In this document: positions 1-64,000 of the stretch, piece after piece
How the letters are laid out: every line of letters starts with the position of its first letter
How positions within the stretch are numbered: the first letter of the stretch is position 1
Made by a program: the position numbers and the translations under genes
The notes under the pieces: generated by a model
Told to the model about the DNA's origin: nothing
Seen by the model: only the letters and a program-made list of their open reading frames with translations
The model's database searches: none
Sequence record: OR449013
Reading direction: 5' to 3' (one strand)
From: Escherichia phage Mangalyan
Length of the DNA: 64,000 nt

Positions 1-841
1 CAACCAGCAAACCATACTTACCAGCTACATAGCTGAGATCTGCGCCACAAGCTTTCAGCATTTCTGCCATAATGCTTGCCGGAGCCTCGTCCATGTCAAA
101 CTCGCCATTAATGGTGTATCGGCGCTCACTGGTTCCGTCTGCGTTTTTTACCGCCTCGTCGCATATGTTAGCAGCCTCCTTGAAGGACTCCCAGTTGATG
201 GTTTCGTCAGGACATTTAAGGTACGTTCTTAAATAGTCTAGAATCACCAAGGCCGCGTTATTGGTATACACCTCTTTACTGATGCGAGGATCATAGCATT
301 TTTTACCAACCTTAACGAGTGTAACGTTTGGCAACCCAAAAGGAAACTTGTTAGGGTCAAACCTGAAGCTGGCACGTAGCCAACTGATCCCTCTACCTAT
401 CATGTCGGGTGACCATGATGGGCAGTGTGTACCCATGAAAGGATCAGATGTTTTTCTGTCGTTATGTAGCTCCCACGATACCAGATCTCCATACGAGGAA
501 ATAGGATTACCGTCGATAAGTATATCTTCTATACCTTCCAGAGGGTGATTGGCAAGAACAATAGCACAATGGAGGGTTCTGTCGCTATCCTGCTCCAAAA
601 ACGCAAGCAATCCGGATGTGCGTGTCTTCCCATACACTACAGAGCAGGGTGCAGCAGAAGATCTGAGAAGCTTTTGTCTATCTTGCTGACTTCTGTAAGA
701 TTTGTTGCCCTCAAAAATCTTATCCAGAGTTCTGGTGGTAACAGTGTTCAGGCTGTCAGCCAGAGCTGCCTTGGATGCGTTCCAGTCATAACTTGAAGAT
801 CTTGCAGAAGCAACGATGTTATCAATCATTGCAATTGGCAT
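1..841 (-). CDS. tail tip/hub protein, lambda gpJ-like central domain (5' part only; gene runs off the window start)
   Basis: Minus-strand frame open from ATG at 841-839 to position 1; start overlaps stop of upstream gene (TAATG). Translation carries NNAALVILDYL / WESFKEAANICDE / ERRYTINGEF, recalled as the gpJ-type host-specificity pattern. Plus-strand ORFs 348-1008 are shadows. Confidence 0.5.
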   Translation of the reverse strand, partial: MPIAMIDNIVASARSSSYDWNASKAALADSLNTVTTRTLDKIFEGNKSYRSQQDRQKLLRSSAAPCSVVYGKTRTSGLLAFLEQDSDRTLHCAIVLANHPLEGIEDILIDGNPISSYGDLVSWELHNDRKTSDPFMGTHCPSWSPDMIGRGISWLRASFRFDPNKFPFGLPNVTLVKVGKKCYDPRISKEVYTNNAALVILDYLRTYLKCPDETINWESFKEAANICDEAVKNADGTSERRYTINGEFDMDEAPASIMAEMLKACGADLSYVAGKYGLLV

Positions 842-1278
842 TAATACCTCCAGACATCAACAACTATAGAATCTTTCATGTCGAACATAAAGACCCCTTT
901 ATCACCTTTCGCCCAAATCTGGTTGTTCCAGAACACACCAGCGGTGAGCCCGTTCAGACCTTCGAAGATAACAATATCGCCACGCTGAACCTGTTTAGGA
1001 GTATCTAGTCGAGTCATAAAGAGATCAAAAATAGTAGGCAGGTGTGTGGTTTTGAAACGGAGCATGCACCATCTTTTGCTTTCCAACTCTGTTTTATATG
1101 TTCCTTCGAAGTTAGAAAGAAAATCTGTTCCGTATTGGGCATCAACACACTTAGCTGCAAAGGTGCAGCAATCGTGGAATCCCCATTCAAAAGGTATGGT
1201 GGCCTCTTCGTCAAACACTTTCCACAATCTTTCTTGCCAATCCACTAAACGAGGGTGTGTGCTCATTAAACCTCCCAA
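841..1278 (-). CDS. putative tail-associated NlpC/P60-like peptidase
   Basis: 145-aa ORF with HDCCTF Cys motif and later GDIVIF; lies between distal tail genes. Confidence 0.35.
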   Translation of the reverse strand: MGGLMSTHPRLVDWQERLWKVFDEEATIPFEWGFHDCCTFAAKCVDAQYGTDFLSNFEGTYKTELESKRWCMLRFKTTHLPTIFDLFMTRLDTPKQVQRGDIVIFEGLNGLTAGVFWNNQIWAKGDKGVFMFDMKDSIVVDVWRY

Positions 1279-1832
1279 ATGATCGGGCGGCTCGCCACCT
1301 GATCCACATATTTAAAAAATCTGTCATTATCGTTTCTTGAGCTGTGGCTTTCGTCCGTGTACCGATAAGGAAAACCTCTTAACCAACTGTTAAAGATGGA
1401 AGAGATGGATATGGACAAAGCGCTATTCTCACCTGTCTGAATAGCCATATCTGTTATAAGGCCGTCAAACAAGCCATTAGTTGTAACAGGCAGACCATTC
1501 TCCATAGCGGTAATGTACAACGTGGCACGACAACCAGAATACTCAGTCTTTAGCAGATCACCCACATACTTAGGATCAAACCCGTTCAATGTCGCTACCA
1601 CAGATCCGAAGTTGGTGGCATCTTTCTCAGACACAGCAGTTAACGTTGCTGATCCACCTATCCCTATAAAATGTTGCCCCTCAATTACTACAACACCAGT
1701 GCCTGAGCACACCCTGACAGTTCCTGTCGGTAGCTCCAGCTTTGCAGCAATTAAGATCTCAACACCATCAAGCTCCAGCTTTTCAAGAAATAAATTATCT
1801 AATGGCGCTCTGATCATCTTAGAAATCCTCAA
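1266..1832 (-). CDS. hypothetical distal tail/baseplate protein
   Basis: 188-aa ORF overlapping neighbours by a few nt in the late operon; no firm motif. Confidence 0.4.
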   Translation of the reverse strand: MRISKMIRAPLDNLFLEKLELDGVEILIAAKLELPTGTVRVCSGTGVVVIEGQHFIGIGGSATLTAVSEKDATNFGSVVATLNGFDPKYVGDLLKTEYSGCRATLYITAMENGLPVTTNGLFDGLITDMAIQTGENSALSISISSIFNSWLRGFPYRYTDESHSSRNDNDRFFKYVDQVASRPIIWEV

Positions 1833-2409
1833 AGAAGTTGATAACTATATTATCACCTTTTTGCATAGCATCGACTTTTTGCTTAATTTTATAAATATCT
1901 CTGATATGAAACCTACCCTTCGGGGATTGAGTTATTATCTTCATAGTGTCCCCTGCGGCAATAGGTTTTCTAAGTCTTGGAGATATGCTTATAACAGCAG
2001 ACCCAACACCATCGCTACGCACTGGAGCTGTTACCACTTTCAATTCATCATTGACAGATATTTTATCCCCAGCTCTAGCTATGTCTCTGTTTGGCTCCCA
2101 CCCAACCGTCTTCAAAAAATCGTCGTTACCAGTAGGCCCAAGGGCGATTGGCTCATTAGCTGTAACTGAGTGACCGTAAGTTTTAATAAGAAAGATGTTT
2201 CCATCTCTATACACCTGATCAACAAAGCTCTTAAGCTCCAGCAACTGTGACTCGCTGATATTGGAAACTGTCAAAGTGCCTTTCCAATTAGGTGTGGCAT
2301 AGGTTACTTTTTGCGTTTTACCTGTAAACGGACTTTTAAACGTAACAATATCTGCCAGCAGCTCCAATCTAATATCCGGAAGGTATCTAGGCCTTTCCCA
2401 TAAAAACAT
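1819..2409 (-). CDS. hypothetical distal tail/baseplate protein
   Basis: 196-aa ORF, translationally coupled to downstream gene. Confidence 0.4.
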   Translation of the reverse strand: MFLWERPRYLPDIRLELLADIVTFKSPFTGKTQKVTYATPNWKGTLTVSNISESQLLELKSFVDQVYRDGNIFLIKTYGHSVTANEPIALGPTGNDDFLKTVGWEPNRDIARAGDKISVNDELKVVTAPVRSDGVGSAVISISPRLRKPIAAGDTMKIITQSPKGRFHIRDIYKIKQKVDAMQKGDNIVINFFEDF

Positions 2410-2471
2410 TGTGCCTCCAGGTTAAACAATCATGATAGTTATTTTACCAGATTTTAAGTTAATACGCAATA

Positions 2472-2501
2472 CAAACAAAAAGCCCCCGCCGAAGCGAGGG
2501 C
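2472..2501 (-). terminator. rho-independent terminator
   Basis: Minus-strand GCCCTCGC-TTCG-GCGGGGGC hairpin followed by a T-run, just 3' of the 2508-2840 gene. Confidence 0.6.
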
Positions 2502-2507
2502 AATACT

Positions 2508-2840
2508 TTAAAGTGCTTCCAAGGTGGATACTGATGGGTCGAACATGTTCAACCTTATCGGATCTACAACTTTTCCGCTTTTAGAGACGATGTTTTCTGC
2601 ATCCTCGTCCAGAGCCAGAACGTTAACATAAAACAATTCACTTTTCTCGCAAACCGGGTAGACAACCATGTTGCCAAATTCATCTTCGGCCTCATAAGTG
2701 TCTCCAGTCTCTGTGTAAATGAACCCGACAACCTCTACAAGAAGGGTGTTTTGCAACACCTCATTCTCGTAAAAGCCGATTTCGTCCATGAAACCGTTAA
2801 AATCCTCCCTGTCAGTAAACCCAAGGGTAAAAGTATTCAT
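2508..2840 (-). CDS. hypothetical acidic protein (possible fibre assembly factor)
   Basis: 110-aa acidic ORF immediately 3' of the 1479-aa fibre gene. Confidence 0.4.
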   Translation of the reverse strand: MNTFTLGFTDREDFNGFMDEIGFYENEVLQNTLLVEVVGFIYTETGDTYEAEDEFGNMVVYPVCEKSELFYVNVLALDEDAENIVSKSGKVVDPIRLNMFDPSVSTLEAL

Positions 2841-5800
2841 TATTCAACACTCTCCATCATAAGCTGGGTGTCTGTCAGTGCAGAGTTCCAAACTCTTATG
2901 TCCTTAATATGACCAAATAAGTGTCTTTCACCTGTCGCCGTTTGACCACCAATGCGGATGAAAGCGCCTCCTGCTAGGAATTCCCAAGAAGACTGCGTTT
3001 CCGTGCTCACCAGTCCGTTAGCAAAAGAGCAGGTTTTACCGTCATCTTTTATCCTGAACCCAATTTTCAATTTACGGGCTTTAGCCATCTCGTAAACACG
3101 TCTGTTTGACCCTCCAATATCACAGTATGGATAACCGTCCTTCGCAATATTTGTTGCAGAGCCAAACCCCATGATAAATGCAGCACCGGATTGATGACCC
3201 TCTGTATCAATAACCCTAGGGGCTGCGTTAGGAGCTTTGCCCCAGCCTCTCCAGTTGGCATCAACCGTAGCGGCGATAGTGAATGGTCTGGGCGCTAGGT
3301 TATCCGTCATTGGGAATTTACAAAGATCTGCCGCCCTGGTTACAGGTGAAGACCCTGTAGGGATAAACGAGGACTCACAAGATCCCAACTCAAACTGAGG
3401 TATTGCAACGTCAACCCAATCCCCTACGGCATGTTGAGAACTCTCCGGCGGGGCAATCTGGAACTGGCAACCGATATTCCTGTCAGAGGACACTGCCTCA
3501 AACGTAGCAACAACCCTTATCCAAGCAGGTCCGGCTGTTTGCCATCTCTCAGCTTTTACTTTAATTCTCCCCGCTGCAACACCTGTTGTTTTAACTTCAA
3601 GTGTTGACAGGTTAACATAAGCATCACCTTGAAATGTTGTGGTGGATCCGTCGTACATGTCGAATCTTATACGTAATCTCCGGTTCGCTTTACCTCCCCT
3701 TGCAATAATAGACCCAGTACAGAATTTCTCAGCACCTGTTACATCGGCACCTCTGGTGGCTGGAACTGTAGCAAGGTTTAACGCTGTTGTTTCCACACCG
3801 GATGCAGTGTTTACTGTAAATCTTGCACCTTTTGTGCCGTTGGTGTTTGTCACAGTACCACCAACAGTAATCTGTTGACTGGCTCCCCATTTACTAGGGT
3901 CTTCACTGTTAAGCATTAGGTTTGTCCTTTGCCCTTCAATAAGCAGACCATCTCTTTCAAAACGTGGTTGGTTTGCTTGTGCAACAGCCATAACACCACG
4001 CTTAGTGAAATAGGTTGCTGTAGAAGGTCTGGAGAAGACCATCTCACCTTCACCCAGTGCAGGTTTTAGGTTAGAGGTTAAAGGCAACCACAAGTCAGGC
4101 ATAACTGGAGCGGTGGTGTTTTCTGGGAAGCTTGTTCTCTTCCAAGGGCTCCAAGCCATTCCGCTGCCAAGGTTATTGTAATACCTTTCCCATGTTCCAC
4201 CAAGATACATTTTATATATCTGGATACAACCTGTTCCTTCGTTAGCGGAGTTTCTAAGAACGATCAGCGTACCAGCCATCTGCTGCCCTGGTGGGTAATT
4301 TCTTTCCGCTGTGGCGTTGGCATTTGCCTCTTGATGGTAAATCCCTTCACGATCTGCCTTGTAGTCGTTAAGGTCATTAGTTCCCAACCCTTGACCACGG
4401 TGCTGAATAACTTTGTTCCACGCTCTGTGGTTTCCCTGCTCTATGGAACGAGTGTACAGCTGATCTAAACGACCTGCCATCTGGAAAGCGTAGTTTCCAG
4501 AAAATGCCACAGACAACCCACCAACAACCATCGATCCTTCAGGTCCGTTGACATTGCCTGCCATTATTTTAGAAGGGTTGTTATTCCCGAACTGGTTGTT
4601 CCAGTCTGCACCTGTGTGGCATACAAAACCACCTGGTGCTGAGAAAGTACCATCCTTGTTGAAGTTGTAGAATCTATGAGCTGTGCCTACAACATCGCGA
4701 ACAATAACTTGACCCGCTTCCGGAGTAGATCTGAACTCTGCCTGACCTTTGAGACCAGCACCATTACCGCATTTAGAGGTAAACGTACCGTTAGTCAGAT
4801 CCTCTGTCCCATCGGATGCACACTGGAATCCTGCATTAGAGAATAACGCCTTTCTAGGACTGCCGTAGCACAAATAGTCAAGACCGTCTGCCCATAGCTC
4901 GACTTTTGGCATATTCATTTTGCTCATCACAGCATAGCGTTCAGCAGAACCTATATAGTGCCACTGTGTGCCGCCACCAGTGTAGAATCCTGAAGTACCT
5001 TTGAAGTCAACAATAGGTCTGGTATTGGTGTTGTTATCTCCAAGAATAGCAAGATTCAAATCTGCTGATTGAAGAGGTGCAACGAACTTAACCCCATCCT
5101 GATTGTTTGTTACAGAGCCGACTTGATAATCTTGCTCTCTGGTAAACACTTCGACAACATTTCTACTTGCGTATATGCTGACAGGGAAAGCACGAGCCTC
5201 TGCATAGAAAGCAACATACTCTTGTTTACCCCTTGTTGGAGCAACCATCCCAAGAAGTGCTTTTTCATTCTGGTAGAAATTTACTACCCCGTAGAAAGAG
5301 TCTCCCCTGTCCGTCCAGCCGCCAGTTCTATAGTGACACTGCAGGGTGGCACAGTTCATAGGGTCATTTCCAGATGAAGACCTGGTGACTATAGTAATAT
5401 CTGTACCTGTCGAATGGGCGTAATACGGATCTGTTCTAACGATGATTGGGTAGTATTTCCCATCTTCCATTCCTGCAGTTCTTGGCAGTGTTAAGAAGTC
5501 TTTTACACCTGCTGCTATAGGAACTTTGAACAGATTCTGAGCATCTGCTAAAGTTGTAGCCCCGGTGCCACCTGCGGCTTGAGGTAGAGGTTCCCACTTG
5601 GCCTTCCGGTTGTTATAAACACCCCATTCCAGAGTGCCGTTACCGGATTCGTCCATCTCACCATCCCAGATAACCATCTTGGCGGCTTTCTTGGACCCCC
5701 AGAAGCCTCTTTCTGCTCCTGAACTACGAATCCACTCTCCAAGTCCCCAGTTTGTCAGCTGACCAGTAAGATCCCCAACCTGCATGTATTTAGGACAGTC

Positions 5801-7279
5801 TAACACGCCGTCTTCGCGGAAACCTAAATATCTATGGGTTTCAGATCCTTTTGCACCTTTGTGCAGGTGGATTGTCAACCAAGCCTTATTGTCGTTTCTT
5901 ACCTCAGAGTAGATCCTATATCCATGCTCAAGGACACCGTCAGCGCTGTATTTGTCCCCGTTAACAATACCTGATGCTGACTTAACATCAGCAGAACTTT
6001 GAGACAGGTAAAGGTGCCCGAAGGTAGGGGAGTTTCTAGACCCGAGACCGATGTGCGATCTAAAGGTATCATCGTTACGAGGTCTGACCATTGGCTGCCA
6101 TGCAGTCCACTGGTTTGTGTTGGCCTGATAGGTTCTCAAATACCAAACATCCACGTTAGAGAATGGATAGTATTCCTGACGACAACCTGTACCGCCGTTA
6201 GCATTGTTCTGCCAAACAATCAAGTGACCAGCACCAGAACCTGCAGGGTAACCATTTGCCTCAGTTGCATAAGCAGTCATCGGCTGGTAGTATACACCAT
6301 CCTGATTACCAGTCAAGTTATTGATATTGAAATTTGACTCAAGAGCTGCACGTTGCTTATAGAAAGCCCCTAAGTTAATGCGTGCACCTGCGGCATCTCT
6401 GGCCCCCGTACCGCCTTGCTCTATAGCAAGAGGCTGCCACGAGGCTGTTTGTTGGTTCCACATGCCCCAACGGCCTGTTGCGTCAAGCTGCAAGTACCCT
6501 GCCGTGTTTAAATCATCTCCAGCACGGATAACTGTTCTTGTTGGGTTGTTTGCCTCCAGGCGTTTAAATTCATCACGAAGTGCTATTCTTTTTGTTGTTG
6601 CTACACCGTTGGTTACTGCGATGGTATACATGGCTCCGGATGTAGCGCCACGGAAAATACCATCAACAGTTGTAGTATCACGACGAGATACCACACCGTT
6701 CAGAAATTTTTCACCAGCTGCTACAGAAGGGTAGTTGGTGGTTCTTCCCTCTTCAATAACTGCAGGACCCACAAAGTTATCAAGGTGAATAACATCACCT
6801 ACAGTGTGCACCGTACCAAAATCTACACGCTGTGCAAGTGCTTTAGCATCGTTAGCTGTCTGAACAGTAACATCCATTACATCCTGGACAGACTGCCCTT
6901 CGGCTGTCATGATCATAGATGCGCCAATGGTAGATTCCAGCTCCTCCCTTAGGGACGGGTCAGTATATACCATCCATGCAGCGTCAGTAATCCCACCATC
7001 GGAGTACGGTGAAGATAGTGCAGGAACAGTGTGTGGAAATTCGCCTTTCCAACGCAGGTAGAGATCTTCCTCTTCGAAATAGGCAAAATCCATTGGGCCG
7101 TTTAACTTACCACCTTCCTTAAAGGAGATTACATGAGAAACAGTCCCATCCACATGGACAACATCGCCAATTTTTACACGACGGGTCAGGTCTGGTTGTT
7201 GAACAACCAGGTAATCATCCTCTGTCACTGCGGTAGTGGCAGGAAGAGATTCAATTCTGACAACTTTAATATCAGCCAT
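2840..7279 (-). CDS. tail fibre / tailspike protein (1479 aa)
   Basis: Very long ORF with AGGAGAAA SD; N-terminal ~100 aa shares a domain with the 222-aa protein at 9914-10582 (DDYLVVQQPDLTRRVKIGDVV vs DDFLVVNQTDGTRKAKIDDVV); Gly/Thr/Asn-rich body typical of fibres. Confidence 0.65.
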   Translation of the reverse strand: MADIKVVRIESLPATTAVTEDDYLVVQQPDLTRRVKIGDVVHVDGTVSHVISFKEGGKLNGPMDFAYFEEEDLYLRWKGEFPHTVPALSSPYSDGGITDAAWMVYTDPSLREELESTIGASMIMTAEGQSVQDVMDVTVQTANDAKALAQRVDFGTVHTVGDVIHLDNFVGPAVIEEGRTTNYPSVAAGEKFLNGVVSRRDTTTVDGIFRGATSGAMYTIAVTNGVATTKRIALRDEFKRLEANNPTRTVIRAGDDLNTAGYLQLDATGRWGMWNQQTASWQPLAIEQGGTGARDAAGARINLGAFYKQRAALESNFNINNLTGNQDGVYYQPMTAYATEANGYPAGSGAGHLIVWQNNANGGTGCRQEYYPFSNVDVWYLRTYQANTNQWTAWQPMVRPRNDDTFRSHIGLGSRNSPTFGHLYLSQSSADVKSASGIVNGDKYSADGVLEHGYRIYSEVRNDNKAWLTIHLHKGAKGSETHRYLGFREDGVLDCPKYMQVGDLTGQLTNWGLGEWIRSSGAERGFWGSKKAAKMVIWDGEMDESGNGTLEWGVYNNRKAKWEPLPQAAGGTGATTLADAQNLFKVPIAAGVKDFLTLPRTAGMEDGKYYPIIVRTDPYYAHSTGTDITIVTRSSSGNDPMNCATLQCHYRTGGWTDRGDSFYGVVNFYQNEKALLGMVAPTRGKQEYVAFYAEARAFPVSIYASRNVVEVFTREQDYQVGSVTNNQDGVKFVAPLQSADLNLAILGDNNTNTRPIVDFKGTSGFYTGGGTQWHYIGSAERYAVMSKMNMPKVELWADGLDYLCYGSPRKALFSNAGFQCASDGTEDLTNGTFTSKCGNGAGLKGQAEFRSTPEAGQVIVRDVVGTAHRFYNFNKDGTFSAPGGFVCHTGADWNNQFGNNNPSKIMAGNVNGPEGSMVVGGLSVAFSGNYAFQMAGRLDQLYTRSIEQGNHRAWNKVIQHRGQGLGTNDLNDYKADREGIYHQEANANATAERNYPPGQQMAGTLIVLRNSANEGTGCIQIYKMYLGGTWERYYNNLGSGMAWSPWKRTSFPENTTAPVMPDLWLPLTSNLKPALGEGEMVFSRPSTATYFTKRGVMAVAQANQPRFERDGLLIEGQRTNLMLNSEDPSKWGASQQITVGGTVTNTNGTKGARFTVNTASGVETTALNLATVPATRGADVTGAEKFCTGSIIARGGKANRRLRIRFDMYDGSTTTFQGDAYVNLSTLEVKTTGVAAGRIKVKAERWQTAGPAWIRVVATFEAVSSDRNIGCQFQIAPPESSQHAVGDWVDVAIPQFELGSCESSFIPTGSSPVTRAADLCKFPMTDNLAPRPFTIAATVDANWRGWGKAPNAAPRVIDTEGHQSGAAFIMGFGSATNIAKDGYPYCDIGGSNRRVYEMAKARKLKIGFRIKDDGKTCSFANGLVSTETQSSWEFLAGGAFIRIGGQTATGERHLFGHIKDIRVWNSALTDTQLMMESVE

Positions 7280-7314
7280 TCTTTCTCCTGAAAGGGGGCA
7301 AACAGCCCCCTATG

Positions 7315-9912
7315 TTAAAGGTACAATCCACGGTATTGAGCATAAAGGCCCAGACCGCGAAGGATTTCGCCAGAGTGATAGCCCACCGGATCAGAAACTG
7401 CCCAGCAGCCGTTTAAAACATTATCCCCATTGATGAAGTGGTGCTTTTGCAGTAGCTTCATACAGGCTTCTACAACAATGTCTATTTGAGGTATTGTCTC
7501 TGAATACCCGCACAGACCTAGCCAGCAGCAACCTGCAAGCCATTCACCTACCACCCACATCCTGTCCCCTCTGTCTTGATAAGAATATCCCCCAGAGGTG
7601 TTAAAGTCTGTAGGCAGATTTCCTGAATGAGATGACTGGAATCTGTTGAGGAACCATGCCCATTTCTGGCAGAACAGGAACAGTCTTTCATCAACAGGTT
7701 CTTTATGTTTCTTGAGCTCATATATTGTGCGGCACGCAGCAACAAAAGATCTTGACTGGAGCTTAGAGTTATCTACCATCTCCCACCAACCAGTCAACCC
7801 TTCATTACCTCTCTGCCATACATAACGCGAGGCAACTGGACCCTCTGTCTTAAATGTATTATTATACCAGACTTGAGCGTCATACAGAAATCCTATTGTA
7901 TTTGACAATCTATGGCGATCTATGTTTTCTGCACCCATGCAGTATACTGCTGGGTATTGCATGCCAGGGTATGGCCAATTTGGCTTTTCCTCTAAGAGAT
8001 AGTTTTCCTTATCTATCACCTTTCCGGCAGGGAACACACCTGGTGTGTGCCTGTATGCACCTTGCTTGTAGTTTCTGACATAGCAATCACCAACCTTAGC
8101 GGTTGATTCTGTCTTGCTTGCCATCCATACGCTAAACCATATTAGATAAGCATCCCTATCTGCAATATAGAACTGCGGCAGCGTGTTTACGCAGTACAGA
8201 TCAAACAAGCCATTACCTATCTGCCTGTCGCTTAGGCTGAAATCTACAGAGGTGAGCCCCTTAGGATTAGCAAAGAAAGGTTTAATCTCTTCTTCGGTGT
8301 GATGAGGTTGTGTCGGATCTAGTTTGAAATCTCCTAGAGTAAGAGTTTCTGTTATCCATTGTCCATTAGTGGCATATAGATCAGCATACCATAACCACCT
8401 GTCTTTGTCAAGAAATTTGACCCTTACCATCTCATCATCTGATCGATAAGTTACTGAGTTTAAAGAAATCTCTCTTCCAAAATTGAAAGTTACTTTGCCT
8501 CTTGCTATATTACAACGGGTGAAGTTGTCAGAGTGGTTGTAAATGTCAGTAGCGTACTGCATACTAACACTGGCACCACCGCTCACGGCAATGTTTTCCT
8601 CTTTAGGTAAAAGGTACGGATTACCGTCTTTACCAACTACCTCTACGAAATCAGTAACCTTGGCAACTATTTCTGTTACCTCTGCCCCTCCAAAAGGAAC
8701 CCCTATCCTGTACTGTTTTTTGTTATTGTTGCCATCATTAAGGATGAAATGTGGCTGGAACAGAACCCCTTCTCCTCCGAAATTCATAACAATTTCAGCA
8801 TCTCTGCCTATTTTGTATGTAGTCCCTTTTTGAATTATTTCGCAAGGCTGGCGTGCGTTCATTCTAAAGTTGATATACCCGTCACTGTCTCTGCTCATGA
8901 CAGGAACTGTTCCTGCAACAAGACAAGTACCGTCTGTAAACGGTGCCTTAATCAACGTGGTCTTTCTAAACAGCTTGTCGTAGGCGTTTATATCACTGAA
9001 ATTAAGCAACTTGTTGTAAGACTGTTTAAATGCGGTGTAATACTTTTCCTCACCTGTCAGGGTGTAGAGTTGATAACAAGCGTCACACCACATTTCTTCC
9101 CCGTCCAACTCTGGGGCCTGATTATCTGCAACCACGTTTATAGGATTTACAATTACAGGGGATCCAGCAGGTATCACCGATCCGCCCTGCTCTTGAGGTA
9201 ATCTTACACAATAGGTCACCTTGTGACTGCCTGTAACACCCTTATCTTGTAATTGGATTGTGCCGAACTCTACAGACGTATGACCACTGTCGGCTATGCT
9301 ACCGTTAGCCCAATAGCGGTTACCATCCCATGCTATGTACCACTCAACCCACCAACTTAATCCGGATGTTGTCCAATCTGGGTTAGCATCTGTGCCACCG
9401 TAAACATCAGAGTCTACAGTGTTTCTTCCTAACACACCGTTATACGCTTGGAATGCCTTGTCCAGGTATTCCCCCCATGTCGGAGATCCAGCTGGGATTT
9501 TTCCTCTACCGTTGGTAAAAGACACCACCACATCTTTAAACCCACCGTGTGATGGAACCCCATCTGTGGATAGAGGGTAGTGGGACAATCTTTGCATTTT
9601 ACTTTCTACGGCATATGCACCCAGAAGATGACTATTGTAAGCTTCCCAAGCATCTTTTGCCCTATCCAGATAGAAATCGCTTTTCGATGCCCTATATGCT
9701 TCAATGTATCCCAGAATCAACACAGCTTGGGACTCATGCATTGCCCAATCATTATTTATCTTATTACCTGCCCACCCTGCAGCTATAAGACCATCAGGGT
9801 TTACTAGCTTATTTTGTGTAGGGGTGTTGGTAATACCTGTGTTGTTATCGAGGCACTTCCTGTGCCCCTCAATCATCTGAAATACGTTATCAATGTTGTG
9901 TTGAATACGCAT
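7315..9912 (-). CDS. tail fibre / tailspike protein (865 aa), possible glycan-degrading domain
   Basis: Long ORF starting 1 nt after the stop of the 222-aa anchor-domain protein; Trp/Tyr-rich composition typical of carbohydrate-active spikes. Enzymatic activity is inference. Confidence 0.5.
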   Translation of the reverse strand: MRIQHNIDNVFQMIEGHRKCLDNNTGITNTPTQNKLVNPDGLIAAGWAGNKINNDWAMHESQAVLILGYIEAYRASKSDFYLDRAKDAWEAYNSHLLGAYAVESKMQRLSHYPLSTDGVPSHGGFKDVVVSFTNGRGKIPAGSPTWGEYLDKAFQAYNGVLGRNTVDSDVYGGTDANPDWTTSGLSWWVEWYIAWDGNRYWANGSIADSGHTSVEFGTIQLQDKGVTGSHKVTYCVRLPQEQGGSVIPAGSPVIVNPINVVADNQAPELDGEEMWCDACYQLYTLTGEEKYYTAFKQSYNKLLNFSDINAYDKLFRKTTLIKAPFTDGTCLVAGTVPVMSRDSDGYINFRMNARQPCEIIQKGTTYKIGRDAEIVMNFGGEGVLFQPHFILNDGNNNKKQYRIGVPFGGAEVTEIVAKVTDFVEVVGKDGNPYLLPKEENIAVSGGASVSMQYATDIYNHSDNFTRCNIARGKVTFNFGREISLNSVTYRSDDEMVRVKFLDKDRWLWYADLYATNGQWITETLTLGDFKLDPTQPHHTEEEIKPFFANPKGLTSVDFSLSDRQIGNGLFDLYCVNTLPQFYIADRDAYLIWFSVWMASKTESTAKVGDCYVRNYKQGAYRHTPGVFPAGKVIDKENYLLEEKPNWPYPGMQYPAVYCMGAENIDRHRLSNTIGFLYDAQVWYNNTFKTEGPVASRYVWQRGNEGLTGWWEMVDNSKLQSRSFVAACRTIYELKKHKEPVDERLFLFCQKWAWFLNRFQSSHSGNLPTDFNTSGGYSYQDRGDRMWVVGEWLAGCCWLGLCGYSETIPQIDIVVEACMKLLQKHHFINGDNVLNGCWAVSDPVGYHSGEILRGLGLYAQYRGLYL

Positions 9913-9913
9913 C

Positions 9914-10582
9914 TTAGATAGCTCCTGCGATAATCAGTGCCCCGTACCAAGTTAACCCGTTGTCGTAGGTTTCCAACTTGAAAATGTCTGTTGCACCAGC
10001 TGTAAATGTTAGGATAGGATCTCTTCCGTAGGACCATTTAACATTACCAGGCCAATAGACTTTGTTGCCGCCAGAGGTCTGAGTAATGCATACGGTTATA
10101 GTTCTCGCCACCCCTTCAAGACCTTCTGTTTGATTTTCAAAAGAGATTGTGGTATTTGAAGTTAGTCGAACCTTAAAGGTATCCGCAACTTCAAGATCCA
10201 TATCAAGCTTACCACCGATAGATCCGTAATCAACTATTCTGCCAGAAGAAGTTGCAGCAAGCTCACCAAAAACAGACCAGGCATTTGCAGACACACCCCC
10301 AGCACCCTCTACAGTGGAGTCTGGGAGGATTATTTTAGGATAATCCCCGTTCCACGTGTAGTAGCGCTTAGTTTCTGGATCATAAGCAAAGTCCTTCTTG
10401 CTCTTAAGATAACCACCCTCTGTGAAATAGACTATTTTAGTAATGCTGAGATCGTTGACAACATCATCAATCTTAGCCTTTCTTGTCCCATCAGTCTGGT
10501 TGACAACCAAGAAGTCATCACTCAGGACTGTTTCTGCATCTTCAAGATCTGGAATTGGTATTGTAGGATAAGCTACAGCCAT
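9914..10582 (-). CDS. tail fibre protein with shared N-terminal anchor domain
   Basis: 222-aa ORF; N-terminus is homologous to the N-terminus of the 1479-aa fibre (DFAY, AWSVF/AWMVY blocks). Confidence 0.5.
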   Translation of the reverse strand: MAVAYPTIPIPDLEDAETVLSDDFLVVNQTDGTRKAKIDDVVNDLSITKIVYFTEGGYLKSKKDFAYDPETKRYYTWNGDYPKIILPDSTVEGAGGVSANAWSVFGELAATSSGRIVDYGSIGGKLDMDLEVADTFKVRLTSNTTISFENQTEGLEGVARTITVCITQTSGGNKVYWPGNVKWSYGRDPILTFTAGATDIFKLETYDNGLTWYGALIIAGAI

Positions 10583-10591
10583 GATTTCTCC

Positions 10592-11308
10592 TTAGTTAAC
10601 ATCGATAGCACGACCAGACTGGTTGGCAATAGCCTCATCATTGGAGGTAGCAATAACACCAGAGTATTCGCGCTCATCTGGAGCAAGAGTCCAGGTATTG
10701 CGGTTAATGGTTTGTTCTGCCTCAGTCATCAGCAGATCTTTATCCTGAGTCAACAGAGAGCCTACAGGGATCGGGTTTTCCATCTCAGGACCAGCATACT
10801 GGTTCCACCATGTGGCATCTCCGGTTCTAGGCAATCTGAAGTTGATCAGGTAGTACAGTTTATTAGCCCACTTAATCCAACCTTCATCATCACAGAGAGA
10901 GGTTGTCCCAGAATCAGGCTGTGGGTAGGTAAACTGATCAAGACCTACAAAAGCCAGCCTTACAATCTCGTTCTCTTTGGTAACAACCTCAAAGAACGCT
11001 TGGTATGTTCTCGATCTTCGATCCATGGTAGACTGGAAGTTTACGATGTTTAGCACATCCGGCTCTTGTCTTGCCACTTCCATAATCTTGTTATCAAGAA
11101 CAGTCTTCATGACCTTCTTACTGAGAAAGTCCATATAAGGGAAGCCAAACAACTCGTCAAAGTACCAGCTCCCCTTCCACGTATTAAACCTCATCCACAA
11201 GCGCTGGCGTAGACTTACCTGGTTTGAATCTATCAACTCAAGACCTTTGTCTATCGCCAAATCGCCTGTCTGTGGGTCCATCAATATATCACTATAAAGC
11301 GTAGCCAT
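10592..11308 (-). CDS. hypothetical baseplate protein
   Basis: 238-aa ORF in baseplate region. Confidence 0.4.
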   Translation of the reverse strand: MATLYSDILMDPQTGDLAIDKGLELIDSNQVSLRQRLWMRFNTWKGSWYFDELFGFPYMDFLSKKVMKTVLDNKIMEVARQEPDVLNIVNFQSTMDRRSRTYQAFFEVVTKENEIVRLAFVGLDQFTYPQPDSGTTSLCDDEGWIKWANKLYYLINFRLPRTGDATWWNQYAGPEMENPIPVGSLLTQDKDLLMTEAEQTINRNTWTLAPDEREYSGVIATSNDEAIANQSGRAIDVN

Positions 11309-11320
11309 GAAAGCCCTCTA

Positions 11321-11998
11321 TTAGTGCGGTCCACTTGTCTCGCCATCAGGGCAAGAGTGGGTATGACCTTTATATTCTGCATAGAATGAATCCAAATCCA
11401 CGCCAGCAGCAGTTATAATTCTACCAGATGGGTCTATTGTAGCACCATTCATTCTGATATTCCCATCCACAGCAGCTCGCAAATTGGCAGCCCCGTTAGT
11501 GAAAGAAAACTCCCCGCTGCTGTCGCACCGTAATGTCCCACCAGGTGTTTGAAGCTCAAAATCGCCAGAAGGTGTCAGTTTAAAATAAACCCTATCATTC
11601 CATAACTCTACGTTATCAGGATCGATCTGTAAGGCGTTTGAGTCTGAATGAACAGAGGTGATTGCCCACCCTGGAAACAGGCCGTGAGTTTGTTGATCGT
11701 CGTTATTGTTTTCATTTCTCTCTGAAAACTGCAATCCTACAACATCTCCAGCCTTAATAGGGAGTGTTAACCTTGCCTTTCCGCTGTTTGCAGACATCAC
11801 CTGAATTGGAACGTCATAGATAAGAGGGTATCTCTCCACATCTCCGTCATCAAACGTAGTTTCAGCTATTGGCTGCACGGCTGCAGAAGGTATACTGTAG
11901 TCTACACTGACAACTCTGGCCCTGATACTGGTGTGGTAGTCCCTCATTATTTTTTCTATAAAAGATCTTACAGCAGCATCTTTCCTATTTATTGCCAT
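11321..11998 (-). CDS. putative baseplate central spike (gpV/gp5-like)
   Basis: 225-aa ORF ending in GHTHSCPDGETSGPH, a C-terminal HxH apex motif as in spike proteins. Confidence 0.4.
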   Translation of the reverse strand: MAINRKDAAVRSFIEKIMRDYHTSIRARVVSVDYSIPSAAVQPIAETTFDDGDVERYPLIYDVPIQVMSANSGKARLTLPIKAGDVVGLQFSERNENNNDDQQTHGLFPGWAITSVHSDSNALQIDPDNVELWNDRVYFKLTPSGDFELQTPGGTLRCDSSGEFSFTNGAANLRAAVDGNIRMNGATIDPSGRIITAAGVDLDSFYAEYKGHTHSCPDGETSGPH

Positions 11999-13002
11999 TA
12001 TACCTCCTCAGTTTTGTCAACAACTCCACCCACTGTTTCCCCAAGGCCAAGCTCTGTAGTGTAATCACCACCTTCTATGGTGCCCTTATGATGCACCGTG
12101 ATCACCTTATAGAAGCCTGTATATTGCTTGCTTTTAAGATAAATAGTGGACTCTGGGAGGATAGCTCCGTTAAGGCATGTGGTTACAGTAAGGCCAACAT
12201 CCTCTCTCGGGTTTTTCTTTTTCTTTTTAGATGTCGAACCACCTTTGGCAGCAGCTTTAGCTTTTCGTTTTTTAGCAGGTTCTGGGTTTTTAGGGGTAGG
12301 AGATCCGTGCATCCCAGACTCTGCACTTATTTCAAACACAGAGTCCTTGAACCTTTTTCCAACCTTGGTCCAATACAAAGCCCCATCCTGAACGCTAAAT
12401 GTTGAGTTGGTCAGCCTTGCAAACCTGCGGAGGTTCTCTGCAGTGTTTCCAGAGAAAGCCATAGAGTATTGCAAAGTCTGGTTTCCAAAACCAACAACCC
12501 TACCTTTTGGCAAGTTCATATCCTTCAGTAAGTCATTAAGCACAGAGTTCAGAGGTGTGCCTTTCTGATAAGATCTTGTGCTTTGGCACTTAATGATGTT
12601 CTCAGTACCATCCCCAAAGATGAACTTAGTTTTTCTGGTCGGACCTTCCCATCTGTCTTCAACAAACTCCACAGTTCCGGAGAATATCAACTGGTTCTCA
12701 TTATCATAGCCAGCTTCAAACATAACTGCAAGGGCATCAGCCTGATGCATATCCAAATAGTTAACTGTATCGTCAGACAGGTTGTAAACTGTCACATAAC
12801 CTTTGTTTGGCTCTTTGGTATTGTCCTTTTGTATGTCAAACTCTATATTGGCAGCACCAGTGTCTGAGCTAACTTCATAAACTCCGGAATCACTCTCCCC
12901 TTTCTTTTCAACAGATTTTGGGATATTGGTTTTTGATTTACCGCCATGTTCTACAGGACGACCAAACAATAATCGCCATGTTCTACGTCTGTACTCTGCC
13001 AT
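11998..13002 (-). CDS. hypothetical baseplate/tail protein with Lys-rich segment
   Basis: 334-aa ORF with internal KKRKAKAAAKGGSTSKKKKK tract. Confidence 0.4.
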   Translation of the reverse strand: MAEYRRRTWRLLFGRPVEHGGKSKTNIPKSVEKKGESDSGVYEVSSDTGAANIEFDIQKDNTKEPNKGYVTVYNLSDDTVNYLDMHQADALAVMFEAGYDNENQLIFSGTVEFVEDRWEGPTRKTKFIFGDGTENIIKCQSTRSYQKGTPLNSVLNDLLKDMNLPKGRVVGFGNQTLQYSMAFSGNTAENLRRFARLTNSTFSVQDGALYWTKVGKRFKDSVFEISAESGMHGSPTPKNPEPAKKRKAKAAAKGGSTSKKKKKNPREDVGLTVTTCLNGAILPESTIYLKSKQYTGFYKVITVHHKGTIEGGDYTTELGLGETVGGVVDKTEEV

Positions 13003-13382
13003 TATTCTAACCCTTGCTGTTCCTTGTAAAGATCAACCGGGGTGCCGTATACAAGTTGTAGCTCAGATCTCGCCCCAAGGTTATATCTTCCAACCCTACC
13101 CCAATATTGATCGTCTTTAAACGACAGCGCCATCAGTCTACCTTTCGGTAAATCATCTCTGTAATGCAGTCCGTCTAAAATATCTTGACAAGCTGTTACT
13201 TTTCTGGTTACTAAAGGGCTGTCACCTACTGGACCAAGAGATAACCACCAGGACTCATCCCTCTCATTCCATTGCATACGCATTTCATACGTTTCATTGT
13301 CTAAAACAACACGCATGGTTTGATCAGGAAAGCCGTCAATGTCCCACACAAAGGTGATTATGCACCAATCTTTAAGCTCCAT
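13002..13382 (-). CDS. hypothetical tail protein
   Basis: 126-aa ORF translationally coupled to neighbours. Confidence 0.4.
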   Translation of the reverse strand: MELKDWCIITFVWDIDGFPDQTMRVVLDNETYEMRMQWNERDESWWLSLGPVGDSPLVTRKVTACQDILDGLHYRDDLPKGRLMALSFKDDQYWGRVGRYNLGARSELQLVYGTPVDLYKEQQGLE

Positions 13383-13393
13383 TATACTCTCCC

Positions 13394-14278
13394 TTATTTC
13401 CCGTTAACTTTGTCGTAGTTTCCCTGCTCAGATGGGACTATGGTAGAAGGTCTTCCATATTCCTGATAATACCAATCCGCAGCCGATTGGGTAACACCGT
13501 TTTCATCTGTCCACATCATGGATTTGTATGGCTGCCACTCTTCTGCAGCATTTGTGGATGCAGTGTCTGCGAATGCTCCTGTGTCCCTCTTGTTACCTAC
13601 GTTACTACCATTCTTACAGTCGTTGACAGCACCTTTTTGTTGGGTCTTGCCTACTTTCTTAGGATTGCTGTATACAGTTGCATTAACAACCTTATTCAAG
13701 TAGAATGTGCGGAACTCTGTAAGTTCTACATCAAACACCATTGCAGCGCCTTCACCAACAGACTTGCTGGCAGAAAGACTGGTTATGATGTAGTTCTCAA
13801 GAAGTTTCTCCTCGGTAACCAAAGAAACCAACTGTCGCTTATTGATAATCTCAGTCAAAGCCTCCAATGCAGCGCCTGGTCGCATAGATGCTGCAGGGTT
13901 TTTAGAGTCAGTATTCCTATCAATGTAGTTTTGCTCATAAATTATATGTGGGGATGTATTTACCCTACCAGTAAAAGAAAATACACCATCTTTAATTACA
14001 GCGTGGTCTGACAGGGTAGATTTATCTTCCACCGCAAAATCAGTCTTATCAACAGAATGTTTGAAAGAGTAGTTCTCAATCTGATCGAAGATGATGGCAA
14101 GATCGTTGGTAAAGTTTTTACCCTTCATCTCCGTATTGCGACCACCATAGTTAAGACCGCTGACAAACATAGTGTACTTTACATCGCTTTCAGTTTGCTG
14201 CTCTGCCTTTTCAGCCTTTGGAGATTTAACCTCTTGAGGCTTGTACAGGTCTTTTTCATCAACTATATTGCTTGGCAT
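13394..14278 (-). CDS. hypothetical tail protein
   Basis: Track ORF 13394-14305; internal ATG at 14278 preferred because it follows a GGAGAGG SD. Confidence 0.4.
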   Translation of the reverse strand: MPSNIVDEKDLYKPQEVKSPKAEKAEQQTESDVKYTMFVSGLNYGGRNTEMKGKNFTNDLAIIFDQIENYSFKHSVDKTDFAVEDKSTLSDHAVIKDGVFSFTGRVNTSPHIIYEQNYIDRNTDSKNPAASMRPGAALEALTEIINKRQLVSLVTEEKLLENYIITSLSASKSVGEGAAMVFDVELTEFRTFYLNKVVNATVYSNPKKVGKTQQKGAVNDCKNGSNVGNKRDTGAFADTASTNAAEEWQPYKSMMWTDENGVTQSAADWYYQEYGRPSTIVPSEQGNYDKVNGK

Positions 14279-14346
14279 AACCTCTCCAGGACACTCCGAT
14301 ACCATCTAGATATTGTATCATAAAATAGCCGTTTTTACAACACCGA

Positions 14347-14371
14347 TAAAATAAAGGGGGCCGGAGCCCCC
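14347..14371 (-). terminator. rho-independent terminator
   Basis: GGGGGCTCCGGCCCCC hairpin then T-run on minus strand, 3' of the tape measure gene. Confidence 0.6.
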
Positions 14372-14382
14372 TGCACAGTTTA

Positions 14383-16719
14383 TTACCAAAGGTCGGTAGA
14401 CATGAAGTTGATATCTTTATTGTTCTCCCACTCAAGTTTTGCATCAAATATTTTGTTAAACTCACCCTCATCTATTGAAATCGTGATTTTCCCATCACTG
14501 ATCTCTAAAGGTAGCATTTCCATAGTCCTTAATTGAGAAGCAAAACCAGGGCCACCTGGCAACGGAAGAGTCCCTCCCGGTAAGGTGTCCAAAGGATTAA
14601 CAAATCCGTTACCTCCCGATATGATATCTTTGCGAATCATATCGCTGATAGTATCCAGCTGCTGATTTCTTTCACTTAGGGGGTTGTAACGGTCATTAAA
14701 TAATTCCCCGGCGCTTAGTATTGTACCGATAATGCCCAGCTTACCGAGCAGACCAACTTTGCCACCAGGTGTCTTGAGGCCACCTCCACCTTTTCCTGCC
14801 GGAGCTCCACCACCAGACCCTTCTGTAGTAGCGGCACCCGCTGCTCCAGCTGCACCCCTTAGAGAGTTAAGGAATTTAAAGGTTTTTACAAGCATGGATG
14901 CCATGACAAAACCTTTTGTTAGGGCGTTGACTACCAGCATGATGGCAGCAGCAAACCCTGCCCATTTAGCATAACTAAAGGTGTCATGAAGCTCTTCAGA
15001 ATATTCCTTCGTCTTAGCTGTTATGAATCCCCATTTAATCCCCCATTCAAGGAAAAACATGCGGATCTTGACTATAGTGTTGTTTAGTTCACCAACTACC
15101 CAGTTAAGACCTCTCACAAACCCGCTAACAAAATCACCAGAGGCATCCCACACAAATTGCAAAGTCTCACCTGTGCGGATCAGTGTATAATAGAACTCTG
15201 TTAGTTCGTCAGACCAACGGGTGAACAGTTTCTGACGAGTCAGTTCGATAAAGGTTTTCAGTCTGTTTTCTGCCAGCACGTTAGACTTCTGCATTCTTTC
15301 ATAACCAGCTGCAGATGCCTCGTTCATGTACTTAGCCACATACTTCATGATCTTGGCTGTTTTAACCTCACCTTTCTTCATCATGTCCATGAACTGATCC
15401 ATGGAGAGTTCAGAAAGACCAAAAGCCTCTTTGGTGGCCTTGATAAAAGGTTCGTATGCACCAGGCAATGCTTCAGCAAGTTGTTGCTTCAGTTCTTCGG
15501 ACATTACTTGCCCTTTACCGAGCATTTGCTGGATTGCCATAATACCGCGCTGGTATTTTACCTCATCGGCACCATAAGCAGCAGCATACTGGGAGTATGC
15601 AGAAAACAGCTCATGCACTTCCTGATTTGTCATCTGGTTTTTGGCGTTTACCGACATCTGGGCGTAACCTTGAAGACCAGATTTGAGATCAAAACCAAGA
15701 CGCATAGCCTCTTGCTGGACAAACGCAACCTCACTGTTGGCTTTGTTTGGATCTCCAGTAACAGCAGTAAGAGCAGCACTTGCCCCCTCCATCATGTGAC
15801 CGGATCTGTTAACCGCAGCAAATCCAGAAAAAGCTGTATACGCAGCTGTTGCATTAATAACAGATCTACGTAAGTCTCTCATGGCATCGCCTAGTGTAAG
15901 CGTTTGGCTGGTGGCGCTTTTAAACCCAGACTGCAGCGCTGACAGGTGGGCGTTAAAGGTTGACTTTTTCATCTCCCCGCGAGCAAACCTAGACTCTAAC
16001 TCTGAGTATCCTGGCAAGCTTCTACGGAATCCGGCCCCATACTTGGCAGAAAGTCTTATCGCGGAGTTGTAGAGGTGGGTTCTTCTTGCCTCACGATCCG
16101 ACATAAGCCTATTATCCATACCAGCTTTACTGTCTCTTCTTAGCTGTCTATGATAACGATTCATAGCGGCTGTCTGAGCTTTCACAAGGTTAGGGTCGGA
16201 AGCCACACCACCCATATTAGGGTTACCGGGAATATATTTGAAAGCTTTGGCATTAGCCAAAACTCTTGCCTTAGGTGCCTTATAACCGCCGTAAGATACT
16301 GGTGCAGATTTGGCAGCCTTTTTGGCCTCTTTAGCTTGCTGCTGGTAGAACTTACGCATCCTAGCCATTTCTGGATTTTTAGCGGTAAGATTACCTACAG
16401 CTTGTTTACGTCTCGCATTCTCCCTACGTTCTATTGCAGCCCTTACTGCAGCCTCTTTCTTGGCCTGTGCTACGCTCTCCCTGTGCAGCTTGGCATTTGC
16501 CTGAGATTGCTGTCTGGCAACCCGCTGCATTGTCTGCTGGGTTTTAACAGCTACCGCCTGCCATCTGCTCATGGGGTTGGCTGAGTTAAAATCTTCGCCC
16601 AGTTTCCTGAACTCCCTCCCAATACTGCGAATTTTCTCTACAGCTTTTTTGTAGGAGGAGTTCTCTATCTCAAAGCCAATCTTGTTGACTGTTGTGGCAA
16701 CTATTTTGTTTGTAGCCAT
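14383..16719 (-). CDS. tail tape measure protein (778 aa)
   Basis: Long ORF directly 3' of the chaperone pair; Ala/Gln/Lys-rich N-terminal helical region and Gly-rich segment; GAGGAA SD. Confidence 0.7.
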   Translation of the reverse strand: MATNKIVATTVNKIGFEIENSSYKKAVEKIRSIGREFRKLGEDFNSANPMSRWQAVAVKTQQTMQRVARQQSQANAKLHRESVAQAKKEAAVRAAIERRENARRKQAVGNLTAKNPEMARMRKFYQQQAKEAKKAAKSAPVSYGGYKAPKARVLANAKAFKYIPGNPNMGGVASDPNLVKAQTAAMNRYHRQLRRDSKAGMDNRLMSDREARRTHLYNSAIRLSAKYGAGFRRSLPGYSELESRFARGEMKKSTFNAHLSALQSGFKSATSQTLTLGDAMRDLRRSVINATAAYTAFSGFAAVNRSGHMMEGASAALTAVTGDPNKANSEVAFVQQEAMRLGFDLKSGLQGYAQMSVNAKNQMTNQEVHELFSAYSQYAAAYGADEVKYQRGIMAIQQMLGKGQVMSEELKQQLAEALPGAYEPFIKATKEAFGLSELSMDQFMDMMKKGEVKTAKIMKYVAKYMNEASAAGYERMQKSNVLAENRLKTFIELTRQKLFTRWSDELTEFYYTLIRTGETLQFVWDASGDFVSGFVRGLNWVVGELNNTIVKIRMFFLEWGIKWGFITAKTKEYSEELHDTFSYAKWAGFAAAIMLVVNALTKGFVMASMLVKTFKFLNSLRGAAGAAGAATTEGSGGGAPAGKGGGGLKTPGGKVGLLGKLGIIGTILSAGELFNDRYNPLSERNQQLDTISDMIRKDIISGGNGFVNPLDTLPGGTLPLPGGPGFASQLRTMEMLPLEISDGKITISIDEGEFNKIFDAKLEWENNKDINFMSTDLW

Positions 16720-16737
16720 GGTTTCCTCATAATAAAA

Positions 16738-16769
16738 AGGGCCAGATCCCAGAAAAGGAATCCGGCCCT
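16738..16769 (-). terminator. terminator-like hairpin between chaperone and tape measure genes
   Basis: Imperfect 12-bp stem (AGGGCCGGATTCC / GGATCTGGCCCT) followed by TTTTTATTATG on minus strand, immediately 5' of the tape measure SD. Confidence 0.4.
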
Positions 16770-16773
16770 TAGA

Positions 16774-17022
16774 TTATCCTCTCCTGCGCTTAGCTTTCGC
16801 AGCAGCTGCGGCAGCCTTCTGCTCCCGCTCCATTTCCCTGTTTTGGACGGTATCTAGGAATTCTTCGATATCAAGATACTCACAGAGCTTCAGGAAATAC
16901 GCCATATCTGCAAGATTTAGCGATTCAAAATTTTCCCCTTTGAAATTCTTGAGCACCCTGCACCAAAGAAAGTCGAACCAGTTGAGTGAACTGTTCTTGG
17001 CTGCCCACTCACTGGCCCTCAC
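16774..17022 (-). CDS. tail assembly chaperone, putative frameshift-extension ORF
   Basis: 82-aa ORF in the -1 frame relative to 17034-17507; that frame is open across the upstream stop. Slippery site not identified. Confidence 0.4.
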   Translation of the reverse strand: MRASEWAAKNSSLNWFDFLWCRVLKNFKGENFESLNLADMAYFLKLCEYLDIEEFLDTVQNREMEREQKAAAAAAKAKRRRG

Positions 17023-17033
17023 AACAACCTTGC

Positions 17034-17507
17034 TTATTCCTGCTCTTCCGGAGTCTGATCCAGGTTGTTCACCTGCTGAATCATACCCATCTGCTGTAAC
17101 ATCTCCAGAAGGCTTCCTAAACCGTCTTGTGTGAAAAAACAGCCGTAGTTAACCTCCAGAACCTTACCTGCCAGCTTAATCATCTCCAGCAGATGCCCTG
17201 CAAACACAACATCCGGGTTAAGCTTATCCACACCATCTACGGTAATATCTTCGAACAAGATTTTAAATAGCTCTTCAATAGAGGTATCATCAAGTTCTTG
17301 GAACAGGTAAGCCAGAGCTGTAGGAAGGACCTCTGCCATATTCTGACCACCAGAGATAATAGATCCACCGATAGCACCTAGCGGGACAGCCACAATCTTA
17401 CCGATTTTAGGCATGTTTTTCATTGCTTTCATCGGTCCCCAGTGGGTGATCACAAAGTTGTGCCCTGCTAAATCAATCTCTGTTGTAGGTCTAAAGTTTA
17501 TAGCCAT
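17034..17507 (-). CDS. tail assembly chaperone
   Basis: 157-aa acidic ORF between tube-like gene and tape measure gene. Confidence 0.5.
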   Translation of the reverse strand: MAINFRPTTEIDLAGHNFVITHWGPMKAMKNMPKIGKIVAVPLGAIGGSIISGGQNMAEVLPTALAYLFQELDDTSIEELFKILFEDITVDGVDKLNPDVVFAGHLLEMIKLAGKVLEVNYGCFFTQDGLGSLLEMLQQMGMIQQVNNLDQTPEEQE

Positions 17508-17550
17508 TTTATAGCATCCTTATTAGTCATGTTGTGCACCATATTTGTGT

Positions 17551-17579
17551 ATTTTACCATGATTATGGTGCATTGTCAA
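17551..17579 (-). promoter_or_regulatory. sigma70-like promoter (TTGACA-17-TAAAAT)
   Basis: Minus-strand TTGACA at 17579-17574 and TAAAAT at 17556-17551, upstream of the chaperone gene. Confidence 0.5.
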
Positions 17580-17620
17580 TTTAACCTTTCAAGCAATTCA
17601 AGAACGTGTGTCAAAACCAT

Positions 17621-17652
17621 AAAAGCAAAAAGCCCCACCCGAAGGTGAGGCT
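17621..17652 (-). terminator. rho-independent terminator
   Basis: AGCCTCACC-TTCG-GGTGGGGCT hairpin plus T-run on minus strand, 3' of the tube-like gene. Confidence 0.6.
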
Positions 17653-17669
17653 TATGCTAAAGTGTGCCC

Positions 17670-18143
17670 TTAGATAATACCTGCAAGACCTGCTAGGCCA
17701 GTAAGAGCACCAGTGATGTTATCACGGTTGAGCCATGCATCCAGAATACCGATATCCCAGTCCAGTTGACCTACTTCGGTTCCGTAAGTCAGGTCAGGCT
17801 GTTTCTGGATCCAACCGATTGTGGAAATACCAGGACCCTGGCTACCTTCCAGCAGAACCGGGAAGAATACCAGACCAGTAATCGATGCCTGTTTCTGCCA
17901 GTCAGAAAGGTAAGCGTTCCATACAGAAGTGTTCTGCAAAGATACAGTCATAACACCAGATTGGTTACGAGACAGGGCCGCAGACATTTCGCCATCCACA
18001 CCAACGTGAGGGTAGATGTTGTCTTCGTTTCTTGAAACAACGATCTTGGTGTCAGCAGCGAAGCCAGTGACACGCTGCTGCATCAGGTACAGTTTGACCT
18101 TTTTAGGATCATAAGCATAAGGAGTTAAAATTTGAGTTTCCAT
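17670..18143 (-). CDS. putative tail tube protein
   Basis: 157-aa ORF directly 3' of the sheath-like gene. Confidence 0.45.
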   Translation of the reverse strand: METQILTPYAYDPKKVKLYLMQQRVTGFAADTKIVVSRNEDNIYPHVGVDGEMSAALSRNQSGVMTVSLQNTSVWNAYLSDWQKQASITGLVFFPVLLEGSQGPGISTIGWIQKQPDLTYGTEVGQLDWDIGILDAWLNRDNITGALTGLAGLAGII

Positions 18144-18153
18144 CTAGTCTTCC

Positions 18154-19530
18154 TTATTCAGTCATTGCAACAGCATTGGTGGATTTAGAACCAACTTTGT
18201 CCAGAAGGACGTTGATCCGGATACGAACGAAGTGCAGGGCGTTGTTATACACCAGTTCTACTTTCACACCTTCCAGAACACGAGCAGCCAACTGATTGGT
18301 TGGAATCTCTGCACGTTTAGGAACTGTGATGATCGGGTCGTAGAACACATTGTTGTCTTCGTCAAAACCTGTCAGGATCGCACCATTCTTAATGCCAGTG
18401 TTGATTGGGTTGTTCATCAGGACAGACTTGATAACCGGAAGATCATCATCAGACATCTTCATGCTTAAACCCATGTTGGAGCGACGATGCATGTACCCAA
18501 ACATAGATTCTTCAGATCTGAACTTGATCCAGTGTGCAAAACGAATAGCGTCTGCATACTGACCTGAAGCACACTTACCTTCCCAGAAAGCACCAACACC
18601 GTTAATCATTCTGTAGAAGTTAACGTGGTTTTCCCAAATAGCCATACGCTGAGTTAAAGTCAGAGACGGTGCAATCACACCTGGCATCTGTTTTAAGTGC
18701 AAGCTGTCGCCGTAAGACGGATCGTTGGATGCCATAGCACCTATGATACCACCCTCCGGGAAGTCCTTATCTGCACGAGGATCGTACATGCCGACACTGT
18801 CATATTGTGCAGCTTTCAGTTTGGTGGCGATGTTATTATCTTTACCCGTCACATCTTCTGCAGTAGAGTAGACATGCAGCTTGTAGTTAGCCTGAGCCCA
18901 CTTAGCACATGCTTCAATGTCGGTGTGGTCTTCATGGCACAGGAAGTACCAATTGTCACGCTCAGCATTGATCTTATCAACTACTGTAGAAGGTTTTTCA
19001 GCATTGGCGATATTTTTGATTGTATAGTTACCAGTATGGTAACCAACAGTACAGTCACCAGTGATGGTGAGAACACCTTCAGAAGCCTCTACAGTGATAT
19101 CGTCCAAGTTATCATCTGCTTCGATTTTAGTCTTCATTGACTCTGCAATCTGAGTTGCAGCTGTTCCACCAGAGATAGGGACTATCAAAGAGGTATTGTA
19201 GCTACCTTTTGCAATAGTCATTACGACATCGGTATCAGCTGCGGCAGCAATACCTTTAAAATCTACAGTGGTCTTTTCTTTGGCCTGTCTGCCGATCATA
19301 ACGTATTGTGGAGGGAATACACCACCAAAAGCTTTTGCTGCAAACTCATACGCTGCAGAGCCTTGTGCGAAACCATCTTCCACCATCTGATCCAGCTCTG
19401 CATATACGCGAGCTCGCTCAGTAAAGTTGTTGTGGATAGCGATGAACAGGGGAGTTTCGAAACCTACAGTGTCAATAGGCTGGGTTCCGAGGTTAACTGT
19501 AACATCTACCACTTTATCTAAATATGGCAT
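18154..19530 (-). CDS. tail sheath-like protein (458 aa)
   Basis: ATG with AGAGGAAA SD; size and C-terminal G-x-G...W-x-G pattern resemble contractile sheath proteins. Could instead be a large tube protein. Confidence 0.45.
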   Translation of the reverse strand: MPYLDKVVDVTVNLGTQPIDTVGFETPLFIAIHNNFTERARVYAELDQMVEDGFAQGSAAYEFAAKAFGGVFPPQYVMIGRQAKEKTTVDFKGIAAAADTDVVMTIAKGSYNTSLIVPISGGTAATQIAESMKTKIEADDNLDDITVEASEGVLTITGDCTVGYHTGNYTIKNIANAEKPSTVVDKINAERDNWYFLCHEDHTDIEACAKWAQANYKLHVYSTAEDVTGKDNNIATKLKAAQYDSVGMYDPRADKDFPEGGIIGAMASNDPSYGDSLHLKQMPGVIAPSLTLTQRMAIWENHVNFYRMINGVGAFWEGKCASGQYADAIRFAHWIKFRSEESMFGYMHRRSNMGLSMKMSDDDLPVIKSVLMNNPINTGIKNGAILTGFDEDNNVFYDPIITVPKRAEIPTNQLAARVLEGVKVELVYNNALHFVRIRINVLLDKVGSKSTNAVAMTE

Positions 19531-19602
19531 TTGTTTCCTCTTAATATCTGTGCACGGATATCAAACACGCAGTGTAATCATTACACTACACAATTATAAC
19601 GA

Positions 19603-20154
19603 TTACTGACCACTGTCTGTAACCGCTTTACCAGAATTGGGTGAAGGGAAGTGTGTGGTTATTTCAGCCTTAATTCCCTGAAGATCCTCAAAAGCCCCAA
19701 TGTCTGTTTCAACAAACCTTACGTTAAATGTCAGCATCACAGTGGCTCTATTTTCATACGTCTGCTTATTCAACGGCACTCTTTGAGGTGAGATTGTTGA
19801 ATTGTTAGAGTAGGCAAAGCACGATCCCAGAGGGAAATACTTGTCATAAAACATTGGAAGGTTTATTGCTTGCAATACTCTGCTAAGTGCAGCATATGCC
19901 CTGCCACGATAAGCTGTTAACAGATAAGTAACAGTGTAGCTGTGGGTGACGTAAGCATTACCCTCCGCATCTTGAAACTCATTATCTTCCCAAGTGGTGG
20001 GATTGATCGCCAAGGTTTGTAAAAGCACAAACTCACCTTCCGGCTTCGGTATGGTAGAGCTTTCTGCCAGAACTACAGTTCTTCCTGTGGCAACCTTGAC
20101 AAGCTTAGCAATGGTTGTTTCAAGATCAGAAAAAACTTTTTCGAAAGCTTCCAT
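19603..20154 (-). CDS. hypothetical head-tail joining/tail completion protein
   Basis: 183-aa ORF between head and tail modules. Confidence 0.4.
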   Translation of the reverse strand: MEAFEKVFSDLETTIAKLVKVATGRTVVLAESSTIPKPEGEFVLLQTLAINPTTWEDNEFQDAEGNAYVTHSYTVTYLLTAYRGRAYAALSRVLQAINLPMFYDKYFPLGSCFAYSNNSTISPQRVPLNKQTYENRATVMLTFNVRFVETDIGAFEDLQGIKAEITTHFPSPNSGKAVTDSGQ

Positions 20155-20579
20155 CAGTCTTCTCCTTCAGGCTCTTCTACCACAAAAAATCTATATCTCC
20201 CACCACCAGAGGTAACATATGCATCGCATTTTAAAACGGTAAACCATTTCAAGTCACCACGGATGTCAGGCAGCTGAATTTGGTCAGCCATTGCATATGT
20301 TCCTTCGTCCGGACTATACAACTTGGTTGAGGAGTACACTGTAAAAGCCTCGTACTGTCTGTCACCTTCTGGATTTATTTGAGAGGAGTAATCTTTAGCT
20401 GCCCTTCCTGTCAACGGCTGCACAACACACTCTAAGACATCAAACTCTTCATACTCGAGCTCTAACCCCTCGTTGACAAAAGGACCACCAACTGTTTTGT
20501 TATACACTCTGTGGCGACCTTTGAATGTTTTACGAGGTATTAGTCTGTTCTTTCCTATCAGCTTATAACCTGCTGCCAC
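20154..20579 (-). CDS. hypothetical head-tail protein
   Basis: 141-aa ORF, start overlaps upstream stop. Confidence 0.4.
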   Translation of the reverse strand: MAAGYKLIGKNRLIPRKTFKGRHRVYNKTVGGPFVNEGLELEYEEFDVLECVVQPLTGRAAKDYSSQINPEGDRQYEAFTVYSSTKLYSPDEGTYAMADQIQLPDIRGDLKWFTVLKCDAYVTSGGGRYRFFVVEEPEGED

Positions 20580-20594
20580 TCAACCCCCTTATTT

Positions 20595-21065
20595 TTACTG
20601 TCCGATTTTAAAGGTTGCAGATTCAAGCAGCACATCGTAATGCCGCATAGCCTCGTTGAAGCCCTTTTCTTGTGCCCACTGCTCACTAACAGTAGGATTA
20701 CTAAACTGACCAGCCTCAATAACAAACTGGATAGCTTTGGCCCCTGTGTCCCCCATCTGCTTAAGAATAGCCTCTGCACTTGATCCTCTAGCCATAGCTC
20801 TCAACAATTTTTCTGTCAAGGTCTGTAGTTGAGTGCTGTGAAATGCAAAGGCTGTCTCCATGAAATTGCGAACAGGCAGCCCGTTCCAACCGAAGTTGTG
20901 AATGGCTGCCAATGTTGCCATATTTAAGCCTGACGGGTGAGGTTCGTCATAAAAGCCGTAGGTTATTGTTTTACTTTCAAGTCTCACAAGTTCTTTGTAG
21001 AAGCTATCTAAACGCTTTAGGTTGAACCTTGTTTGACATTTAACCTTTAGCATTATATCCCTCAC
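20595..21065 (-). CDS. hypothetical head-tail protein
   Basis: 156-aa ORF. Confidence 0.4.
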   Translation of the reverse strand: MRDIMLKVKCQTRFNLKRLDSFYKELVRLESKTITYGFYDEPHPSGLNMATLAAIHNFGWNGLPVRNFMETAFAFHSTQLQTLTEKLLRAMARGSSAEAILKQMGDTGAKAIQFVIEAGQFSNPTVSEQWAQEKGFNEAMRHYDVLLESATFKIGQ

Positions 21066-21106
21066 TAATGTATTTTACCACAAAGATACATCAAAAGCAA
21101 CAATTT

Positions 21107-21727
21107 TTAAAAACTGCGTTTGCGTCTTGGGTGGCGAGGAGGTTGGTTATTTAGACCACTGATAGGTGTAATACCCTGGACATCGAACGGCCCGTTGCTG
21201 TTTTCATTAAATTTAACCCGAATTCCTTCATCTACACGAACACCACCAATGATAATCATTCTGCTGTAAGCATCTAGCTCAGAATCTACATAGTCAGGGT
21301 GTGCCAGCAGCCAATCAAGGAAATCTTTCCATTGGGCGTAGGAAGATCCACCACGAATCTCTATGGTCTCATCACCTATTTTTTCCAGACGGGAAGTTAT
21401 ACTTGCATTACCGCTGGAAACTTCCTGCATCATCAGCCATCGCACAAGCTGCACAAGCACATTGTACTTAAGCAGTGGTAGCTTATCAGGGTCTGCCGGA
21501 TAATTTAGTTTCAGCTTCTCCATATCAAGGAATGTTTTAATTACCTCATCAGGGAGTGTTTCCTCATCAACATTGCCAAGCAATAACCTCATAATATCAA
21601 TAAGAGGTTGGTCTGGATCAGGTTCCGGAGGTACAGGATCTTCTTTTGGTGGCTCTTCTGGGGTATCGACTACACCATCATGGTTAGGCGGGGACGGGAT
21701 AATATCTTCATCTTCATACCATGCCAT
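21107..21727 (-). CDS. hypothetical virion protein
   Basis: Track ORF 21107-21784; ATG at 21727 preferred (GAGGT SD). Confidence 0.4.
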   Translation of the reverse strand: MAWYEDEDIIPSPPNHDGVVDTPEEPPKEDPVPPEPDPDQPLIDIMRLLLGNVDEETLPDEVIKTFLDMEKLKLNYPADPDKLPLLKYNVLVQLVRWLMMQEVSSGNASITSRLEKIGDETIEIRGGSSYAQWKDFLDWLLAHPDYVDSELDAYSRMIIIGGVRVDEGIRVKFNENSNGPFDVQGITPISGLNNQPPRHPRRKRSF

Positions 21728-21751
21728 TTGAAAATACCTCGTAAAAATAAA

Positions 21752-21776
21752 GCCCCATTCCTGATTTGGAAGGGGC
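21752..21776 (-). terminator. terminator-like hairpin
   Basis: GGCCCCTTCC / GGAATGGGGCT hairpin followed by a T-rich run on minus strand, just 5' of the SD of the 21727 gene. Confidence 0.4.
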
Positions 21777-21786
21777 CTTAACAAAA

Positions 21787-22605
21787 TTATGCCAGTGCAG
21801 CCTCAAAATCTTTCATCATATTTTGGAAAGTTTTTGCCTTACTTAAGGTAACACCGTGCTCTTTAGCGAAGGTTTGGAGTGCATCTTTTGAACCACTTTT
21901 GTCATCTTCGTTGTTAAGAGCTGCGGCCTGTTTAAGGATTTCATCCTTATTCTCAACAGCTGCAGATGCGAAAGAGGCTACAGCCACATCTTGTGGATCT
22001 GCTACAGGACCTTCACCGTCACCCTCTCCAGGCGGCTCAGGCTCTGGTTCAGGCTCAGGTTCAGGTGCTACTGTAGAAGTCAAACCCAGATTTATAACCT
22101 GAGAACGTTTCTTAGGCCACTCAATGGTGAAAGTTTGGGTATCTTCTTCATAAACAATGTTGCATTGCTCATCGTTTATGGTCACTTTTTTAGGCATTCC
22201 TGCAGGGTCCCATAGATGGCCCTCTGCCACGGAAACCTTGAAAGCAGCATCTACCTCTTTAAACACTGAAGGGGTAAGTGTAATGTTGACATCACCACTT
22301 TGAAGTGTTAAAGTGCTTTCATCAAGGTTCTCTGTGAAGAACAGAAGAATAACACCCATACGGATAGTTGAGATACCAGTATCAATTGGCAGGCCTGTGT
22401 GTTTTGCAATCTTCTCGAAGAAGTCTACAATCGTTCTGCATGGATAGTGAACACTTCCAATAACGAACTCTGTTGGTGGCAGCAGGGCTGATAAACCAAC
22501 ATTGATTTCTGGATTGTATTGTGCTAAAAATTGATAAAAACTTAACTGATTGTTGAAAACTCTTAATAGAGGATCATACTCGACTGGATATACAACTCTA
22601 TTCAC
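21787..22605 (-). CDS. hypothetical virion protein with PEPEPEPEPEP linker
   Basis: 272-aa ORF; internal (PE)n linker. Confidence 0.4.
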   Translation of the reverse strand: MNRVVYPVEYDPLLRVFNNQLSFYQFLAQYNPEINVGLSALLPPTEFVIGSVHYPCRTIVDFFEKIAKHTGLPIDTGISTIRMGVILLFFTENLDESTLTLQSGDVNITLTPSVFKEVDAAFKVSVAEGHLWDPAGMPKKVTINDEQCNIVYEEDTQTFTIEWPKKRSQVINLGLTSTVAPEPEPEPEPEPPGEGDGEGPVADPQDVAVASFASAAVENKDEILKQAAALNNEDDKSGSKDALQTFAKEHGVTLSKAKTFQNMMKDFEAALA

Positions 22606-22638
22606 GGGACACTCCTGTTAAACCCTAATAAATAAAAA

Positions 22639-22662
22639 GGGGAGGGGGAGAACCCCCTCCCC
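22639..22662 (-). terminator. rho-independent terminator
   Basis: GGGGAGGGGG-TTCT-CCCCCTCCCC hairpin then TTTTTATTTATT on minus strand, 3' of the capsid gene. Confidence 0.65.
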
Positions 22663-22686
22663 ATATGGGATGAATCACCTTAGTGA

Positions 22687-23691
22687 TTAGTCACCACCTT
22701 TCAGAGTTGCTTTAACAACCAGCTCTGGACGGGTGTTAACTGCCAGCATAGAGGTTTCAGATTCGATTTTCTGTTCTCTCAGGTAGGCAGAGTGTTTATA
22801 CCACATATACAGCTCTTGAGCTGGGGTATTTGCATCTTCCACAGTGTCAGCCGGGGCAAAGTGCAGCTGGAACATCTGATCGATACCCATAGGCATCAGG
22901 CGAGCCTCACCGTCCGGAATGTTGCCAGAAATATCTTCGATAAAGGTCATACCCTTGTGTTCAAACACACGGTAAATGCTTTGTTCGCCACCTGCACCCA
23001 GACGACGACGCAGCGGTTCCTGAGAAGAGCTGTAGTAGGTGTAGGCCAGCTCTACCAGTGGGTGATGAACCAGTGCAGAGAAGAATTTCGGAGAGCACAG
23101 CGCGATGATGTTATAAGCACCAGCGTTGTCACCAGCCTGCAGAGCAATGTGCAGACGTGCATCTTCGATTACTTCCATCGGGTCCTGTGCTGCATTTTTA
23201 GGATCGATTTCGATAGATTTCTGAGAAACGCCCCACAGCGTGTAATAGTCATACTGGCAAGTTTTGTCACCAGGTGCATAGGATTTACCCAGAATTGCAG
23301 AAAAAAGAGCTTTTTCACGCAGGGTTTCGTGGCTCAGACGAATACGACGAACTACACGAGTAACCACGTCTTGCACAGTTTTCGGTGCATCTGGGGTGAA
23401 GTAGCGACGAAAGTTCTGAACGTCCGCAGCAGTAATGCCCTTATCCAGCGGGAAGAACGGGATGTTCAGGTTTTTGATCTGTGCACGTTCGCTATCGACG
23501 TAGTTACGTTCACCACCACGACGGCGAGCGGCGATATCACCAACCACTTCATCAACACGTTCGATCTGTGCGATTGTTGAGGTGCCGAGATGGGTTTCAA
23601 ACAGATCCATACCAGTGATCAGGCGATATTGGCGCGGAACCAGTTCAAGAGTAGCACCTAAATCAACAATACCAAAATCATCTTTACGCAT
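22687..23691 (-). CDS. major capsid protein (lambda gpE-like)
   Basis: ATG at 23691 with GGAGAA SD (track starts at an upstream TTG, 23703); sequence style matches E-type capsid proteins; flanked by decoration and scaffold genes. Confidence 0.75.
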   Translation of the reverse strand: MRKDDFGIVDLGATLELVPRQYRLITGMDLFETHLGTSTIAQIERVDEVVGDIAARRRGGERNYVDSERAQIKNLNIPFFPLDKGITAADVQNFRRYFTPDAPKTVQDVVTRVVRRIRLSHETLREKALFSAILGKSYAPGDKTCQYDYYTLWGVSQKSIEIDPKNAAQDPMEVIEDARLHIALQAGDNAGAYNIIALCSPKFFSALVHHPLVELAYTYYSSSQEPLRRRLGAGGEQSIYRVFEHKGMTFIEDISGNIPDGEARLMPMGIDQMFQLHFAPADTVEDANTPAQELYMWYKHSAYLREQKIESETSMLAVNTRPELVVKATLKGGD

Positions 23692-23737
23692 TATTTTCTC
23701 CAAATAACTTTAAAATTTGTTTCCCAAAGATCTAGGA

Positions 23738-24112
23738 TTATTCCTGAACTTTGTTGCCTTTGGCTTCGAGAGCTTCCAGAACTGCAGCAGGTGCAGCTTC
23801 GCCGCTGGCTACTTTCAGGTGTTTTTTAGCGAAAGTAACGCCACGAACAGCAACGACTAATTTGTATTTCTGACCCACAGTCAGAGGCTCTGCCAGATTA
23901 ACTTTGCCAGCAGAGTCCGGCAGAAGTGCACGGTCAACCAGAACACCAAATGTGTCTGTGCCATCTTTGTTAGCCAGAGTGCCAGTTTTGGTAACTACTG
24001 CGCCAGCAACGTGATCAGCAGTAAGGGTAATTTCAATCTCTTTAAAGTTGAAACCTGCATCGCTTGCATCTACTTTGCCGAGCACGATATCAGAATATTG
24101 AGTGGTGATCAT
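23738..24112 (-). CDS. head decoration protein (gpD-like)
   Basis: 124-aa Ala/Gly/Val-rich ORF immediately upstream of the capsid gene. Confidence 0.55.
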   Translation of the reverse strand: MITTQYSDIVLGKVDASDAGFNFKEIEITLTADHVAGAVVTKTGTLANKDGTDTFGVLVDRALLPDSAGKVNLAEPLTVGQKYKLVVAVRGVTFAKKHLKVASGEAAPAAVLEALEAKGNKVQE

Positions 24113-24133
24113 TATTTTCCCCTATTAAGCAGA

Positions 24134-25114
24134 TTATTTATTAGATTCTTTACGTGCACGAGCCAGAGCTTTAGCGACGTTTTCAGCAATAATATCTTCA
24201 GCAGATTTAGCAATGTCATCTACTACGACATCACCATCTTTGCCTTGCTCGGTGGTTGCGAACTCTTCTTTAGCTTTTTCAACTTTAGCTTCCAGTTCAG
24301 CAATACGAGCTTGAGCTTTTTCCAGCAATTCAACAACAGGAGCGTTAGCTTTATCCAGCATGAATTCGACCAGAGATGCGTGGTCTTCTTCAGTGGTGAA
24401 GCTTAACGCCTGAGCTTTTTCCAGCATTTTAGCTTTTTCAACTTCTACCTGAGCCTTGATGATTTCTTCAGCTTTTTCATTGGTAGCTTTCAGTTCTTCG
24501 AACTGTTTCAGCAGGTCCAGGTACTCTTGAGACTTGGTTACGTCTTCCACCGGATTCTCCTCGGTATTTGCGGATTTATCAACATTGTCCACAGCGTCTG
24601 TAACAACTTCTTCTGTGGTTTCCTGCGCCGCTTTAATAAGTTTCCCTTCTTCATCGAAGAGATCAGCGGTCATCTGCTCAAAAACTTGTTGGGTTTTCAA
24701 CAGAGTGTATTGGTCAACAATACTTAAATCTTTACCTTCTTTAGCAGCTTTGTGAATGGTTACGTTATCACAACGTTCTTCTAACCACTGCACACAAGCC
24801 TCTGCATCAGCCTGTGCCCACTCCCAATCTGGGTGTTCTTTTGCCCAAGCTTCTTCCTCAATCTCGAACCCAAGCAGGTGAGCCAGTGCCTTAGCATCGT
24901 CATACCACATATCGAAAAAACGACGCAGGTATTCTTCAAAACTGAGCTCCACAGTAACTTGGCGAAGTGCCTTAACAATATCGTCTGTTAACTGCTCAGG
25001 CTTAAGATCGCTCTTCATTAAAAGAGATACAGGCCGATTGTTAGCGCTATAGCCTTGCGCCTTATGGCACAGGGCAATACCCTTCTCTTTAATAGTGATT
25101 GTTTTTTCAGACAT
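24134..25114 (-). CDS. putative scaffolding protein
   Basis: 326-aa Glu/Lys/Ala-rich helical ORF between portal and capsid genes. Confidence 0.5.
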   Translation of the reverse strand: MSEKTITIKEKGIALCHKAQGYSANNRPVSLLMKSDLKPEQLTDDIVKALRQVTVELSFEEYLRRFFDMWYDDAKALAHLLGFEIEEEAWAKEHPDWEWAQADAEACVQWLEERCDNVTIHKAAKEGKDLSIVDQYTLLKTQQVFEQMTADLFDEEGKLIKAAQETTEEVVTDAVDNVDKSANTEENPVEDVTKSQEYLDLLKQFEELKATNEKAEEIIKAQVEVEKAKMLEKAQALSFTTEEDHASLVEFMLDKANAPVVELLEKAQARIAELEAKVEKAKEEFATTEQGKDGDVVVDDIAKSAEDIIAENVAKALARARKESNK

Positions 25115-25545
25115 TATTCATTGCCCTCTTCTACAACACTGATCCCGAAATTTACATTGGTAATTTCGCCCGTCTCTTCATCAACATTACCTGTTGCCTG
25201 AATGCTTAGGCCACCAACAATGCCAGCCTTCTTAGCTTCCCATAATTCAGGATTATTGTATTTAACTTTAGCAACCCAAGAGCCAGCCTTGATGACCTGC
25301 TCAGTACCAATTACTACAACATCAAACTCTTCTTGAATCCACGTCTTTTCAATAGTGAAAGCATCTGTAGAGGTCAAGTGGAAAAGGTTTTCAGAAACTA
25401 GGCCTGCGGCGTATGCTGCGTCCCAATTATCTTTAGCCTTTTTGATGGTGTCTTTACTCATCCACTCACCGTGAGCGTCTTTAGTGTCCGGTTCGTAGAT
25501 GATTTCGTAGGAAATCATTTCTTCCTGTGGCATCTTATTCCCCAT
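25114..25545 (-). CDS. hypothetical head morphogenesis protein (possible small prohead protease)
   Basis: Track ORF 25114-25689 overlaps the portal 3' end; internal ATG 25545/25533 preferred. Confidence 0.3.
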   Translation of the reverse strand: MGNKMPQEEMISYEIIYEPDTKDAHGEWMSKDTIKKAKDNWDAAYAAGLVSENLFHLTSTDAFTIEKTWIQEEFDVVVIGTEQVIKAGSWVAKVKYNNPELWEAKKAGIVGGLSIQATGNVDEETGEITNVNFGISVVEEGNE

Positions 25546-25600
25546 GTGGATTATTTTATCACGCCAAAGGAGGTTTTGCAACCCCCTGTGTTGATAATTT

Positions 25601-27157
25601 TTAATTTTCCATGTTGGATATGGAATTATCTCTGGTTGATGACATCTTAGAAGTGCCGTTGCCAGTGGATCCTGCAGCCATTCCATCACCAGCCCTGCTG
25701 ATATCCTGGCCCAAGAGCTTCATCAGCTCTTCTTGATCCATGTCCTCGTCAAATCTTTCATCAAACCCACCTACTTCAAGAATCTTATTAATTACTGCAG
25801 GAGTTTTTGGCAAGTAACCTACAGCACCGATCCTCTGGACAAACTTGGAGAAGCTCTCCATGTCCACCTCTTCAATCAGGCCAGGTTTCAGTTTAGGCAT
25901 ATCATCATCTTCAAGGATGATACCATTCAATGCCAGAAGCTGTGGAATAAGATCTTTATTGAAGGCCTCAGTGATAATATCTATATCACGCTGAACAAAA
26001 TGACCATGGATAGACTGTTTTGACTCAGACAGAGAGAAGGATCCGACGTTATCGTTACCGAGGTTAATAAAGCCAGCACCGAAACGGTCAAGAATCGCCT
26101 TCTTACGGGCATCAATCAAATCTTTAGTGGAATACTGCTTGCCCATACCGTCAACCCCCTTCAGGGTCATGGAGTAAAGCTCTTTACCAGACTTATCTCT
26201 ATCAGACGGAAGTATAAAGAAACTTTGCTCCCCACTATGGGCGTTTGCTGCGTCAAGCATAAGATCTGCAACCATTCTCCCTTCCATTGAATTCGGGTCA
26301 ATACTGGCCTTGTTCAAAATATTGGAAGGAATTTTCAGCTCAAGCACACCACCAAGGTCTTTGGAACAGCCAACAACCTCAAGGTTTTCAATCAAAACTT
26401 TCTCACGGAAAGATCTGTAGCAACCTATCATCGGTGACACACCTGCAGGGTTAGATTCTGTTCCTGACAGAGTCATGAGCATAAGCTTTTTAGCAGGGAT
26501 GAAAATTTCAGGCTCATTAAAGCCTTTTGAAGGCATTGCAGCGAGAGGACCAGCCCAGCGTGCATTCTGCGTGTTTAGAAATGCATTAGGTGATTGATAA
26601 ATACCTGTCAGTGTTCTACTATTCTTGTCAAAGACAAACGGCTCTGATCTGGACAAACTGGCCTGTGGTCGGAACGCAATCTTATCAATAAGAAGCATCC
26701 CGGCGTATTTACCTTCTTTCTCTCTGCGGTATACTTTCTCAAACAGTGAAAAACCATACTCGTTAAAGGTAGCTGCGCTTCTTGCAATATCTCGAAGAGT
26801 TTGTTGGTTTGCCAAATTACGCAAAGAATACTCTATAAGCTCGGCAGCTTTCTTAGAGTCTTCACTTTTAACATTATAAAGGATCTTAAAATCATTAAAT
26901 GCTTTCGTGATGAAAACATATTTTGTATCTAAGGCAGTAGCAACTGTGGAATCACATTTCATAGTCTCCACTGTGGCAATCAGTTGAGGCCAACGCAATT
27001 CCTCAACCATCATAGATTGTGATTCTGCCATAATTTGGGAAAGTGCGCCAGAACCGATCTCACTCATACGAACATTATGAGTTGGTGCGCCTGCGTTCCC
27101 AGATTTATTCACAGTTTTGGCTGTGGCGTTGTGTTTCCTGCGGTTCTTTTTGGACAC
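25601..27157 (-). CDS. portal protein
   Basis: 518-aa ORF directly 3' of the terminase; start appears to be GTG. Confidence 0.7.
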   Translation of the reverse strand: MSKKNRRKHNATAKTVNKSGNAGAPTHNVRMSEIGSGALSQIMAESQSMMVEELRWPQLIATVETMKCDSTVATALDTKYVFITKAFNDFKILYNVKSEDSKKAAELIEYSLRNLANQQTLRDIARSAATFNEYGFSLFEKVYRREKEGKYAGMLLIDKIAFRPQASLSRSEPFVFDKNSRTLTGIYQSPNAFLNTQNARWAGPLAAMPSKGFNEPEIFIPAKKLMLMTLSGTESNPAGVSPMIGCYRSFREKVLIENLEVVGCSKDLGGVLELKIPSNILNKASIDPNSMEGRMVADLMLDAANAHSGEQSFFILPSDRDKSGKELYSMTLKGVDGMGKQYSTKDLIDARKKAILDRFGAGFINLGNDNVGSFSLSESKQSIHGHFVQRDIDIITEAFNKDLIPQLLALNGIILEDDDMPKLKPGLIEEVDMESFSKFVQRIGAVGYLPKTPAVINKILEVGGFDERFDEDMDQEELMKLLGQDISRAGDGMAAGSTGNGTSKMSSTRDNSISNMEN

Positions 27158-27180
27158 AAGCTTTACCCCTCAAAACAGTA

Positions 27181-27207
27181 TAACAAAATAGCCCTCGTCA
27201 GAGGGCT
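27181..27207 (-). terminator. terminator-like hairpin
   Basis: AGCCCTC-TGAC-GAGGGCT hairpin plus U-rich tail between terminase and portal genes. Confidence 0.35.
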
Positions 27208-27257
27208 AGTATCTCCAATTACTTTATTGTACCACATCTAATTAAGATTGGCAACAC

Positions 27258-28379
27258 TTAGATAAAACGCTTAAACATAGAAGGTGATGAGATTGATGGA
27301 ATCACACAAGGAAGTGCTACCTCCTCTTTCTCCAGGAAATTAATCGCAGAAGCTACACAGTCGGCCCAGTCGTCTTTTCTGTTAAATGTTGATCTTTCCC
27401 CGTTGAATTTTTCAAGTTCAGTCAGAAATGCTTCCAAAGTATCAGGATGGAAACTGGATTTTACAATCCTCACCATTCCTTGTTGGGCAAGATTGGCAAA
27501 AGGTGAGAACCTTGTCAGTTTAGATTTGTTGGAAGGCATTGGGTCTTCTTCAACCCTAAACCCTTCGGCGAGCAAGGATCTGGAGGAGGTTAAGAACTCA
27601 CTCTTACCTGCCTGACCGGGGTCCACAGAGAATACGATTATACAATCATCACCATCAAACTGCGCCTGTTTCCTGATGATCACATCTCGTTCACCAGCCT
27701 TTTTACAAAACTTACCTTCCAGACCTGTGGAATACCTCCCGTCATCCACGTTCTCAGGACAATAATCACCGGACAGGTAATAAAAGCCGTCACTATCTTT
27801 ACTTACCTTAACACTGGCGGTAAAGTCAGGAAATTTATTACCGGAAGTTCTCTCGGTTCCTGCCTTATCCCATGCTCTGCAAGATACTGATCCAAGGGGT
27901 ACTCTATCGGCATCACGAAGGAAAGATCTTTGAAAATAGTTTGCACCCTCAGGCTTTGCAAACCAGTTACCATGGAGAAGCTGAGCTTTTTCCAGCTCTG
28001 GTAGACCTTCGAGGAAAGCAAGGTATTCTGGGTTGTCTCTCAAACAGACAGGATTATCGAATATTGTTGCGCCTATGAACGAGAATGACAACGGTCTTGG
28101 CTTGATCTCTACACCCAGTCCGTTAACCGTGGTGTATTTCTCTATCAACTCTTCCTTAGAGTCTCCCCAAATAAATTCACCGTCGCGTCGGATAAAATAT
28201 CTTTTCTTACCGCATTTCTCAGGATCTGGATACCCTTCATCGTCCAACCACCATCTAACCAGTTTGGCAAGCATGTGTTCTGAATCGGGGTTACAGCTGA
28301 TAACCATTCTTGATGGATACTTTGACTGAGATCGCAGACGAGACATCAGATAGTCTATCTGCTCCCATTCGAATTGTGT
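27258..28379 (-). CDS. terminase large subunit, exon 2 (nuclease domain)
   Basis: Frame continues terminase reading after the predicted intron; Asp-rich nuclease-domain motifs. Exon 5' boundary (28379) is predicted, not proven. Confidence 0.75.
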   Translation of the reverse strand, partial: TQFEWEQIDYLMSRLRSQSKYPSRMVISCNPDSEHMLAKLVRWWLDDEGYPDPEKCGKKRYFIRRDGEFIWGDSKEELIEKYTTVNGLGVEIKPRPLSFSFIGATIFDNPVCLRDNPEYLAFLEGLPELEKAQLLHGNWFAKPEGANYFQRSFLRDADRVPLGSVSCRAWDKAGTERTSGNKFPDFTASVKVSKDSDGFYYLSGDYCPENVDDGRYSTGLEGKFCKKAGERDVIIRKQAQFDGDDCIIVFSVDPGQAGKSEFLTSSRSLLAEGFRVEEDPMPSNKSKLTRFSPFANLAQQGMVRIVKSSFHPDTLEAFLTELEKFNGERSTFNRKDDWADCVASAINFLEKEEVALPCVIPSISSPSMFKRFI

Positions 28380-28698
28380 CGTTTATGTTCGGGCAAGGTC
28401 GCTAGTCTTGCCCCGCCATTTTCAGGCAGCTGCATGTCTCCATGCAGACCAGACTATATCTTATAAGCGACAAAAACCGCTTACCCTCCCGTTTCGAATC
28501 GCTTGATTCTACGTCTCTCGACTAGTCGTTGAACGTTCATCCTCTCGGATGCTTCGCTGCGGATTATCTAAATTAACACACTGTTACCATACCTTCGATC
28601 TCTCTTCGAAGCCTCTATAATGTTACCATGACAGGTTGGTGGTGTCAATAATAAAGATTTCCCCGCAATTAGGGAGGTTTTACGAGAGCTACAAATTA
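28380..28698 (-). ncRNA. group I intron (ORF-less) in terminase large subunit gene
   Basis: Minus-strand P (AATTGCGGGGAAA, 28656-28671), Q (AATCCGCAGC, 28551-28565), R (GTTCAACGACTAGTC, 28520-28534), S (AAGATATAGTCTGG, 28449-28462); P1 pairing exon GAGGGU with intron GCUCUC; in-frame TAA right after exon 1. Confidence 0.8.
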
Positions 28699-29124
28699 AC
28701 CCTCATCGAAGCAAACCATGGTGTACTCAAGCCCTTGGTGGTTAAGCTTATCTTGTACATACTCCATGTGGCAGTATTTTACAACAGCCCCCTTTTTGCT
28801 TCTATCCCACTTGCCAGTGTTCGGATCAAACCGTGGAAAAATGAACTTATGATCCTTCTCTCTGAACTTTGGCTTAATGTTTTCAGGCAGATCACTATAA
28901 ATAGCTACTGCTTTAGGCCATAGTCCACCCTCACCTTCCAACTGTGGGGTTGTTCTTCGGAACATAACCACAGAGCTGTGGGGGTCATCAATAATTTTAA
29001 GCGGCATCAACTGCAAGAGGAACGACTTGCCAGACCCAGCTGCACCGCCGATTACCAAAATATCTGCATCGTTTTCGAGGATCATCTTCTGCTTTTCAGA
29101 ACACGGTCCGTAAATCTTAGACAT
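28699..29124 (-). CDS. terminase large subunit, exon 1 (ATPase domain)
   Basis: Walker A GGAAGSGKS and Walker B VCFDEG; ORF terminates in intron. Confidence 0.8.
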
Positions 29125-29411
29125 TAACCTCTCTCCTTTGGAAAAAGTGTTCTAATATAGTCTTGCAAAATGATCAATTTAGCTCTATCATTGCTACAAG
29201 ACAGATTATTGTCCCTCATAATGCCAGAGTTCACCGCATCTGGCGCACCTTTCTTCAAAGGCATAGCTTTAGCAGGTGGTTTCATGGCACCTTCTGGTGG
29301 TTTAACAATCAACCTTCCTACATCCGGAGGGTCAATCTTGTATTCTCTCTCAACGCTGGTTGCACACCCACATAATAACAAGCACGCAATAAACAGTGTA
29401 GCAACTCTCAT
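29124..29411 (-). CDS. putative o-spanin (outer-membrane lipoprotein)
   Basis: 95-aa ORF with signal peptide and Cys-rich lipobox-like LLLCGC; overlaps neighbours (ATGA). Confidence 0.5.
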   Translation of the reverse strand: MRVATLFIACLLLCGCATSVEREYKIDPPDVGRLIVKPPEGAMKPPAKAMPLKKGAPDAVNSGIMRDNNLSCSNDRAKLIILQDYIRTLFPKERG

Positions 29412-29806
29412 CGATCCTCCTGATTGATACTCTCATTATAAATATCTATAAGCTGATCAGGGAGTGTTGACTTATTACCTTCAGGTGATTGGAGGTAGAT
29501 AATCTGCTTTTCTCTACCTTCCCTCTCAGCTATATTTAATTTATCCTGCAGATCAGAAAGAGATTTTTCAAGGTTTTTAACCTCCTCTGCGTGGCCCATT
29601 TTAATTTTGTCTGCCTGCTTTTGTTGCTGATCAAGGATCCGTTCCCACTTTAACTCTGTTGCTGACACACCCTCTTGGTAGGCATCATTAAGCTTAGAGT
29701 TAAACCAATACACGGCCCCAAGATAAGCTGTACCTATAGCCGCTGCAAAAACTAAACCTTTTATGATCCCTCTATACCTACTCAGCCATGTTAAACCTGA
29801 AATCAT
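29408..29806 (-). CDS. putative i-spanin
   Basis: 132-aa ORF with N-terminal transmembrane segment then charged coiled-coil region; coupled to the lipoprotein gene. Confidence 0.5.
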   Translation of the reverse strand: MISGLTWLSRYRGIIKGLVFAAAIGTAYLGAVYWFNSKLNDAYQEGVSATELKWERILDQQQKQADKIKMGHAEEVKNLEKSLSDLQDKLNIAEREGREKQIIYLQSPEGNKSTLPDQLIDIYNESINQEDR

Positions 29807-29823
29807 TTTAAGGCTCCAGAAAC

Positions 29824-29858
29824 GAAAAAACCCCGCAGCTATACAGCTAACGGGGCGG
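29824..29858 (-). terminator. rho-independent terminator
   Basis: CCCCG...CGGGG hairpin with palindromic loop followed by TTTTTTCGTTT on minus strand. Confidence 0.55.
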
Positions 29859-29911
29859 GTTAAAATTGAGTAACCTAAATAGATCGAAACTAACTAAAAG
29901 GAGACTAATAC

Positions 29912-30181
29912 TTATCGAGGCACTCGGTGGATGATTCTAACAGTAACTGCATTTTCATTCATCAAGTATGCATCTACATCTCTGTAAATATAAAACTTCT
30001 GCTCACTATCAACAACACAAGCTACCGCCCCTTCAGAGTTGTCTTCAAAAAAGACCACCACTGCATCGCAGCTGAGTTCATGATATGACTCTCGAAGATT
30101 TACAGCCAGAGGATTGAAATCGTCACGAAAATCTACGGTATGGGTTGGATTTACACGCTCTACAATTTTAAGTGTATACAT
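29912..30181 (-). CDS. hypothetical protein
   Basis: 89-aa ORF. Confidence 0.4.
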   Translation of the reverse strand: MYTLKIVERVNPTHTVDFRDDFNPLAVNLRESYHELSCDAVVVFFEDNSEGAVACVVDSEQKFYIYRDVDAYLMNENAVTVRIIHRVPR

Positions 30182-30227
30182 TTTAAAGGTTCCTTTTGTT
30201 TATATATGTTTAAAGTATAACTGAAAG

Positions 30228-30304
30228 TGGTCTCCACGGAGTGATTCGAACACTCGACCTCCTGATCCCAAATCAGGCGCTCTACCAAGCTGAGCTACGC
30301 GGAG
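30228..30304 (-). tRNA. tRNA-Pro (anticodon TGG)
   Basis: Cloverleaf folded by hand on minus strand: acceptor CTCCGCG/CGTGGAG, anticodon loop TTTGGGA, T-loop GTTCGAATC, encoded CCA. Confidence 0.8.
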
Positions 30305-30315
30305 TATTTACTATT

Positions 30316-30390
30316 TGGTGGCCCTGGGTGGAATTGAACCACCGTCTGGCGATTATGAGTCGCTTGCTTGAACCTTCCAGCTACAGGGCC
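30316..30390 (-). tRNA. tRNA-Met/fMet/Ile2 (anticodon CAT)
   Basis: Acceptor GGCCCTG/CAGGGCC, anticodon loop CTCATAA, T-loop TTCAATT, CCA encoded. Confidence 0.8.
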
Positions 30391-30391
30391 T

Positions 30392-30467
30392 TGGTGCTAA
30401 TGGCAGGACTTGAACCTGCAACCTATTGATTACAAATCAATTGCACTACCAATTGTGCTACATCAGC
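30392..30467 (-). tRNA. tRNA-Thr (anticodon TGT)
   Basis: Acceptor GCTGATG/CATTAGC, anticodon stem ATTGA/TCAAT with loop TTTGTAA, T-loop TTCAAGT, CCA encoded. Confidence 0.8.
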
Positions 30468-30472
30468 AAAAA

Positions 30473-30571
30473 GGTGCTAGGTGATGGAATCGAACCATCT
30501 ATGTATTCAACGACTACCTCGTCTATTTTCAGGATTAAAAATCCTCGCCCTTGCCAAAGGGCTTACCTAGC
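30473..30571 (-). ncRNA. atypical 99-nt tRNA-like gene (Lys-type UUU anticodon loop, ~30-nt variable region)
   Basis: Acceptor GCTAGGT/ACCTAGC, D-arm GCCC-TTTGGCAA-GGGC, anticodon loop TTTTTAA, canonical T-arm GATGG-TTCGATT-CCATC, but ~30 nt lie between anticodon stem and T-stem. Confidence 0.45.
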
Positions 30572-30669
30572 TCAGTATGTTGACCATGTTGCTAGTCGGC
30601 GATGACGACTGTAACATTTGATAATCCGGTTCTGCTTCCGGCTTTCGCTTAATTACAAGGTCAACAATG

Positions 30670-30760
30670 TGGCGGAGAGTAATGGAATCGAACCATCATC
30701 GAGTCATCCTCAATGGGACGGTTTTCAAGACCGCTTGAGCACCATTGCTCCCTACTCTCC
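30670..30760 (-). tRNA. tRNA-Ser (anticodon TGA), class II
   Basis: Acceptor GGAGAGT/ACTCTCC, anticodon loop CTTGAAA, long variable arm, T-loop GGTTCGATTCC, CCA encoded. Confidence 0.8.
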
Positions 30761-30874
30761 TTTATAAATTATACTGATAATGACACTGATTTTCGAGCAG
30801 TTAGTGACTAGTATAAACGACGATAAATATCAATGCCATTATCTGTATTATTTATGCATCTAAAAATATAAATT

Positions 30875-30961
30875 TGGTGGGGAGTGGTGGAGTCGAACCA
30901 CCCGAGTCGCAATGACAATAGATTTACAGTCTACACCGCTACCTCTACGGGATAACTCCCC
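30875..30961 (-). tRNA. tRNA-Tyr (anticodon GTA), class II
   Basis: Acceptor GGGGAGT/ACTCCCC, anticodon stem GTAGA/TCTAT with loop CTGTAAA, long variable arm, T-loop GGTTCGACTCC. Confidence 0.8.
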
Positions 30962-30965
30962 AATT

Positions 30966-31040
30966 TGGCACCCCGTACTGGACTCGAACCAGTGTCAACG
31001 GCTTAGAAGGCCGCTGCTTTATCCACTAAGCTAACAGGGC
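30966..31040 (-). tRNA. tRNA-Arg (anticodon TCT)
   Basis: Acceptor GCCCTGT/ACGGGGT, anticodon stem GCGGC/GCCGT with loop CTTCTAA, T-loop GGTTCGAGTCC. Confidence 0.8.
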
Positions 31041-31098
31041 ACTGGGTGGCTTTCTTTTACACCTTAGCCGCCAGAAAAGGTGGGAGACCATGTTTACA

Positions 31099-31127
31099 AT
31101 ATTACACTGTTAAGCAAAGTTTGTCAA
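31099..31127 (-). promoter_or_regulatory. sigma70-like promoter upstream of tRNA cluster (TTGACA-17-TAATAT)
   Basis: Minus-strand TTGACA (31127-31122) and TAATAT (31104-31099), ~55 nt upstream of tRNA-Arg. Confidence 0.5.
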
Positions 31128-31136
31128 GAAAATATT

Positions 31137-31475
31137 TTAGCTATTGCTAACAGGCTGTATTTCTGTAGTAAATGGCATAAAAGGTGCTGGTTTTTCAGCC
31201 TCTTCTACTACCACCTCTTCCTCTTCACCAAACATCTCATCATATTCTTCCTGCATTCGGTCTGCCTTATCAAGAACATACTCTGCAATGCTTTGACGAA
31301 TATTTTGTTTGGTTTTCGGGTCCAACATCAGCTCTCTTAAAACTTTGTGAGCTTCTGGAACCATCGCTATAAAAGATTCCTTCATATCAAGGATGTTCTT
31401 CTCTAGCTGAATGGCGTTGGACTCCTCTTTCAGAGGTCTGCCTCTACGGCGACGCTTTTTAGTTGTATCCGCCAT
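31137..31475 (-). CDS. hypothetical basic DNA-binding protein (possible small terminase subunit or regulator)
   Basis: ATG at 31475 with GGAGGAAA SD (track ORF extends spuriously to 31595); N-terminal KKRRRRGRP basic tract, acidic C-terminus. Confidence 0.4.
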   Translation of the reverse strand: MADTTKKRRRRGRPLKEESNAIQLEKNILDMKESFIAMVPEAHKVLRELMLDPKTKQNIRQSIAEYVLDKADRMQEEYDEMFGEEEEVVVEEAEKPAPFMPFTTEIQPVSNS

Positions 31476-31486
31476 GTTTCCTCCAT

Positions 31487-31498
31487 TATCACGTGATA
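31487..31498. promoter_or_regulatory. perfect 12-bp palindrome TATCACGTGATA between promoter -10 and SD (candidate operator)
   Basis: Palindrome sits between the -10 element and the SD of the 31475 gene. Confidence 0.4.
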
Positions 31499-31503
31499 GG
31501 TGG

Positions 31504-31532
31504 ATTTTATCATAGCAAATACTGATTGTCAA
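31504..31532 (-). promoter_or_regulatory. sigma70-like promoter (TTGACA-17-TAAAAT)
   Basis: Minus-strand TTGACA (31532-31527) and TAAAAT (31509-31504) upstream of the 31475 gene. Confidence 0.5.
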
Positions 31533-31534
31533 GT

Positions 31535-31760
31535 TCGCCGCAGGGTGGTATTCCCTGCGACTTGTCCAGCGTCCTGGACCAGCAAGACCAAACAAGTGGG
31601 TTACCAGAGGCCTATTACCCGCGCTTCGGCTCGACCTTGTTACAGGTTGGCTGGGGTCACATCGTCATGTGCTGGCTGCCCCTACCATTTTAAGTGTGGT
31701 GCACTATCAAGCCCTCTAAGGGGAACTCAGCCTTCTCCGAACCCTGTTTCAAAGCATCCG
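31535..31760. other. GC-rich ORF-free island A (candidate structured RNA or regulatory element)
   Basis: Visibly GC-rich versus flanks; hairpins such as GCAGGG-TGGTATT-CCCTGC; only shadow ORFs. Confidence 0.3.
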
Positions 31761-31821
31761 GAGATAAAGCCATCAAATTCATCTTTAAATTGGATATTCA
31801 TCATGATACACGAAAACAACC

Positions 31822-32064
31822 TCATTGTAAAGCACAAATAAATAAAACATACTTAATTTGTTTGTTATCAGGCTCAGGGTAGAAGTAGAAGATCTTGCTA
31901 TCACCGATCTGAACACCACCATCCCAACAGCATAGCCCATAACCTGTATTCATACAAGCTAAGTCGTTGGCAAAATCTATTGCATCATCCAGTGCACGAA
32001 ATTCACCTTCATCTTCTAAATAATCCTCATTCATGGAACGAAAAACGAGCTTAACCTTAAACAT
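31822..32064 (-). CDS. hypothetical protein
   Basis: 80-aa ORF. Confidence 0.35.
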   Translation of the reverse strand: MFKVKLVFRSMNEDYLEDEGEFRALDDAIDFANDLACMNTGYGLCCWDGGVQIGDSKIFYFYPEPDNKQIKYVLFICALQ

Positions 32065-32140
32065 AGCATTACCTGTAGACCTCGTAAGTTAAAATTGCAT
32101 CACATCATATTGCAGATCTTATCAGGTAACACTATTTTTG

Positions 32141-32329
32141 TCAACAGATTCCGGCCTTATCCTTCCTGTCTGCGTATTCTTTAATCGCAACCTCATCTGC
32201 ATTAGTGACCAGGTCTTCAAAGTAACTCTCAAGCTCCTCGTCAATGTCAGGAGACCAGCTCTTTTTCCTGTCAGTGTGAATTGCAGACTTGTTGAACTTA
32301 TTACAGTTCTTTGCTACCGGGTTGTTCAT
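32141..32329 (-). CDS. hypothetical protein
   Basis: 62-aa ORF, coupled to upstream gene. Confidence 0.3.
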   Translation of the reverse strand: MNNPVAKNCNKFNKSAIHTDRKKSWSPDIDEELESYFEDLVTNADEVAIKEYADRKDKAGIC

Positions 32330-32339
32330 TAAGCGCTCC

Positions 32340-32918
32340 TCAGCGTTCGTAGTAGATTTTATTTAACATTACCTCATCTTTTGCAGAAAGAATACCGAGA
32401 TATGCATCACCGAATCTACCTGCAACAACCTCTGCATGATACATCACTTCGTTAATATCGTCAAGAGTGATAACTGGATGACCGTATCTCTCTGAGTATT
32501 GTCTCAGAGTGCGATGTAGAGAGTCATCATCATAGGCAGACTTTTTAATATCACAAACACGACGAATAGCCTTGATGTCGAAAAACCCTGTACGATACCA
32601 ACCAAGAAAAAGGTTTCGTGCAGTGTCAACATCCACATCAATACCATCAAGAACCTTATCTACAAGATAGCTGTCATCCTTTGGACCTGCTTCCTTAGTG
32701 CGAATGTAGTTGCCATCTTTTCCAGGTGACAGCTCCTTCTCATCACCAACCTGCATGCCATCATTTGGCGGTGTTAACCACTTATCCGGATGCTTACGAT
32801 CACGAGCGTTAGAATGATTACGCTGGAAACCGGGCTTCCACTTGAAAGTTTTCTCCATCTGTTCTTCATTCTGATAACGTTTTGCAATCTTTTCACGGTC
32901 ATCTTTGCGTGAACCCAT
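32340..32918 (-). CDS. hypothetical protein
   Basis: 192-aa ORF with GAGGAGG SD. Confidence 0.45.
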   Translation of the reverse strand: MGSRKDDREKIAKRYQNEEQMEKTFKWKPGFQRNHSNARDRKHPDKWLTPPNDGMQVGDEKELSPGKDGNYIRTKEAGPKDDSYLVDKVLDGIDVDVDTARNLFLGWYRTGFFDIKAIRRVCDIKKSAYDDDSLHRTLRQYSERYGHPVITLDDINEVMYHAEVVAGRFGDAYLGILSAKDEVMLNKIYYER

Positions 32919-33039
32919 AGCTGCCTCCTCTTCAAGTTATAGAAAAACTCACTGTATCGCTTTGTAACGAGCTTTTCTATCAAACTGGTGCGATTGCATT
33001 ACCTGGTATAGTTTATATAGCTGTGGAGCGATTTAGGGG

Positions 33040-33290
33040 CCTTCTTGTCAGTTTCCACACATAAACTTCATCCAAGCTCGCGCGGGAGACTCTCAACCGA
33101 CTCCTTACGGCGCTGGCAAGCTTTCGTCGGTGGTCCACATCAGTGCTCGGCCTTTGGCCTGCGCTATAGCTTCGCTCCCACACATGTTAACAGACCTGCA
33201 TGTGTGCACTTCTGTTATTGTGTGCACCAAGGAGGCCCGGCATCTCGCCCCTCGTAGGCGAGTGCCAATGAAGGGCCGACACTGCCCATA
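33040..33290. other. GC-rich ORF-free island B (candidate structured RNA or regulatory element)
   Basis: Visibly GC-rich versus the adjacent AT-rich segment; several hairpins (e.g. CTCGCC-CCTCGTA-GGCGAG at ~33244-33262); only a low-complexity shadow ORF. Confidence 0.3.
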
Positions 33291-33300
33291 GTAAGTAATA

Positions 33301-33420
33301 AATTTAAAACATGGTACTTAGGATCTAGTATATTCTACATAAGTTAAGTATATGTACTTAGTACCATAAGTACTAGATCTTTTATTTTTTTATTATTTAG
33401 TTATTTTAGTTATATTCTTT
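33301..33420. promoter_or_regulatory. AT-rich segment with inverted repeats (candidate DNA unwinding element or promoter region)
   Basis: Inverted repeat GATCTAGTA (33322-33330) / TACTAGATC (33371-33379), repeated GTACTTAG motifs, poly-T/A tracts. Confidence 0.4.
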
Positions 33421-33423
33421 ATG

Positions 33424-33505
33424 TGTCCGTATCACGGACAGTTAGTGTCCGTATTACGGGCAGATGTGTCCGCGTGACGGACAGTAGTGTCCGTATCACG
33501 GACAG
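33424..33505. repeat. four tandem 17-bp palindromes (TGTCCGT-N3-ACGGACA) at 21-22-bp spacing
   Basis: Copies at 33424-33440, 33446-33462, 33467-33483, 33489-33505 (first and fourth identical); a degenerate fifth follows. Confidence 0.75.
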
Positions 33506-33579
33506 TTAATAGTATCCGTTCCATGGCGAACATAAAACATACGAATCCTTATAGTATAGATATTTAAGTTTTTACTGGT

Positions 33580-33930
33580 CTAACCAGTTGTTGACATCCG
33601 AATAACTTCTTCTGGTGGCAAAACTTTGGAAAATGTGCATCTTTTACCTCTCCCTTGTGTGGATGTTTCAACCACTCCTGCACATTCTAAAGTTTTAACG
33701 CACGCTGCTGCTTTTGTTTTCTTTATCCCAACATCTGCTGCAATTTTCCTTGTGCTTGGTGTGAAGCGTGAATTTCCTCCAAGCTTATACCAGTTGTGCA
33801 GGTAGCAGTATACGATCTTGTCATACAAGTCAAGAACAACAACCTCCCCAGTTGTGTCATTCAAAACTTTTGACATAGATAGTATTTCAAGGGGGACTTT
33901 AAGATATAGCAGCTTATCCCCATCTTTCAT
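33580..33930 (-). CDS. hypothetical DNA-binding protein (candidate binder of the adjacent palindromic repeats)
   Basis: 116-aa ORF with AGGAG SD; helix-turn-helix-like segment TPSTRKIAADVGIKKTKAAACVKTLECAGVV; repeats lie ~75 bp 3' of its stop. Binding is inference. Confidence 0.4.
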   Translation of the reverse strand: MKDGDKLLYLKVPLEILSMSKVLNDTTGEVVVLDLYDKIVYCYLHNWYKLGGNSRFTPSTRKIAADVGIKKTKAAACVKTLECAGVVETSTQGRGKRCTFSKVLPPEEVIRMSTTG

Positions 33931-33977
33931 ATCTCCTGATTCTCCTTGTGTGGCAATTTTCTTTAAAATAGCAGGGA

Positions 33978-34532
33978 TTACTCCCTACTGTCAATATCAA
34001 AACTCATTGCAATACGGTATGCCTCCTCTAATGGTAAGAGTCTCCCCCACACATCCCAACCGACATCAAGCTGCCTGCCAAACAACTGTTGTGTGGTTCC
34101 GTGAGCATGACCGAACAGTTGGACTGATCCGTGAGGCTTTCTGTTCCACTTTGCAAACTGGTAATGGCTCATACAGATCAAATTCTTGTTGTGGCGAAGC
34201 TCGTAATAATCTACAACCTCATGACCGAACTCTTTCATAATTCTGACAGTCGTCCTTGTGTCATGGTTGCCACGAACAAGAATAATATGTCCGTTCAACA
34301 TATTTAGAATATCTGGAAGTAAGTTGTTGATATTCTTATCATTAGTGCACGCAATATCTCCCAAGTGGAACACAGTGTCTGCAGGTGACACAACAGAGTT
34401 CCACTTGGCGATGATTCCCGCATTCATACTGTCAAGATTGTGATCATACTGAGATCTGTGTTTTTGACATGAATCAAACTCCATGACCCGCTGATGGAGA
34501 AAGTGTGTGTCGCTTGTTACAAAGTATTTCAT
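33978..34532 (-). CDS. calcineurin-like metallophosphoesterase (putative polynucleotide 3'-phosphatase)
   Basis: ATG at 34532 with GAGGA SD (track ORF starts upstream); motifs SDTHF, GDI, GNHD; starts 7 nt after the kinase stop. Confidence 0.6.
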   Translation of the reverse strand: MKYFVTSDTHFLHQRVMEFDSCQKHRSQYDHNLDSMNAGIIAKWNSVVSPADTVFHLGDIACTNDKNINNLLPDILNMLNGHIILVRGNHDTRTTVRIMKEFGHEVVDYYELRHNKNLICMSHYQFAKWNRKPHGSVQLFGHAHGTTQQLFGRQLDVGWDVWGRLLPLEEAYRIAMSFDIDSRE

Positions 34533-34539
34533 ACATTCC

Positions 34540-34950
34540 TCATTTAAGTTTAATGCAGTTTTTAAGCTGGCGTTCCATACGATCCACAACCTTGTCTGGA
34601 ACATCATGAATGCTTTTATTACCGTGGCGGTTTTCAACCACGATCACGGTATAACTATACCCATGACTGATTGCCATGTCAACATATTCCTGCACATGTT
34701 TTTCTTTTGTAAACGTATTACTTACCACGATACGGTCGTATCCCATACGCATCATATCTTCTACGTTATCTTTGCACCATTTTGCTGCGAGTGTTACTTT
34801 ACTTGCATCCCAGTTGTAATTGCCGTCATCGTCATACCAGAACATGTCGTTCTCAAAATGTGGATACAGACCCTCTAAAGATAGCGCATTTGCCAGTGTT
34901 GATTTGCCAGACCCTGGTAGACCACGCACGATATATAGCATTTTAGACAT
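34540..34950 (-). CDS. polynucleotide 5'-kinase-like P-loop protein
   Basis: ATG at 34950 with GGAGGG SD; P-loop GLPGSGKST resembles the T4 Pnk kinase domain. Confidence 0.6.
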   Translation of the reverse strand: MSKMLYIVRGLPGSGKSTLANALSLEGLYPHFENDMFWYDDDGNYNWDASKVTLAAKWCKDNVEDMMRMGYDRIVVSNTFTKEKHVQEYVDMAISHGYSYTVIVVENRHGNKSIHDVPDKVVDRMERQLKNCIKLK

Positions 34951-34978
34951 AGTGACCCTCCGTTTTAATTTCAACGGT

Positions 34979-35007
34979 AGTATACCTGACTGTTTTGTTA
35001 ATTTCAA
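34979..35007 (-). promoter_or_regulatory. sigma70-like promoter (TTGAAA-17-TATACT) for kinase/phosphatase operon
   Basis: Minus-strand elements in the divergent intergenic region. Confidence 0.45.
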
Positions 35008-35071
35008 GTGTTGACACTAGGTTATTTGTGTGGCAGGATAGACTGACAAAATGACAAATGAGGAACGTATA

Positions 35072-35986
35072 ATGAAGTATTTTAATGCAGACGACCTAGT
35101 TGACAAAGGTCTTGTAACCAGTAGGTATTACCCAGATCTCGGGCTAAAGATCTATAAATATGCCAGAAAAGTATTCTACAACAATCTGTGGCATTTGTCT
35201 CCGCGTTTACTGGAGTGCCGAGGTATTGTTGTTGGCAATGAGGGGAATGTTGTGGCATGGCCTTTCACAAAAGTATTCAACTTAGGAGAAAACTCCACCA
35301 ACCTACCGGACAGTAAACTTGTTACTGCGGTAGAGAAAAAGAACGGATTCCTCGGTGTGGTATCATCTCATAAAGGTGACCTATTGTTCTCAACAACCGG
35401 GTCTCTTGATTCTCCATATTGTAACCTTGCAAAGGAAACCATCCAAGAGCAATGTGGTAATTTAGATCTTATCAAGAAGGTTATGGGCAATGAAAACATG
35501 ACATTCATGTTTGAAATTTGTCACCCTTCAGATCCGCATATTGTTCAAGAAGACCATGGCGCATATTTGATAGGTTGCAGATATAATGATTCTGGAATAA
35601 TGCTACCAGAAGCAGCTTTAGATGGGATTGCCAAATACCTTGGTGCAAAACGTCCTCACACTGTGCGTGAAATTCCGTTCAGCTATGCAAAAGAGTTAGC
35701 TGCAGAAACAAGAGGTGAAGGATATATGATTCGTAAGCCTTACTACCCTTATGATCTGCAGTTGAAGATCAAGTCTCCATACTATCTGGCACGAAAGGCC
35801 GTAATGAGGGGTAAAGCTTGGAAGATTTGGGATGATGATATCTTTAAACGTGTTGACGAAGAGTTTTACGGCATGGTAAACTTCATTCGTAACAACTACA
35901 CAGAGGATGTATGGAACTGCCTCCTGGAGCAGGAACGCCGTGAGATACTTGACTGCTATTTCCACAACGAGGACTATATGCAATGA
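35072..35986 (+). CDS. putative RNA ligase (nucleotidyltransferase)
   Basis: Motif I EKKNGF (K-x-N-G), motif IV EGYMIR, motif V LKIKSP; second ATG 35072 preferred (GAGG SD) over track start 35051. Confidence 0.55.
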   Translation: MKYFNADDLVDKGLVTSRYYPDLGLKIYKYARKVFYNNLWHLSPRLLECRGIVVGNEGNVVAWPFTKVFNLGENSTNLPDSKLVTAVEKKNGFLGVVSSHKGDLLFSTTGSLDSPYCNLAKETIQEQCGNLDLIKKVMGNENMTFMFEICHPSDPHIVQEDHGAYLIGCRYNDSGIMLPEAALDGIAKYLGAKRPHTVREIPFSYAKELAAETRGEGYMIRKPYYPYDLQLKIKSPYYLARKAVMRGKAWKIWDDDIFKRVDEEFYGMVNFIRNNYTEDVWNCLLEQERREILDCYFHNEDYMQ

Positions 35987-36333
35987 AGAAGTTGATTGTG
36001 TGGCTGGATGACTTGAGAGATCCGTCAAATTACGGGCTCCAAGACGCTGTTTGGCTAAAGAATTCCTCCGAGTTTATAGATTTTATTAACGATAATAGAA
36101 AGCTCTACAGACGCGTTTCTGAGTGGCACATGGACAACGACCTTGGAGAGTTGTTCGAAGGGTACGATTGCCTATCTATGTTGGAGGAAAAATTTGTATT
36201 TGGTAAGCCCCCTGTAGTTGACAACGTGAAGATTTTCGTGCATACTTCTAACCCATCAGCGGCTCGTAAATTCATGCTTGCAGCTGACTCGTTTAAAAAG
36301 TTTGGAATAGAGATTAAACAAAACATCTACTGA
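35983..36333 (+). CDS. hypothetical protein coupled to RNA ligase and Sir2-like genes
   Basis: 116-aa ORF whose ATG overlaps the ligase stop. Confidence 0.45.
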   Translation: MKKLIVWLDDLRDPSNYGLQDAVWLKNSSEFIDFINDNRKLYRRVSEWHMDNDLGELFEGYDCLSMLEEKFVFGKPPVVDNVKIFVHTSNPSAARKFMLAADSFKKFGIEIKQNIY

Positions 36334-36341
36334 GGACACTT

Positions 36342-37103
36342 ATGCGACGACTGATTATTATCTCCGGTGCTGGTTTGAGCGCTGAATCTGGTATTCCCAC
36401 TTTCCGATCTGGTAGCACTGCAATGTGGGAGAATTTCAGCATCGATGAGGTGTGCAACATCCACACCTTTGCCAAGAACTACTACAAGGTGCATGACTTT
36501 TACAATGCACGTCGTGTAGCTCTAGGCGGTGTTGAGCCTAACCTTGCACATCTTCGGATCGCTGAGTGGTATTCCCGCTGGTCTGGTCGTGTGATCAACC
36601 TTACCACCAATGTAGATGATTTGCTGGAGCGTGCTGGTGTAAAACATGAAGATATTTTACATGTTCACGGGTATTTGCCAGAAATAGTCTATGAGGACGA
36701 TGAAGGAAGTGACGTCATTAAGGACATTGGATACTCTGAGGTAGATGCAGGAAAGTATACCTGGGTTAAACCTAATGTGGTGTTCTTCGGAGAAGTAGCT
36801 CCGAAGTATACAGACATGTATGACCTGTTGACTTCTCTTACAAGCAATGATATGGTTATCCTTGTAGGGTGTTCCAACACAGTTATCAATTTTAACTGGG
36901 AGCTATTCCCTGCCTGCAATAAGGGCACCAAACTGCTGATCGTTAACAAATACGACTCACAGCATCTAGAGGAGAATGGCATTTCACGTAGTGATATTTA
37001 CCAGTACGAGGATCGCGGCATCCCGGTTTGGTTTAACGGGGCGGTTGACGCTTTCTCTGATAAAACATTCATTGAGACCGTAGAAAACTTTATGGAACTT
37101 TAA
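36342..37103 (+). CDS. Sir2-family NAD-dependent protein (sirtuin-like, lacks Zn-ribbon cysteines)
   Basis: Rossmann motif ISGAGLSAESGIPTFR, TTNVDDL, catalytic HVHG, VVFFGE; no CxxC...CxxC zinc module. Confidence 0.7.
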   Translation: MRRLIIISGAGLSAESGIPTFRSGSTAMWENFSIDEVCNIHTFAKNYYKVHDFYNARRVALGGVEPNLAHLRIAEWYSRWSGRVINLTTNVDDLLERAGVKHEDILHVHGYLPEIVYEDDEGSDVIKDIGYSEVDAGKYTWVKPNVVFFGEVAPKYTDMYDLLTSLTSNDMVILVGCSNTVINFNWELFPACNKGTKLLIVNKYDSQHLEENGISRSDIYQYEDRGIPVWFNGAVDAFSDKTFIETVENFMEL

Positions 37104-37116
37104 AAGGAGACCTTTA

Positions 37117-37830
37117 ATGCTGAATACTAAACTGATCGACAACCTGGAAAAACTGTCTCAGCCTGAAAACTACCTTTGGTCTGCCAACTGGGTGGAAAAC
37201 TGGAACCGTGTGGCAGCTAAAGTGAAAAAATCATACACACCATTCGAATTACAGCTTAGCTTCATTGAGGAAGAGTTCAATGAGGTTTTGGAAGAGCTGG
37301 AGAAAGGTGATGGTGGAGATCACCTGCTAAAAGAGGCCTGCGATCTTCACGTTGTCACAAGTTATGCCGCTTATCTTGTTAATGATAATCACGAAAAGTG
37401 GTCAAACCTGTTTGATAATCCACGAGGTCTTAAGTTCAAGATCGGTGAGTTCTATGATACACTGATCGCTGCGAAAAACACATCCAAGCAAAGAGCGTCA
37501 GCTTACCGCTTAGCGGAGTTGTCAACAGCTTTGCTGTTCCAGCTTCGCGGCGATGTGTGTGGGATGATGCGGAAGGTTCTCAAATCTAATGACAGCAAGT
37601 TTGCACGGATCAACCATCTACGATATTCTCACGGTGCCAGTGCAGATATGTCTACTGAATTGCTCATAGAGTTAGAGATTGAAGATCTTGAGCGTCGTTT
37701 TGGTGGTCGCTACGAAGGTTTCGTTGCTAAAGAGGAGTTCTACAACGGTAATAAAGTTATTATATTCCTTGACAGTAAAGGTAAGATTATGAAGCCTTCG
37801 AGCTTCAAGGATGTAACAGAGTATATTTAA
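37117..37830 (+). CDS. MazG-like nucleoside triphosphate pyrophosphohydrolase domain protein
   Basis: EEEFNEVLEELEKGDGGDHLLKEACDL acidic metal-binding helix pair; extra C-terminal domain of unknown function. Confidence 0.45.
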   Translation: MLNTKLIDNLEKLSQPENYLWSANWVENWNRVAAKVKKSYTPFELQLSFIEEEFNEVLEELEKGDGGDHLLKEACDLHVVTSYAAYLVNDNHEKWSNLFDNPRGLKFKIGEFYDTLIAAKNTSKQRASAYRLAELSTALLFQLRGDVCGMMRKVLKSNDSKFARINHLRYSHGASADMSTELLIELEIEDLERRFGGRYEGFVAKEEFYNGNKVIIFLDSKGKIMKPSSFKDVTEYI

Positions 37831-37836
37831 CAACAT

Positions 37837-37862
37837 AGCCGGGATTACCCGGCTTTACTTAT
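37837..37862 (+). terminator. terminator-like hairpin
   Basis: AGCCGGG-ATTA-CCCGGCT followed by TTTACTTATT. Confidence 0.35.
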
Positions 37863-37892
37863 TATGGAAAGTATGCAGTGAGGTAGTTAGTT

Positions 37893-38201
37893 ATGTACAA
37901 GCATTCCAGAGATCTTGAAAAAGATGCTGTGTTTGGCGACCAGATGAAGGAGCTGATCAAACTTATAGGTAGAATGGAAGATAAGTTTGACACTAAAATC
38001 TACATCGATAGCAAGATCTTCAACCACAAAATATGGACAAATGTGTGTGTTGGGCTACATGGTGATAAAGATATTGTAAATTTGGTTGTAATAAAGTTCA
38101 TAGTGTGGCAGAATAGGACTATACGTTATTCCGATCCACACTTACTTGTTTATCCTATAAAAGACCTACTACAGAAGGAGGACTGCAATGCCGTTATTTA
38201 A
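37893..38201 (+). CDS. hypothetical protein
   Basis: 102-aa ORF. Confidence 0.4.
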   Translation: MYKHSRDLEKDAVFGDQMKELIKLIGRMEDKFDTKIYIDSKIFNHKIWTNVCVGLHGDKDIVNLVVIKFIVWQNRTIRYSDPHLLVYPIKDLLQKEDCNAVI

Positions 38202-38457
38202 TCTTGCTAAACCTGTAGAAGCACACCAGTTTGATGGAAGCTCTTCATCAGTATCTGATCTGCAACGGTGGATTGATACAGGTGTGTTTACATCGTCACC
38301 TGTTCGGACCAGAGATATTCGTCGCATGTGTGAGCTTGTTGAGCCGTTTGGTAACCTTGTCCTGTACCAGGGAGATTGGCTAGTTGACTTTATGGGAGAC
38401 TGGTTGGTAATGAGTAAAGAAGAGATGTTTAAAATTTTTAAGGAAGAGGCCGAGTAA
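38188..38457 (+). CDS. hypothetical protein
   Basis: 89-aa ORF with AGGAGG SD. Confidence 0.4.
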   Translation: MPLFNLAKPVEAHQFDGSSSSVSDLQRWIDTGVFTSSPVRTRDIRRMCELVEPFGNLVLYQGDWLVDFMGDWLVMSKEEMFKIFKEEAE

Positions 38458-39740
38458 TGCATCAAATCAAAACAACACTGTACGCACTGAACAAAGATGG
38501 CAGCTACCAACAGTGGAAAGTATTCACTGATGGCGAAAAGGTTATCGTAGAGTTTGGCAAGCTTGACGGTAAATTGCAGTACAAAGAGACGGTATGCACA
38601 CCTAAGAACGTAGGTCGTGCCAATGAGACTACAGCTGAGCAACAGGCCGAGCTTGAGGCTATCAGCAAGTGGGAAAAACAAGTCCGTCTGGGGTATGTTG
38701 AAAACATGGAAGATTGCGAGCAGGGTGTTGATCTTTTACCCATGCTGGTGCATGACTACCTGAAGCGTGGCAAGGCACTTAAACTACCTTGCTGGATCTT
38801 GCGTAAGTTAGATGGCCTTCGTCTGCTTGTTGTTTTCCAAAATGGTGAGCCTAAATTTATTTCCCGTGGTAATAAGTCCTACCCTATTCAAGGAAAGCTT
38901 TTAGAGCAACTTCGTTCTTTCCATTCTACCACTGGGATTAAACAACTTGATGGGGAACTATACATTCATGGTCTTCCTTTGCAGAAAATAGTGTCTCTTG
39001 CTAAACGGTGGCGCACACAGGAAGAGATTCAGGCCGAGATCGATAAAGACTATGAGGCAGATAAAAAACGCCGTCATGCCGCAATTAAGTCCGGCTTATC
39101 AACATACAAAAACTTCAACAAGGTAGATATTCCTGTCGATGTTGAGCCTGTTCGTGATGATTTGCGTTACGGTGGGTACTGTAGCTACGATCTGGAGTAT
39201 CACATTTTTGATATTCCTAGCGACAAGGTGTGGTGGGATCCCGAAACAGAGTCTGGACGCTGCAAGGATCTTATGGATGCAGAGGATACCGTTACCACTC
39301 TGATGCTTGACCATATCAAGGTTGTTGACGCAGAGCTTGCGTACACAGTTGATCATTGCGAAGAATCTGTTGGTATATTCATGTCCGAAGGATATGAAGG
39401 TACCATTATGCGTAACTTCTGTGGTAAATATGAGTACGGTCAGAGAACATCTGAAGCATTGAAATGGAAAAAGTTCAACGACGCAGAGGTGAAAGTTATT
39501 GACGTTGAGAAAGATAAGAATGATGAAGGTGTTCTTATCTGTGTTGACAAGGAAGGTATTGTTGTTAAAATGAAGATGAAAGGTACGCACGAGGAGCGTA
39601 GCTATGACAGAATGCAGGAAATGATCGGCAAGTTTGTCACCTTCAAATATCAAGCAAGGACAGAAGACAACAACTACCAATTCCCTGTCGGTATCTGCGT
39701 CCGAAATGTTAACCCAGACACTTGGGAGGTGCTGGAATAA
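38457..39740 (+). CDS. ATP-dependent DNA ligase
   Basis: Motif I LRKLDGLR (KxDG), motif IV EGTIMR, motif V LKWKKF; 427 aa. Confidence 0.7.
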   Translation: MHQIKTTLYALNKDGSYQQWKVFTDGEKVIVEFGKLDGKLQYKETVCTPKNVGRANETTAEQQAELEAISKWEKQVRLGYVENMEDCEQGVDLLPMLVHDYLKRGKALKLPCWILRKLDGLRLLVVFQNGEPKFISRGNKSYPIQGKLLEQLRSFHSTTGIKQLDGELYIHGLPLQKIVSLAKRWRTQEEIQAEIDKDYEADKKRRHAAIKSGLSTYKNFNKVDIPVDVEPVRDDLRYGGYCSYDLEYHIFDIPSDKVWWDPETESGRCKDLMDAEDTVTTLMLDHIKVVDAELAYTVDHCEESVGIFMSEGYEGTIMRNFCGKYEYGQRTSEALKWKKFNDAEVKVIDVEKDKNDEGVLICVDKEGIVVKMKMKGTHEERSYDRMQEMIGKFVTFKYQARTEDNNYQFPVGICVRNVNPDTWEVLE

Positions 39741-39882
39741 TTTAGGTATGTTTAGTAGCCAATTGAATAAGTGTTTTCAATTTGCACCTACATATGCCCT
39801 GATGTATGAACTGTGCAACCTAGCCACACCACACAGTGGTGCTGATCGGGGCTCGTTATGAGTGAACTGGAGAGTATGAAAA

Positions 39883-40353
39883 ATGAAACTTGATAAAAAT
39901 GTTCAACGAAAGGCTTTCTTGGATATGATCGCATATTCGGAAGGCACAGATAATGGTAGACAACCTACCAAGGATCGGGGATACGATGTCATAGTCGGAG
40001 GCAAGCTGTTCAGCGATTACAGCAAGCATCCCGGTGTTTACGTTAAGCTAAATGCTAAACTTACCTCCTCCGCTGCTGGGCGTTACCAGGTTTTGGAGAA
40101 GTTTGCTAAACACTACATGGAACAGTTAGGATTGCCAGATTTTGGCCCTGCCAGTCAGGACAAGATTGCGTTGCAACTGATCCGTGAGTGCAAGGCTCTC
40201 GCCGACATTGACGAAGGGCGTATCCACGAGGCTATCCATAAATGCCGTTCCCGCTGGGCTTCGTTGCCTGGTGCTGGATATGGTCAGCATGAACAGAAGA
40301 TTGAGAAGTTGATCGAGGTGTTTAAAAAGGCAGGCGGTGTTGTCCTTGATTGA
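39883..40353 (+). CDS. endolysin, lambda R-like lytic transglycosylase
   Basis: Near-collinear similarity recalled to lambda R (KAFLDMIAYSEGTDNGRQ..., GYDVIVGG, SAAGRYQ, WASLPGAGYGQHE). Confidence 0.8.
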   Translation: MKLDKNVQRKAFLDMIAYSEGTDNGRQPTKDRGYDVIVGGKLFSDYSKHPGVYVKLNAKLTSSAAGRYQVLEKFAKHYMEQLGLPDFGPASQDKIALQLIRECKALADIDEGRIHEAIHKCRSRWASLPGAGYGQHEQKIEKLIEVFKKAGGVVLD

Positions 40354-40356
40354 TCA

Positions 40357-40385
40357 TTGACATAACCACACGGACGTGGTATTGT
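40357..40385 (+). promoter_or_regulatory. sigma70-like promoter (TTGACA-17-TATTGT)
   Basis: Upstream of the 40417 gene. Confidence 0.5.
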
Positions 40386-40416
40386 TACCTCATAAAATGT
40401 TTAGGAGGGTTTAACC

Positions 40417-40623
40417 ATGAAAGACTTTCTGTTGGCAATTTTGTTCATGGCAGCATGTCTGGCCTGTGGTGTCGTGTTTGCAGGTGAAACAGCGTATCTT
40501 GTCGATGTATATCGGGACAATGGTAAACGTATTTGCCTTTATGAGACAAGTCAAGGTGAGCTCTACGAGCTTGTGAAACAAGGCGAGGCTGGATCTTGTC
40601 CTCGCACCCATTTCTTTGAGTGA
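40417..40623 (+). CDS. small secreted/membrane protein next to endolysin (possible lysis accessory)
   Basis: 68-aa ORF with hydrophobic N-terminus FLLAILFMAACLACGVVFAG; AGGAGGG SD. Confidence 0.4.
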   Translation: MKDFLLAILFMAACLACGVVFAGETAYLVDVYRDNGKRICLYETSQGELYELVKQGEAGSCPRTHFFE

Positions 40624-40632
40624 GGAGAATAC

Positions 40633-41097
40633 GTGGAAGACGGACGTTTAATGAAGTCTGAACGCAGGCTTATTGTGCAACTGATCCCAGAAACAGCTTG
40701 GTATAATAACCTCCGAAACGCTGTGAAGAAGAGTGAGTGGGATAAGATCCGCAAGAAGTGCTATAGAGAAGCCAACTACACCTGTGAGGTGTGCGGCGGT
40801 AAAGGCAGCAAACACCCAGTGGAGTGTCATGAACTTTACACTTTCGAAGAGGGAGTGATCCGGCTTGTCGGACTGATAGCGTTGTGCCCAGATTGTCACA
40901 CATCGGTGCATCCTGGGTTAGCAAATATCCGTGGAAAGTATGCTCAGGCAGTTAGTCAGTTAGCTAAGGTGAATAAGATCACCAAGGGTATGGCAGAGGC
41001 CTATTACCGAGACTGCTTTGCAGAGTGGCGTGAGCTTAGTAAAGTTCCAGAATGGAAGACTGACTTTTCGTGGATAGAGGGTTACCTTGATGGCTAA
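40633..41097 (+). CDS. HNH-family nuclease-like protein
   Basis: CEVCGG...ECHE...CPDCH...H zinc/HNH-like arrangement. Confidence 0.4.
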   Translation: MEDGRLMKSERRLIVQLIPETAWYNNLRNAVKKSEWDKIRKKCYREANYTCEVCGGKGSKHPVECHELYTFEEGVIRLVGLIALCPDCHTSVHPGLANIRGKYAQAVSQLAKVNKITKGMAEAYYRDCFAEWRELSKVPEWKTDFSWIEGYLDG

Positions 41098-41380
41098 GAA
41101 ACCTGTAAAAGAGAAATTCGATAAGACAGCTTTTGTATTCGATACACCTCTGGACGATATCATCAGAGGTATGCAAGCCTTGTATCGGAAGGCTGAATCT
41201 GAGCAGTTGTCTGAATCAGAACTTTACTGGCTTGGTTGGTGGGAGTTAAACCTGCCTAAAGCTGAAAGTTCTTGTCTGAGAACTGTTAAAACGTGCGCCC
41301 AAGAAAACGCTGCACTTGGAATCTACCACAAAAGGAAAAGATCAACAAAAAGCTCTCCAAGAAAGACTAAAAAGTCTTGA
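41087..41380 (+). CDS. hypothetical protein
   Basis: 97-aa ORF with basic C-terminus. Confidence 0.35.
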   Translation: MMAKKPVKEKFDKTAFVFDTPLDDIIRGMQALYRKAESEQLSESELYWLGWWELNLPKAESSCLRTVKTCAQENAALGIYHKRKRSTKSSPRKTKKS

Positions 41381-41406
41381 CAAAAGTGTTATTAATCTGA
41401 TATTAT
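41377..41406 (+). promoter_or_regulatory. sigma70-like promoter (TTGACAAA-N-TATTATCGG family)
   Basis: TTGACA 41377-41382, TATTAT 41401-41406, upstream of the 41440 gene. Confidence 0.55.
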
Positions 41407-41439
41407 CGGTCAGATATCTATAAACTAGGAGAACTAGAT

Positions 41440-41748
41440 ATGCTTAAAATTTTTATTATTGAAGATAAAGATATTGTCCAGTTGTATGCAAACGAGAATC
41501 ATAAAGGTATGATTCTGAAGAAGGCAAGCAACCTTCATGAAAACACAATTCAACCTGGCGATGTAATTAAGATCTGTGGTTATATGATACCAGACTCCTT
41601 GATGAAAATAACCCACCACTGGGGGTCTAATCCGTTCCTTTTTGAAAAGTATTGGGATGTTGAGTCACTTATTGCAGAGAGTGATGATGCATTCCATTAC
41701 AGCATCCAACCATCTTGCAGAATAACTAACAGGAGGGTCTTTGAGTAG
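41440..41748 (+). CDS. hypothetical protein
   Basis: 102-aa ORF with AGGAG SD. Confidence 0.4.
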   Translation: MLKIFIIEDKDIVQLYANENHKGMILKKASNLHENTIQPGDVIKICGYMIPDSLMKITHHWGSNPFLFEKYWDVESLIAESDDAFHYSIQPSCRITNRRVFE

Positions 41749-42880
41749 AGAATATCCACTTATTGAGTCCATAGATTGTCTGGCTGATCTTCTTGAACCT
41801 GACGCTATAGTTTATTATGACTTCGATCAGGTTGCATATCAAGCTGCAGCAAGTTGTGAAAAAAGGACAATTGAGGTAACACACAAAGCCTCCGGACGTA
41901 AGAAGATGTTTAAAACACGAACAGAGTTCTGGGGGCGGCAGAAGAACACCGTTGGTGGTTGGTTAAAAGCTGAGAATACCAACCGTGAAGCTGCATGTAA
42001 AAAGGCTGGCAAGGAGTTTATTCCGTGGACACGAGAAGATTTCGATGTCTTGGATATCCAAACCCCAGATCCTGTAGAGAACTGCTTGCACACAATTAAG
42101 TGTAAAGCTAATGCAGTCCTTAATTATCTCGGTATTCCGGAAGATCGGTGCGTTGGGGTGCTGGGAGGCACAGGTAACTTCAGACTAGATCTCCCAATGC
42201 CGGAAAGATATAAAGCCAACCGTAACAATACTCTTCGACCACTGCTGCTTGGAGATGCAAGGCAGTATCTCCAAAAGCAGTATAATGCTCAAGTGATCAA
42301 CGGTATCGAGGCTGACGACTGGTTAGCTATCCAGCAATTTGAAGGTTGGAACCACTACCAAAAAACAGGTAAGTTCAACAAGTTTATTATCTCTATTGAT
42401 AAGGACCAAAGAACACTACCGGGGCTTGTGTTCGATCCCATGCGAAATGATAAGGGAGATTTTGTAAGGGAAACCCCTATGCTGATCGATAACGGTATGG
42501 GTAACATCTTCATGAAGCCTAATGGAGAGGTTGGTGGTTACGGAATGCTGTTCTTCGGATACCAAATGCTGTGTGGTGACTCTGCTGACAACATCAAGCC
42601 GTATCAAGGACTTATCGGTAAGGGTAAGTTCGGGGATGCCTCAGCATTCTACCTACTGTCTCAGTGCAGCACTCCAAAGGAGATGTGGGCGGCTATTATT
42701 GATCAGTACAAGAAGTGGTTCCCGAAAGGTGTTGTTAAGTATACTGACTTCAATGGTATTGATCGTAGAATTTCCGTAGGTCAGTGGATGAGTATAATTT
42801 TTGACTGTTTGTATATGAAGCGAACATTCAATGATCGAACAAAACTTGTTAACGTTCTTAGAAATGTTGGAGCAATTTGA
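41741..42880 (+). CDS. 5'-3' exonuclease / flap endonuclease-like protein
   Basis: GIEADDWLA matches the G-x-EADD motif of FEN/Pol I 5'-nucleases. Confidence 0.55.
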   Translation: MSREYPLIESIDCLADLLEPDAIVYYDFDQVAYQAAASCEKRTIEVTHKASGRKKMFKTRTEFWGRQKNTVGGWLKAENTNREAACKKAGKEFIPWTREDFDVLDIQTPDPVENCLHTIKCKANAVLNYLGIPEDRCVGVLGGTGNFRLDLPMPERYKANRNNTLRPLLLGDARQYLQKQYNAQVINGIEADDWLAIQQFEGWNHYQKTGKFNKFIISIDKDQRTLPGLVFDPMRNDKGDFVRETPMLIDNGMGNIFMKPNGEVGGYGMLFFGYQMLCGDSADNIKPYQGLIGKGKFGDASAFYLLSQCSTPKEMWAAIIDQYKKWFPKGVVKYTDFNGIDRRISVGQWMSIIFDCLYMKRTFNDRTKLVNVLRNVGAI

Positions 42881-43212
42881 TGACTAAAAATTCTGTAGAT
42901 AATGCAATTATGGAAGCTGTTTTTGAGGATGATCATACAACAGGGACCATTAAAACAAAAAATACATTTATTGTTGCCACAGGTATGTGGCGGTTGTATG
43001 AAGATGACACTATTTCATACATCCTGTACACAGATGATTACGCAGATGACCGTGTATGGTCTGCTGTTTTAAAAGAGGATTGTGAGTTGATTGAGGGCGA
43101 GCGGTTATGCATGTTCACCAGTGTGGAAACAGATGTTAAGCTTTGCTCTCTCGTCTTGTTCAAAGATAAGGCTTATGCTCCTGATGAAGGAGAGGAGGAT
43201 GAGGAAGCATGA
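42877..43212 (+). CDS. hypothetical acidic protein
   Basis: 111-aa ORF. Confidence 0.4.
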   Translation: MMTKNSVDNAIMEAVFEDDHTTGTIKTKNTFIVATGMWRLYEDDTISYILYTDDYADDRVWSAVLKEDCELIEGERLCMFTSVETDVKLCSLVLFKDKAYAPDEGEEDEEA

Positions 43213-43838
43213 GAGAGCGTCTATTATCCATAGACCAGTCGTTGACACACACAGCTTGCGTTGTATGGGACGATGGAAAGCCTGTTCATAAGGTTGTGTT
43301 ACGAACTCAAAGCTCATCTGCAAAAGAGAAGAAACCAGGGACGGTTTCTTTTGCAACAGCTGCTGAGCGTATTGACTGGATCTGCAAACAGGTCAGATAT
43401 TATATCCACACGCATCACGTTGACACCGTGGTTATGGAAGGGCTTTCCTTTGGATCACGCGGGGATGCCACACGTGAACTGGCTGGGTTGTTTTACGGTC
43501 TTGAAATTATGCTTTGGGATGCCTTAGCTGATTGTGAAAATGACGGCCTGTTTAAGGTCCACACAGTGACACCAACAACTGCCAAAAAGTTTGCTCGTAG
43601 TCATCTTCCTGAAGAACTTGCTTTTGAGGAGAAGAAAAAGCTTGACAAAAAGACAGGTAAAGAGCATACTGTGAAGAAACCTGTTACAATGGATAAAAAG
43701 TTGATGGTTAAGGCCTGCGAAGTATCTGAACCTGGGTTCCTAGACGGGATCAATTTGGTACAAGGTAAGGCCGATCTCGCAGATGCTTATTGGATAGGCA
43801 GGGCTCATCTGGAGGGATTATCGCAAAGCGTAAAATAA
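43209..43838 (+). CDS. RuvC-like Holliday junction resolvase
   Basis: N-terminal LSIDQSL...CVVWDDG and C-terminal ADLADAYWIG resemble RuvC-fold catalytic motifs. Confidence 0.55.
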   Translation: MRERLLSIDQSLTHTACVVWDDGKPVHKVVLRTQSSSAKEKKPGTVSFATAAERIDWICKQVRYYIHTHHVDTVVMEGLSFGSRGDATRELAGLFYGLEIMLWDALADCENDGLFKVHTVTPTTAKKFARSHLPEELAFEEKKKLDKKTGKEHTVKKPVTMDKKLMVKACEVSEPGFLDGINLVQGKADLADAYWIGRAHLEGLSQSVK

Positions 43839-44395
43839 GAAAGAAAGCTGTCAAAGCCCCAGTTCATAACGGGTGGTTAAAAGATTCTAAGGACATAGCC
43901 AACTTTCGAAAAGAATTGTCAGAGGAGCAGGATGGTCTTGATCCGATCTTGTGCGAGCCACTTCGTAAGCCTTGTTTAGATCATGATCATCTGACTGGTC
44001 GTTGCAGGGGTGTTTTGTCTCAATGCACTAATACCTTTGAGGGGTATGTGCTTAAATACTGGATGAAATACTGTAACGAGTATACAGATTGCAGTTTATC
44101 AGAGGCGTTGCGCCGGATGGCTGACTATTTGGAGAAAGACTACAGCGACTTCCCGCTCCACAAAAACTACAGAGATGATATGACAAAGTTCTTGAGGAGA
44201 TGCTCTAAAGCTACGATTATTGCACGAGCAGAATCAGATCTCAATCTTGTCATTAATCCAGAGTGCACCAAGCATGAGGCTATTGAGCTCTACATGCAGG
44301 AGTTTATAAAGAAAACTGAGGAGAGAGATTTCTATGGGGATGAAAAAGGTATTCAATCCTTGCGACTCAGTCCTGATCAGGATGAAATACCGTAA
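43790..44395 (+). CDS. endonuclease VII-like (HNH) protein
   Basis: CLDHDHLTGRCRGVLSQCTN matches the Endonuclease_7 zinc/HNH signature; start uncertain (overlaps upstream gene). Confidence 0.55.
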   Translation: MDRQGSSGGIIAKRKIRKKAVKAPVHNGWLKDSKDIANFRKELSEEQDGLDPILCEPLRKPCLDHDHLTGRCRGVLSQCTNTFEGYVLKYWMKYCNEYTDCSLSEALRRMADYLEKDYSDFPLHKNYRDDMTKFLRRCSKATIIARAESDLNLVINPECTKHEAIELYMQEFIKKTEERDFYGDEKGIQSLRLSPDQDEIP

Positions 44396-44555
44396 CTGGA
44401 AAGGTGTTGTTGCAGATCGCTGCGTTACTGAGCCTAATTTATGGTTTGGCTCTACAGAGTATCATAAAGAAGAGCAGTGGTTGATGCGTGCCTTCGATGT
44501 AGACAAGGGCGAATATCGTGACTTCGCTTTAAAAGACATTCTTCAGTTTTACTAA
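44334..44555 (+). CDS. hypothetical protein
   Basis: 73-aa ORF with GAGGAGAG SD. Confidence 0.35.
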   Translation: MGMKKVFNPCDSVLIRMKYRNWKGVVADRCVTEPNLWFGSTEYHKEEQWLMRAFDVDKGEYRDFALKDILQFY

Positions 44556-44567
44556 GGAATCTTAACG

Positions 44568-45551
44568 ATGATGACAAAGTTAACTCTTGAGCAAATTTTA
44601 ACACTAAAGCAACAAGGATACACTAATAGACAAATTGCTCGTGAATTTTTAGGCCGTGAGTCACGTGAGAGCTGGATCCGACTACAGCTTAAACGTGCAC
44701 AAGAGAATATGTCAGAGATTGTAGGAGAAGCAACGGAGCGCTTCCTTGAAGAGCACAAAGGTGCTAAAGTTTGGGTGTATGATACAGAGACATCCCCAAC
44801 AAACGGCTGGTTCTTTGGGCACTATAAGACCAACATTCAAACCTGTGGTATTGAAGTTATGCCCTATATGCTAACTTTCGCAGGTAAGTGGTTAGACAGC
44901 TCTAGTGTGGTTGACTGCGCTCTTCCAGATTACAAAATGTGGGATGAGGATATTCACAATGATCTCGAATTGATTCAGGATTTGTGGTATTATCTGGATA
45001 AATGCGATGTCGCAGTAGCCCACAATTCAGGTTTTGACTGCGGGTGGGCCAACCAACGATTTGCATTTCACGGGTTGCCTCCAACAAGCCCCTACAAAGA
45101 GGTTGACACCCTTAAAATGATCAAGAAGGCATTCCGTTTGAATGCAAACACTTTAGAGTATGCATGCAAATACTTCCAACTGGCCCGACAGAAACTGATT
45201 GACCACACATTTGAAATGTGGATCAAGTGTGTCCATGGCGATCTTGAGGCATTTAAACAGATGCGGGAGTATAATGTTGGTGATATCCTGTCTCTGGAAG
45301 GCTTGTATTTGCTGGCTCGCCCGTTTGCTAAGCAGCACCCAAACATGTCATTGTACTACCAGGACGAGGAGCCAAAGGTTCGTTGCCCACGCTGTGGTGG
45401 AGAACACCTTCACGAGGAAGAAGCTTTGGCGTATACTCAGCTGAGTGCATTTAAAACATACCGCTGCGAAGGTTGTGGATCTGTTGTTCGTGATCGTAAC
45501 AACATCCGTACCAGAGAAGAGATGAAAAACACCCTGATTCAGATAATCTAA
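44568..45551 (+). CDS. DnaQ-like 3'-5' exonuclease with N-terminal HTH and C-terminal zinc ribbon
   Basis: Exo motifs VYDTETS, HNSGFD, YNVGD; HTH-like TNRQIAREF; CPRCGG...CEGCG. Confidence 0.5.
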   Translation: MMTKLTLEQILTLKQQGYTNRQIAREFLGRESRESWIRLQLKRAQENMSEIVGEATERFLEEHKGAKVWVYDTETSPTNGWFFGHYKTNIQTCGIEVMPYMLTFAGKWLDSSSVVDCALPDYKMWDEDIHNDLELIQDLWYYLDKCDVAVAHNSGFDCGWANQRFAFHGLPPTSPYKEVDTLKMIKKAFRLNANTLEYACKYFQLARQKLIDHTFEMWIKCVHGDLEAFKQMREYNVGDILSLEGLYLLARPFAKQHPNMSLYYQDEEPKVRCPRCGGEHLHEEEALAYTQLSAFKTYRCEGCGSVVRDRNNIRTREEMKNTLIQII

Positions 45552-45558
45552 CAAGTAG

Positions 45559-45587
45559 AGGGAGGCTTGCGCCTCCCTTTTCCTTTT
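45559..45587 (+). terminator. rho-independent terminator
   Basis: AGGGAGGC-TTGC-GCCTCCCT hairpin followed by TTTTCCTTTT. Confidence 0.6.
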
Positions 45588-45596
45588 GGAGGCACT

Positions 45597-46415
45597 TTGA
45601 GCAAGAAAGAGTCTAACGACAAGTATTACACAAACCCAGGGTATGCAGAATATCTTGTTGGTAAAGTAAAAGATAAGTATGGGAATTGTGCATACGTTGA
45701 GCCTTCTGCTGGAAGAGGTTCTTTTTCAAAACTATTTTCAGAGATACTGTCGTACGATTTAGTACCAGATCCTGAATTTGAAGGACCAACACCGTGCATT
45801 CAGGCAAACTTCTTGGAGATGCACCCCAAGGCAGATGTCTTCATAGGTAACCCACCATTTGGCAAGAATTCATCTTTAGCTTGCAAATTCTTTAACCATT
45901 GTGCATCATTGCTAGAGCTTGGCGGGGCTATAGCCTTCATCTTGCCACGGACATTTGAAAAAATATTTTTTTCAAACAAACTGGACATGTCTATGCACCT
46001 TGTCTACAGCGAAAGGTGCCCTAAGAACTCGTTTTTACTTAATGGCAAACCTTATGACGTGCCATGTGTTTTCCAAATTTGGGAGAAAAAGGCGTGCAAT
46101 AGGGATCCTGTAGAGATTGGAGAGAATAAGTTATTTTCTTTTAGCACACCGGATGACTACGACTTCTGTGTAAGACGTGTTGGGTATAACGCTGGAAAAG
46201 TATTGGGTGATGATGATCCAAAATCTGAAGAATCTACATATTTCATAAAATCTTTAGTTGACGGTGTTGACAGAGTGTTTGCTGAATGCTATTCTTCTTT
46301 TCAAGAAGAAGCAGGTAAGACTGCTGGAATGAAGAGTATAGGCAAGAAAGAACTACAATACATTTTGGAGACCCGGTATGATCAAAAGCATAGACTTGAC
46401 CAAAGAACTTGCTGA
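45597..46415 (+). CDS. N6-adenine DNA methyltransferase
   Basis: Motif I EPSAGRGSF and motif IV NPPF; TTG start at 45597 after GGAGG preferred over track start inside the terminator hairpin. Confidence 0.6.
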   Translation: MSKKESNDKYYTNPGYAEYLVGKVKDKYGNCAYVEPSAGRGSFSKLFSEILSYDLVPDPEFEGPTPCIQANFLEMHPKADVFIGNPPFGKNSSLACKFFNHCASLLELGGAIAFILPRTFEKIFFSNKLDMSMHLVYSERCPKNSFLLNGKPYDVPCVFQIWEKKACNRDPVEIGENKLFSFSTPDDYDFCVRRVGYNAGKVLGDDDPKSEESTYFIKSLVDGVDRVFAECYSSFQEEAGKTAGMKSIGKKELQYILETRYDQKHRLDQRTC

Positions 46416-46836
46416 TGCAAAAGCTTTTGGTGAGACAGCGGTACAAAGAGGCCAGGCTATGGGACTGGCACTACCTTTCGTCTTAAAAGAGCACTTTACA
46501 GATTTTCAACTTATCAAGGGTGATAAGGGAATTCTTATCCTGGAGCATAAGTTGAGTAAGAAACGCTATAAAGTTGTTTTTAATTCTAAAGCTCCAACAA
46601 AACTGGGATTCAGAACTTACAATCTTAACCCATCCTACACTAAGGGTGTAGGAAGAGTAGAACAACAGCATTTCAGTGCTAGAGCTTCTTTAGCCCCCTT
46701 GATGCTAAATTTTTCAGGGGTGGCTTTAGGATACCTTGACAAGAAAAGAGTTCTTCATGTCCGTTTCACAGACTTTGTAACGCTTTTAGCTAACAATGAG
46801 GTAGATGAAAAGGGACGTGTAAAAACAAACTTCTAA
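46378..46836 (+). CDS. hypothetical protein
   Basis: 152-aa ORF. Confidence 0.4.
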   Translation: MIKSIDLTKELADAKAFGETAVQRGQAMGLALPFVLKEHFTDFQLIKGDKGILILEHKLSKKRYKVVFNSKAPTKLGFRTYNLNPSYTKGVGRVEQQHFSARASLAPLMLNFSGVALGYLDKKRVLHVRFTDFVTLLANNEVDEKGRVKTNF

Positions 46837-46851
46837 TAACGCATAGTATGA

Positions 46852-47055
46852 TTGGAGACCGCAATGACACTAAAGTTAACAGTTCCAGACAGCTTTTCAG
46901 AAAACTTTATCCCAGAAATGATGGATAAGATGCGATCATTGCTTGATCAGATTGAAGAGGCTGTTTGGGAAGACGATGCTGTAGTGGCTAACGAGCTGGT
47001 AGATAAGTGTAAAAGTATTATTGATGCAGTTGAAGAATACCACGGAGGTTTTTGA
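46852..47055 (+). CDS. hypothetical acidic protein
   Basis: 67-aa ORF. Confidence 0.35.
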   Translation: METAMTLKLTVPDSFSENFIPEMMDKMRSLLDQIEEAVWEDDAVVANELVDKCKSIIDAVEEYHGGF

Positions 47056-47669
47056 TGGATATTATTGTTCTTAACGCCCCACCTAGTAGTGGTAAGGATC
47101 ACATTGCAGATCTCTTGTTGGAAGCTATTCCTAACTCACACCATCGTGAGGTTAAGGAGATGCTCTTCAGCGTGGCAATTAAGGCAGCTGGTGTAACTCC
47201 TCAACTCTGGAATGCACTTTATGACCGCCACTACAAAGAAGAGCCTTGCCCTTTCTTAATGATAGACGGTAAGCATGTTTCTCCGCGAGAGTGGATGATC
47301 CATTGTAGTGAAAATCTGATTAAACCTATCTTTGGTGAAGATGCTTTCGGTAAGGCCGCAGTCACATCCTTGAAGAAAGATTTCCCTAAAGGTAAAGGGG
47401 TTGTTGTTTACTCCGATGGTGGATTCAAAGAGGAGCTGGCATGCCTTAGTGAGTACGCATACAGCACAGGTGGAGATCTGTTGTTGTTCCGTATTCACCG
47501 TGTCGGATATGACTGGGGAAATGATTCCAGAACCTATCTAAGTCTGGAAAAGAACGGAATAAAAGGGATTGAGTTCGATGTTGTAAACCCTGAAGGTGCA
47601 CCTTGGGAGTGTGCATCGGAGATTGTGTGCAAGTATATTGATGCTAAAGAGGCCCAAGAAGAATGTTAA
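47052..47669 (+). CDS. P-loop nucleotide kinase (dNMP kinase-like)
   Basis: N-terminal P-loop NAPPSSGKDHIA resembling phage deoxynucleotide monophosphate kinases. Confidence 0.5.
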   Translation: MMDIIVLNAPPSSGKDHIADLLLEAIPNSHHREVKEMLFSVAIKAAGVTPQLWNALYDRHYKEEPCPFLMIDGKHVSPREWMIHCSENLIKPIFGEDAFGKAAVTSLKKDFPKGKGVVVYSDGGFKEELACLSEYAYSTGGDLLLFRIHRVGYDWGNDSRTYLSLEKNGIKGIEFDVVNPEGAPWECASEIVCKYIDAKEAQEEC

Positions 47670-48256
47670 TCGGAATTGATGTAGATTTGACACTGGTAGA
47701 TTCAGGAACAGCATGGTGGGAGTGGTTGGAGCGTTTGTATGGTCCAGCCAGTAAGACAGTCGCTAAACCTTCTAATGGACTGATGTATTACGATCTGTCA
47801 AAGTATTGGCCTGATCGCCCCAAAGAAAACATCATAGGGCCTTTTGATTTCTGGAGTGACCCATTCCTCTACGACTTTCTTAAGCCTGAAGAGGGGGCTA
47901 TTGAGGTTATGAAAGATTTGGTGGCTCGTGGTCACAAGCTTGCATTTATCTCGGTATGCAAGAAAGGTCACCTTGCATCTAAATCAAGGTTCTTAAAGCG
48001 TTGGACCAGTGATTTTATGGATCTGGACGATCACACCCAGGGTCACGGCTTCTACGCCACACATTTCAAAGGAAATGTGGCTGTAGATGTTATAATTGAC
48101 GACAGGCATGAATACCTTAACCAATTCGCTTCACGACCTGAAGTTATTAAAATCCTAAAAGATACGCCTTATGAGCAATTCGAGGAGTTAAAGGTCAGTG
48201 TTGACTATACCGCCAATAGCTGGTATAAAATAGGAAAGTTTTTAGAAGGTATTTGA
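47663..48256 (+). CDS. HAD-superfamily phosphatase (putative nucleotidase)
   Basis: Motif I IGIDVDLTLVD (DxDxT). Confidence 0.45.
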   Translation: MLIGIDVDLTLVDSGTAWWEWLERLYGPASKTVAKPSNGLMYYDLSKYWPDRPKENIIGPFDFWSDPFLYDFLKPEEGAIEVMKDLVARGHKLAFISVCKKGHLASKSRFLKRWTSDFMDLDDHTQGHGFYATHFKGNVAVDVIIDDRHEYLNQFASRPEVIKILKDTPYEQFEELKVSVDYTANSWYKIGKFLEGI

Positions 48257-48257
48257 A

Positions 48258-48458
48258 ATGGGCAGATGTTCTAAAGGTGGCGATCCTGTAGTCAGATACG
48301 GTGACTGGCTGGAGGTATATGATCTGGGAGGTAAGCTAGTGTATGCCTCCAGGATCACCCAAGACATGTGCTCTGATATGTTTAACAGATACCTTGCATT
48401 TAAGGCCAACATAAACCCAGACGAAATTTCCAAAATTAAAACAAGGAGAGCTAAATAA
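48258..48458 (+). CDS. hypothetical protein
   Basis: 66-aa ORF. Confidence 0.35.
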   Translation: MGRCSKGGDPVVRYGDWLEVYDLGGKLVYASRITQDMCSDMFNRYLAFKANINPDEISKIKTRRAK

Positions 48459-49441
48459 TGCTAAAACTGTGCACTGCAAAGATCATTGCTGACAGCATTT
48501 CCGAGAAAGGTAAGCGTATCACCACTTTTGAGCTAGAGTATCCTCGAATTATTCACTCAGAGCTTATGACGCACCGAGTGTTCAGCCGAAACGCCATGTC
48601 TTCCCGTGCAGTTCCTGTCGGCAAGATGCTGCAGCAGATTGTGGAGAATCCGGCAATGCCAGTTCGCTTCGGTGTAAATAAGCGAGGTATGGAAGATGGT
48701 GGAGAACACGATCAAAAGATCCGTGTAGAGTACACTGACATGGAGCTAACCCCTGAAGAGTTTTGGAAAGAAGCTGCAAAAAACGCCGCTTGGCATGCAG
48801 AGAAGTTCGCCCTTGCTGGTTACCATAAACAAGTATGTAACCGCTTAGTGGAGCCGTTTCAGCGCATGAAAACAGTTGTAACAAGCACAGAGTGGAATAA
48901 TTTTTTCCATCTCCGTTGCTGGCACGATGCGGATCCTACGATTCAGATGTTGGCTAATTGTATGTGGGAAGCTCTTGTGAATAGCACTCCTGAAATCCTT
49001 AAACCATGGCAATGGCACACTCCATATGTAGAGCACGTTTATTTGGACGGAGAGTTTAACTACGCTGTACGTGACACAGAAGGAAAGCTCTGCATTCTCG
49101 ATACTAAAGAAGCTCTGTCTATCAGTGCTAGTTGCTGTGCACAAGTATCTTATCGAAATATTGACAGCACGTTTGAAAAGGCAGACAGTGTGGCTAAAAA
49201 ATTGATTGGTGGGGATCGTATCCATGCAAGCCCTTACGAGCACCAGGCAACACCTATGGATCACGATAACGCAATGGAACGTTTAAACTACTACCTGTCT
49301 TCATGTGAAATCACACAAGACAGCTGTGTTTGGCAGGAAGGTGTAACCCATCAAGACCGTGATGGTAAATTCTGGTCTGCCAACTTTTGTGGGTGGGTTC
49401 AGCACAGACAACTGCTTAATAACCACTTCGTGAAAGGTTAA
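48458..49441 (+). CDS. thyX: flavin-dependent thymidylate synthase ThyX-like
   Basis: HRVFSRNAMSSR matches the ThyX RHR...S...S-R signature region. Confidence 0.65.
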   Translation: MLKLCTAKIIADSISEKGKRITTFELEYPRIIHSELMTHRVFSRNAMSSRAVPVGKMLQQIVENPAMPVRFGVNKRGMEDGGEHDQKIRVEYTDMELTPEEFWKEAAKNAAWHAEKFALAGYHKQVCNRLVEPFQRMKTVVTSTEWNNFFHLRCWHDADPTIQMLANCMWEALVNSTPEILKPWQWHTPYVEHVYLDGEFNYAVRDTEGKLCILDTKEALSISASCCAQVSYRNIDSTFEKADSVAKKLIGGDRIHASPYEHQATPMDHDNAMERLNYYLSSCEITQDSCVWQEGVTHQDRDGKFWSANFCGWVQHRQLLNNHFVKG

Positions 49442-49470
49442 TCCTATCACAGCGATAGGTAACTTTTGTG

Positions 49471-49499
49471 TTGACTAATAGTATCAGATAATCTATAAT
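49471..49499 (+). promoter_or_regulatory. sigma70-like promoter (TTGACT-17-TATAAT)
   Basis: Consensus-like elements upstream of the 49528 gene. Confidence 0.55.
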
Positions 49500-49527
49500 A
49501 ATGGCTCACTTTGTTGGTGAGCCAGAA

Positions 49528-50001
49528 ATGGAGACAGATATGAGTAATGTTATGATTCCTAAAAAGACATTTATTTCAGTTACTTTAGATTTCCTAGCTA
49601 CCGTCCCTGGGTTTAACGTTCGCACACGAAACGGTCTCCGAGCTGCACTCTTTGCCGTAGGGTTTGATTTAAAAAGTATTGATGTTCTTCGTGGAAAAAA
49701 CGTTCGATGCAAAAATAAGCCAACACATTATCGAAAGGCAGATGTATTTGCTGGTGTTATGCGTGCAGACTTTAGATACCCGCAAATGTATAACGGTGTA
49801 GATATTTTAGATGTGGATAAAGCACCTGGTGAGGCAATGCTTGTTCAAGATCTCCCGTATGATATCCCAGTAGAGGATCGTGTTAATGTAAGAAAGTATA
49901 CAAAACAATCTGAAAAGGCTGAAGATATTCATATTGTTGATGAACCTTTCAATTTTGAAGATCTGCATCGCCTGGAAAAATTATTCGGTATTGAAAGCTA
50001 A
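49528..50001 (+). CDS. hypothetical protein
   Basis: Track ORF 49501-50001 starts 2 nt after the -10 element, so the internal ATG 49528 is preferred. Confidence 0.35.
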   Translation: METDMSNVMIPKKTFISVTLDFLATVPGFNVRTRNGLRAALFAVGFDLKSIDVLRGKNVRCKNKPTHYRKADVFAGVMRADFRYPQMYNGVDILDVDKAPGEAMLVQDLPYDIPVEDRVNVRKYTKQSEKAEDIHIVDEPFNFEDLHRLEKLFGIES

Positions 50002-50011
50002 GGTGGTGAAG

Positions 50012-50242
50012 ATGAGCCATAACTCCAAGTGGAAGGATCTTGGTTTTGCAAGTCGGGCAGAGTATGTTGGTTGGCTTTGGTTCAACGGCCTGACAAACGA
50101 TATTAAAATGTATGATGATGTTTATTATGACGAGTATACAGGTAAAATTATAAATATCTCTGTAGAAGAGGATACCTTTATCCAGCAAGATACTGATACC
50201 TGCCTTGATAAATACGTTAATGAAGTGGAGGAAGCAAATTGA
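50012..50242 (+). CDS. hypothetical protein
   Basis: ATG 50012 with AAGGTGG SD (track ORF starts upstream at 49934). Confidence 0.35.
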   Translation: MSHNSKWKDLGFASRAEYVGWLWFNGLTNDIKMYDDVYYDEYTGKIINISVEEDTFIQQDTDTCLDKYVNEVEEAN

Positions 50243-52554
50243 TCACCAAGGTAATTAAAAGCAACGGATGTGAGGTAGCATTCGATCCAGAACGTTTAAA
50301 TAAGGCAGCTATTTTCGGTGACGACGGTAACGGCAATTGGTCACATATTGCACTGGATGCATACAAACGACTGTATGATGGATGTACAACCAAAGAAGTT
50401 AACCAAGCTATCATAGACTCCTGTGTTAGCCGTAAAGACGAAGCACATTCCCGTATGGCTGGTCGTGTTCTTATTGGTCAGATTTATAAAGAGGCTTTTG
50501 GAGGGTTTACAAAGATCCCTTCCTTACCATCATTTTACAATACCATGGTTGAGAAAGGGTATTGGGAGGATATGGGCTATAGCTTTACCGAGCTAAACAC
50601 TTTAGACGCTGTTATTGACCACAGTAAAGATCTCGGTTATGGCTATGCAGTCCTTAAACAGTTTCGCGACAAATACGGGATCAAGGATACTCTTAAAGAC
50701 ACCTTGTTTGAATCTCCCCAGATGATGTTTATGGGGATAGCAATGGCTGTCATGAAGAATATGCCGAAAGAACGTCGTATCAACGATGTTGTAAAATTAT
50801 ACACTTATCTGTCCGACTTAAAGATCAATGCCCCGACACCGTACTTAAACGGGCTGCGCACAGGTAAGACAGGGTATGCATCTTGTTGTGTAATAAAAGC
50901 TGACGATACAGCAAAATCTATTGGTGTGGCACGTGAAGTTGCGTACACAATGACGGTTAACCAAGCAGGTATCGGCTACTATTTATCATCAAGATCTGCA
51001 GGCGATGGTGTTCGTGGTAACACTATTAAACACATGGGTAAGATTCCATATTATCGAGGTATTGATGCTGGGGTTAAGGAGAACAGACAACAATCACGTG
51101 GCGGTTCTGCAACAGTATCATTTCTTGCACTAGACCCGCAGATTGATGAGCTAATCCGTTTGAGAAACCCTATGACTGTTGCTTCAAAAAGAATCAACAC
51201 CATGGACTACTCCATCGGTATTAATAGGTCGTTTATCAACCGTGTGGCTAAGAATTTGGATTGGATGCTTGTTTCTTATAAGCACGCGCCTCAACTGCAT
51301 GAGGGTATCTTCACCATGTCTATGGAGGAGTTTGATGCAGAGGTTGATCGTATTGCTAAAGATGACAGTATTCCTAAAACATGGATCCGGGCCAGAGATC
51401 TTGCTGTTGAACTGATCACGCAGCGTACTGAGGTGGGAAGGCTGTATGTATACTGGACAGATGAGATGAATAGACATACACCTTTTAAAGATGTGATCTA
51501 TTCAAGTAACCTGTGTGCAGAAATAGCCCTCCCGACAAAAGGCTATTCAGATATGCGTAATATCTTCAAGTACGATGCTGATGATGGAGAGGTTGCATTG
51601 TGCTTCCTGTCATCTCTTGTAGCTGGGAGGGTTACTCCAGAGGAGTATGAGGATGTTGCATACTATACGGTGCTTATGATTGACAATGTTATGGAAATCA
51701 TGACATATCCGTATGAAAATATGGAAAGCACAGTTAAAAAACGCAGATCCATCGGGGTTGGCCTTACCAATGTTGCACATTTTATTGCCAGCCACAAGGT
51801 TACTTACGGATCTCCTGAAAGTAAACAGCTCGTTCACGATCTTGCAGAACTTCACAGCTACAGCTTGCATAAGGCAAGTTTACGGTTGGCAAAAGAGCGT
51901 GGTGTCTGCGAGTGGATGCATAAAACAAAATATCCAGAAGGTTGGTTACCAATCGACACCTATAACAAAGAGGTCGATAGCGTGGTGAAAGATCCTTCTC
52001 TTAAACAGGATTGGGAAGGGTTACGTAAAGAAATCATTGAAAATGGTGGGCTACGTAATAGCGTTCTTGAAGCATATATGCCTAATGAAAGCTCTTCGCT
52101 GGCAACAAACACCACTAACGGGGTCTATCCTGTCCGTGAGCACATTATCTTTAAAAAGTCGCCACAAGGGCAGGTGCTGTTTATCGTTCCTGACTATGAT
52201 GAGTTGAAAGAGTATTACACTTCGGCTTGGGACGTTGATACTAACGACATGATCGATATGTATGCTGTGATTCAAAAATTCACAGGTCAGGCAATCAGCG
52301 CGGATTTGTACATAGACTACACCAAGTTGAAAGATGGTAAAATTTCAATGAAGGAGCAGCTAGGGTACCTTATCCGTGCCACTAAATTCGGAATGAAGAC
52401 ATGGTATTATTTAAACTCTAGGGTTGGTGCTGGCGACTCCTTGGCAGAGGAACTTCATGCCAAGAAACAGGCTGAAGATGAAACCAGAAAGAACTATCCT
52501 TTGAATGCAGATAGTTCAGTTGAAGATCAGTATTGCGAAAGTTGTGCACTATAA
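50239..52554 (+). CDS. nrdA: ribonucleotide reductase class Ia large subunit
   Basis: ATP-cone VIKSNGCEVAFDPERL at N-terminus, 771 aa, followed by nrdB; TTG start. Confidence 0.85.
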   Translation: MITKVIKSNGCEVAFDPERLNKAAIFGDDGNGNWSHIALDAYKRLYDGCTTKEVNQAIIDSCVSRKDEAHSRMAGRVLIGQIYKEAFGGFTKIPSLPSFYNTMVEKGYWEDMGYSFTELNTLDAVIDHSKDLGYGYAVLKQFRDKYGIKDTLKDTLFESPQMMFMGIAMAVMKNMPKERRINDVVKLYTYLSDLKINAPTPYLNGLRTGKTGYASCCVIKADDTAKSIGVAREVAYTMTVNQAGIGYYLSSRSAGDGVRGNTIKHMGKIPYYRGIDAGVKENRQQSRGGSATVSFLALDPQIDELIRLRNPMTVASKRINTMDYSIGINRSFINRVAKNLDWMLVSYKHAPQLHEGIFTMSMEEFDAEVDRIAKDDSIPKTWIRARDLAVELITQRTEVGRLYVYWTDEMNRHTPFKDVIYSSNLCAEIALPTKGYSDMRNIFKYDADDGEVALCFLSSLVAGRVTPEEYEDVAYYTVLMIDNVMEIMTYPYENMESTVKKRRSIGVGLTNVAHFIASHKVTYGSPESKQLVHDLAELHSYSLHKASLRLAKERGVCEWMHKTKYPEGWLPIDTYNKEVDSVVKDPSLKQDWEGLRKEIIENGGLRNSVLEAYMPNESSSLATNTTNGVYPVREHIIFKKSPQGQVLFIVPDYDELKEYYTSAWDVDTNDMIDMYAVIQKFTGQAISADLYIDYTKLKDGKISMKEQLGYLIRATKFGMKTWYYLNSRVGAGDSLAEELHAKKQAEDETRKNYPLNADSSVEDQYCESCAL

Positions 52555-52561
52555 TTTTAAA

Positions 52562-52580
52562 GGGGCTTCGGCCCCATTTT
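52562..52580 (+). terminator. intergenic hairpin (attenuator-like) between nrdA and nrdB
   Basis: GGGGC-TTCG-GCCCC followed by ATTTTA. Confidence 0.45.
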
Positions 52581-52593
52581 AGAGGTTAGAATA

Positions 52594-53682
52594 ATGGCTG
52601 TATTTAATGCTGAGAACACCGCTCATAAAACTGGTGACTATCCGCTGTTTCTAGGACAGCAAATGGGTATGTACGACTCTATCAACAAAAAATATCCACA
52701 ACTGTTTGAACTATACAAAAAACAAAAAGAACAAGACTGGGCAGAGGATGAAGTGGATTTGTCGCAATCTATTTCAGATTTTGTAACATGCTCAAAGTCA
52801 ACTTATGACGTGATGGTGCAGACCTTGATGTGGCAATGGGAGGCTGATAGCGTTGCGGCAAGATCTATCATTTGTCTGTTTTCACCATTTATCACCAATA
52901 GTGAGCTTTTCACTCTATTGATGAAACAGTCAGAGATTGAAGTTCTTCACGCACTAACTTACTCAGAGATTGTTAGACAATGCCTCCCCAATGCCCGTGA
53001 GATTATAGAAGAGATTCAGGAAAACCAAAACGTTCTGAGCAGATCCGGCGTTATTGTCAAATACATGCAAGAGCTTGAGGTTATTGGTGCAAAATACCGA
53101 CTGGATCCTTCTAGTGTTGAAGAAGATGTTGTGCGGAAATGCATTCTTAGAGCGCTTTTTGCACTTTTAGCTCTGGAAAGTATTGAGTTTATTGCAAGTT
53201 TTGCATGCACTTTCGCAGTAGCTGAGCAGGGTATCTTTGTTCAGGTGGCGCAGCTTGTTCAAAAAATCATGCTTGACGAAATGCTACATTCGAAAGGTGA
53301 TTTTGCCATCATTGATATCCTGCTTAATGATCCCGCATGGGAGAAAAGCTTCCTTGAGATAAAAGGGGAGTTAAAAGAGATTCTTGATGAAGTACGAACC
53401 AAAGAGTACGGTTGGAGTGACTATATTTTCAGCGAAGGAAGAGCGATTATAGGTCTTAACTCACCGTTGCTTAAAGAATGGGTTGACTATAACTGCTCAC
53501 CGATTTATGATTACTACGACATCGACAAAGACTTTGTGCCGCCAACAAAGGACCCTCTACCGTTTATGCAGGTGTGGATGAAACCTTCATTGCAACAGAC
53601 GGCGAACCAAGAAATGTCGAACACTGACTACCGCGTCAACACAACTGTTAACGACGCTGAAGAAGAAATTTGGGAGTTTTAA
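52594..53682 (+). CDS. nrdB: ribonucleotide reductase small subunit
   Basis: 362 aa, di-iron R2-type pattern (EIEVLHALTYSEIV), directly after nrdA. Confidence 0.8.
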   Translation: MAVFNAENTAHKTGDYPLFLGQQMGMYDSINKKYPQLFELYKKQKEQDWAEDEVDLSQSISDFVTCSKSTYDVMVQTLMWQWEADSVAARSIICLFSPFITNSELFTLLMKQSEIEVLHALTYSEIVRQCLPNAREIIEEIQENQNVLSRSGVIVKYMQELEVIGAKYRLDPSSVEEDVVRKCILRALFALLALESIEFIASFACTFAVAEQGIFVQVAQLVQKIMLDEMLHSKGDFAIIDILLNDPAWEKSFLEIKGELKEILDEVRTKEYGWSDYIFSEGRAIIGLNSPLLKEWVDYNCSPIYDYYDIDKDFVPPTKDPLPFMQVWMKPSLQQTANQEMSNTDYRVNTTVNDAEEEIWEF

Positions 53683-53685
53683 TAC

Positions 53686-53964
53686 ATGAGCTGTGAAAAA
53701 TCTTTTTTCTTTATTATTTACGGTAAAGATAACTGCCCACATTGTGTAAGAGCAAAAGAATTTGCAGTCAGTAAGGGTCTGCCTTTTGTATATAAGACAC
53801 TTGGCGAGGGTTACACAAAAGAAGAGCTTATTGAGAAGTGCAGTCCAATCGTACCCAGAACGTTGCCGCAGATCTTCTTAGAAAGTAATCTTGAAAGTGT
53901 CCATATAGGCGGTGCCGACGATTTCATCTCTTTTGTTAAGAATGGTTTTGGAGAGAAAAAGTGA
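53686..53964 (+). CDS. glutaredoxin (NrdH/Grx-like)
   Basis: CPHC redox motif near N-terminus; 92 aa; between nrdB and nrdD. Confidence 0.7.
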   Translation: MSCEKSFFFIIYGKDNCPHCVRAKEFAVSKGLPFVYKTLGEGYTKEELIEKCSPIVPRTLPQIFLESNLESVHIGGADDFISFVKNGFGEKK

Positions 53965-54821
53965 AAGTTGTAAAACGGGACGGTAGAGAAGAGGTCTATA
54001 ACGGAATTAAGGTGATCAAGGCGGCAGAGTCCGCCTTACTTGAGTCTGGACATACTGAAGAAGAAGCTTACCGGATCGCCTGCGCGGTTAATGAAGTTGT
54101 TGCTAACACTCTACCAACCGACCAGTGCACGATCTCTGTAAAAAATATCCATATCCTTGTTGAAGACGCTCTTATGGATATGGGTTTAAAATGTGCAGCC
54201 AGAGAATACATCCAGTATAGGCAGACAAGAGATAATAATAGAGAGGCAGGTGGAAAACTGCTTGCAGATATTAGTGGCTTCTTGGATCGCACTTGTGATG
54301 AATTTACAAAAGAAAACGCAAATAAGCCTACCAATCATGTACACACTCATCGTGACCTGCTTGCAGGCATCCTTAGCAAACACCTTGCATCAACACAGAT
54401 CCTGCCAGACCGTGTCTCAGAAGAGCACAATAGAGGCTTCATCCATGTGCATGATCTTGACTACTTGATCAGTCCGTTAACAAACTGTTGTTTGGTAAAT
54501 TATCCAGATATGTTGGAAAACGGATTCAACATTGGTAACGCCCATGTCAGTAAGCCGAAGTCAATAGGGGTTGCAACAACAATCCTTAGCCAAATCTCTA
54601 GTGCAGTAGCTAGTGCTCAATATGGTGGTCAGACTATGAGCCATATTGATCATTATCTGGCACAGTATGCTGAAGCGACCTATGAGAAGAACCTTAAATT
54701 TTGCCAGGAACATTGGTTGCCAGATGCTGAGACTGTTGCAATGCAAATGACAGATAAAGACGTATTTGACAGCATGCAGACTTTGCTCTATCAAATCAAT
54801 ACGTTAACTTCTGTCAACGGT
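53961..54821 (+). CDS. nrdD: anaerobic ribonucleoside-triphosphate reductase, exon 1
   Basis: ATP-cone VVKRDGREEVYNGIKV; ORF ends with TAA at the first intron codon. Confidence 0.8.
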
Positions 54822-54975
54822 TAACAAACTGGCCGTTGTAAAACTCTCCTAACCTCATAAGAGGGGTCGGTAAATCCGGCTAACGGGGAACGCTAAGGCG
54901 AAAGCTATGCCAATCCCGTGACTAGTTCTTACAGGAGTTGGAACGGTTGTAACGACTAACGAAAGGCAGAGATGC

Positions 54976-55004
54976 TTGACAAACATTTCTGAACCAAGTA
55001 GTGT
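54976..55004 (+). promoter_or_regulatory. promoter-like element inside intron upstream of homing endonuclease ORF (TTGACA-17-TAGTGT)
   Basis: TTGACAAA motif as in other phage promoters here; weak -10. Confidence 0.35.
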
Positions 55005-55045
55005 AGGGGTTAGTTGAAATACTAACTTCGAAATGGAGAGGCTCT

Positions 55046-55579
55046 ATGAAAAAGATCATTCTTAATGGTGAAGAATCAAACTATGTGATTGATGAGGTTG
55101 GAAACGTATACGGAAAACGTGGAATGCTACACCCAATATTGTGGGGAGGTTATGGAAAAGGTAAAAAGCATGTTAAACGCCGTTATATGTACTCTTTCAA
55201 CCACAAAGGTAAAAAGATTCGAATCCAAACCTCAAGGATTGTTGCCTTGTATTGTTTGCCGGATGTCCCAGAAGACCCTGAAAACTGGGAAGTGAATCAT
55301 AAAGATGGCAATACATTGAATGATCATCCGTCTAACCTAGAGTGGGTTTTGCCGGAAGATAATAAGAGACATGCTTTCCGAACAGGACTTTGTCCAGGTA
55401 AGTGCTATAGGAAAGTGCAGGCATACAAAGGGAAAACCTTGGTGGGTGAATATCCTTCACTCTATGCCTGTGCAAAAGCCTTAAATTTGAACGTAGGTAA
55501 CGTTCATAGGGCTATCGAAGGAAATGCCGAAGGTAAGCATCTCACAATAAAGGGTTATTATCTTATTGAAGTAGAGTAA
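55046..55579 (+). CDS. HNH homing endonuclease (intron-encoded)
   Basis: VNHKDGNTLNDHPSNLEWV...EDNKRH HNH motif; GGAGAGG SD; stop abuts the intron S element. Confidence 0.7.
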   Translation: MKKIILNGEESNYVIDEVGNVYGKRGMLHPILWGGYGKGKKHVKRRYMYSFNHKGKKIRIQTSRIVALYCLPDVPEDPENWEVNHKDGNTLNDHPSNLEWVLPEDNKRHAFRTGLCPGKCYRKVQAYKGKTLVGEYPSLYACAKALNLNVGNVHRAIEGNAEGKHLTIKGYYLIEVE

Positions 55580-55639
55580 GAGATAGTCTGGCCCTGTGGA
55601 AACACAGGGAGGAGACAGCAGACTCCATTCATCACATTG

Positions 55640-56881
55640 AGTTTAGGACTGGATACCTCGGTCTTTGGTAGAATGATTACCAAAAACTACTTGAAAGTCC
55701 ACAAAATGGGTCTTGGTGAAGAACGTATTACACCTGTATTCCCTAAAGTGCTGTTCTTCCTGGAAGAGGGTGTTAACATGAACCCTGGGGATCCTAACTA
55801 TGATTTGAAACGATTAGCTCTGGAATGCTGTGCAGAACGTATCTACCCTGACTTCGTATCTGTACCACTAAATAGAAAAGTGACAGGCTCGACAGATGGC
55901 AAAGTAACGAGCATGGGTTGCCGGAGTTTTCTTAGCAAATATAATGACTTGGAAACAGGTGAGGAAAAATACCTTGGCAGATTCAACTTGGGTGTTGTTA
56001 GCCTTAACCTGCCAATGATTGCGGCAAAAGCTAAGACGGAAGGTGTTGATTTCTTTGCAGTTCTTGACGAATACTTGGATCTTGCATACGAGGCTCACCT
56101 TGTAAGGGTTAACCGTCTAAAAGGAACAAAGGCAGGGCAGAACCCCATCATGTGGTGTGAAGGCGCTCTTGCTCGCCTGGATCCTGAAGAAAGTATTGAT
56201 AAACTCTTCTATGACGGGTACGCTTCCATCAGCATTGGGTATATTGGTGTGTATGAAACCTGTCAGATTTTGGGCAGAGAGGGTGACAAGGCTTTAGCTC
56301 TTGGAATCCTTCAGCACATGAGAGATGCTTGTGAGCGATACAAGAAGGAAAGTAGACTAGCGTTTAGCTTGTACGGCACCCCTTCTGAGAGTCTATGCTA
56401 TAAAGCTGCAACCTGTCTGGATCGTGAATATCCTGAAGTGTTGAAGCACGAGCATGAATATCTCACCAACAGTTTCCATCAGCCAGTATGGATCAATAGC
56501 TCTCCTTTTGATAAGTGGGCGTATGAGGAAGGTTTTGCTATGATCTCCTCTGGTGGCAACATCGGATATGTAGAGACACCGAATCTGAAAAACAACTTAG
56601 ATGCTTTAGAGGCTCTTGTTGACTTCGGGTATAAACACATTATGTATTTTGGTATTAACCAACCTGTGGATAAATGTCTCAAGTGTGGTTTCTCTGGGGA
56701 GTTCAGTGCAACAGCTAAAGGCTTTGTATGCCCAGAGTGTGGAAACCATGAAGAGGGAACGATCAGTGTGATCAGACGTGTGTCTGGATACCTTTCCAGT
56801 CCTAACTCCCGTCCTTATAATAAAGGTAAGCAAGCGGAAGTTATCGAGCGAGTTAAGCACTATGGAAGTTGTAGTTGCTGA
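55640..56881 (+). CDS. nrdD: anaerobic ribonucleoside-triphosphate reductase, exon 2
   Basis: Glycyl-radical motif RVSGYL and zinc ribbon CLKCGF...CPECG; predicted 3' splice site after G at 55639 (P10 AGUUU / AAACU). Confidence 0.8.
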   Translation, partial: SLGLDTSVFGRMITKNYLKVHKMGLGEERITPVFPKVLFFLEEGVNMNPGDPNYDLKRLALECCAERIYPDFVSVPLNRKVTGSTDGKVTSMGCRSFLSKYNDLETGEEKYLGRFNLGVVSLNLPMIAAKAKTEGVDFFAVLDEYLDLAYEAHLVRVNRLKGTKAGQNPIMWCEGALARLDPEESIDKLFYDGYASISIGYIGVYETCQILGREGDKALALGILQHMRDACERYKKESRLAFSLYGTPSESLCYKAATCLDREYPEVLKHEHEYLTNSFHQPVWINSSPFDKWAYEEGFAMISSGGNIGYVETPNLKNNLDALEALVDFGYKHIMYFGINQPVDKCLKCGFSGEFSATAKGFVCPECGNHEEGTISVIRRVSGYLSSPNSRPYNKGKQAEVIERVKHYGSCSC

Positions 56882-56945
56882 TACTTGACAAAAGCCACAA
56901 GGATGTGGCACCATACAGATGTTTAGGGAAGTTAGGAAACAAGAG

Positions 56946-58079
56946 ATGGCTAAATTATCGACAGAAGAGTTTATAGAGAAGGCGAAAATCATTCACGGTT
57001 ATAAATACAATTACAAGAAAACAGTGTACGTGGATTGCTATGCGAAGGTTTGCATTACCTGTCAAATCCATGGAGATTTTATGCAAGCACCTTGTCAACA
57101 CTTGCAAGGTCGTGGTTGTCCTTTTTGTGCAAAACTTTCTCGTGCTACAAAGTGTAATAAAGGTCTTAAATTTGTAGAAAGAGCCAAAGAAATCCATGGA
57201 GATAACTATGACTACTCTCTCGTATACTACAAGACTTGCAAAGATAAAGTAGAAATAATCTGCAATACTTGTGGAAATCACTTTACACAGACACCTGACA
57301 ATCATATAAATTTGAAAAGAGGTTGTCCAGTTTGCAAGGGGTCAAGAATCTCACAAAGCAAAACCAAACCTCATGAAAAGTGGGTTGAGGACATAGAGAA
57401 GAAAAATACTTATATTGAAATATTAGAAGAGATCACCACTGGGTGGAATAAAGTATTATGTCGTTGCAAAGTTTGCAACCACGAATGGTCAGCTACGCCT
57501 GTTATCCTTAAGCGTGGTCACGGCTGCCCCGGATGTGGCGGATCTATGAAAAAGACCACTGAAGAGTTTATCCAGGACGCTGTGGCTATCCACGGGAACA
57601 AGTATGATTACTCTAAAGTGAGGTATGTGAATTCACACATCAAGGTTACAATTGTTTGCACAGATCATGGAGATTTCTGTCAATCCCCTACCCAGCATTT
57701 AGGAGGGGGAGGGTGTCCTAAATGCACCAAAAGAGGATTTTTATCCCACGATTGTGGTAAACTTTACATTATGGTTGATGATCCGGAAGTGCCTACATTT
57801 ATGAAAATAGGTGTCAGTCATAATGAAAGTAAGCGAAGAGACCAGATACTTAAAAGTGCACAAAGATCTGGAGCTGGTATCTGCGATCTGTACATAGTGA
57901 AAACGTTGGAAGGATCAACTGAAAACATGCTGGCTGTAGAAAAATCTATGCACAAAGCCTTCAGTAAATATAAAATAAACTTCCCTGTAAAATTTGATGG
58001 TAGCACCGAATTCTTCTACTACAGGCCTGAGGTGTTCAGCACAGTGGAAGCAGCGTACAAAGAGATCTGCGGTAAATGA
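56946..58079 (+). CDS. zinc-ribbon repeat protein with C-terminal T5orf172/GIY-YIG-like domain (putative freestanding homing endonuclease)
   Basis: Three repeats of HG-x-Y-x-Y...C-x-HG-F...GCP-x-C and C-terminal KLYIMVDDP...MKIGVS; located between nrdD and nrdG. Confidence 0.4.
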   Translation: MAKLSTEEFIEKAKIIHGYKYNYKKTVYVDCYAKVCITCQIHGDFMQAPCQHLQGRGCPFCAKLSRATKCNKGLKFVERAKEIHGDNYDYSLVYYKTCKDKVEIICNTCGNHFTQTPDNHINLKRGCPVCKGSRISQSKTKPHEKWVEDIEKKNTYIEILEEITTGWNKVLCRCKVCNHEWSATPVILKRGHGCPGCGGSMKKTTEEFIQDAVAIHGNKYDYSKVRYVNSHIKVTIVCTDHGDFCQSPTQHLGGGGCPKCTKRGFLSHDCGKLYIMVDDPEVPTFMKIGVSHNESKRRDQILKSAQRSGAGICDLYIVKTLEGSTENMLAVEKSMHKAFSKYKINFPVKFDGSTEFFYYRPEVFSTVEAAYKEICGK

Positions 58080-58131
58080 TCGTAGAAAGATACACATATC
58101 TTAAACATGCTATAAACTAAGGAGGTACAGT

Positions 58132-58248
58132 ATGTCTACAGGCATTTATAAAATTTGCAAGTGTGGTTGTCGTTGCAATCTTCGTTGGTGCAAGGCACTG
58201 GACGATTTTATTTGGCATTGTCCTGAATGCGATGCAGAGTACTTATAA
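58132..58248 (+). CDS. 38-aa cysteine-rich micro-protein (MSTGIYKICKCGCRCNLRWCKALDDFIWHCPECDAEYL)
   Basis: ATG preceded by AAGGAGG; 8 Cys in 38 aa; below track size cutoff. Confidence 0.4.
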   Translation: MSTGIYKICKCGCRCNLRWCKALDDFIWHCPECDAEYL

Positions 58249-58263
58249 GCATAAGGGGTCGAA

Positions 58264-58368
58264 ATGCGGAAATCTATCAAGAAAATCAAGATAAAATTGT
58301 TAGCACTGAAGCGTAAGTATAAAAAGTTATACGGCTTCATCAAATGGACTTTTATAAGTTTATCTTGA
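58264..58368 (+). CDS. 34-aa basic micro-ORF (MRKSIKKIKIKLLALKRKYKKLYGFIKWTFISLS)
   Basis: ATG with AAGGGG SD; may be non-coding. Confidence 0.25.
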   Translation: MRKSIKKIKIKLLALKRKYKKLYGFIKWTFISLS

Positions 58369-58399
58369 ATAGAAGCACACCACAGAAGAGAGGTTCCTT

Positions 58400-58636
58400 A
58401 TGGTAGGTGTCTGTGTAAAAGCTAACAGATGGTTTACATTCGGCAAGGATTACGAAATTATCTTTCATTCGGACAGAGCCACAACAGTAGAAAGCGATGA
58501 TGGGTGCTACTGGTTCGTTAGTTACCAGGGTGATGGGTATTATAGATCTACTGATTCCAGAGGGGAAGAAGCTGTTTTCTTAGATAGAGCTTATTGTGGG
58601 CCTGAATATCCCTACCTCAAAGAGGGTAAGGAATGA
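58400..58636 (+). CDS. hypothetical protein
   Basis: 78-aa ORF; stop overlaps nrdG start. Confidence 0.4.
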   Translation: MVGVCVKANRWFTFGKDYEIIFHSDRATTVESDDGCYWFVSYQGDGYYRSTDSRGEEAVFLDRAYCGPEYPYLKEGKE

Positions 58637-59106
58637 ATGTTGTTAATATTATAGAGTGTAGCATGGTTGACGGCCCAGGCATTAGGACAACGGTGTTCTG
58701 TTCTGGTTGTCCACATCACTGCGTTGGTTGCCAAAACAAAAGTGTTTGGTCACCCGCTAAAGGGGAACCGTTAACAAATGACACAATTGAGAGTATACTT
58801 CACTCTATAGAGCCGAAACATATTACTGGCGTTACATTATGCGGTGGCGAACCTTTAGCGCCTTACAATATCGATGGTATGTACTCGATCATTCTCGCTA
58901 TCCGTGAACGCTTCGGCAACACAAAAACTATCTGGGTGTACACAGGGTATTTGTTTGAAGAAGTCCCAGGTTATATTAAAGATAGTGTCGATTACATTAT
59001 GGATGGTAAGTACGAAAAAGATAACCCCACCAAAAAACCATTCAGAGGTAGTGATAACCAAAGAATGTTTAAAAAAGTATCAGGCGGTTGGGTTCAGGTA
59101 GACTAG
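58633..59106 (+). CDS. nrdG: anaerobic ribonucleotide reductase activating protein (radical SAM)
   Basis: CSGCPHHCVGC cluster motif; 157 aa. Confidence 0.8.
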   Translation: MNVVNIIECSMVDGPGIRTTVFCSGCPHHCVGCQNKSVWSPAKGEPLTNDTIESILHSIEPKHITGVTLCGGEPLAPYNIDGMYSIILAIRERFGNTKTIWVYTGYLFEEVPGYIKDSVDYIMDGKYEKDNPTKKPFRGSDNQRMFKKVSGGWVQVD

Positions 59107-59109
59107 CTG

Positions 59110-59139
59110 TTGACAAAGCTTTGTTTAGATAGGTATAAT
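59110..59139 (+). promoter_or_regulatory. strong sigma70-like promoter (TTGACA-18-TATAAT)
   Basis: TTGACAAAGC...TATAATTATCG, immediately upstream of the 59171 micro-ORF. Confidence 0.6.
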
Positions 59140-59170
59140 TATCGTAAAATGAAAGCAGAGGAGGTGCCAA

Positions 59171-59284
59171 ATGGCTAAAAAAGCCTTGAAGAAGGCGTAC
59201 AAAAAAGAAATTGCGCTTGAGCTCAAGAAAAAACACAAGCGTGAAAAGAAACATCATGAGGATGAAGAGGAGCTGCAACAGTGA
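59171..59284 (+). CDS. 37-aa highly basic micro-protein (MAKKALKKAYKKEIALELKKKHKREKKHHEDEEELQQ)
   Basis: ATG with AGAGGAGG SD directly downstream of the strongest promoter; stop overlaps next gene GTG start. Confidence 0.35.
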   Translation: MAKKALKKAYKKEIALELKKKHKREKKHHEDEEELQQ

Positions 59285-59631
59285 CACAAGAACGTATCGA
59301 TTTGGCTAATAAGTTTGTAGATCTCATTTTGCCACGGTTAGTTACTCAACATGCAGACGCTATTTCTACTAATCTTGATGGCTTACGCCTAATGCTGAAT
59401 CGCACAGATGACCCTCGCATTCGGGCTGATTTAGAAGCCTCTGCCAACAAACTGGAAAAGTTCTTGCAAGTAGATACGCAAGAAGCCTTACACAAGATTA
59501 TGGTGGAAGGTTTCTCTAAAGAATTTACCATTAAAGAGCTTAAGGAGCTGATCCACCAAGAAGAGATGAATATCCGAGTTCAGGCTGTTGCAAGCAGCAT
59601 GGAAGCGGCTATTGAAAAACTGTTGCAGTAA
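59281..59631 (+). CDS. hypothetical protein
   Basis: 116-aa ORF, GTG start. Confidence 0.4.
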   Translation: MTQERIDLANKFVDLILPRLVTQHADAISTNLDGLRLMLNRTDDPRIRADLEASANKLEKFLQVDTQEALHKIMVEGFSKEFTIKELKELIHQEEMNIRVQAVASSMEAAIEKLLQ

Positions 59632-59669
59632 AAGTACTTGGCACATCTCAATCTGAAAGGAGTCCCAAC

Positions 59670-60458
59670 ATGGGTCGAGCTAAAGAAACAAAACGCATGC
59701 GTGATGAAGCTAGAGAGGCTCGCAAATCTGATCGCCTGCGCAAGGCTGCTGAGAAATTTGCTGACGAAAGAGAGCACACCGCTCCAGCTCTCCGACCAAT
59801 GAATAAGAAGCAGCAAAAGTATCTTGATTATCTAGGGTCACGTAAGATTATCATTGTAAACGGTGTGTTTGGATCCGGTAAGACATTCATGGCATCTGCA
59901 TATGCAGGTGATCTTCTGCGTAAGAACGAGATTGATAAGATCATTGTTGCACGTCCTTACGTTCAGACAGGAAAGACTTCAGGATTTAAACCTGGAAATG
60001 CAATGCAGAAACTGTGGCCCTATCTTCGAAGCATGATGGACACGATTTGTCGTCGTGTTGGCAAAGGTGCTTTTGCCGCAATGCTGGGAGACGGTCAGAA
60101 CAGTCGTATCGAGATTTGTGAAGTTGAAAGCATTCGTGGTCGTAGTTTCGATGAGCGATGCTTTGTCCTGATTGACGAGGCACAGCAAACTAACCCTGAA
60201 GAAATGTTGTCAATTATCACAAGGATCTCTGATCAGGCCACCCTTGTAATCATGGGCGATAATAGCCAACGTGACATCCCTGGTAAATCTGGACTTGCAT
60301 GGGTGACGGATTTCTTTACTCGTCATCCAGATCCTGAGGTTGGAATGATCAGCTTTGATAGTCCAGACGATGTCGTTCGTTCCGGATTGGGTCGTCAGAT
60401 TGCACTCAATCTTATTGAGGATCGTGCAAATCATATTTGGACCCCTGTTTCCGAGTAA
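59670..60458 (+). CDS. phoH: PhoH-like ATPase
   Basis: Walker A GVFGSGKT, Walker B LIDEAQ; 262 aa. Confidence 0.8.
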   Translation: MGRAKETKRMRDEAREARKSDRLRKAAEKFADEREHTAPALRPMNKKQQKYLDYLGSRKIIIVNGVFGSGKTFMASAYAGDLLRKNEIDKIIVARPYVQTGKTSGFKPGNAMQKLWPYLRSMMDTICRRVGKGAFAAMLGDGQNSRIEICEVESIRGRSFDERCFVLIDEAQQTNPEEMLSIITRISDQATLVIMGDNSQRDIPGKSGLAWVTDFFTRHPDPEVGMISFDSPDDVVRSGLGRQIALNLIEDRANHIWTPVSE

Positions 60459-60502
60459 CACAGAAGGGTGGTTATTCCACCCTTAGATATCTAAAACAGT
60501 TG

Positions 60503-60531
60503 TTGACAAACAGGTAAGCTTTAGATATTAT
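60503..60531 (+). promoter_or_regulatory. sigma70-like promoter (TTGACA-17-TATTAT)
   Basis: TTGACAAAC...TATTATTATCGG upstream of the 60557 gene. Confidence 0.6.
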
Positions 60532-60556
60532 TATCGGACAAGGAGAAGGAGATAGT

Positions 60557-60868
60557 ATGGCTACAGTACAAGAGAAACTGAATAAAATATACTGCCTGTT
60601 TGTCTATAACGGCGAGACAATTCTGGCATATAAAGGATCCAAGAATGTATGGATCAAGGACAGTGGTGGTAATATAATCAACTTAGCGTTGCTACGTGAG
60701 CGCCGACACAGATTCTTTATCGAGTCTCGGATTATTGAAAGCAGCACCTGCTACAGAACAGGCGATAAAGTAATTGTTGACAATGATACGTGGTATGTGG
60801 TAGACTGGCAATCACTGAGCTGTGATGCTTCTGACAATCGTAAGTACTCTATAGTGATTGCTAAATAA
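60557..60868 (+). CDS. hypothetical protein
   Basis: 103-aa ORF with AAGGAGAAGGAG SD. Confidence 0.4.
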   Translation: MATVQEKLNKIYCLFVYNGETILAYKGSKNVWIKDSGGNIINLALLRERRHRFFIESRIIESSTCYRTGDKVIVDNDTWYVVDWQSLSCDASDNRKYSIVIAK

Positions 60869-60928
60869 AGGTAAATGTGAATCAGGTTTAAATAAATAGC
60901 TTTCAACTTCCAATATTAAGGATCTCTC

Positions 60929-61978
60929 ATGAATTTAACACCTCGCAGCACCATGGTACACGGCATGAAAGAAAAACAGAACGGTTTCGAACCTATGAGT
61001 AATAAAATGTTTGGTATGCCGGGGGGTATTATGGAAACATATAGCTACCCAACACCTGTTGTTGACCACGTTCTTTATATCGACGATTTGGAAGACTTAC
61101 AAGATCATATGTCTCGTCTGCAGACGATCCGTATGGCTCAGCCGGAAGAAAGCATTCGGGTGATCATCAATAGCCCAGGGGGCTGCGTGCACATTGCAAT
61201 GGCTTATTTGCAGGCATTCCGCGAGTCTCAGGCAAGCGTTGTTGCACACGCTGAAGGGATGTGCTGCTCGGCAGGAACAATCTTATGGCTGGGCTGCAAA
61301 GAACGAACTGTGGCTCCGGACACAGAATTTATGTTCCACTACTATCAAGGTGGCACCTATGGTAACGGTGTGAACATGAATACCCAGATCAACTACTGGA
61401 AGAAACGTTTTGAACGCCTGATCGAAAAATACTACGGTGGGGTGTTAACAGAAGATGAGATCGCATCCATCACAGCTGGCGGTGAAGTGTGGTTAGATGG
61501 AGAAGAACTGGCATCTAGAACTGGTGCTATCATTCTGGACGATGAAAACATTCAGCGCATTCAGAATGGACAGAAACCGAAAAAGCTTTTGGCAAAAAGT
61601 GATGAAGAAGGTGTGCTAGGCGAAGCAGGCCTGCCAGAGATTCACCAATGCACATCTCTGGACGAGCTGGTTCATGCTGTTGAGTCTGCAAAAGCAAATG
61701 GTATGAAAGATGATGTTCACACTGTGTTCCTGAATCTGCAGATGGAAAGTGGCGAGACCGTCCGGATCGCCCTGGGTGAAATTACTTCAGAAGATCTGCA
61801 GCGATTCTCTGTCGTCGAACTTCAGGATATTCTGTCTCAATTGAAGACTACTCTGAACGGCGGTGAAGAGGTTAAGGTGAAAGACAAGACCCGCAAGCGT
61901 CTGATGGACAATATCATTAAAACAGCAAAAGAGCTCAATGAAAAAATCCTGGGTGCAGGAATTGTCGAAGAAGCTTAA
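60929..61978 (+). CDS. ClpP-like serine protease (S14 family) with C-terminal extension
   Basis: INSPGGCV, catalytic-Ser context MCCSAGT and His context MFHYY match the ClpP family; ~130-aa helical C-terminal extension. Confidence 0.6.
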   Translation: MNLTPRSTMVHGMKEKQNGFEPMSNKMFGMPGGIMETYSYPTPVVDHVLYIDDLEDLQDHMSRLQTIRMAQPEESIRVIINSPGGCVHIAMAYLQAFRESQASVVAHAEGMCCSAGTILWLGCKERTVAPDTEFMFHYYQGGTYGNGVNMNTQINYWKKRFERLIEKYYGGVLTEDEIASITAGGEVWLDGEELASRTGAIILDDENIQRIQNGQKPKKLLAKSDEEGVLGEAGLPEIHQCTSLDELVHAVESAKANGMKDDVHTVFLNLQMESGETVRIALGEITSEDLQRFSVVELQDILSQLKTTLNGGEEVKVKDKTRKRLMDNIIKTAKELNEKILGAGIVEEA

Positions 61979-61991
61979 ACATTAATTCTAA

Positions 61992-62013
61992 AGCCCTCTT
62001 CGGAGGGCTTTTA
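61992..62013 (+). terminator. rho-independent terminator
   Basis: AGCCCTC-TTCG-GAGGGCT followed by TTTTAT. Confidence 0.6.
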
Positions 62014-62029
62014 TGATCTGGAGATTTGC

Positions 62030-62563
62030 ATGACTTGTGCTAGAAAACCTGATGAACAACGTAACGCCTACGATGAGTATGTGACACCGGAGTGGTGTGC
62101 AGAAGGGCTGTATGACCTTATTCCGTTCCCAGAAGACTGGACCTACTTAGAGCCTTGCAGGAATAGTGCCTCAGGTGTGTTCTACTCCCGTATGCCGTTA
62201 GGATCTGCATGGGGAGAAATACAAGAAGGTGTTGACTATCTGAATACAGAATACAACCATGTTGACTGTATTATCACCAACCCACCATACAGCCTGGCTC
62301 GTGAGTTTGTAGACAAGGCGTTGAAAGATGCTGACGTAGTTATTATGCTTTTGCGTCTTAATTTTCTGGAAAGCAAAGCCAGATTTGAATGGTGGCTTGA
62401 TAATGCACCTACTACTGTGATCACAATATCTAAGCGTCCATCATTTCAATCAAACGGCAGAACTGACGGGCAAGCATATGCATATTTTGTGTGGGATAAG
62501 AAAAACCGTTTAGACTTGCCGCCGTTTATGTGGTTGGCACCCCCAGAGGTAGACCTGAAATGA
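62030..62563 (+). CDS. small N6-adenine DNA methyltransferase (phage Dam-like)
   Basis: Catalytic motif IITNPPYS; N-terminal YDEYVTPEW; 177 aa. Confidence 0.6.
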   Translation: MTCARKPDEQRNAYDEYVTPEWCAEGLYDLIPFPEDWTYLEPCRNSASGVFYSRMPLGSAWGEIQEGVDYLNTEYNHVDCIITNPPYSLAREFVDKALKDADVVIMLLRLNFLESKARFEWWLDNAPTTVITISKRPSFQSNGRTDGQAYAYFVWDKKNRLDLPPFMWLAPPEVDLK

Positions 62564-62844
62564 AAATGAGTGCTAAGGACAAATTACACCAGCTAGCGCT
62601 AAAACGCCCTGTAACGCTCCCTGACGAGCTTAACTCCATTTATGATGCGATTGTAGGGGAGATACAAAATAAAGCGTTAGCAGGCTTTCTGGGGTGCGGA
62701 TTTTCGATAAATCTACCCTCGCATCTCTCAGATTACTTCCCGCACATTGTTGGAGATTTAAGGGCAGGAGGTCTGCAGGTAGATGTTGTTGGCATCTCCC
62801 CAGAGAAAAATAATACGGTTGCCTACTTGACAGTAACCTGGTAG
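62560..62844 (+). CDS. hypothetical protein
   Basis: ATG 62560 overlapping the methyltransferase stop (ATGA) with GAGGT SD. Confidence 0.35.
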   Translation: MKMSAKDKLHQLALKRPVTLPDELNSIYDAIVGEIQNKALAGFLGCGFSINLPSHLSDYFPHIVGDLRAGGLQVDVVGISPEKNNTVAYLTVTW

Positions 62845-62880
62845 TTGTGTATTGTTGTTTTCAACAAGAGGGGGTCATTT

Positions 62881-63120
62881 ATGTACAAGTCATTTTCAAT
62901 CTACTCAAGACAGGCGAAACACTACACAGAGATCCTGATCACTCAGAAAAAATCTGTGGAAGGTGAGTGGGAATATCACCATAAAATGTTGCGTCCAGAC
63001 TGGGTTTTTGATAGACTTATTGCTATGATCCCTCTCGGAGAAGTATACCCTCTGACAGCCCATCGCGATGCTTGGGATTTAATTGATTACATAGATTCAT
63101 TTAAGGAGCCTAGATTATGA
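62881..63120 (+). CDS. hypothetical protein
   Basis: ATG 62881 with AGAGGGGG SD. Confidence 0.35.
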   Translation: MYKSFSIYSRQAKHYTEILITQKKSVEGEWEYHHKMLRPDWVFDRLIAMIPLGEVYPLTAHRDAWDLIDYIDSFKEPRL

Positions 63121-63515
63121 AGATTGAGATTACTAAAGAAGGTAAGAAAGTGTCCGGCAACTATGCAACAGTAATTCGGGATTTAATGTTTGAAGCCACC
63201 AAGATCGGTACATCTAAAGTTGGTCAAACTGTTAGTGTGAAAAGTAATATCTCCACAGGAGAGAAGGTATTCATTGTGGTCAAAGGGCAGGATCCCGTGG
63301 AAGGAACAGTGGGCCGAGGTGGCTACCTGTGCATTTCTGAAGAGCCGCGTATGTTAGTGGCTGACGCTACTATGGGTGGGAAACGTGTGTGCGAGGCGGA
63401 TGAGGTAATGATTATCCAACCTGTTGATCCAGATGACCCAGCAACTTGGGTGGTAGGAAATGAAATCTTCTCTTTAGAAGAGTTATCCTTCCCAGCACCG
63501 CGCTCTGTTCAGTAA
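63117..63515 (+). CDS. hypothetical protein
   Basis: 132-aa ORF coupled to upstream gene. Confidence 0.4.
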   Translation: MKIEITKEGKKVSGNYATVIRDLMFEATKIGTSKVGQTVSVKSNISTGEKVFIVVKGQDPVEGTVGRGGYLCISEEPRMLVADATMGGKRVCEADEVMIIQPVDPDDPATWVVGNEIFSLEELSFPAPRSVQ

Positions 63516-63554
63516 TAATTTATCTTACCAGGGACGGTAGAAGCAGGAGGTAGC

Positions 63555-63788
63555 ATGAAAGTTAAATTTCTTACAGATTTAGGGTACCCTTCCTTGGTTG
63601 ACTGCGTTGGTAAAATTGTGGAAGCAAAACGGCTATCTGCAAACGAGAATGTTGTCCTGGTTAAGGGAAAGGATTTACTAGCTGCAGGTGCAGAGTCTGG
63701 CAGGATCTCTCCTGACTATACATATTACCTATCTTTAAGTAATCTGCCAGAACGAGGCGGCAAAGGCCTTGAAGTTGTGGAGGAGTGA
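63555..63788 (+). CDS. hypothetical protein
   Basis: 77-aa ORF with AGGAGG SD. Confidence 0.4.
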   Translation: MKVKFLTDLGYPSLVDCVGKIVEAKRLSANENVVLVKGKDLLAAGAESGRISPDYTYYLSLSNLPERGGKGLEVVEE

Positions 63789-63794
63789 CAGGTA

Positions 63795-64000
63795 TGCTTC
63801 TTATTAACTGGGAAGACCTCTATGGGGACAAAGACCCTGTTGCGTTTGTTGATCGTAGATGGAGATATACTGAAGAACAACTGGCTGCAAAAAATTTAAC
63901 TGCGAAACGCAGAAAGATTATCCAGTGCAAGTACAAATACGCACAGTTTGCTGCAAAAGTGTCTCCACAAATCGAGAGCTTTGTACTTAAATTGTATGAC
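63795..64000 (+). CDS. hypothetical protein (5' part; runs off window end)
   Basis: ATG at 63795 after GGAGGAG; frame open to the window end. Confidence 0.35.

What the first reader, a model, noticed from the sequence alone, without database searches (positions are those of the whole stretch)
40633..45551. Dense cluster of nucleases of different folds
Within 5 kb there are an HNH-like protein, a FEN-type 5'-nuclease, a RuvC-like resolvase, an endonuclease VII-like protein and a DnaQ-like exonuclease with an added HTH and zinc ribbon. This combination points to host DNA degradation plus recombination-dependent replication and packaging; the DnaQ architecture is unusual for a proofreading subunit and may indicate a sequence-targeted exonuclease.
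Basis: partly seen in the sequence, partly recalled or inferred. Interest (0 to 1): 0.35.

Follow-up and report, generated by a model that had tools for sequence, protein, structure and literature searches.

The report
Conserved nuclease gene block of rV5-like phage
The five nuclease-type genes are really there, but they form the ordinary, already annotated DNA-processing block of a well-known E. coli phage genus (Vequintavirus, rV5-like); the one open point is what its widespread but untested stand-alone 3'-5' exonuclease does.

Summary
The window is a Vequintavirus (rV5-like myovirus). The flagged 4.9 kb is 99.9% identical to Escherichia phage PDX and at least 90% identical in 120 phage records.

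All five nuclease-family calls hold:
- HNH: 40633-41097.
- T7 gp6/T5 D15-type FEN 5'-3' exonuclease: 41741-42880.
- RuvC-like protein: 43209-43838.
- Endonuclease VII: 43790-44395.
- DEDD 3'-5' exonuclease with an N-terminal HTH and a C-terminal zinc ribbon: 44568-45551.

One correction. The exonuclease is not epsilon/DnaQ-type (DEDDh). It is DEDDy, and its fold is closest to family-B polymerase proofreading domains (YprB/PF13482-like).

Its architecture is not rare. About 4,700 50%-identity clusters and 1,526 of 50,697 phage records carry it. The zinc ribbon is in all of the top relatives and the HTH in about half.

The gene order HNH-FEN-RuvC-EndoVII-exo is kept in 14 of 18 Vequintavirinae-like contigs. 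A FEN-EndoVII-exo triad recurs in phiKMV-like podoviruses.

Proofreading is unlikely, because the phage's T7-like PolA keeps its own exonuclease motifs.

The likely job is processing of replication and recombination intermediates plus recycling of host DNA. This is inferred by analogy with T7, T4 and LUZ19 and was not shown here.

Verdict: a real but ordinary and already known feature, of low interest.

The parts
40633..41097 (+). HNH (His-Me finger) endonuclease-family protein, 154 aa
   Evidence: phrog_5200 E=4.5e-72. Weak matches to the HNH domains of a group II intron maturase, IscB and ZorE. C51, C54, H66, C85, C88, H89 and H93 are invariant in 17 homologues. Sits directly upstream of FEN in most Vequintavirinae-like loci.
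41087..41380 (+). 97-aa protein of unknown function
   Evidence: phrog_6208, unknown function; no Pfam hit. The 'transposase-like' label in FFH2 has no support.
41377..41406 (+). sigma-70-like promoter match (TTGACA-18-TATTAT, TG-extended) in the only intergenic gap of the block
   Evidence: Consensus match only; the total number of such sites in the region equals the shuffle expectation.
41440..41748 (+). 102-aa protein of unknown function
   Evidence: phrog_14449 carries the label 'transposase', but there is no Pfam support.
41741..42880 (+). FEN-family 5'-3' exonuclease / flap endonuclease, T7 gp6-like, 379 aa
   Evidence: D27, D29, E190, D192, D193, D220, D222, D280 and D283 are invariant.
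42877..43212 (+). 111-aa acidic protein of unknown function, conserved between FEN and RuvC in many relatives
   Evidence: phrog_7583; synteny.
43209..43838 (+). RuvC-like (RNase H fold) junction-resolvase-family protein, 209 aa. Compared with short RuvC-like relatives it has an insertion of about 30 aa.
43790..44395 (+). Endonuclease VII-family protein, 201 aa, with a basic N-terminal extension. The ORF overlaps the RuvC-like gene by 49 nt.
44334..44555 (+). 73-aa protein (weak WYL/SH3-like hits), conserved between EndoVII and the exonuclease
   Evidence: phrog_3715 E=2.6e-26; sub-threshold Pfam WYL_2/WYL hits; synteny.
44568..44753 (+). Exonuclease gene, N-terminal helix-turn-helix domain plus long linker helix (aa 1-62)
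   Evidence: AF2 helices 7-15, 20-28 and 31-62. HTH_38/HTH_7 hits are weak in the query but clearer in relatives: HTH_23 in 18, HTH_38 in 10, HTH_7 best E=2.7e-9. Detected in 75 of 156 relatives.
44763..45341 (+). Exonuclease gene, DEDDy 3'-5' exonuclease core (aa 66-258)
   Evidence: ExoI D72/E74, ExoII N153/D157, ExoIII Y235/D239. Top Foldseek matches are PolB exonuclease domains. PF13482 is hit by 88 of 98 relatives.
45363..45503 (+). Exonuclease gene, C-terminal zinc ribbon (aa 266-312; C273, C276, C300, C303)
   Evidence: Present in 156 of 156 top relatives.
45557..45580 (+). Terminator-like GC-rich hairpin followed by a T-run, directly after the exonuclease stop codon

Best explanation
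What it is. This is the conserved DNA-processing gene block of a Vequintavirus (rV5-like) phage. The genes are co-directional and tightly packed, and many overlap. The block probably ends at the hairpin at 45557-45580. It encodes five enzymes that together can cut, resolve and trim any branched or nicked DNA.

The five enzymes:
- an HNH nickase/endonuclease;
- a T7 gp6-type FEN 5'-3' exonuclease;
- a RuvC-fold junction resolvase;
- a T4 gp49-type endonuclease VII;
- a stand-alone DEDDy 3'-5' exonuclease, built like a PolB proofreading domain, with a zinc ribbon and an HTH.

Most likely mechanism (inferred):
- The endonucleases nick and debranch DNA. Targets would be replication and recombination intermediates before headful packaging, and the host chromosome.
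- The two exonucleases of opposite polarity remove primers and flaps and digest the fragments to mononucleotides.
- Those nucleotides would feed the nucleotide-metabolism genes immediately downstream: an NT5C-like nucleotidase, ThyX and the ribonucleotide reductases.
- The exonuclease probably acts on free or flapped 3' ends rather than as the polymerase's proofreader. Its zinc ribbon, and where present its HTH, would serve as nucleic-acid or partner-binding modules.

Shown versus inferred. Shown: family membership, conserved catalytic residues, conserved gene order, and identity with known phages. Inferred: all activities, all substrates and the division of labour.
For: - Identity with known phages and their annotations.
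- Family and motif evidence for each enzyme.
- High-confidence model of the exonuclease and its fold matches.
- Gene order: EndoVII lies directly upstream of the exonuclease in 17 of 18 Vequintavirinae-like IMG/VR loci, and all five genes are in order in 14 of them. FEN-EndoVII-exo adjacency also occurs in Autographiviridae.
- In phiKMV-like LUZ19 the host genome is degraded as phage replication starts. The authors attribute this to the adjacent 5'-3' exonuclease and endonuclease VII (PMC3604761).
- The T7 record notes that gp6 is needed for recombination and host DNA degradation.
- Downstream neighbours are nucleotide-metabolism genes.
- The phage PolA has its own exonuclease motifs.
Against: - There is no experimental data for any of these proteins in Vequintavirus. 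I found no report of host DNA degradation by rV5-like phages.
- No recombinase is annotated in the related AlexBoehm genome.
- Two junction-resolvase-type genes side by side look redundant, and I cannot say which does what.
- Outside two phage groups the exonuclease has unrelated neighbours, so its function need not be tied to FEN or EndoVII.
- Direct Pfam hits for the HNH, FEN and RuvC proteins of this window are absent or below threshold. Those assignments rest on PHROGs, profiles and motifs.
Confidence: 0.6

Rival explanations
1. The exonuclease is the proofreading ('DNA polymerase exonuclease') subunit of the phage replicase, as PHROGs, RefSeq and mycobacteriophage annotations label it.
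For: - Label of phrog_403 and of many records.
- Weak sequence similarity to Pol III epsilon and PolC exonuclease domains.
- The fold matches polymerase proofreading domains.
- In phiKMV-like phages the gene lies 3-4 genes downstream of the DNA polymerase.
- DnaQ-like proteins of cluster K mycobacteriophages are highly toxic when overexpressed, which the authors read as replisome interference (PMC11797047). I did not check whether those proteins belong to this family.
Against: - The Vequintavirus PolA aligns with the T7 gp5 exonuclease domain and keeps the ExoI, ExoII and ExoIII carboxylates.
- The gene is about 50 kb from the polymerase gene.
- The enzyme is DEDDy, not epsilon-type DEDDh.
- Homologues sit beside portal, terminase, holin or ribonucleotide reductase genes, or after the lysis cassette of a temperate mycobacteriophage.
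Confidence: 0.1
2. The cluster is a chance pile-up of selfish or homing nucleases (HNH and EndoVII-type genes are common mobile endonucleases), with no joint function.
For: - AlexBoehm annotates the HNH gene as a 'putative homing endonuclease'.
- Vequintaviruses do carry intron-borne homing endonucleases elsewhere (PMC3606486).
Against: - The whole 4.9 kb is present in 119 of 120 matching records at 80% or more coverage.
- HNH, FEN, RuvC, EndoVII and the exonuclease keep their order in relatives only 43-52% identical. This is the opposite of the sporadic distribution of homing genes.
- None of them interrupts a host gene.
Confidence: 0.07
3. One or more of the nucleases, especially the HTH-exonuclease-zinc ribbon protein or the HNH, is an anti-defence or inter-phage competition factor. 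It would destroy host immune nucleic acids, signalling molecules or competitor DNA rather than serve phage DNA metabolism.
For: - The exonuclease family is very widespread and its genomic context varies, as is typical of accessory genes.
- Weak similarity to Cas-associated DEDDh and ZorE HNH models in PADLOC.
- An adenine methyltransferase gene lies directly downstream.
Against: - The PADLOC hits are domain-level and weak.
- In this lineage the gene is fixed inside a core DNA-metabolism block.
- No target is suggested by any result.
Confidence: 0.1

Closest known systems
Annotated Vequintavirus genomes (rV5/V5, PDX, FFH2, AlexBoehm Bas56)
   Same: The DNA is 98.9-99.9% identical over the whole region. 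The same genes are annotated as HNH or homing endonuclease, 5'-exonuclease, EndoVII packaging/recombination endonuclease and DnaQ-like 3'-5' exonuclease.
   Different: The RuvC-like gene is still 'hypothetical' in those records. None of the proteins has been studied experimentally.
T7 gp6 exonuclease and T5 D15 flap endonuclease (FEN family)
   Same: The profile aligns with gp6 (97.3%) and with D15. All carboxylate clusters and the YKxNR lysine motif are conserved.
   Different: The protein is 379 aa against about 290-300 aa. It has an insertion of about 60 aa after the first acidic cluster. The query itself gives no direct Pfam hit.
T4 gp49 endonuclease VII
   Same: Pfam PF02945 is above threshold. 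D-H-x-H, N and E line up with T4 D40, H41, H43, N62 and E65. The C-terminal helical region also aligns.
   Different: There is a basic N-terminal extension. The second CxxC of T4 (C58/C61) reads S77...C79 here, with an extra C72, so the zinc ligands may be arranged differently.
Bacterial and phage RuvC (PF02075)
   Same: D-E-D-D tetrad in the expected order. Distant homologues of 157-161 aa hit PF02075.
   Different: The profile match to a solved RuvC is only marginal (E=0.38). There is an insertion of about 30 aa (residues ~133-162). Sequence specificity and dimerisation are unknown.
phiKMV-group 'gp22-gp23-gp24' region (5'-3' exonuclease, endonuclease VII, YprB-like exonuclease; e.g. LUZ19, LKA1)
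   Same: The same three families occur in the same order. The LKA1 YprB-like protein is the best structural match (TM 0.74).
   Different: No RuvC-like or HNH gene there. The block sits right after the DNA polymerase there, but here it is about 50 kb away and next to ligase, lysis and nucleotide-metabolism genes.
E. coli DnaQ (Pol III epsilon) and T4 DexA (DEDDh exonucleases)
   Same: DEDD superfamily; the ExoII region aligns with epsilon.
   Different: ExoIII is Y-x3-D, not H-x4-D. Pfam RNase_T is below threshold. Structurally the protein is closer to PolB exonuclease domains. It also has added HTH and zinc-ribbon domains. DexA is named from my own knowledge and was not tested here.

Membership tests
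HNH / His-Me finger endonuclease (PF01844) | Pfam model above the gathering score | tested here: not met
   13.8 bits against a 21.4 cut-off. phrog_5200 'HNH endonuclease' matches at E=4.5e-72.
HNH / His-Me finger endonuclease (PF01844) | Catalytic His in a beta-beta-alpha-metal motif framed by two CxxC zinc pairs | tested here: met
   C51-x2-C54, E64-C-H66, C85-x2-C88-H89 and H93 are invariant in 17 homologues. They align with the HNH domain of the group II intron maturase 6me0. The central Asn is not evident.
FEN / 5'-3' exonuclease (PF02739; T7 gp6, T5 D15) | Sequence-model membership | tested here: inconclusive
   The query has no Pfam hit. 10 of 24 homologues hit PF02739. hhalign against T7 gp6 gives 97.3%. 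The profile against T5 D15 gives E=0.017.
FEN / 5'-3' exonuclease (PF02739; T7 gp6, T5 D15) | Conserved acidic clusters and Lys of the two-metal site (DxD, YKxNR, EADD, DxD, GDxxDN) | tested here: met
   D27, D29, Y157, K158, R161, E190, D192, D193, D220, D222, D280 and D283 are invariant in 24 sequences.
RuvC Holliday-junction resolvase (PF02075) | Sequence-model membership | tested here: inconclusive
   The query has no Pfam hit. 4 of 21 homologues hit PF02075. phrog_159 matches at E=4.5e-39. The PDB RuvC 7w8d matches at E=0.38.
RuvC Holliday-junction resolvase (PF02075) | D-E-D-D catalytic tetrad in RNase H-fold order | tested here: met
   D9, E77, D189 and D192.
RuvC Holliday-junction resolvase (PF02075) | Dimeric, symmetric cleavage of four-way junctions | not testable with these tools
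   Needs biochemistry.
Endonuclease VII (PF02945; T4 gp49) | Pfam model above the gathering score | tested here: met
   31.6 bits against 23.6. T4 endo VII 1e7d matches at E=3.6e-4.
Endonuclease VII (PF02945; T4 gp49) | His-Me catalytic residues (T4 D40, H41, H43, N62) | tested here: met
   D64, H65, H67 and N81 are invariant in 25 homologues.
Endonuclease VII (PF02945; T4 gp49) | Cys4 zinc site (T4 C23, C26, C58, C61) | tested here: inconclusive
   The position of T4 C58 is S77. C55, C62, C72 and C79 are present but not conserved at 95% or more.
DnaQ / Pol III epsilon-type DEDDh exonuclease (PF00929) | Pfam model above threshold and an ExoIII H-x4-D motif | tested here: not met
   21.8 bits against 24. 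ExoIII is Y235-x3-D239, invariant in 98 sequences.
PolB-exonuclease-like / YprB DEDDy exonuclease (PF13482, PF10108) | DEDDy motifs and a PolB-exonuclease-like fold | tested here: met
   D72, E74, D157, Y235 and D239. 88 of 98 relatives hit PF13482 and 53 hit PF10108, although the query itself is not listed for either. The top Foldseek PDB matches are Pol epsilon, HSV, Pol alpha and Pol II exonuclease domains.
Polymerase proofreading subunit | The cognate polymerase lacks its own exonuclease and the gene is associated with it | tested here: not met
   The PolA N-terminus aligns with the T7 gp5 exonuclease domain with D/E/D/D kept. The genes are about 50 kb apart.

The most novel reading that the evidence does not exclude
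The HTH-DEDDy-zinc ribbon protein may represent a very large phage family that is mislabelled as a 'DNA polymerase exonuclease subunit'. The family has about 4,700 clusters at 50% identity and occurs in about 3% of sequenced phages. On this reading it is a stand-alone PolB-type 3'-5' exonuclease with its own targeting modules. It would act on specific DNA ends or structures, for example host-DNA recycling together with FEN and EndoVII, genome-end processing, or anti-defence. No member appears to have been characterised biochemically.
Probability: 0.2. Interest if true: 0.5.

Novelty: already known. Interest (0 to 1): 0.2.

Why it matters
For this window it matters little. The block is a standard, already annotated part of rV5-like phages.

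Three small gains:
- The RuvC-like gene, 'hypothetical' in the reference annotations seen here, can be named.
- The 'DnaQ-like / polymerase exonuclease subunit' label is probably wrong in kind. The enzyme is DEDDy and PolB-exonuclease-like, and the phage polymerase already has its own exonuclease.
- The FEN-EndoVII-exonuclease triad shared by rV5-like myoviruses and phiKMV-like podoviruses marks a testable three-enzyme unit for host-DNA recycling or concatemer processing. Vequintaviruses are used in phage therapy and biocontrol, so this is of some practical interest.

Tried and rejected
- Direct phmmer against PDB for the FEN and RuvC-like proteins found nothing. Profiles were needed.
- The first AF2 model, built from an 8-sequence alignment, was poor (pLDDT 61) and was not used. 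A 98-sequence alignment gave pLDDT 93.
The 8-sequence alignment worked.
- The paper search for YprB/PF13482 was swamped by human RNASEH2 papers. The search for DEDDy, bacteriophage and zinc ribbon found nothing relevant. The search for Vequintavirinae and host DNA degradation found nothing on this genus.
- I considered a programmed -1 frameshift fusing RuvC-like to EndoVII, because EndoVII is in the -1 frame, overlaps by 49 nt, and has only a TTG start with no obvious Shine-Dalgarno. I saw no X XXY YYZ slippery heptamer in the overlap and did not pursue it.
- PADLOC gave only weak domain-level hits.


Full report
**Source of the window.** Megablast of 40633-45551 against 50,697 phage records found 120 matching records. 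In 119 of them the match covers at least 80% of the query. The best is Escherichia phage PDX at 99.9% identity. The others include V5/rV5-type phages, FFH2 and AlexBoehm (Bas56), all Vequintavirus. The region is annotated in those records. The finding therefore lies in a well-known phage genus, the rV5-like myoviruses of about 135-140 kb.

**What is there.** On the + strand there is an uninterrupted run of eleven ORFs:
- 40633-41097, 154 aa
- 41087-41380, 97 aa
- 41440-41748, 102 aa
- 41741-42880, 379 aa
- 42877-43212, 111 aa
- 43209-43838, 209 aa
- 43790-44395, 201 aa
- 44334-44555, 73 aa
- 44568-45551, 327 aa
- 45567/45597-46415, an N6-adenine methyltransferase

Most neighbouring ORFs overlap by 4-62 nt. 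The only gap, 41381-41439, holds a good sigma-70-like match. A GC-rich hairpin with a T-run follows the exonuclease stop codon at 45557-45580. Upstream lie the ATP-dependent DNA ligase, the endolysin and a 68-aa signal-peptide or lipoprotein-like ORF. Downstream lie a P-loop protein, an NT5C-type nucleotidase, ThyX and the ribonucleotide reductases.

**The five nuclease calls.**
- *HNH.* phrog_5200 matches at E=4.5e-72. Pfam HNH is below threshold. Both CxxC pairs, the E-C-H66-E motif and C-H89-x3-H93 are invariant in 17 distinct homologues. They align with the HNH domain of a group II intron maturase.
- *FEN.* phrog_107 matches at E=1.6e-71. The query has no direct Pfam hit, but 10 of 24 homologues hit PF02739. 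The family profile aligns with T7 gp6 (hhalign 97.3%, E=1.9e-11). It also aligns with T5 D15 and the Taq 5'-nuclease domain at E about 0.02, with YKxNR, EADD, DKD and GDxxDN in register. All acidic clusters are invariant.
- *RuvC-like.* phrog_159 matches at E=4.5e-39. Short distant homologues hit PF02075. The D9/E77/D189/D192 tetrad is conserved. The match to a solved RuvC is only marginal. This lineage carries an insertion of about 30 aa.
- *Endonuclease VII.* PF02945 is above its gathering score. T4 gp49 structures match at E=3.6e-4 with D-H-D-H, N and E aligned. D64, H65, H67 and N81 are invariant in 25 homologues. The cysteine pattern differs from T4.
- *Exonuclease.* phrog_403 matches at E=5.4e-110. 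ExoI D72/E74, ExoII N153/D157 and ExoIII Y235-x3-D239 are invariant, as are four ribbon cysteines.

**The 'DnaQ-like' exonuclease.** The ExoIII tyrosine makes it DEDDy, not epsilon-type DEDDh. Pfam RNase_T is below threshold and covers only the ExoII region.
- A first model from 8 sequences was poor. A model from a 98-sequence alignment reached mean pLDDT 93.
- The best solved-structure matches are the exonuclease domains of family-B polymerases (Pol epsilon, HSV-1, Pol alpha, ASFV, E. coli Pol II). DnaQ, PolC and RNase T rank lower.
- The best viral match is the YprB-like protein of phiKMV-like phage LKA1, with TM 0.74.
- Of 98 relatives, 88 hit PF13482, 53 hit PF10108 (a predicted PolB-related exonuclease) and 30 hit PF03104.

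The architecture is common:
- An exhaustive profile search found 4,722 representatives of 50%-identity clusters at E≤0.001, and 1,798 at E≤1e-30.
- tblastn found the protein in 1,526 phage records, including mycobacteriophages, Pseudomonas, Vibrio ICP1 and Xanthomonas phages.
- The zinc ribbon is in 156 of 156 top relatives. The N-terminal HTH, of transposase/resolvase type, is in 75 of 156.

**Is it a proofreading subunit?** Probably not.
- The phage DNA polymerase was read from the AlexBoehm genome, because it lies outside this window. It is a T7-like family-A enzyme. Its N-terminus aligns with the T7 gp5 exonuclease domain: DFEASGLL against DIEANALL, HNCFSYD against HNGHKYD, and the ExoIII Asp.
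- The exonuclease gene is about 50 kb away from the polymerase gene.
- In other phages it sits beside portal, terminase, holin or ribonucleotide reductase genes. In a temperate mycobacteriophage it follows the lysis cassette.

**Is the clustering meaningful?** I scanned 63 IMG/VR loci and several GenBank loci with HMMs built from my alignments.
- EndoVII lies directly upstream of the exonuclease in 17 of 18 Vequintavirinae-like loci, whose exonuclease is 43-98% identical to the one here. All five genes occur in the order HNH-FEN-(p111)-RuvC-EndoVII-p73-exonuclease in 14 of those loci.
- In four loci (L010-L013) there is no HNH hit within the 7 kb fetched upstream. One locus (L016) is rearranged.
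- In most loci with the full order the HNH gene directly abuts FEN. This argues against it being a homing endonuclease.
- In Autographiviridae (SaviPeeda, a Phikmvvirus, Pradovirus Xc10 and three metagenomic loci) the order is FEN, then EndoVII, then the exonuclease, without RuvC or HNH.
- The FEN-EndoVII-exonuclease triad is therefore a recurrent unit in two unrelated phage groups.

**Function.** Nothing here measures activity. The reasoning is by analogy.
- By analogy, T7 gp6 is required for recombination and host DNA degradation (record note).
- From my own knowledge, T4 gp49 debranches DNA for packaging.
- In phiKMV-like LUZ19, qPCR showed host genome loss at the onset of phage replication. 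The authors assigned this to the adjacent 5'-3' exonuclease and endonuclease VII (PMC3604761).
- The location next to ligase and nucleotide-salvage or synthesis genes fits both DNA-intermediate processing and host-DNA recycling.
- The rV5 genome paper only lists an exo- and an endodeoxyribonuclease among the nucleotide-metabolism genes (PMC3606486).
- I found no evidence on host DNA breakdown in this genus.
- No recombinase is annotated in the complete AlexBoehm record. Recombination-dependent replication therefore remains unsupported.

**Verdict.** The feature is real but ordinary and already annotated in public genomes. The residual interest lies in the large, functionally untested exonuclease family and in the side-by-side RuvC-type and EndoVII-type resolvases.

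Noticed in passing
window 45557-45640: The mechanical ORF start of the methyltransferase (TTG 45567) lies inside the terminator-like hairpin at 45557-45580. An in-frame TTG at 45597, preceded by GGAGG, fits the start annotated in AlexBoehm and FFH2. PADLOC type II MTase models match this protein at E=2.4e-33.
   Followed up: partly
window 40417-40623: A 68-aa ORF with a hydrophobic N-terminus ending in cysteines (MKDFLLAILFMAACLACG...), possibly a lipoprotein or signal peptide. It lies between the endolysin and the HNH gene. It is annotated as hypothetical in FFH2 and is not annotated in AlexBoehm. It has no Pfam hit.
   Followed up: no
window 43790-43838: The EndoVII ORF overlaps the RuvC-like gene by 49 nt in the -1 frame. 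Its only canonical start is a TTG with no evident Shine-Dalgarno; a GGAGGG lies inside the ORF at 43811-43816. I saw no slippery heptamer. How translation starts is unclear.
   Followed up: partly
window 41087-41748: FFH2 and PHROGs label the 97-aa and 102-aa proteins 'transposase(-like)'. Neither has any Pfam or NCBIfam support. The labels look like annotation noise.
   Followed up: partly
L011-L013 about 5932-6987 (IMG/VR relatives); window 44334-44555: In three relatives the homologue of the 73-aa protein is the C-terminal part of a stop-to-stop ORF of about 350 aa, in the same position between EndoVII and the exonuclease. phrog_3715 has a 251-position profile, of which the window protein covers only 121-189. 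The window gene may be a remnant or a domain of a larger protein.
   Followed up: no
phage records MG0656xx: Twenty GenBank records named 'Campylobacter phage' (host C. jejuni) are among the matches, and those listed are 98.5-99% identical to this E. coli Vequintavirus region. Several are fragmentary (35-59 kb). The host labels look doubtful, possibly through contamination or mislabelling.
   Followed up: no
window about 34000-39740 (AlexBoehm bas56_0203-0211): Upstream of the block lies a nucleic-acid repair set: polynucleotide kinase and a phosphoesterase on the opposite strand, then RNA ligase, a Sir2-like protein and an ATP-dependent DNA ligase. GC skew changes sign near 35 kb, where the transcription direction switches.
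   Followed up: no
L005 22353-25972 (AlexBoehm, outside the window): The phage PolA gene is split by an intron-like insert that carries a homing endonuclease ORF. The position that aligns with the T7 gp5 ExoIII tyrosine is Arg in the pairwise alignment, although all four carboxylates are kept.
   Followed up: partly

Follow-up and report, generated by a model that had tools for sequence, protein, structure and literature searches.

What two genes for adenine methyltransferases, with no restriction endonuclease gene beside either, do for a phage is the question raised by 64,000 nucleotides of DNA from Escherichia phage Mangalyan (OR449013), the whole of which is referred to here as the window. 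The explanation we favour, with a probability of roughly 0.7, is that this rV5-like phage carries a GATC enzyme (ORF B) and a GTAC enzyme (ORF A) and is protected by them from restriction. The two solitary SAM-dependent DNA adenine-N6 methyltransferases would modify the replicating phage DNA, so that nearly all copies of two 4-bp palindromes, GATC and GTAC, are methylated in the virion. ORF B, a minimal enzyme, would methylate GATC, and ORF A, whose catalytic core is followed by a presumed recognition domain at the C-terminus, would methylate GTAC. The presumed benefit is blanket protection from m6A-blocked restriction enzymes with GATC- or GTAC-containing sites; the cost would be that the activity of ORF B triggers retron abortive-infection systems.

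A reading made from the sequence alone had described a 272-residue NPPF-type and a 177-residue NPPY-type methyltransferase in the window. Both are indeed there, as judged from the open reading frames, motifs, homologues and confident folds. The features of the longer gene are as follows.

45597..46415, + strand: ORF A, 272-aa gamma-type N6-adenine DNA methyltransferase (NPPF), from the ORF list, PADLOC and structure
45557..45588, + strand: terminator-like hairpin upstream of ORF A (stem of 9 bp, tetraloop, U-rich tail)
45588..45592, + strand: Shine-Dalgarno sequence GGAGG of ORF A, read from the sequence
45699..45725, + strand: motif I of ORF A, EPSAGRGSF, aa 35–43, the SAM-binding loop, from the family alignment
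45849..45860, + strand: motif IV of ORF A, NPPF, aa 85–88, the catalytic loop, from the family alignment
46104..46412, + strand: C-terminal domain of ORF A, approximately aa 170–272, conserved in the alignment (A1)
46378..46836, + strand: 152-aa ORF 3' of ORF A (phrog_9938), with a 38-nt overlap with ORF A

ORF A starts with the TTG at 45597, located 4 nt past GGAGG, and its product contains GNPPFG. The ORF list gives a longer frame of 282 aa (45567–46415, + strand). We rejected its TTG start at 45567, as that codon falls within a strong hairpin (45557–45580) and has no ribosome-binding site; 45597 is the better start. In the rV5 record the gene is rv5_gp096 (819 nt, "putative DNA N6-adenine methyltransferase"), and the coordinates and length match. 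ORF A sits in a replication and nucleotide-metabolism module, flanked by a DnaQ-like exonuclease gene on one side and the 152-aa ORF on the other; the hairpin (−20.5 kcal/mol, z = −3.0) is located between the exonuclease gene and ORF A. The motifs follow in the order YYTNP, EPSAGRGSF and NPPF. Among the 34 homologues aligned, E35, P36, S37, A38, G39, G41 and F43 are invariant in motif I, as are G84, N85, P86, P87, F88 and G89 around motif IV. The C-terminal domain has the conserved blocks RRVG..AGKV and TAG..S..K.EL; it falls within the PADLOC MTase_II profiles and outside the alignments to the cores of M.TaqI and Ta1320, and is presumed to recognise the target sequence. No match to ORF A was found in Pfam or in NCBIfam; PF26055 is precomputed on its homologues.

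The features of the shorter gene, ORF B, are listed in the same way.

62030..62563, + strand: ORF B, 177-aa minimal gamma-type N6-adenine DNA methyltransferase (NPPY), from phrog_799, the M.TaqI profile and the Bas51 orthologue
61990..62015, + strand: terminator-like hairpin upstream of ORF B (stem of 9 bp, UUCG loop, U tail)
62234..62278, + strand: codons D69, D79 and T83 of ORF B, the sites of the Bas51 loss-of-function/retron-escape mutations D69G, D79G and T83P
62279..62290, + strand: motif IV of ORF B, NPPY, aa 84–87, from the family alignment
62530..62844, + strand: small ORF 3' of ORF B (phrog_12158)

The ORF B product contains TNPPYS and matches phrog_799 (E = 8e-67) as well as the M.TaqI profile. 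It is a nearly bare catalytic domain without a separate recognition domain, and its motif order is YVTP, EPCRNSASG, NPPY. Members of the rV5 clade of ORF B have a degenerate GxG (CRNSASG) in motif I; at motif IV, T83, N84, P85 and P86 are invariant in the 32 homologues aligned. A ClpP-like protease gene lies on one side of ORF B and the small ORF on the other. The hairpin between the protease gene and ORF B (−14.7 kcal/mol, z = −2.7) was missed by a simple terminator scan, and GGAG is found at 62020–62023, between this hairpin and ORF B. Many phage records annotate the gene as a DNA or N6-adenine methyltransferase.

ORF A and ORF B are the only ORFs of at least 90 aa in the window with a [DNS]PP[YFWH] motif. 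Homologues number in the hundreds for each, and motifs I and IV are among the columns that do not vary (34 and 32 sequences aligned, respectively). Both family alignments have N-P-P without exception. The aromatic residue that follows is always F among the ORF A homologues, and the ORF B homologues have either Y or F. Neither protein has lost any of the residues that are invariant in its family. The AlphaFold models (pLDDT 92.7 for ORF A, 88.6 for ORF B) have Rossmann-like class I methyltransferase folds, which Foldseek matches to M.TaqI, CamA, M.BseCI, HsdM, TrmN and DIMT1 (E 1e-7 to 1e-4); both models also superpose on PacII and PH1948/Ta1320. With either protein as a single query sequence, a search of solved structures gave no match.

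The two enzymes had been called unrelated, a description that does not survive comparison of the families. Both match phrog_799, "DNA methyltransferase", and share the same gamma-type motif order, and profile–profile comparison aligns them over about 144 columns (97.4% probability, E = 1e-11). The common blocks run from D.YYT(N/P) through EP(S/C)xGxG, an acidic residue and NPP(F/Y) to SLA..F; in both families a strand-rich segment follows, ending in VFQIWEK or YAWFVWDK. By these measures ORF A and ORF B are distantly homologous. They are still separate families, and the C-terminal domain of about 100 aa is present in ORF A alone.

The statement that no restriction endonuclease is adjacent held up: searched against Pfam, PHROGs and PADLOC, none of the ORFs that flank ORF A and ORF B matches a restriction enzyme. 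In the window both genes are orphans. Judged as a member of a type II methyltransferase family, ORF A has the profile match, and the adjacent cognate restriction enzyme is absent from the window.

The DNA of the window is 97–99.5% identical to that of rV5-like Vequintavirus phages of E. coli. Megablast with both gene regions retrieved about 120 phage records (90–99.5% identity), nearly all of them rV5-like Vequintavirus, and both ORF A and ORF B are found in about 120 records. The comparison that carries most of the argument is with Bas51 (Escherichia phage WalterGehring, MZ501111), a Vequintavirus of the BASEL collection, onto which the window maps at 29443–1 and 140659–106657 (blastn). The Bas51 counterpart of ORF A is bas51_0200 (267/272 aa identical), and that of ORF B is bas51_0176, also 177 aa (176/177 identical, 99.4%), which has the same neighbours (ClpP-like protease, PhoH-like ATPase) and differs by the single conservative substitution V174A. 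Measured against Bas51, both genes are under purifying selection (pN/pS 0.08 in ORF A, 0.01 in ORF B). The count of two enzymes applies to the window; genome-wide it fails, as Bas51 has two more methyltransferase genes outside the matched span. Both genes are real but already annotated: the ORF B type has been characterised experimentally, and the ORF A type is known by annotation only.

The target of ORF B can be read from its Bas51 counterpart. bas51_0176 is the GATC m6A methyltransferase of Bas51 virion DNA and triggers the retrons Asa1 and Squ1 (PMC12548924, PLoS Biology 2025). The engineered mutations D69G, D79G and T83P in bas51_0176 abolish retron defence, and the protein is toxic if expressed alone (PMC12548924). 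Nanopore 6mA calling of Bas51 virion DNA, reported without an unmethylated control, yielded GATC as its logo, and hardly any GATC methylation was left in T83P (PMC12548924). The methylated adenines in the wild type number 1405 at GATC, 509 at GTAC and 576 elsewhere, and in T83P 35, 511 and 349, respectively (Fig 4f source data, PMC12548924). MZ501111 contains 703 GATC and 258 GTAC sites by our count, corresponding to 1406 and 516 adenines, which puts the methylation of Bas51 virion DNA at 1405/1406 for GATC and 509/516 for GTAC (both about 99%). Adenine methylation of virion DNA, whose absence had been named as the observation to look for against the sequence-only reading, is thus present in the published nanopore data for the near-identical Bas51, and it has two different specificities.

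Positions 69, 79 and 83 are D, D and T in ORF B, and Q, A and I in ORF A. ORF B is 176/177 identical to bas51_0176 and keeps D69, D79 and T83, which makes it orthologous to a GATC methyltransferase defined by experiment; methylation of GATC, demonstrated in the 99.4%-identical Bas51 protein, can be expected of ORF B too. The drop from 1405 to 35 methylated GATC adenines in T83P shows that host Dam lags behind phage DNA synthesis and cannot substitute for the phage enzyme; a phage "wanting" methylated GATC therefore needs an enzyme of its own. The rV5 genome paper has nothing on methylation or restriction digests.

The GTAC methylation has a different origin. Its count is unchanged in T83P (509 versus 511 of 516 adenines), and it is therefore independent of ORF B. 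PMC12548924 leaves it without gene attribution. GTAC is also depleted, in the window (O/E 0.55, z = −6.4) as in Bas51 (O/E 0.59, z = −8.7), and among 4-bp palindromes only CTAG is more so; GATC is not depleted. A GTAC methyltransferase is not known from E. coli K-12 or B strains, and the enzyme must therefore be phage-encoded. Exactly three Bas51 ORFs have a (D/N)PP(F/Y) motif: the orthologues of ORF A and ORF B, and bas51_0070. The two further methyltransferase genes of Bas51 (L007 14456–15781 and 17042–17806) are bas51_0070 and a gene annotated as a Dcm-like C5 methyltransferase, and both fall outside the Bas51 span matched by the window. The Dcm-like gene has no match in Pfam or PADLOC.

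The family context of ORF A points to a type II system. ORF A matches the PADLOC MTase_II profiles PDLC03255/03256 with E = 2.1e-33 (aa 28–253) and E = 5.2e-24 (aa 3–256); ORF B has only a marginal match, to another MTase_II profile (E = 1e-3). A conserved ORF of about 215 aa lies directly 3' of the ORF A homologue, on the same strand, in 20 of 80 bacterial loci, and likewise in a metagenomic locus (L004). L004 was the only informative one of the three metagenomic contexts of ORF A homologues that were looked at. Examples of this partner ORF are given below; the other copies are in 19 loci among L009–L088.

L004 6788–7471: partner ORF of about 215 aa
L017 4805–5404: partner ORF of about 215 aa, Poseidonibacter ostreae

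All 18 copies of the partner that were tested match PADLOC REase_II (PDLC03460; best E 5e-15). The protein has a PD-(D/E)XK-like motif, D...(S/T)IK, and the conserved blocks NQxHGKxFE, PTSIKS and LNPKIDSKxQRRLQCS. It has no solved relative, no Pfam family and no informative name in a collection of 5.8 billion proteins. The match of ORF A to the PADLOC profiles over its full length, together with the restriction partner in bacteria, assigns ORF A to the modification component of a genuine type II system. Phage ORF A would accordingly be a captured solitary copy of a type II restriction–modification methyltransferase. Small restriction enzymes with a PD-(D/E)XK-like motif typically cut palindromes. 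Elimination among the candidate genes and this family context together make ORF A the probable GTAC methyltransferase. The depletion of GTAC in phage and bacterial flanks lends weak support to this assignment: in the bacterial flanks GTAC is the second most depleted palindrome, at 0.72 with the restriction partner and 0.81 without it, a contrast too small to decide. We also lean, somewhat less firmly, towards the wider proposal that ORF A is GTAC-specific, that its bacterial relatives and the partner of about 215 aa would form an unannotated GTAC-cutting type II system, and that the phage both avoids and methylates GTAC.

Two other assignments have to be weighed against ORF A as the GTAC enzyme. 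GTAC methylation could be made by the orthologue of bas51_0070, with ORF A having another DNA target or being silent in the laboratory. bas51_0070 (441 aa) is a type III Mod-like protein that matches MTase_III over its full length (E = 1.5e-205), with a Mod-like LELTWIGKN at its start and no annotated Res partner nearby. Its DPPF and FGGSG motifs are intact, the terminator-like hairpin just before ORF A might limit the expression of ORF A, and the 349 "other" methylated adenines would be left for another target. Type III Mod enzymes, however, methylate one strand of short asymmetric sites. Such a target suits the residual sites better than it does a 4-bp palindrome methylated in full. A number near 349 agrees with a 5-bp motif methylated on one strand, given the 281 kb to which the two strands add up, and these sites may belong to the Mod-like enzyme. 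As the ORF A family, moreover, pairs with a small PD-(D/E)XK-like restriction enzyme, we regard bas51_0070 as an unlikely source of the GTAC methylation. That ORF A acts on rRNA or tRNA adenines and is not a DNA enzyme is highly improbable. The top match of ORF A by sequence among solved structures is to the Ta1320/METTL5 group of RNA m6A enzymes (E = 1.8e-4), TrmN, PH1948 and DIMT1 are among its fold matches, and some homologues are named "predicted RNA methylase" in JGI or, in phage BP9, "RNA methylase". These matches, however, are confined to the common catalytic core. The METTL5/Ta1320 match is limited to positions 4–111 of the ORF A family profile and leaves the C-terminal domain uncovered, whereas the PADLOC type II DNA methyltransferase profiles span the full protein. 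M.TaqI, CamA, M.BseCI and HsdM score equally well, bacterial homologues are paired with restriction enzymes, and the phage-encoded methylation of GTAC in DNA needs some enzyme. ORF A thus stays our candidate for that enzyme.

Members of the M.TaqI-type gamma class have motifs in the order X, I, IV followed by a C-terminal recognition region, as does ORF A. Sequence identity to M.TaqI is below 20%, the profile alignment covers M.TaqI residues 21–111, and the folds match. With 272 aa, ORF A is shorter than the M.TaqI-type comparators (421 and 331 aa), and ORF B has no recognition domain. M.HpyAXII, a small GTAC enzyme, has its catalytic asparagine at N87, and NPP(Y/F) lies near residue 85 in both ORF A and ORF B; M.HpyAXII, M.CviQI and M.PabI were compared by published architecture and not by sequence. 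ORF B shares the m6A product at GATC with canonical Dam (E. coli Dam and T4 Dam, alpha class) and the solitary phage-borne life-style with canonical and small phage Dam, but has the gamma-type motif order in place of the alpha class of canonical Dam. In Pfam at E ≤ 0.01, ORF B retrieves only EcoRI_methylase and PF05869, both below the cut-off, and no alpha-class Dam (D12-type). The scores against the curated cut-offs are 19.2 versus 28.1 bits for PF05869 and 16.1 versus 97.05 for TIGR01712. ORF B would thus work like Dam, but by sequence it lies outside the canonical Dam and small phage Dam families.

A protective role for the methylation is plausible. m6A at GATC blocks MboI/DpnII-type enzymes, and m6A at GTAC blocks KpnI- and PabI-type enzymes as well as RsaI. 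In the BASEL phenotyping, Vequintavirinae were "exceptionally susceptible" to restriction–modification and very sensitive to all type II and type III systems tested; in one plating experiment Bas51 had an EOP of about 1e-4 on EcoRI and gave no plaques on EcoRV. No system in the BASEL panel cuts GATC or GTAC, so this sensitivity limits the claim to a narrow protection and does not refute it. The sole demonstrated biological consequence of the ORF B type is the triggering of the retrons Asa1 and Squ1, which is a cost.

The methylation could alternatively have a mainly internal, epigenetic role, as a packaging mark, in the timing of replication, or in the evasion of MutH/mismatch repair on under-methylated GATC; this concerns function and is compatible with any of the assignments discussed above. 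Phage P1 requires Dam methylation at its pac site, the module in which ORF A is located is one of replication and nucleotide metabolism, and host Dam lags behind phage DNA synthesis (35/1406 in the mutant). Mutants of the ORF B type also have modestly lower titres on a host without retrons, but they are viable, at about 1e10 pfu/ml (PMC12548924). There is no evidence of a methylation-dependent packaging site, and the GTAC depletion points to past selection by restriction. We therefore consider it quite improbable that the epigenetic role is the main one and retain protection from restriction as the preferred function.

What is new is modest: GTAC is proposed as the target of ORF A, and a family of bacterial restriction partners has been recognised. 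If ORF A is the GTAC enzyme, this uncharacterised family of restriction enzymes would probably have the same specificity. For phage therapy and engineering, phages of this kind would arrive fully methylated at GATC and GTAC, which predicts the host restriction enzymes that they evade; they should also be open to attack by methyl-dependent enzymes, DpnI among them. Such methylation is consistent with the restriction of Bas51 by retrons.

Each of the two genes is located directly 3' of a GC-rich hairpin and has its own Shine-Dalgarno sequence. No sigma-70-like promoter was found between hairpin and start codon for either gene. This arrangement suggests expression by read-through of the terminator or from a promoter that was not recognised.

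Some observations on the phage and its relatives were made in passing. About 20 GenBank records of "Campylobacter phage" (MG0656xx) are 96–99.5% identical to E. coli rV5-like phages, and one of these records, C5, matches the window best (regions 44500–47700 and 59600–64000 searched). The host labels of the MG0656xx records look doubtful. Window positions 2507–4291 have no blastn match in Bas51; they lie inside an ORF of 1479 aa (2840–7279, − strand) that corresponds to a lateral tail fibre gene, and the mismatch is probably receptor-binding variation. A tRNA cluster at 30228–31040 (− strand) contains Pro, Met, Thr, Ser, Tyr and Arg. Within it, a 99-nt tRNA-like gene (30473–30571) is assigned a 4-base anticodon (atcc) by ARAGORN, and at the corresponding place the Bas51 cluster has a 97-nt gene annotated as tRNA-Lys.

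What the first reader, a model, noticed from the sequence alone, without database searches (positions are those of the whole stretch)
54822..55639. Group I intron with HNH homing endonuclease inside nrdD
The nrdD reading frame stops at 54822 right after ...TLTSVNG and resumes in the same frame at about 55640 (SLGLDTSVF...) through the glycyl-radical and zinc-ribbon motifs. The 818-nt insert has a P1 helix (exon CAACGGU with intron GCCGUUG), P/Q/R-like elements before the ORF, an S element abutting the endonuclease stop codon, and a GAAA-capped P9 hairpin. The endonuclease ORF sits in the P8-equivalent position. It shares IA-like core motifs with the terminase intron, suggesting two related introns in one genome.
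Basis: partly seen in the sequence, partly recalled or inferred. Interest (0 to 1): 0.55.

Follow-up and report, generated by a model that had tools for sequence, protein, structure and literature searches.

The report
Mobile self-splicing intron in phage nrdD

Summary
The finding is real and the reading is essentially right. nrdD is split by a T4-type (IA2-like) group I intron, and an I-HmuI-like HNH endonuclease gene sits in the P8 loop.

The correction concerns the 3' border. The intron is window 54822-55618 (797 nt), not 54822-55639 (818 nt). Exon 2 starts at 55619 (QTPFITLSLG...). Three results support this:
- Intron-less sister phages are colinear with this junction.
- The spliced protein aligns without gaps to T4 NrdD.
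- The GenBank/RefSeq protein of phage WalterGehring (QXV85697.1) carries the same junction in a 99.9% identical copy of the intron.

All core helices (P1, P3-P9) are supported by compensatory changes in nine sequences, T4 included. Rfam RF00028 nevertheless scores the intron only 27.7 bits, below its cut-off of 50. This lineage carries two extra hairpins between the 5' strand of P3 and J3/4. A short helix between the intron tail and exon 2 encloses the 3' splice site.

Among roughly 118 close relatives (vequintaviruses), about 27 carry the intron with the endonuclease gene, 14 carry an ORF-less version, and the rest have no intron. The intron is far less diverged than the exons, which fits homing.

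[quoted passage not shown] Splicing and cleavage were not tested. The element is ordinary and of low interest; the only mildly new point is the structural sub-lineage.

The parts
53961..54821 (+). nrdD exon 1 (287 codons: ATP-cone plus the N-terminal part of NrdD); ends ...SVNG with GGU
   Evidence: ORF list. Pfam ATP-cone and NRDD positions 1-154. Colinear with intron-less alleles up to 54821.
54822..55618 (+). Group I intron, 797 nt. It begins with UAA, an in-frame stop for exon 1, and ends with G55618 (the terminal, omega G).
   Evidence: Borders come from intron-less alleles, Pfam and T4 NrdD alignments, and the identical junction in QXV85697.1. RF00028 scores 27.7 bits. Covariation.
54815..54838 (+). 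P1: exon CAACGGU (54815-54821) pairs with the internal guide GCCGUUG (54832-54838). U54821.G54832 is the wobble pair at the 5' splice site. CUG 54829-54831 could form a 3-bp P10 with exon-2 CAG.
   Evidence: Sequence. Four of seven P1 pairs have compensatory changes, for example exon C-to-A with guide G-to-U in bov10K2.
54844..54849 (+). P3 5' strand, CUCUCC
   Evidence: Pairs with GGAGAG 55035-55040. Six of seven P3 pairs covary across nine sequences.
54853..54880 (+). Two extra hairpins between the P3 5' strand and J3/4. I call them P3.1 (CCUC/GAGG, 54853-54864) and P3.2 (GUCGG/CCGGC, 54866-54880). They are followed by UA(A) and P4.
   Evidence: 100% paired, with four covarying pairs each, in the nine-sequence alignment. 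92.7% and 97.9% paired in 59 distinct metagenomic relatives. Absent from the T4 nrdD intron and the terL intron.
54883..54948 (+). P4-P5-P6 domain: P4 ACGGGG/UCCCGU, P5 with a GAAA loop, P6 GACU/GGUU, P6a GUUCUUAC/GUUGGAAC
   Evidence: RF00028 partial match at 54883-54959.
54954..54958 (+). P7 5' strand GACUA, within the R element GUAACGACUA
   Evidence: Pairs with UAGUC 55584-55588. Invariant in all nine sequences and identical to T4 nrdD P7.
54967..55026 (+). P7.1 (CAGAGAUG/CAUUUCUG, 54967-54991), conserved GUAGGG (55003-55008) and P7.2 (GUUAGU/ACUAAC, 55009-55026). These are the peripheral helices typical of subgroup IA.
   Evidence: Six of seven P7.2 pairs covary. Same order as in the T4 nrdD intron.
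55035..55040 (+). P3 3' strand GGAGAG. It doubles as the Shine-Dalgarno sequence of the endonuclease ORF.
   Evidence: AUG starts at 55046.
55042..55047 (+). P8 5' strand CUCUAU; it overlaps the AUG of the ORF (55046-55048)
   Evidence: Pairs with GUAGAG 55571-55576. All six P8 pairs covary.
55046..55579 (+). HNH homing endonuclease ORF, 177 aa, I-HmuI-like, located in the P8 loop
   Evidence: Pfam HNH_3 29.3 bits (cut-off 24.8) plus a weak I-HmuI NUMOD-like match. phrog_59 E = 8.8e-27. PDB 1U3E I-HmuI, residues 8-160 against 8-159, E = 2.6e-4. Relatives at 52-86% identity; the four looked up (52-65%) all lie inside nrdD.
55571..55576 (+). P8 3' strand GUAGAG, which is the last two codons of the ORF. 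The UAA stop follows and starts J8/7.
55584..55588 (+). P7 3' strand UAGUC, within the S element AAGAGAUAGUCU
   Evidence: RF00028 alignment.
55592..55609 (+). P9 hairpin CCCUGUG-GAAA-CACAGGG
   Evidence: Six of seven pairs covary.
55611..55626 (+). Helix between the intron tail and exon 2 that encloses the 3' splice site: GGAG 55611-55614 pairs with CUCC 55623-55626; the loop is ACAG|CAGA.
   Evidence: 100% paired in six sequences. Two of five pairs change on both sides, tracking synonymous exon codons. Its role is inferred.
55619..56881 (+). nrdD exon 2 (420 codons plus stop: the rest of the NRDD barrel, the glycyl-radical domain and the C-terminal Cys4 zinc site)
   Evidence: Pfam. Gapless alignment to T4 NrdD 1H78 across the junction.

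Best explanation
Window 54822-55618 is a mobile, self-splicing group I intron of the T4-type IA2 architecture. It interrupts nrdD between the codons for Gly287 (GGU) and Gln288 (CAG), inside the conserved NGQTPF motif.

Inferred mechanism, by analogy with proven phage IA2 introns:
1. A ribosome translating exon 1 stops at UAA, the first three intron bases, so it does not run into the ribozyme.
2. The RNA folds into P1 (with U54821.G54832), P3-P8, P4-P6 and P7.
3. A free guanosine attacks after U54821.
4. G55618 then occupies the G site, and the exons are ligated to GGU|CAG.
5. The ligated mRNA encodes a 707-aa NrdD.

The P8 loop encodes an I-HmuI-like HNH endonuclease. Its ribosome-binding site is the 3' strand of P3, and its AUG lies in the 5' strand of P8. 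Translation of the endonuclease and folding of the ribozyme therefore exclude each other.

In mixed infections the enzyme is expected to cut, probably nick, intron-less nrdD alleles near the insertion site. Repair from the intron-bearing genome would then copy the intron in (homing).

Shown here: the borders, the fold, the endonuclease family, and the patchy distribution among relatives. Inferred: catalysis, cleavage, and homing.
For: Borders:
- About 77 intron-less vequintavirus records are colinear with exon 1 (to 54821) joined to exon 2 (from 55619). Five were read directly.
- The spliced protein matches Pfam NRDD 1-562 in one stretch at 534.7 bits.
- It aligns without gaps to T4 NrdD (...SSNGQTPFVTITFG...).
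- The same junction is present in the GenBank/RefSeq protein QXV85697.1 / YP_011997805.1.

Fold:
- In a nine-sequence alignment, 98.7% of cells are paired, against 35-47% when partners are slid by 1-3 columns.
- 47 of 73 pairs carry compensatory changes.
- The order of helices and the junction motifs match the T4 nrdD intron: UAAAA, GUAGGG, CGAAAYG, AAGAKAUAGUCU.
- RF00028 aligns full length to the ORF-less homologue (29.8 bits, E = 9e-6) and scores 27.7 bits in the window.

Splice-site signals:
- All seven intron-bearing nrdD sequences read (window, L001, L006, L007, L017, L018, L022; L007 is in another gene) have U at position -1. The window and L001 were read, L006, L017, L018 and L022.
- All five intron-less alleles read have G there (GGG|CAA).
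- Every nrdD lineage ends the intron in G.

Endonuclease.

Site specificity: the four relatives looked up (52-65% identity) lie in nrdD, and the three whose junctions were read use the same NG|QTPF site.

Mobility:
- Roughly 27 records carry the intron with the ORF, 14 carry the ORF-less form, and about 77 have no intron.
- In FV3 the intron is 97.2% identical while the whole region is 94.5% identical. In OR062525 the figures are 99.3% and 95.4%. This implies exons about 93.5-94% identical.
Against: - There are no transcript or biochemical data. Splicing, endonuclease activity and homing were not observed.
- RF00028 stays below its gathering score of 50 bits in every member of this lineage (27-33 bits).
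- J3/4 is not the canonical 3 nt. It carries two hairpins, so tertiary contacts cannot simply be copied from T4 or Twort.
- P10 is only 3 bp in the window and is not conserved in relatives.
- In the endonuclease, the residue before the catalytic His is Asn (VNH), where I-HmuI has Asp. It is Asn in all three relatives read, but its effect on metal binding is unknown.
- The structural alignment used was fitted by hand to the proposed structure.
Confidence: 0.9

Rival explanations
1. nrdD is a split gene with no RNA splicing. A free-standing HNH endonuclease gene has inserted, and the two NrdD fragments are translated separately and assemble after translation, as reported for nrdA and mobE in Aeromonas phage Aeh1.
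For: - Most public records annotate two separate nrdD CDSs with an HNH gene between them.
- Split, non-spliced ribonucleotide reductase genes exist in phages (papers read).
- RF00028 is below threshold.
Against: - Exon 2 has no usable start. The conserved QTPFITL codons lie upstream of the first possible start codon (UUG at 55637), and the AGGAG at 55610 is 23 nt from it.
- A 257-nt ORF-less version occupies the same site in 14 phages, so the non-coding flanks form a unit of their own.
- The flanks fold into a covarying group I core with a U.G pair at the 5' border and a G at the 3' border.
Confidence: 0.04
2. It is a group I intron, but a decaying one. Splicing, the endonuclease, or both are no longer functional. 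nrdD would then be effectively a pseudogene in these phages, which is tolerable because anaerobic reductase is dispensable in the laboratory.
For: - No functional data are available.
- RF00028 scores are low.
- The Asp-to-Asn change next to the catalytic His.
- ORF-less derivatives exist, so loss of the endonuclease gene may occur.
Against: - Both exons stay intact and conserved in all 27 records carrying the intron with its ORF, and in all 14 ORF-less records.
- All core helices keep pairing through compensatory changes.
- The ORF is intact at 52-86% identity in separate lineages, with the VNH...N...N motif kept in the three read.
- The intron is less diverged than the exons, as expected for recent spread.
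Confidence: 0.06
3. One reading: an 818-nt intron at 54822-55639 with exon 2 starting at AGU (SLGLD...).
For: G55639 precedes an in-frame codon, and the mechanical ORF call begins at UUG 55637.
Against: - These borders remove seven conserved residues (QTPFITL) and lose 25.5 bits on Pfam NRDD.
- Intron-less alleles contain those 21 nt as exon.
- The ORF-less intron has A at the equivalent of 55639, and shows synonymous changes across the QTPF codons.
- The protein with this junction is absent from a collection of about 15 billion proteins, whereas the corrected one is a deposited protein.
Confidence: 0.01

Closest known systems
Phage T4 nrdD (sunY) group IA2 intron with I-TevII
   Same: - Same host gene and the same conserved region.
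- Same order of helices: P1, P3, P4-P6, P7, P7.1, P7.2, P3', P8, P7', P9.
- Identical P7 (GACUA/UAGUC).
- Shared junction motifs UAAAA, GUAGGG, CGAAAYG and AAGAKAUAGUCU.
- UAA as the first three intron bases.
   Different: - The insertion site is 32 nt upstream in T4 (GAG U|AU GAA, against AAC GGU|CAG ACU).
- T4 has a canonical P3-UAA-P4 junction without the two hairpins.
- The T4 ORF is a GIY-YIG enzyme placed after P9, not an HNH enzyme in P8.
- T4 scores 105.3 bits on RF00028, against 27.7 here.
- T4 is not detected by the 5'-domain model of this lineage.
Bacillus phage SPO1 DNA-polymerase intron endonuclease I-HmuI (PDB 1U3E)
   Same: - The ORF product aligns over nearly its whole length (8-160 against 8-159 of 174 aa), with the HNH His and both Asn positions kept.
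- Both are intron-encoded in a phage DNA-metabolism gene.
- From my own knowledge, not tested here: I-HmuI nicks one strand.
   Different: - The match is distant (phmmer E = 2.6e-4).
- Different host gene and different phage group.
- Asn replaces the Asp that precedes the catalytic His.
- The target site and the nick-versus-double-strand-cut chemistry are unknown here.
terL (large terminase) group I intron of rV5-like phages; present in this window at 28430-28708, minus strand
   Same: - Same genome and same IA2 layout.
- Same UAAAA-P3-UAA start and the same AAGAUAUAGUCU element.
- Described for rV5 (PMC3606486).
- RF00028 83.8 bits. It is flanked by the two halves of Terminase_6N.
   Different: - No ORF in this copy and no P3.1/P3.2 hairpins.
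- Different P4 sequence.
- Only a 15-nt local match to the nrdD intron.
- Closer to the T4 nrdD intron than to its neighbour in the same genome.
HNH-containing introns of Pectobacterium phage CB7 (Vequintavirinae, Certrevirus)
   Same: Same phage subfamily. HNH genes lie inside introns of terL, the DNA polymerase gene and the nrdA/nrdB genes, and splicing of most was shown by RT-PCR (PMC7344957).
   Different: nrdD of CB7 is not reported as interrupted. No sequence comparison was made here.

Membership tests
Group I intron (Rfam RF00028) | Score at or above the curated gathering score (50 bits) | tested here: not met
   27.7 bits in the window. The ORF-less homologue scores 29.8 bits over the full model length, E = 9e-6. 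Other members score 27-33 bits. The T4 nrdD intron scores 105.3 bits.
Group I intron | P1 formed by the end of the 5' exon and an internal guide, with a U.G wobble at the cleavage site | tested here: met
   U54821.G54832. P1 has 7 bp and four pairs covary. U at position -1 in every intron-bearing sequence read, G in all five intron-less alleles read.
Group I intron | Conserved core of P3-P8 and P4-P6 domains with the P3/P7 pseudoknot | tested here: met
   Thirteen helices. 98.7% of cells paired, against 35-47% for slid controls. 47 of 73 pairs are compensatory (the alignment was hand-fitted). An independent check of the 5' domain on 59 distinct sequences gives 91.8% paired.
Group I intron | Terminal G (omega G) at the 3' splice site, and exon ligation that restores the host reading frame | tested here: met
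   G55618. The ligated exons are colinear with intron-less alleles and with T4 NrdD. The intron ends in G in all nrdD lineages.
Group I intron | Guanosine-dependent self-splicing | not testable with these tools
   Requires in vitro transcription and GTP labelling, or RT-PCR from infected cells.
Subgroup IA2 (T4 td / nrdD, Twort type) | P7.1 and P7.2 between the 5' strand of P7 and the 3' strand of P3 | tested here: met
   P7.1 at 54967-54991 and P7.2 at 55009-55026, separated by GUAGGG as in T4. P7.2 covaries.
Subgroup IA2 | The P3 5' strand joined to P4 by a short (about 3 nt) J3/4 | tested here: not met
   Two hairpins (54853-54880) lie between the P3 5' strand and the UA(A) before P4. The T4 nrdD and terL introns have P3-UAA-P4.
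HNH homing endonuclease, I-HmuI type | HNH_3 domain above the Pfam cut-off, with the catalytic His and Asn residues | tested here: met
   PF13392 29.3 bits against a cut-off of 24.8. In the alignment, H85, N97 and N106 align with the His and the two Asn of the I-HmuI HNH motif. N84 stands where I-HmuI has Asp.
HNH homing endonuclease, I-HmuI type | Full-length architecture: N-terminal DNA-binding part, HNH domain, C-terminal NUMOD/helix-turn-helix | tested here: inconclusive
   End-to-end phmmer alignment to 1U3E at E = 2.6e-4. The I-HmuI NUMOD-like Pfam match is below its cut-off (18.4 against 27 bits). No structure was predicted.
Homing (mobile) intron | Presence/absence polymorphism at one exact site among close relatives | tested here: met
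   About 27 records with the intron and ORF, 14 with the ORF-less form, and about 77 intron-less, all at 90% or higher nrdD identity. The intron is 97-99.9% identical where exons are about 94% identical.
Homing (mobile) intron | Site-specific cleavage of the intron-less allele and biased inheritance in crosses | not testable with these tools
   Needs a cleavage assay and mixed infections.
T4 nrdD intron (same element?) | Same insertion site and close sequence similarity | tested here: not met
   The sites are 32 nt apart. The best local similarity is 27 nt at 81%.

The most novel reading that the evidence does not exclude
The intron may belong to a widespread phage sub-lineage of IA2-like group I introns that has not been formally described.

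Its features:
- Two conserved hairpins are inserted between the 5' strand of P3 and J3/4.
- In the nrdD members, a covarying helix between the intron tail and exon 2 holds the 3' splice site in its loop, where a conserved P10 would normally act.

All six members scored stay under the Rfam gathering score. That would fit most of the public records listed annotating nrdD as two or three separate genes. The lineage would then be a systematically missed class of introns, and a natural test of how much J3/4 can be remodelled.

I could not check whether the RNA literature already describes this variant.
Probability: 0.3. Interest if true: 0.35.

Novelty: already known. Interest (0 to 1): 0.2.

Why it matters
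Practically, the result corrects gene models. In this phage group nrdD is one gene encoding a 707-aa enzyme, not two genes. The splice junction is GGU|CAG at 54821/55619.

It adds one more case of homing elements crowding the conserved motifs of phage ribonucleotide reductase genes:
- T4 carries a different intron 32 nt upstream.
- Relatives of this phage carry further inserts elsewhere in nrdD.

It also shows that Rfam's single group I model, at its curated threshold, misses a whole phage lineage of these introns.

None of this changes current understanding of group I introns or homing.

Tried and rejected
1. Rfam at the gathering threshold found no intron at this locus; it found only the terL intron and tRNAs. 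The relaxed search gave a mis-registered 27.7-bit match that borrowed ORF sequence for the 5' half, plus an 11.3-bit fragment over P4-P7. I therefore used the ORF-less homologue instead.

2. RNAalifold on a plain MAFFT alignment of five diverged sequences recovered P1, P3.1, P3.2, P4, P5 and P9. It mis-aligned the 3' half and proposed a spurious long-range helix. I replaced it with a hand-registered alignment, padded with N so that MAFFT kept the columns.

3. I first considered the 3' strand of the hairpin next to P4 as the P3 5' strand, as the RF00028 alignment suggested. I rejected this because no complementary 3' partner exists, whereas CUCUCC/GGAGAG covaries in all lineages.

4. P9.0 (two bases before the terminal G pairing with J7/9) can be drawn in each lineage, but in different registers. 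I left it as tentative.

5. Alternative splice pairs (5' site after G54820 or after U54822) either break the frame or lack a terminal G. Intron-less alleles leave no ambiguity.

6. Literature searches for a description of a vequintavirus nrdD intron, and for 'P3.1/P3.2', found nothing relevant. The rV5 genome paper mentions only the terminase introns.

7. A full-length covariance model of about 300 positions was not attempted, because calibration time would probably exceed the limit. A 124-position model of the 5' domain was used instead.
Full report
**What the window is.** The 2.9-kb nrdD region is 98.6% identical to Escherichia phage WalterGehring and 94-98% identical to other rV5-like myophages of the genus Vequintavirus. 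It lies in a ribonucleotide reductase cluster. By their position and the record annotations, the neighbouring ORFs are nrdA (50239-52554), nrdB (52594-53682) and a glutaredoxin (53686-53964), followed by nrdD.

**Checking the observation.** An ORF from 53961 ends with TAA at 54822-54824, directly after ...TLTSVNG. It matches an ATP-cone and positions 1-154 of the Pfam NRDD profile. A downstream ORF matches NRDD 164-562 plus the glycyl-radical domain. Between them lies a 177-codon ORF with an HNH_3 domain. So the split is real.

This is the conserved NrdD motif that follows NG. It is preceded by G55618.

Joining 54821 to 55619 gives one uninterrupted NRDD match (1-562, 534.7 bits). The corrected protein also aligns without gaps to T4 NrdD (...LFSSNGQTPFVTITFG...) and to a second solved NrdD.

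**Direct proof of the borders.** A 400-nt query made of exon 1 (to 54821) joined to exon 2 (from 55619) matches many vequintaviruses as one uninterrupted 400-nt stretch. Five such intron-less alleles were read (MaxTheCat, A6-1, DrSchubert, SYGMH1, ECP26) and are colinear with the join. The insert is therefore exactly 54822-55618, or 797 nt.

All five intron-less alleles read GGG|CAA at the site. Intron-bearing alleles read GGU|CAG (this window) or GGU|CAA (the ORF-less form). Both changes are synonymous. The U is the base that forms the U.G wobble in P1.

The protein translated from the WalterGehring locus with this junction is identical to the deposited QXV85697.1 / YP_011997805.1. That CDS is annotated as a join. 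The intron, with its correct borders, is thus already in public annotation. Most of the other records listed show two or three separate nrdD CDSs.

**Is it a group I intron?** Rfam at its curated threshold reports nothing at this locus. With relaxed filters RF00028 gives 27.7 bits. The 3' part (AAGAGAUAGUCU plus the GAAA-capped hairpin) is aligned correctly, but the 5' part is borrowed from ORF sequence.

Fourteen relatives carry a 257-nt ORF-less version of the same intron at the same site, about 86% identical in the shared parts. RF00028 aligns to this version over its full length, at 29.8 bits and E = 9e-6.

I collected further relatives:
- Three metagenomic nrdD genes whose introns carry HNH ORFs 52-65% identical to this one (L017, L018, L022).
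- One more ORF-less nrdD copy (L006), and introns in other genes (L007, L009).

A hand-registered alignment of these sequences with the T4 nrdD intron shows the following:
- 98.7% of 549 cells form standard pairs, against 35-47% when the 3' partners are slid by one to three columns.
- 47 of 73 pairs have changes on both sides.
- P1, P3, P6a, P7.2, P8 and P9 each have four to six covarying pairs.
- P4 and P7 are almost invariant, and P7 is identical to T4.

The caveat is that I fitted this alignment to the structure.

The helix order and the junction motifs (UAAAA, GUAGGG, CGAAAYG, AAGAKAUAGUCU) match the T4 nrdD intron, whose self-splicing is established (background in the papers read). I therefore accept the group I assignment, with an IA2-like architecture, even though the Rfam cut-off is not met.

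**Anatomy in window coordinates.**
- P1: 54815-54821 with 54832-54838.
- P3: 54844-54849 with 55035-55040.
- Two extra hairpins: 54853-54864 and 54866-54880.
- P4: 54883-54888 with 54914-54919.
- P5: 54892-54910, with a GAAA loop.
- P6 and P6a: 54920-54948.
- P7: 54954-54958 with 55584-55588.
- P7.1: 54967-54991.
- P7.2: 55009-55026.
- P8: 55042-55047 with 55571-55576.
- P9: 55592-55609.
- Terminal G: 55618.

**Features that depart from the standard picture.**

*First: two hairpins before P4.* In T4 nrdD and in the terL intron of this window, the 5' strand of P3 is followed by UAA and then P4. Here two hairpins, followed by a second UA(A), are inserted. Both are fully paired with four covarying pairs each in the nine-sequence set.

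I built a covariance model of this 5' domain. I searched it against 81 viral-metagenome loci chosen by the P4 signature. It found 79 matches, 59 of them distinct. On these the two hairpins are 92.7% and 97.9% paired, with many pair types. The model does not detect the T4 nrdD intron or the terL intron.

All six members scored on RF00028, including this window, get 27-33 bits, while T4 gets 105.3 bits. The extra hairpins are a plausible cause of the low scores, but I did not test that.

*Second: a helix around the 3' splice site.* The intron tail GGAG (55611-55614) pairs with exon-2 CUCC (55623-55626), leaving the 3' splice site in an 8-nt loop. The pairing tracks the synonymous codon choice of Thr-Pro in other lineages: GGGG/CCCC, GGCG/CGCC and GGGCA/UGCCC. 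It is 100% paired, with two of five pairs compensatory. P10 is only 3 bp in the window and is not conserved elsewhere. I suggest the helix helps present the 3' splice site; this is inference.

**The endonuclease.** The 177-aa ORF passes the Pfam HNH_3 cut-off and matches phrog_59 at E = 8.8e-27. It aligns end to end with I-HmuI, the intron-encoded HNH enzyme of Bacillus phage SPO1 (1U3E, E = 2.6e-4). The HNH His (H85) and two Asn residues (N97, N106) are kept. N84 replaces the Asp that precedes the His in I-HmuI, and the same Asn is present in the three relatives read.

The ORF's Shine-Dalgarno sequence GGAGAGG is the 3' strand of P3. Its AUG lies in the 5' strand of P8. Its last two codons form the 3' strand of P8, and its UAA starts J8/7. 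The last two codons covary with the bases before the AUG: GUAGAG, GUAAGU, AUAGAU and AUAAAU. Folding and translation should therefore exclude each other, as is known for other phage intron ORFs (my own knowledge).

The intron's first three bases, UAA, stop the exon-1 ribosome. This is so in every lineage read, including T4.

**Evidence for mobility.** About 118 records have nrdD at 90% or higher identity. Of these, 27 carry the intron with the ORF, 14 carry the ORF-less form, and the rest carry no intron.

Copies with the ORF are 97.2-99.9% identical, although the whole region falls to 94.5% identity. The paired figures are 97.2% against 94.5% for FV3 and 99.3% against 95.4% for OR062525. By arithmetic this implies exons about 93.5-94% identical. 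In cultured phages the protein occurs at 95% or higher identity only in those 27 genomes, and the next relatives are at about 40% or less. All this fits recent homing, but it is not proof.

**Comparison with known elements.** The T4 nrdD intron is the closest characterised relative in host gene and architecture. It sits 32 nt upstream (GAG U|AU GAA), carries a GIY-YIG enzyme after P9, and shows little primary similarity.

The terL intron of this window (RF00028 83.8 bits, flanked by the two Terminase_6N halves) is the element described in the rV5 genome paper. It shares subgroup motifs with the nrdD intron but only a 15-nt local match. It is closer to the T4 nrdD intron, with 36 nt at 92% identity. 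'Two related introns' therefore holds only at subgroup level.

I found no paper describing the vequintavirus nrdD intron.

**Verdict.** This is a real, correctly interpreted and ordinary element that public records already annotate. The main value added here is the corrected 3' splice site, a covariation-backed structure, and the observation that it belongs to a phage intron lineage with a remodelled J3/4 that Rfam's threshold misses. Splicing, cleavage and homing remain untested.

Noticed in passing
window 28430-28708 (minus strand): A second group I intron without an ORF splits the large terminase gene. RF00028 scores it 83.8 bits. Exon ORFs at 28699-29124 and 27261-28346 match Terminase_6N positions 2-104 and 117-211. 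Its P7'-P9 segment is 92% identical over 36 nt to the T4 nrdD intron.
   Followed up: partly
window 56919-58079 (plus strand): A 386-aa ORF with DUF4379 zinc-finger repeats and a T5orf172 (GIY-YIG-like) domain lies directly downstream of nrdD. It matches phrog_681 'endonuclease'. WalterGehring annotates it as a putative homing endonuclease. MaxTheCat and bov10K2 have only short ORFs at this position. It is probably a free-standing homing endonuclease gene.
   Followed up: partly
L005 (phage phita32) 2268-3017; also phages C2 and JEP1; L006 2246-2485; L017 3350-3590: Some relatives have a second insert about 270 nt further into nrdD. In phita32 it carries a 170-aa ORF. In L006 and L017 it is an ORF-less group I intron that scores 70.5 and 77.3 bits on RF00028. 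This window lacks the second insert.
   Followed up: partly
L018 1153-1773 and L019 1002-1622; L020 899-1211: Metagenomic nrdD genes that carry this intron have additional interruptions. One is a 206-aa HNH ORF between the ATP-cone segment and the next NrdD segment. In L020 there is a further split downstream. nrdD can therefore carry at least three insertion sites.
   Followed up: no
L016 (phage phi92 nrdD): phi92 is intron-less at the NG|QTPF site, but its nrdD is annotated as a 'spliced variant' (a joined CDS) with an interruption elsewhere.
   Followed up: no
window 30231-31040 (minus strand): A cluster of six tRNA genes, found by Rfam at the gathering threshold.
   Followed up: no
search results: About 20 records named 'Campylobacter phage' with host Campylobacter jejuni are 94-99% identical to these E. 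coli vequintaviruses across nrdD. The host labels look doubtful.
   Followed up: no
L008 3000-3650 (minus strand): A member of the same intron lineage in an unidentified gene also carries an HNH-type ORF after the 3' strand of P3 (motif ...DHINGDKSDN...NLRWVS). Endonuclease ORFs may therefore have entered the P8 region of this lineage more than once.
   Followed up: no
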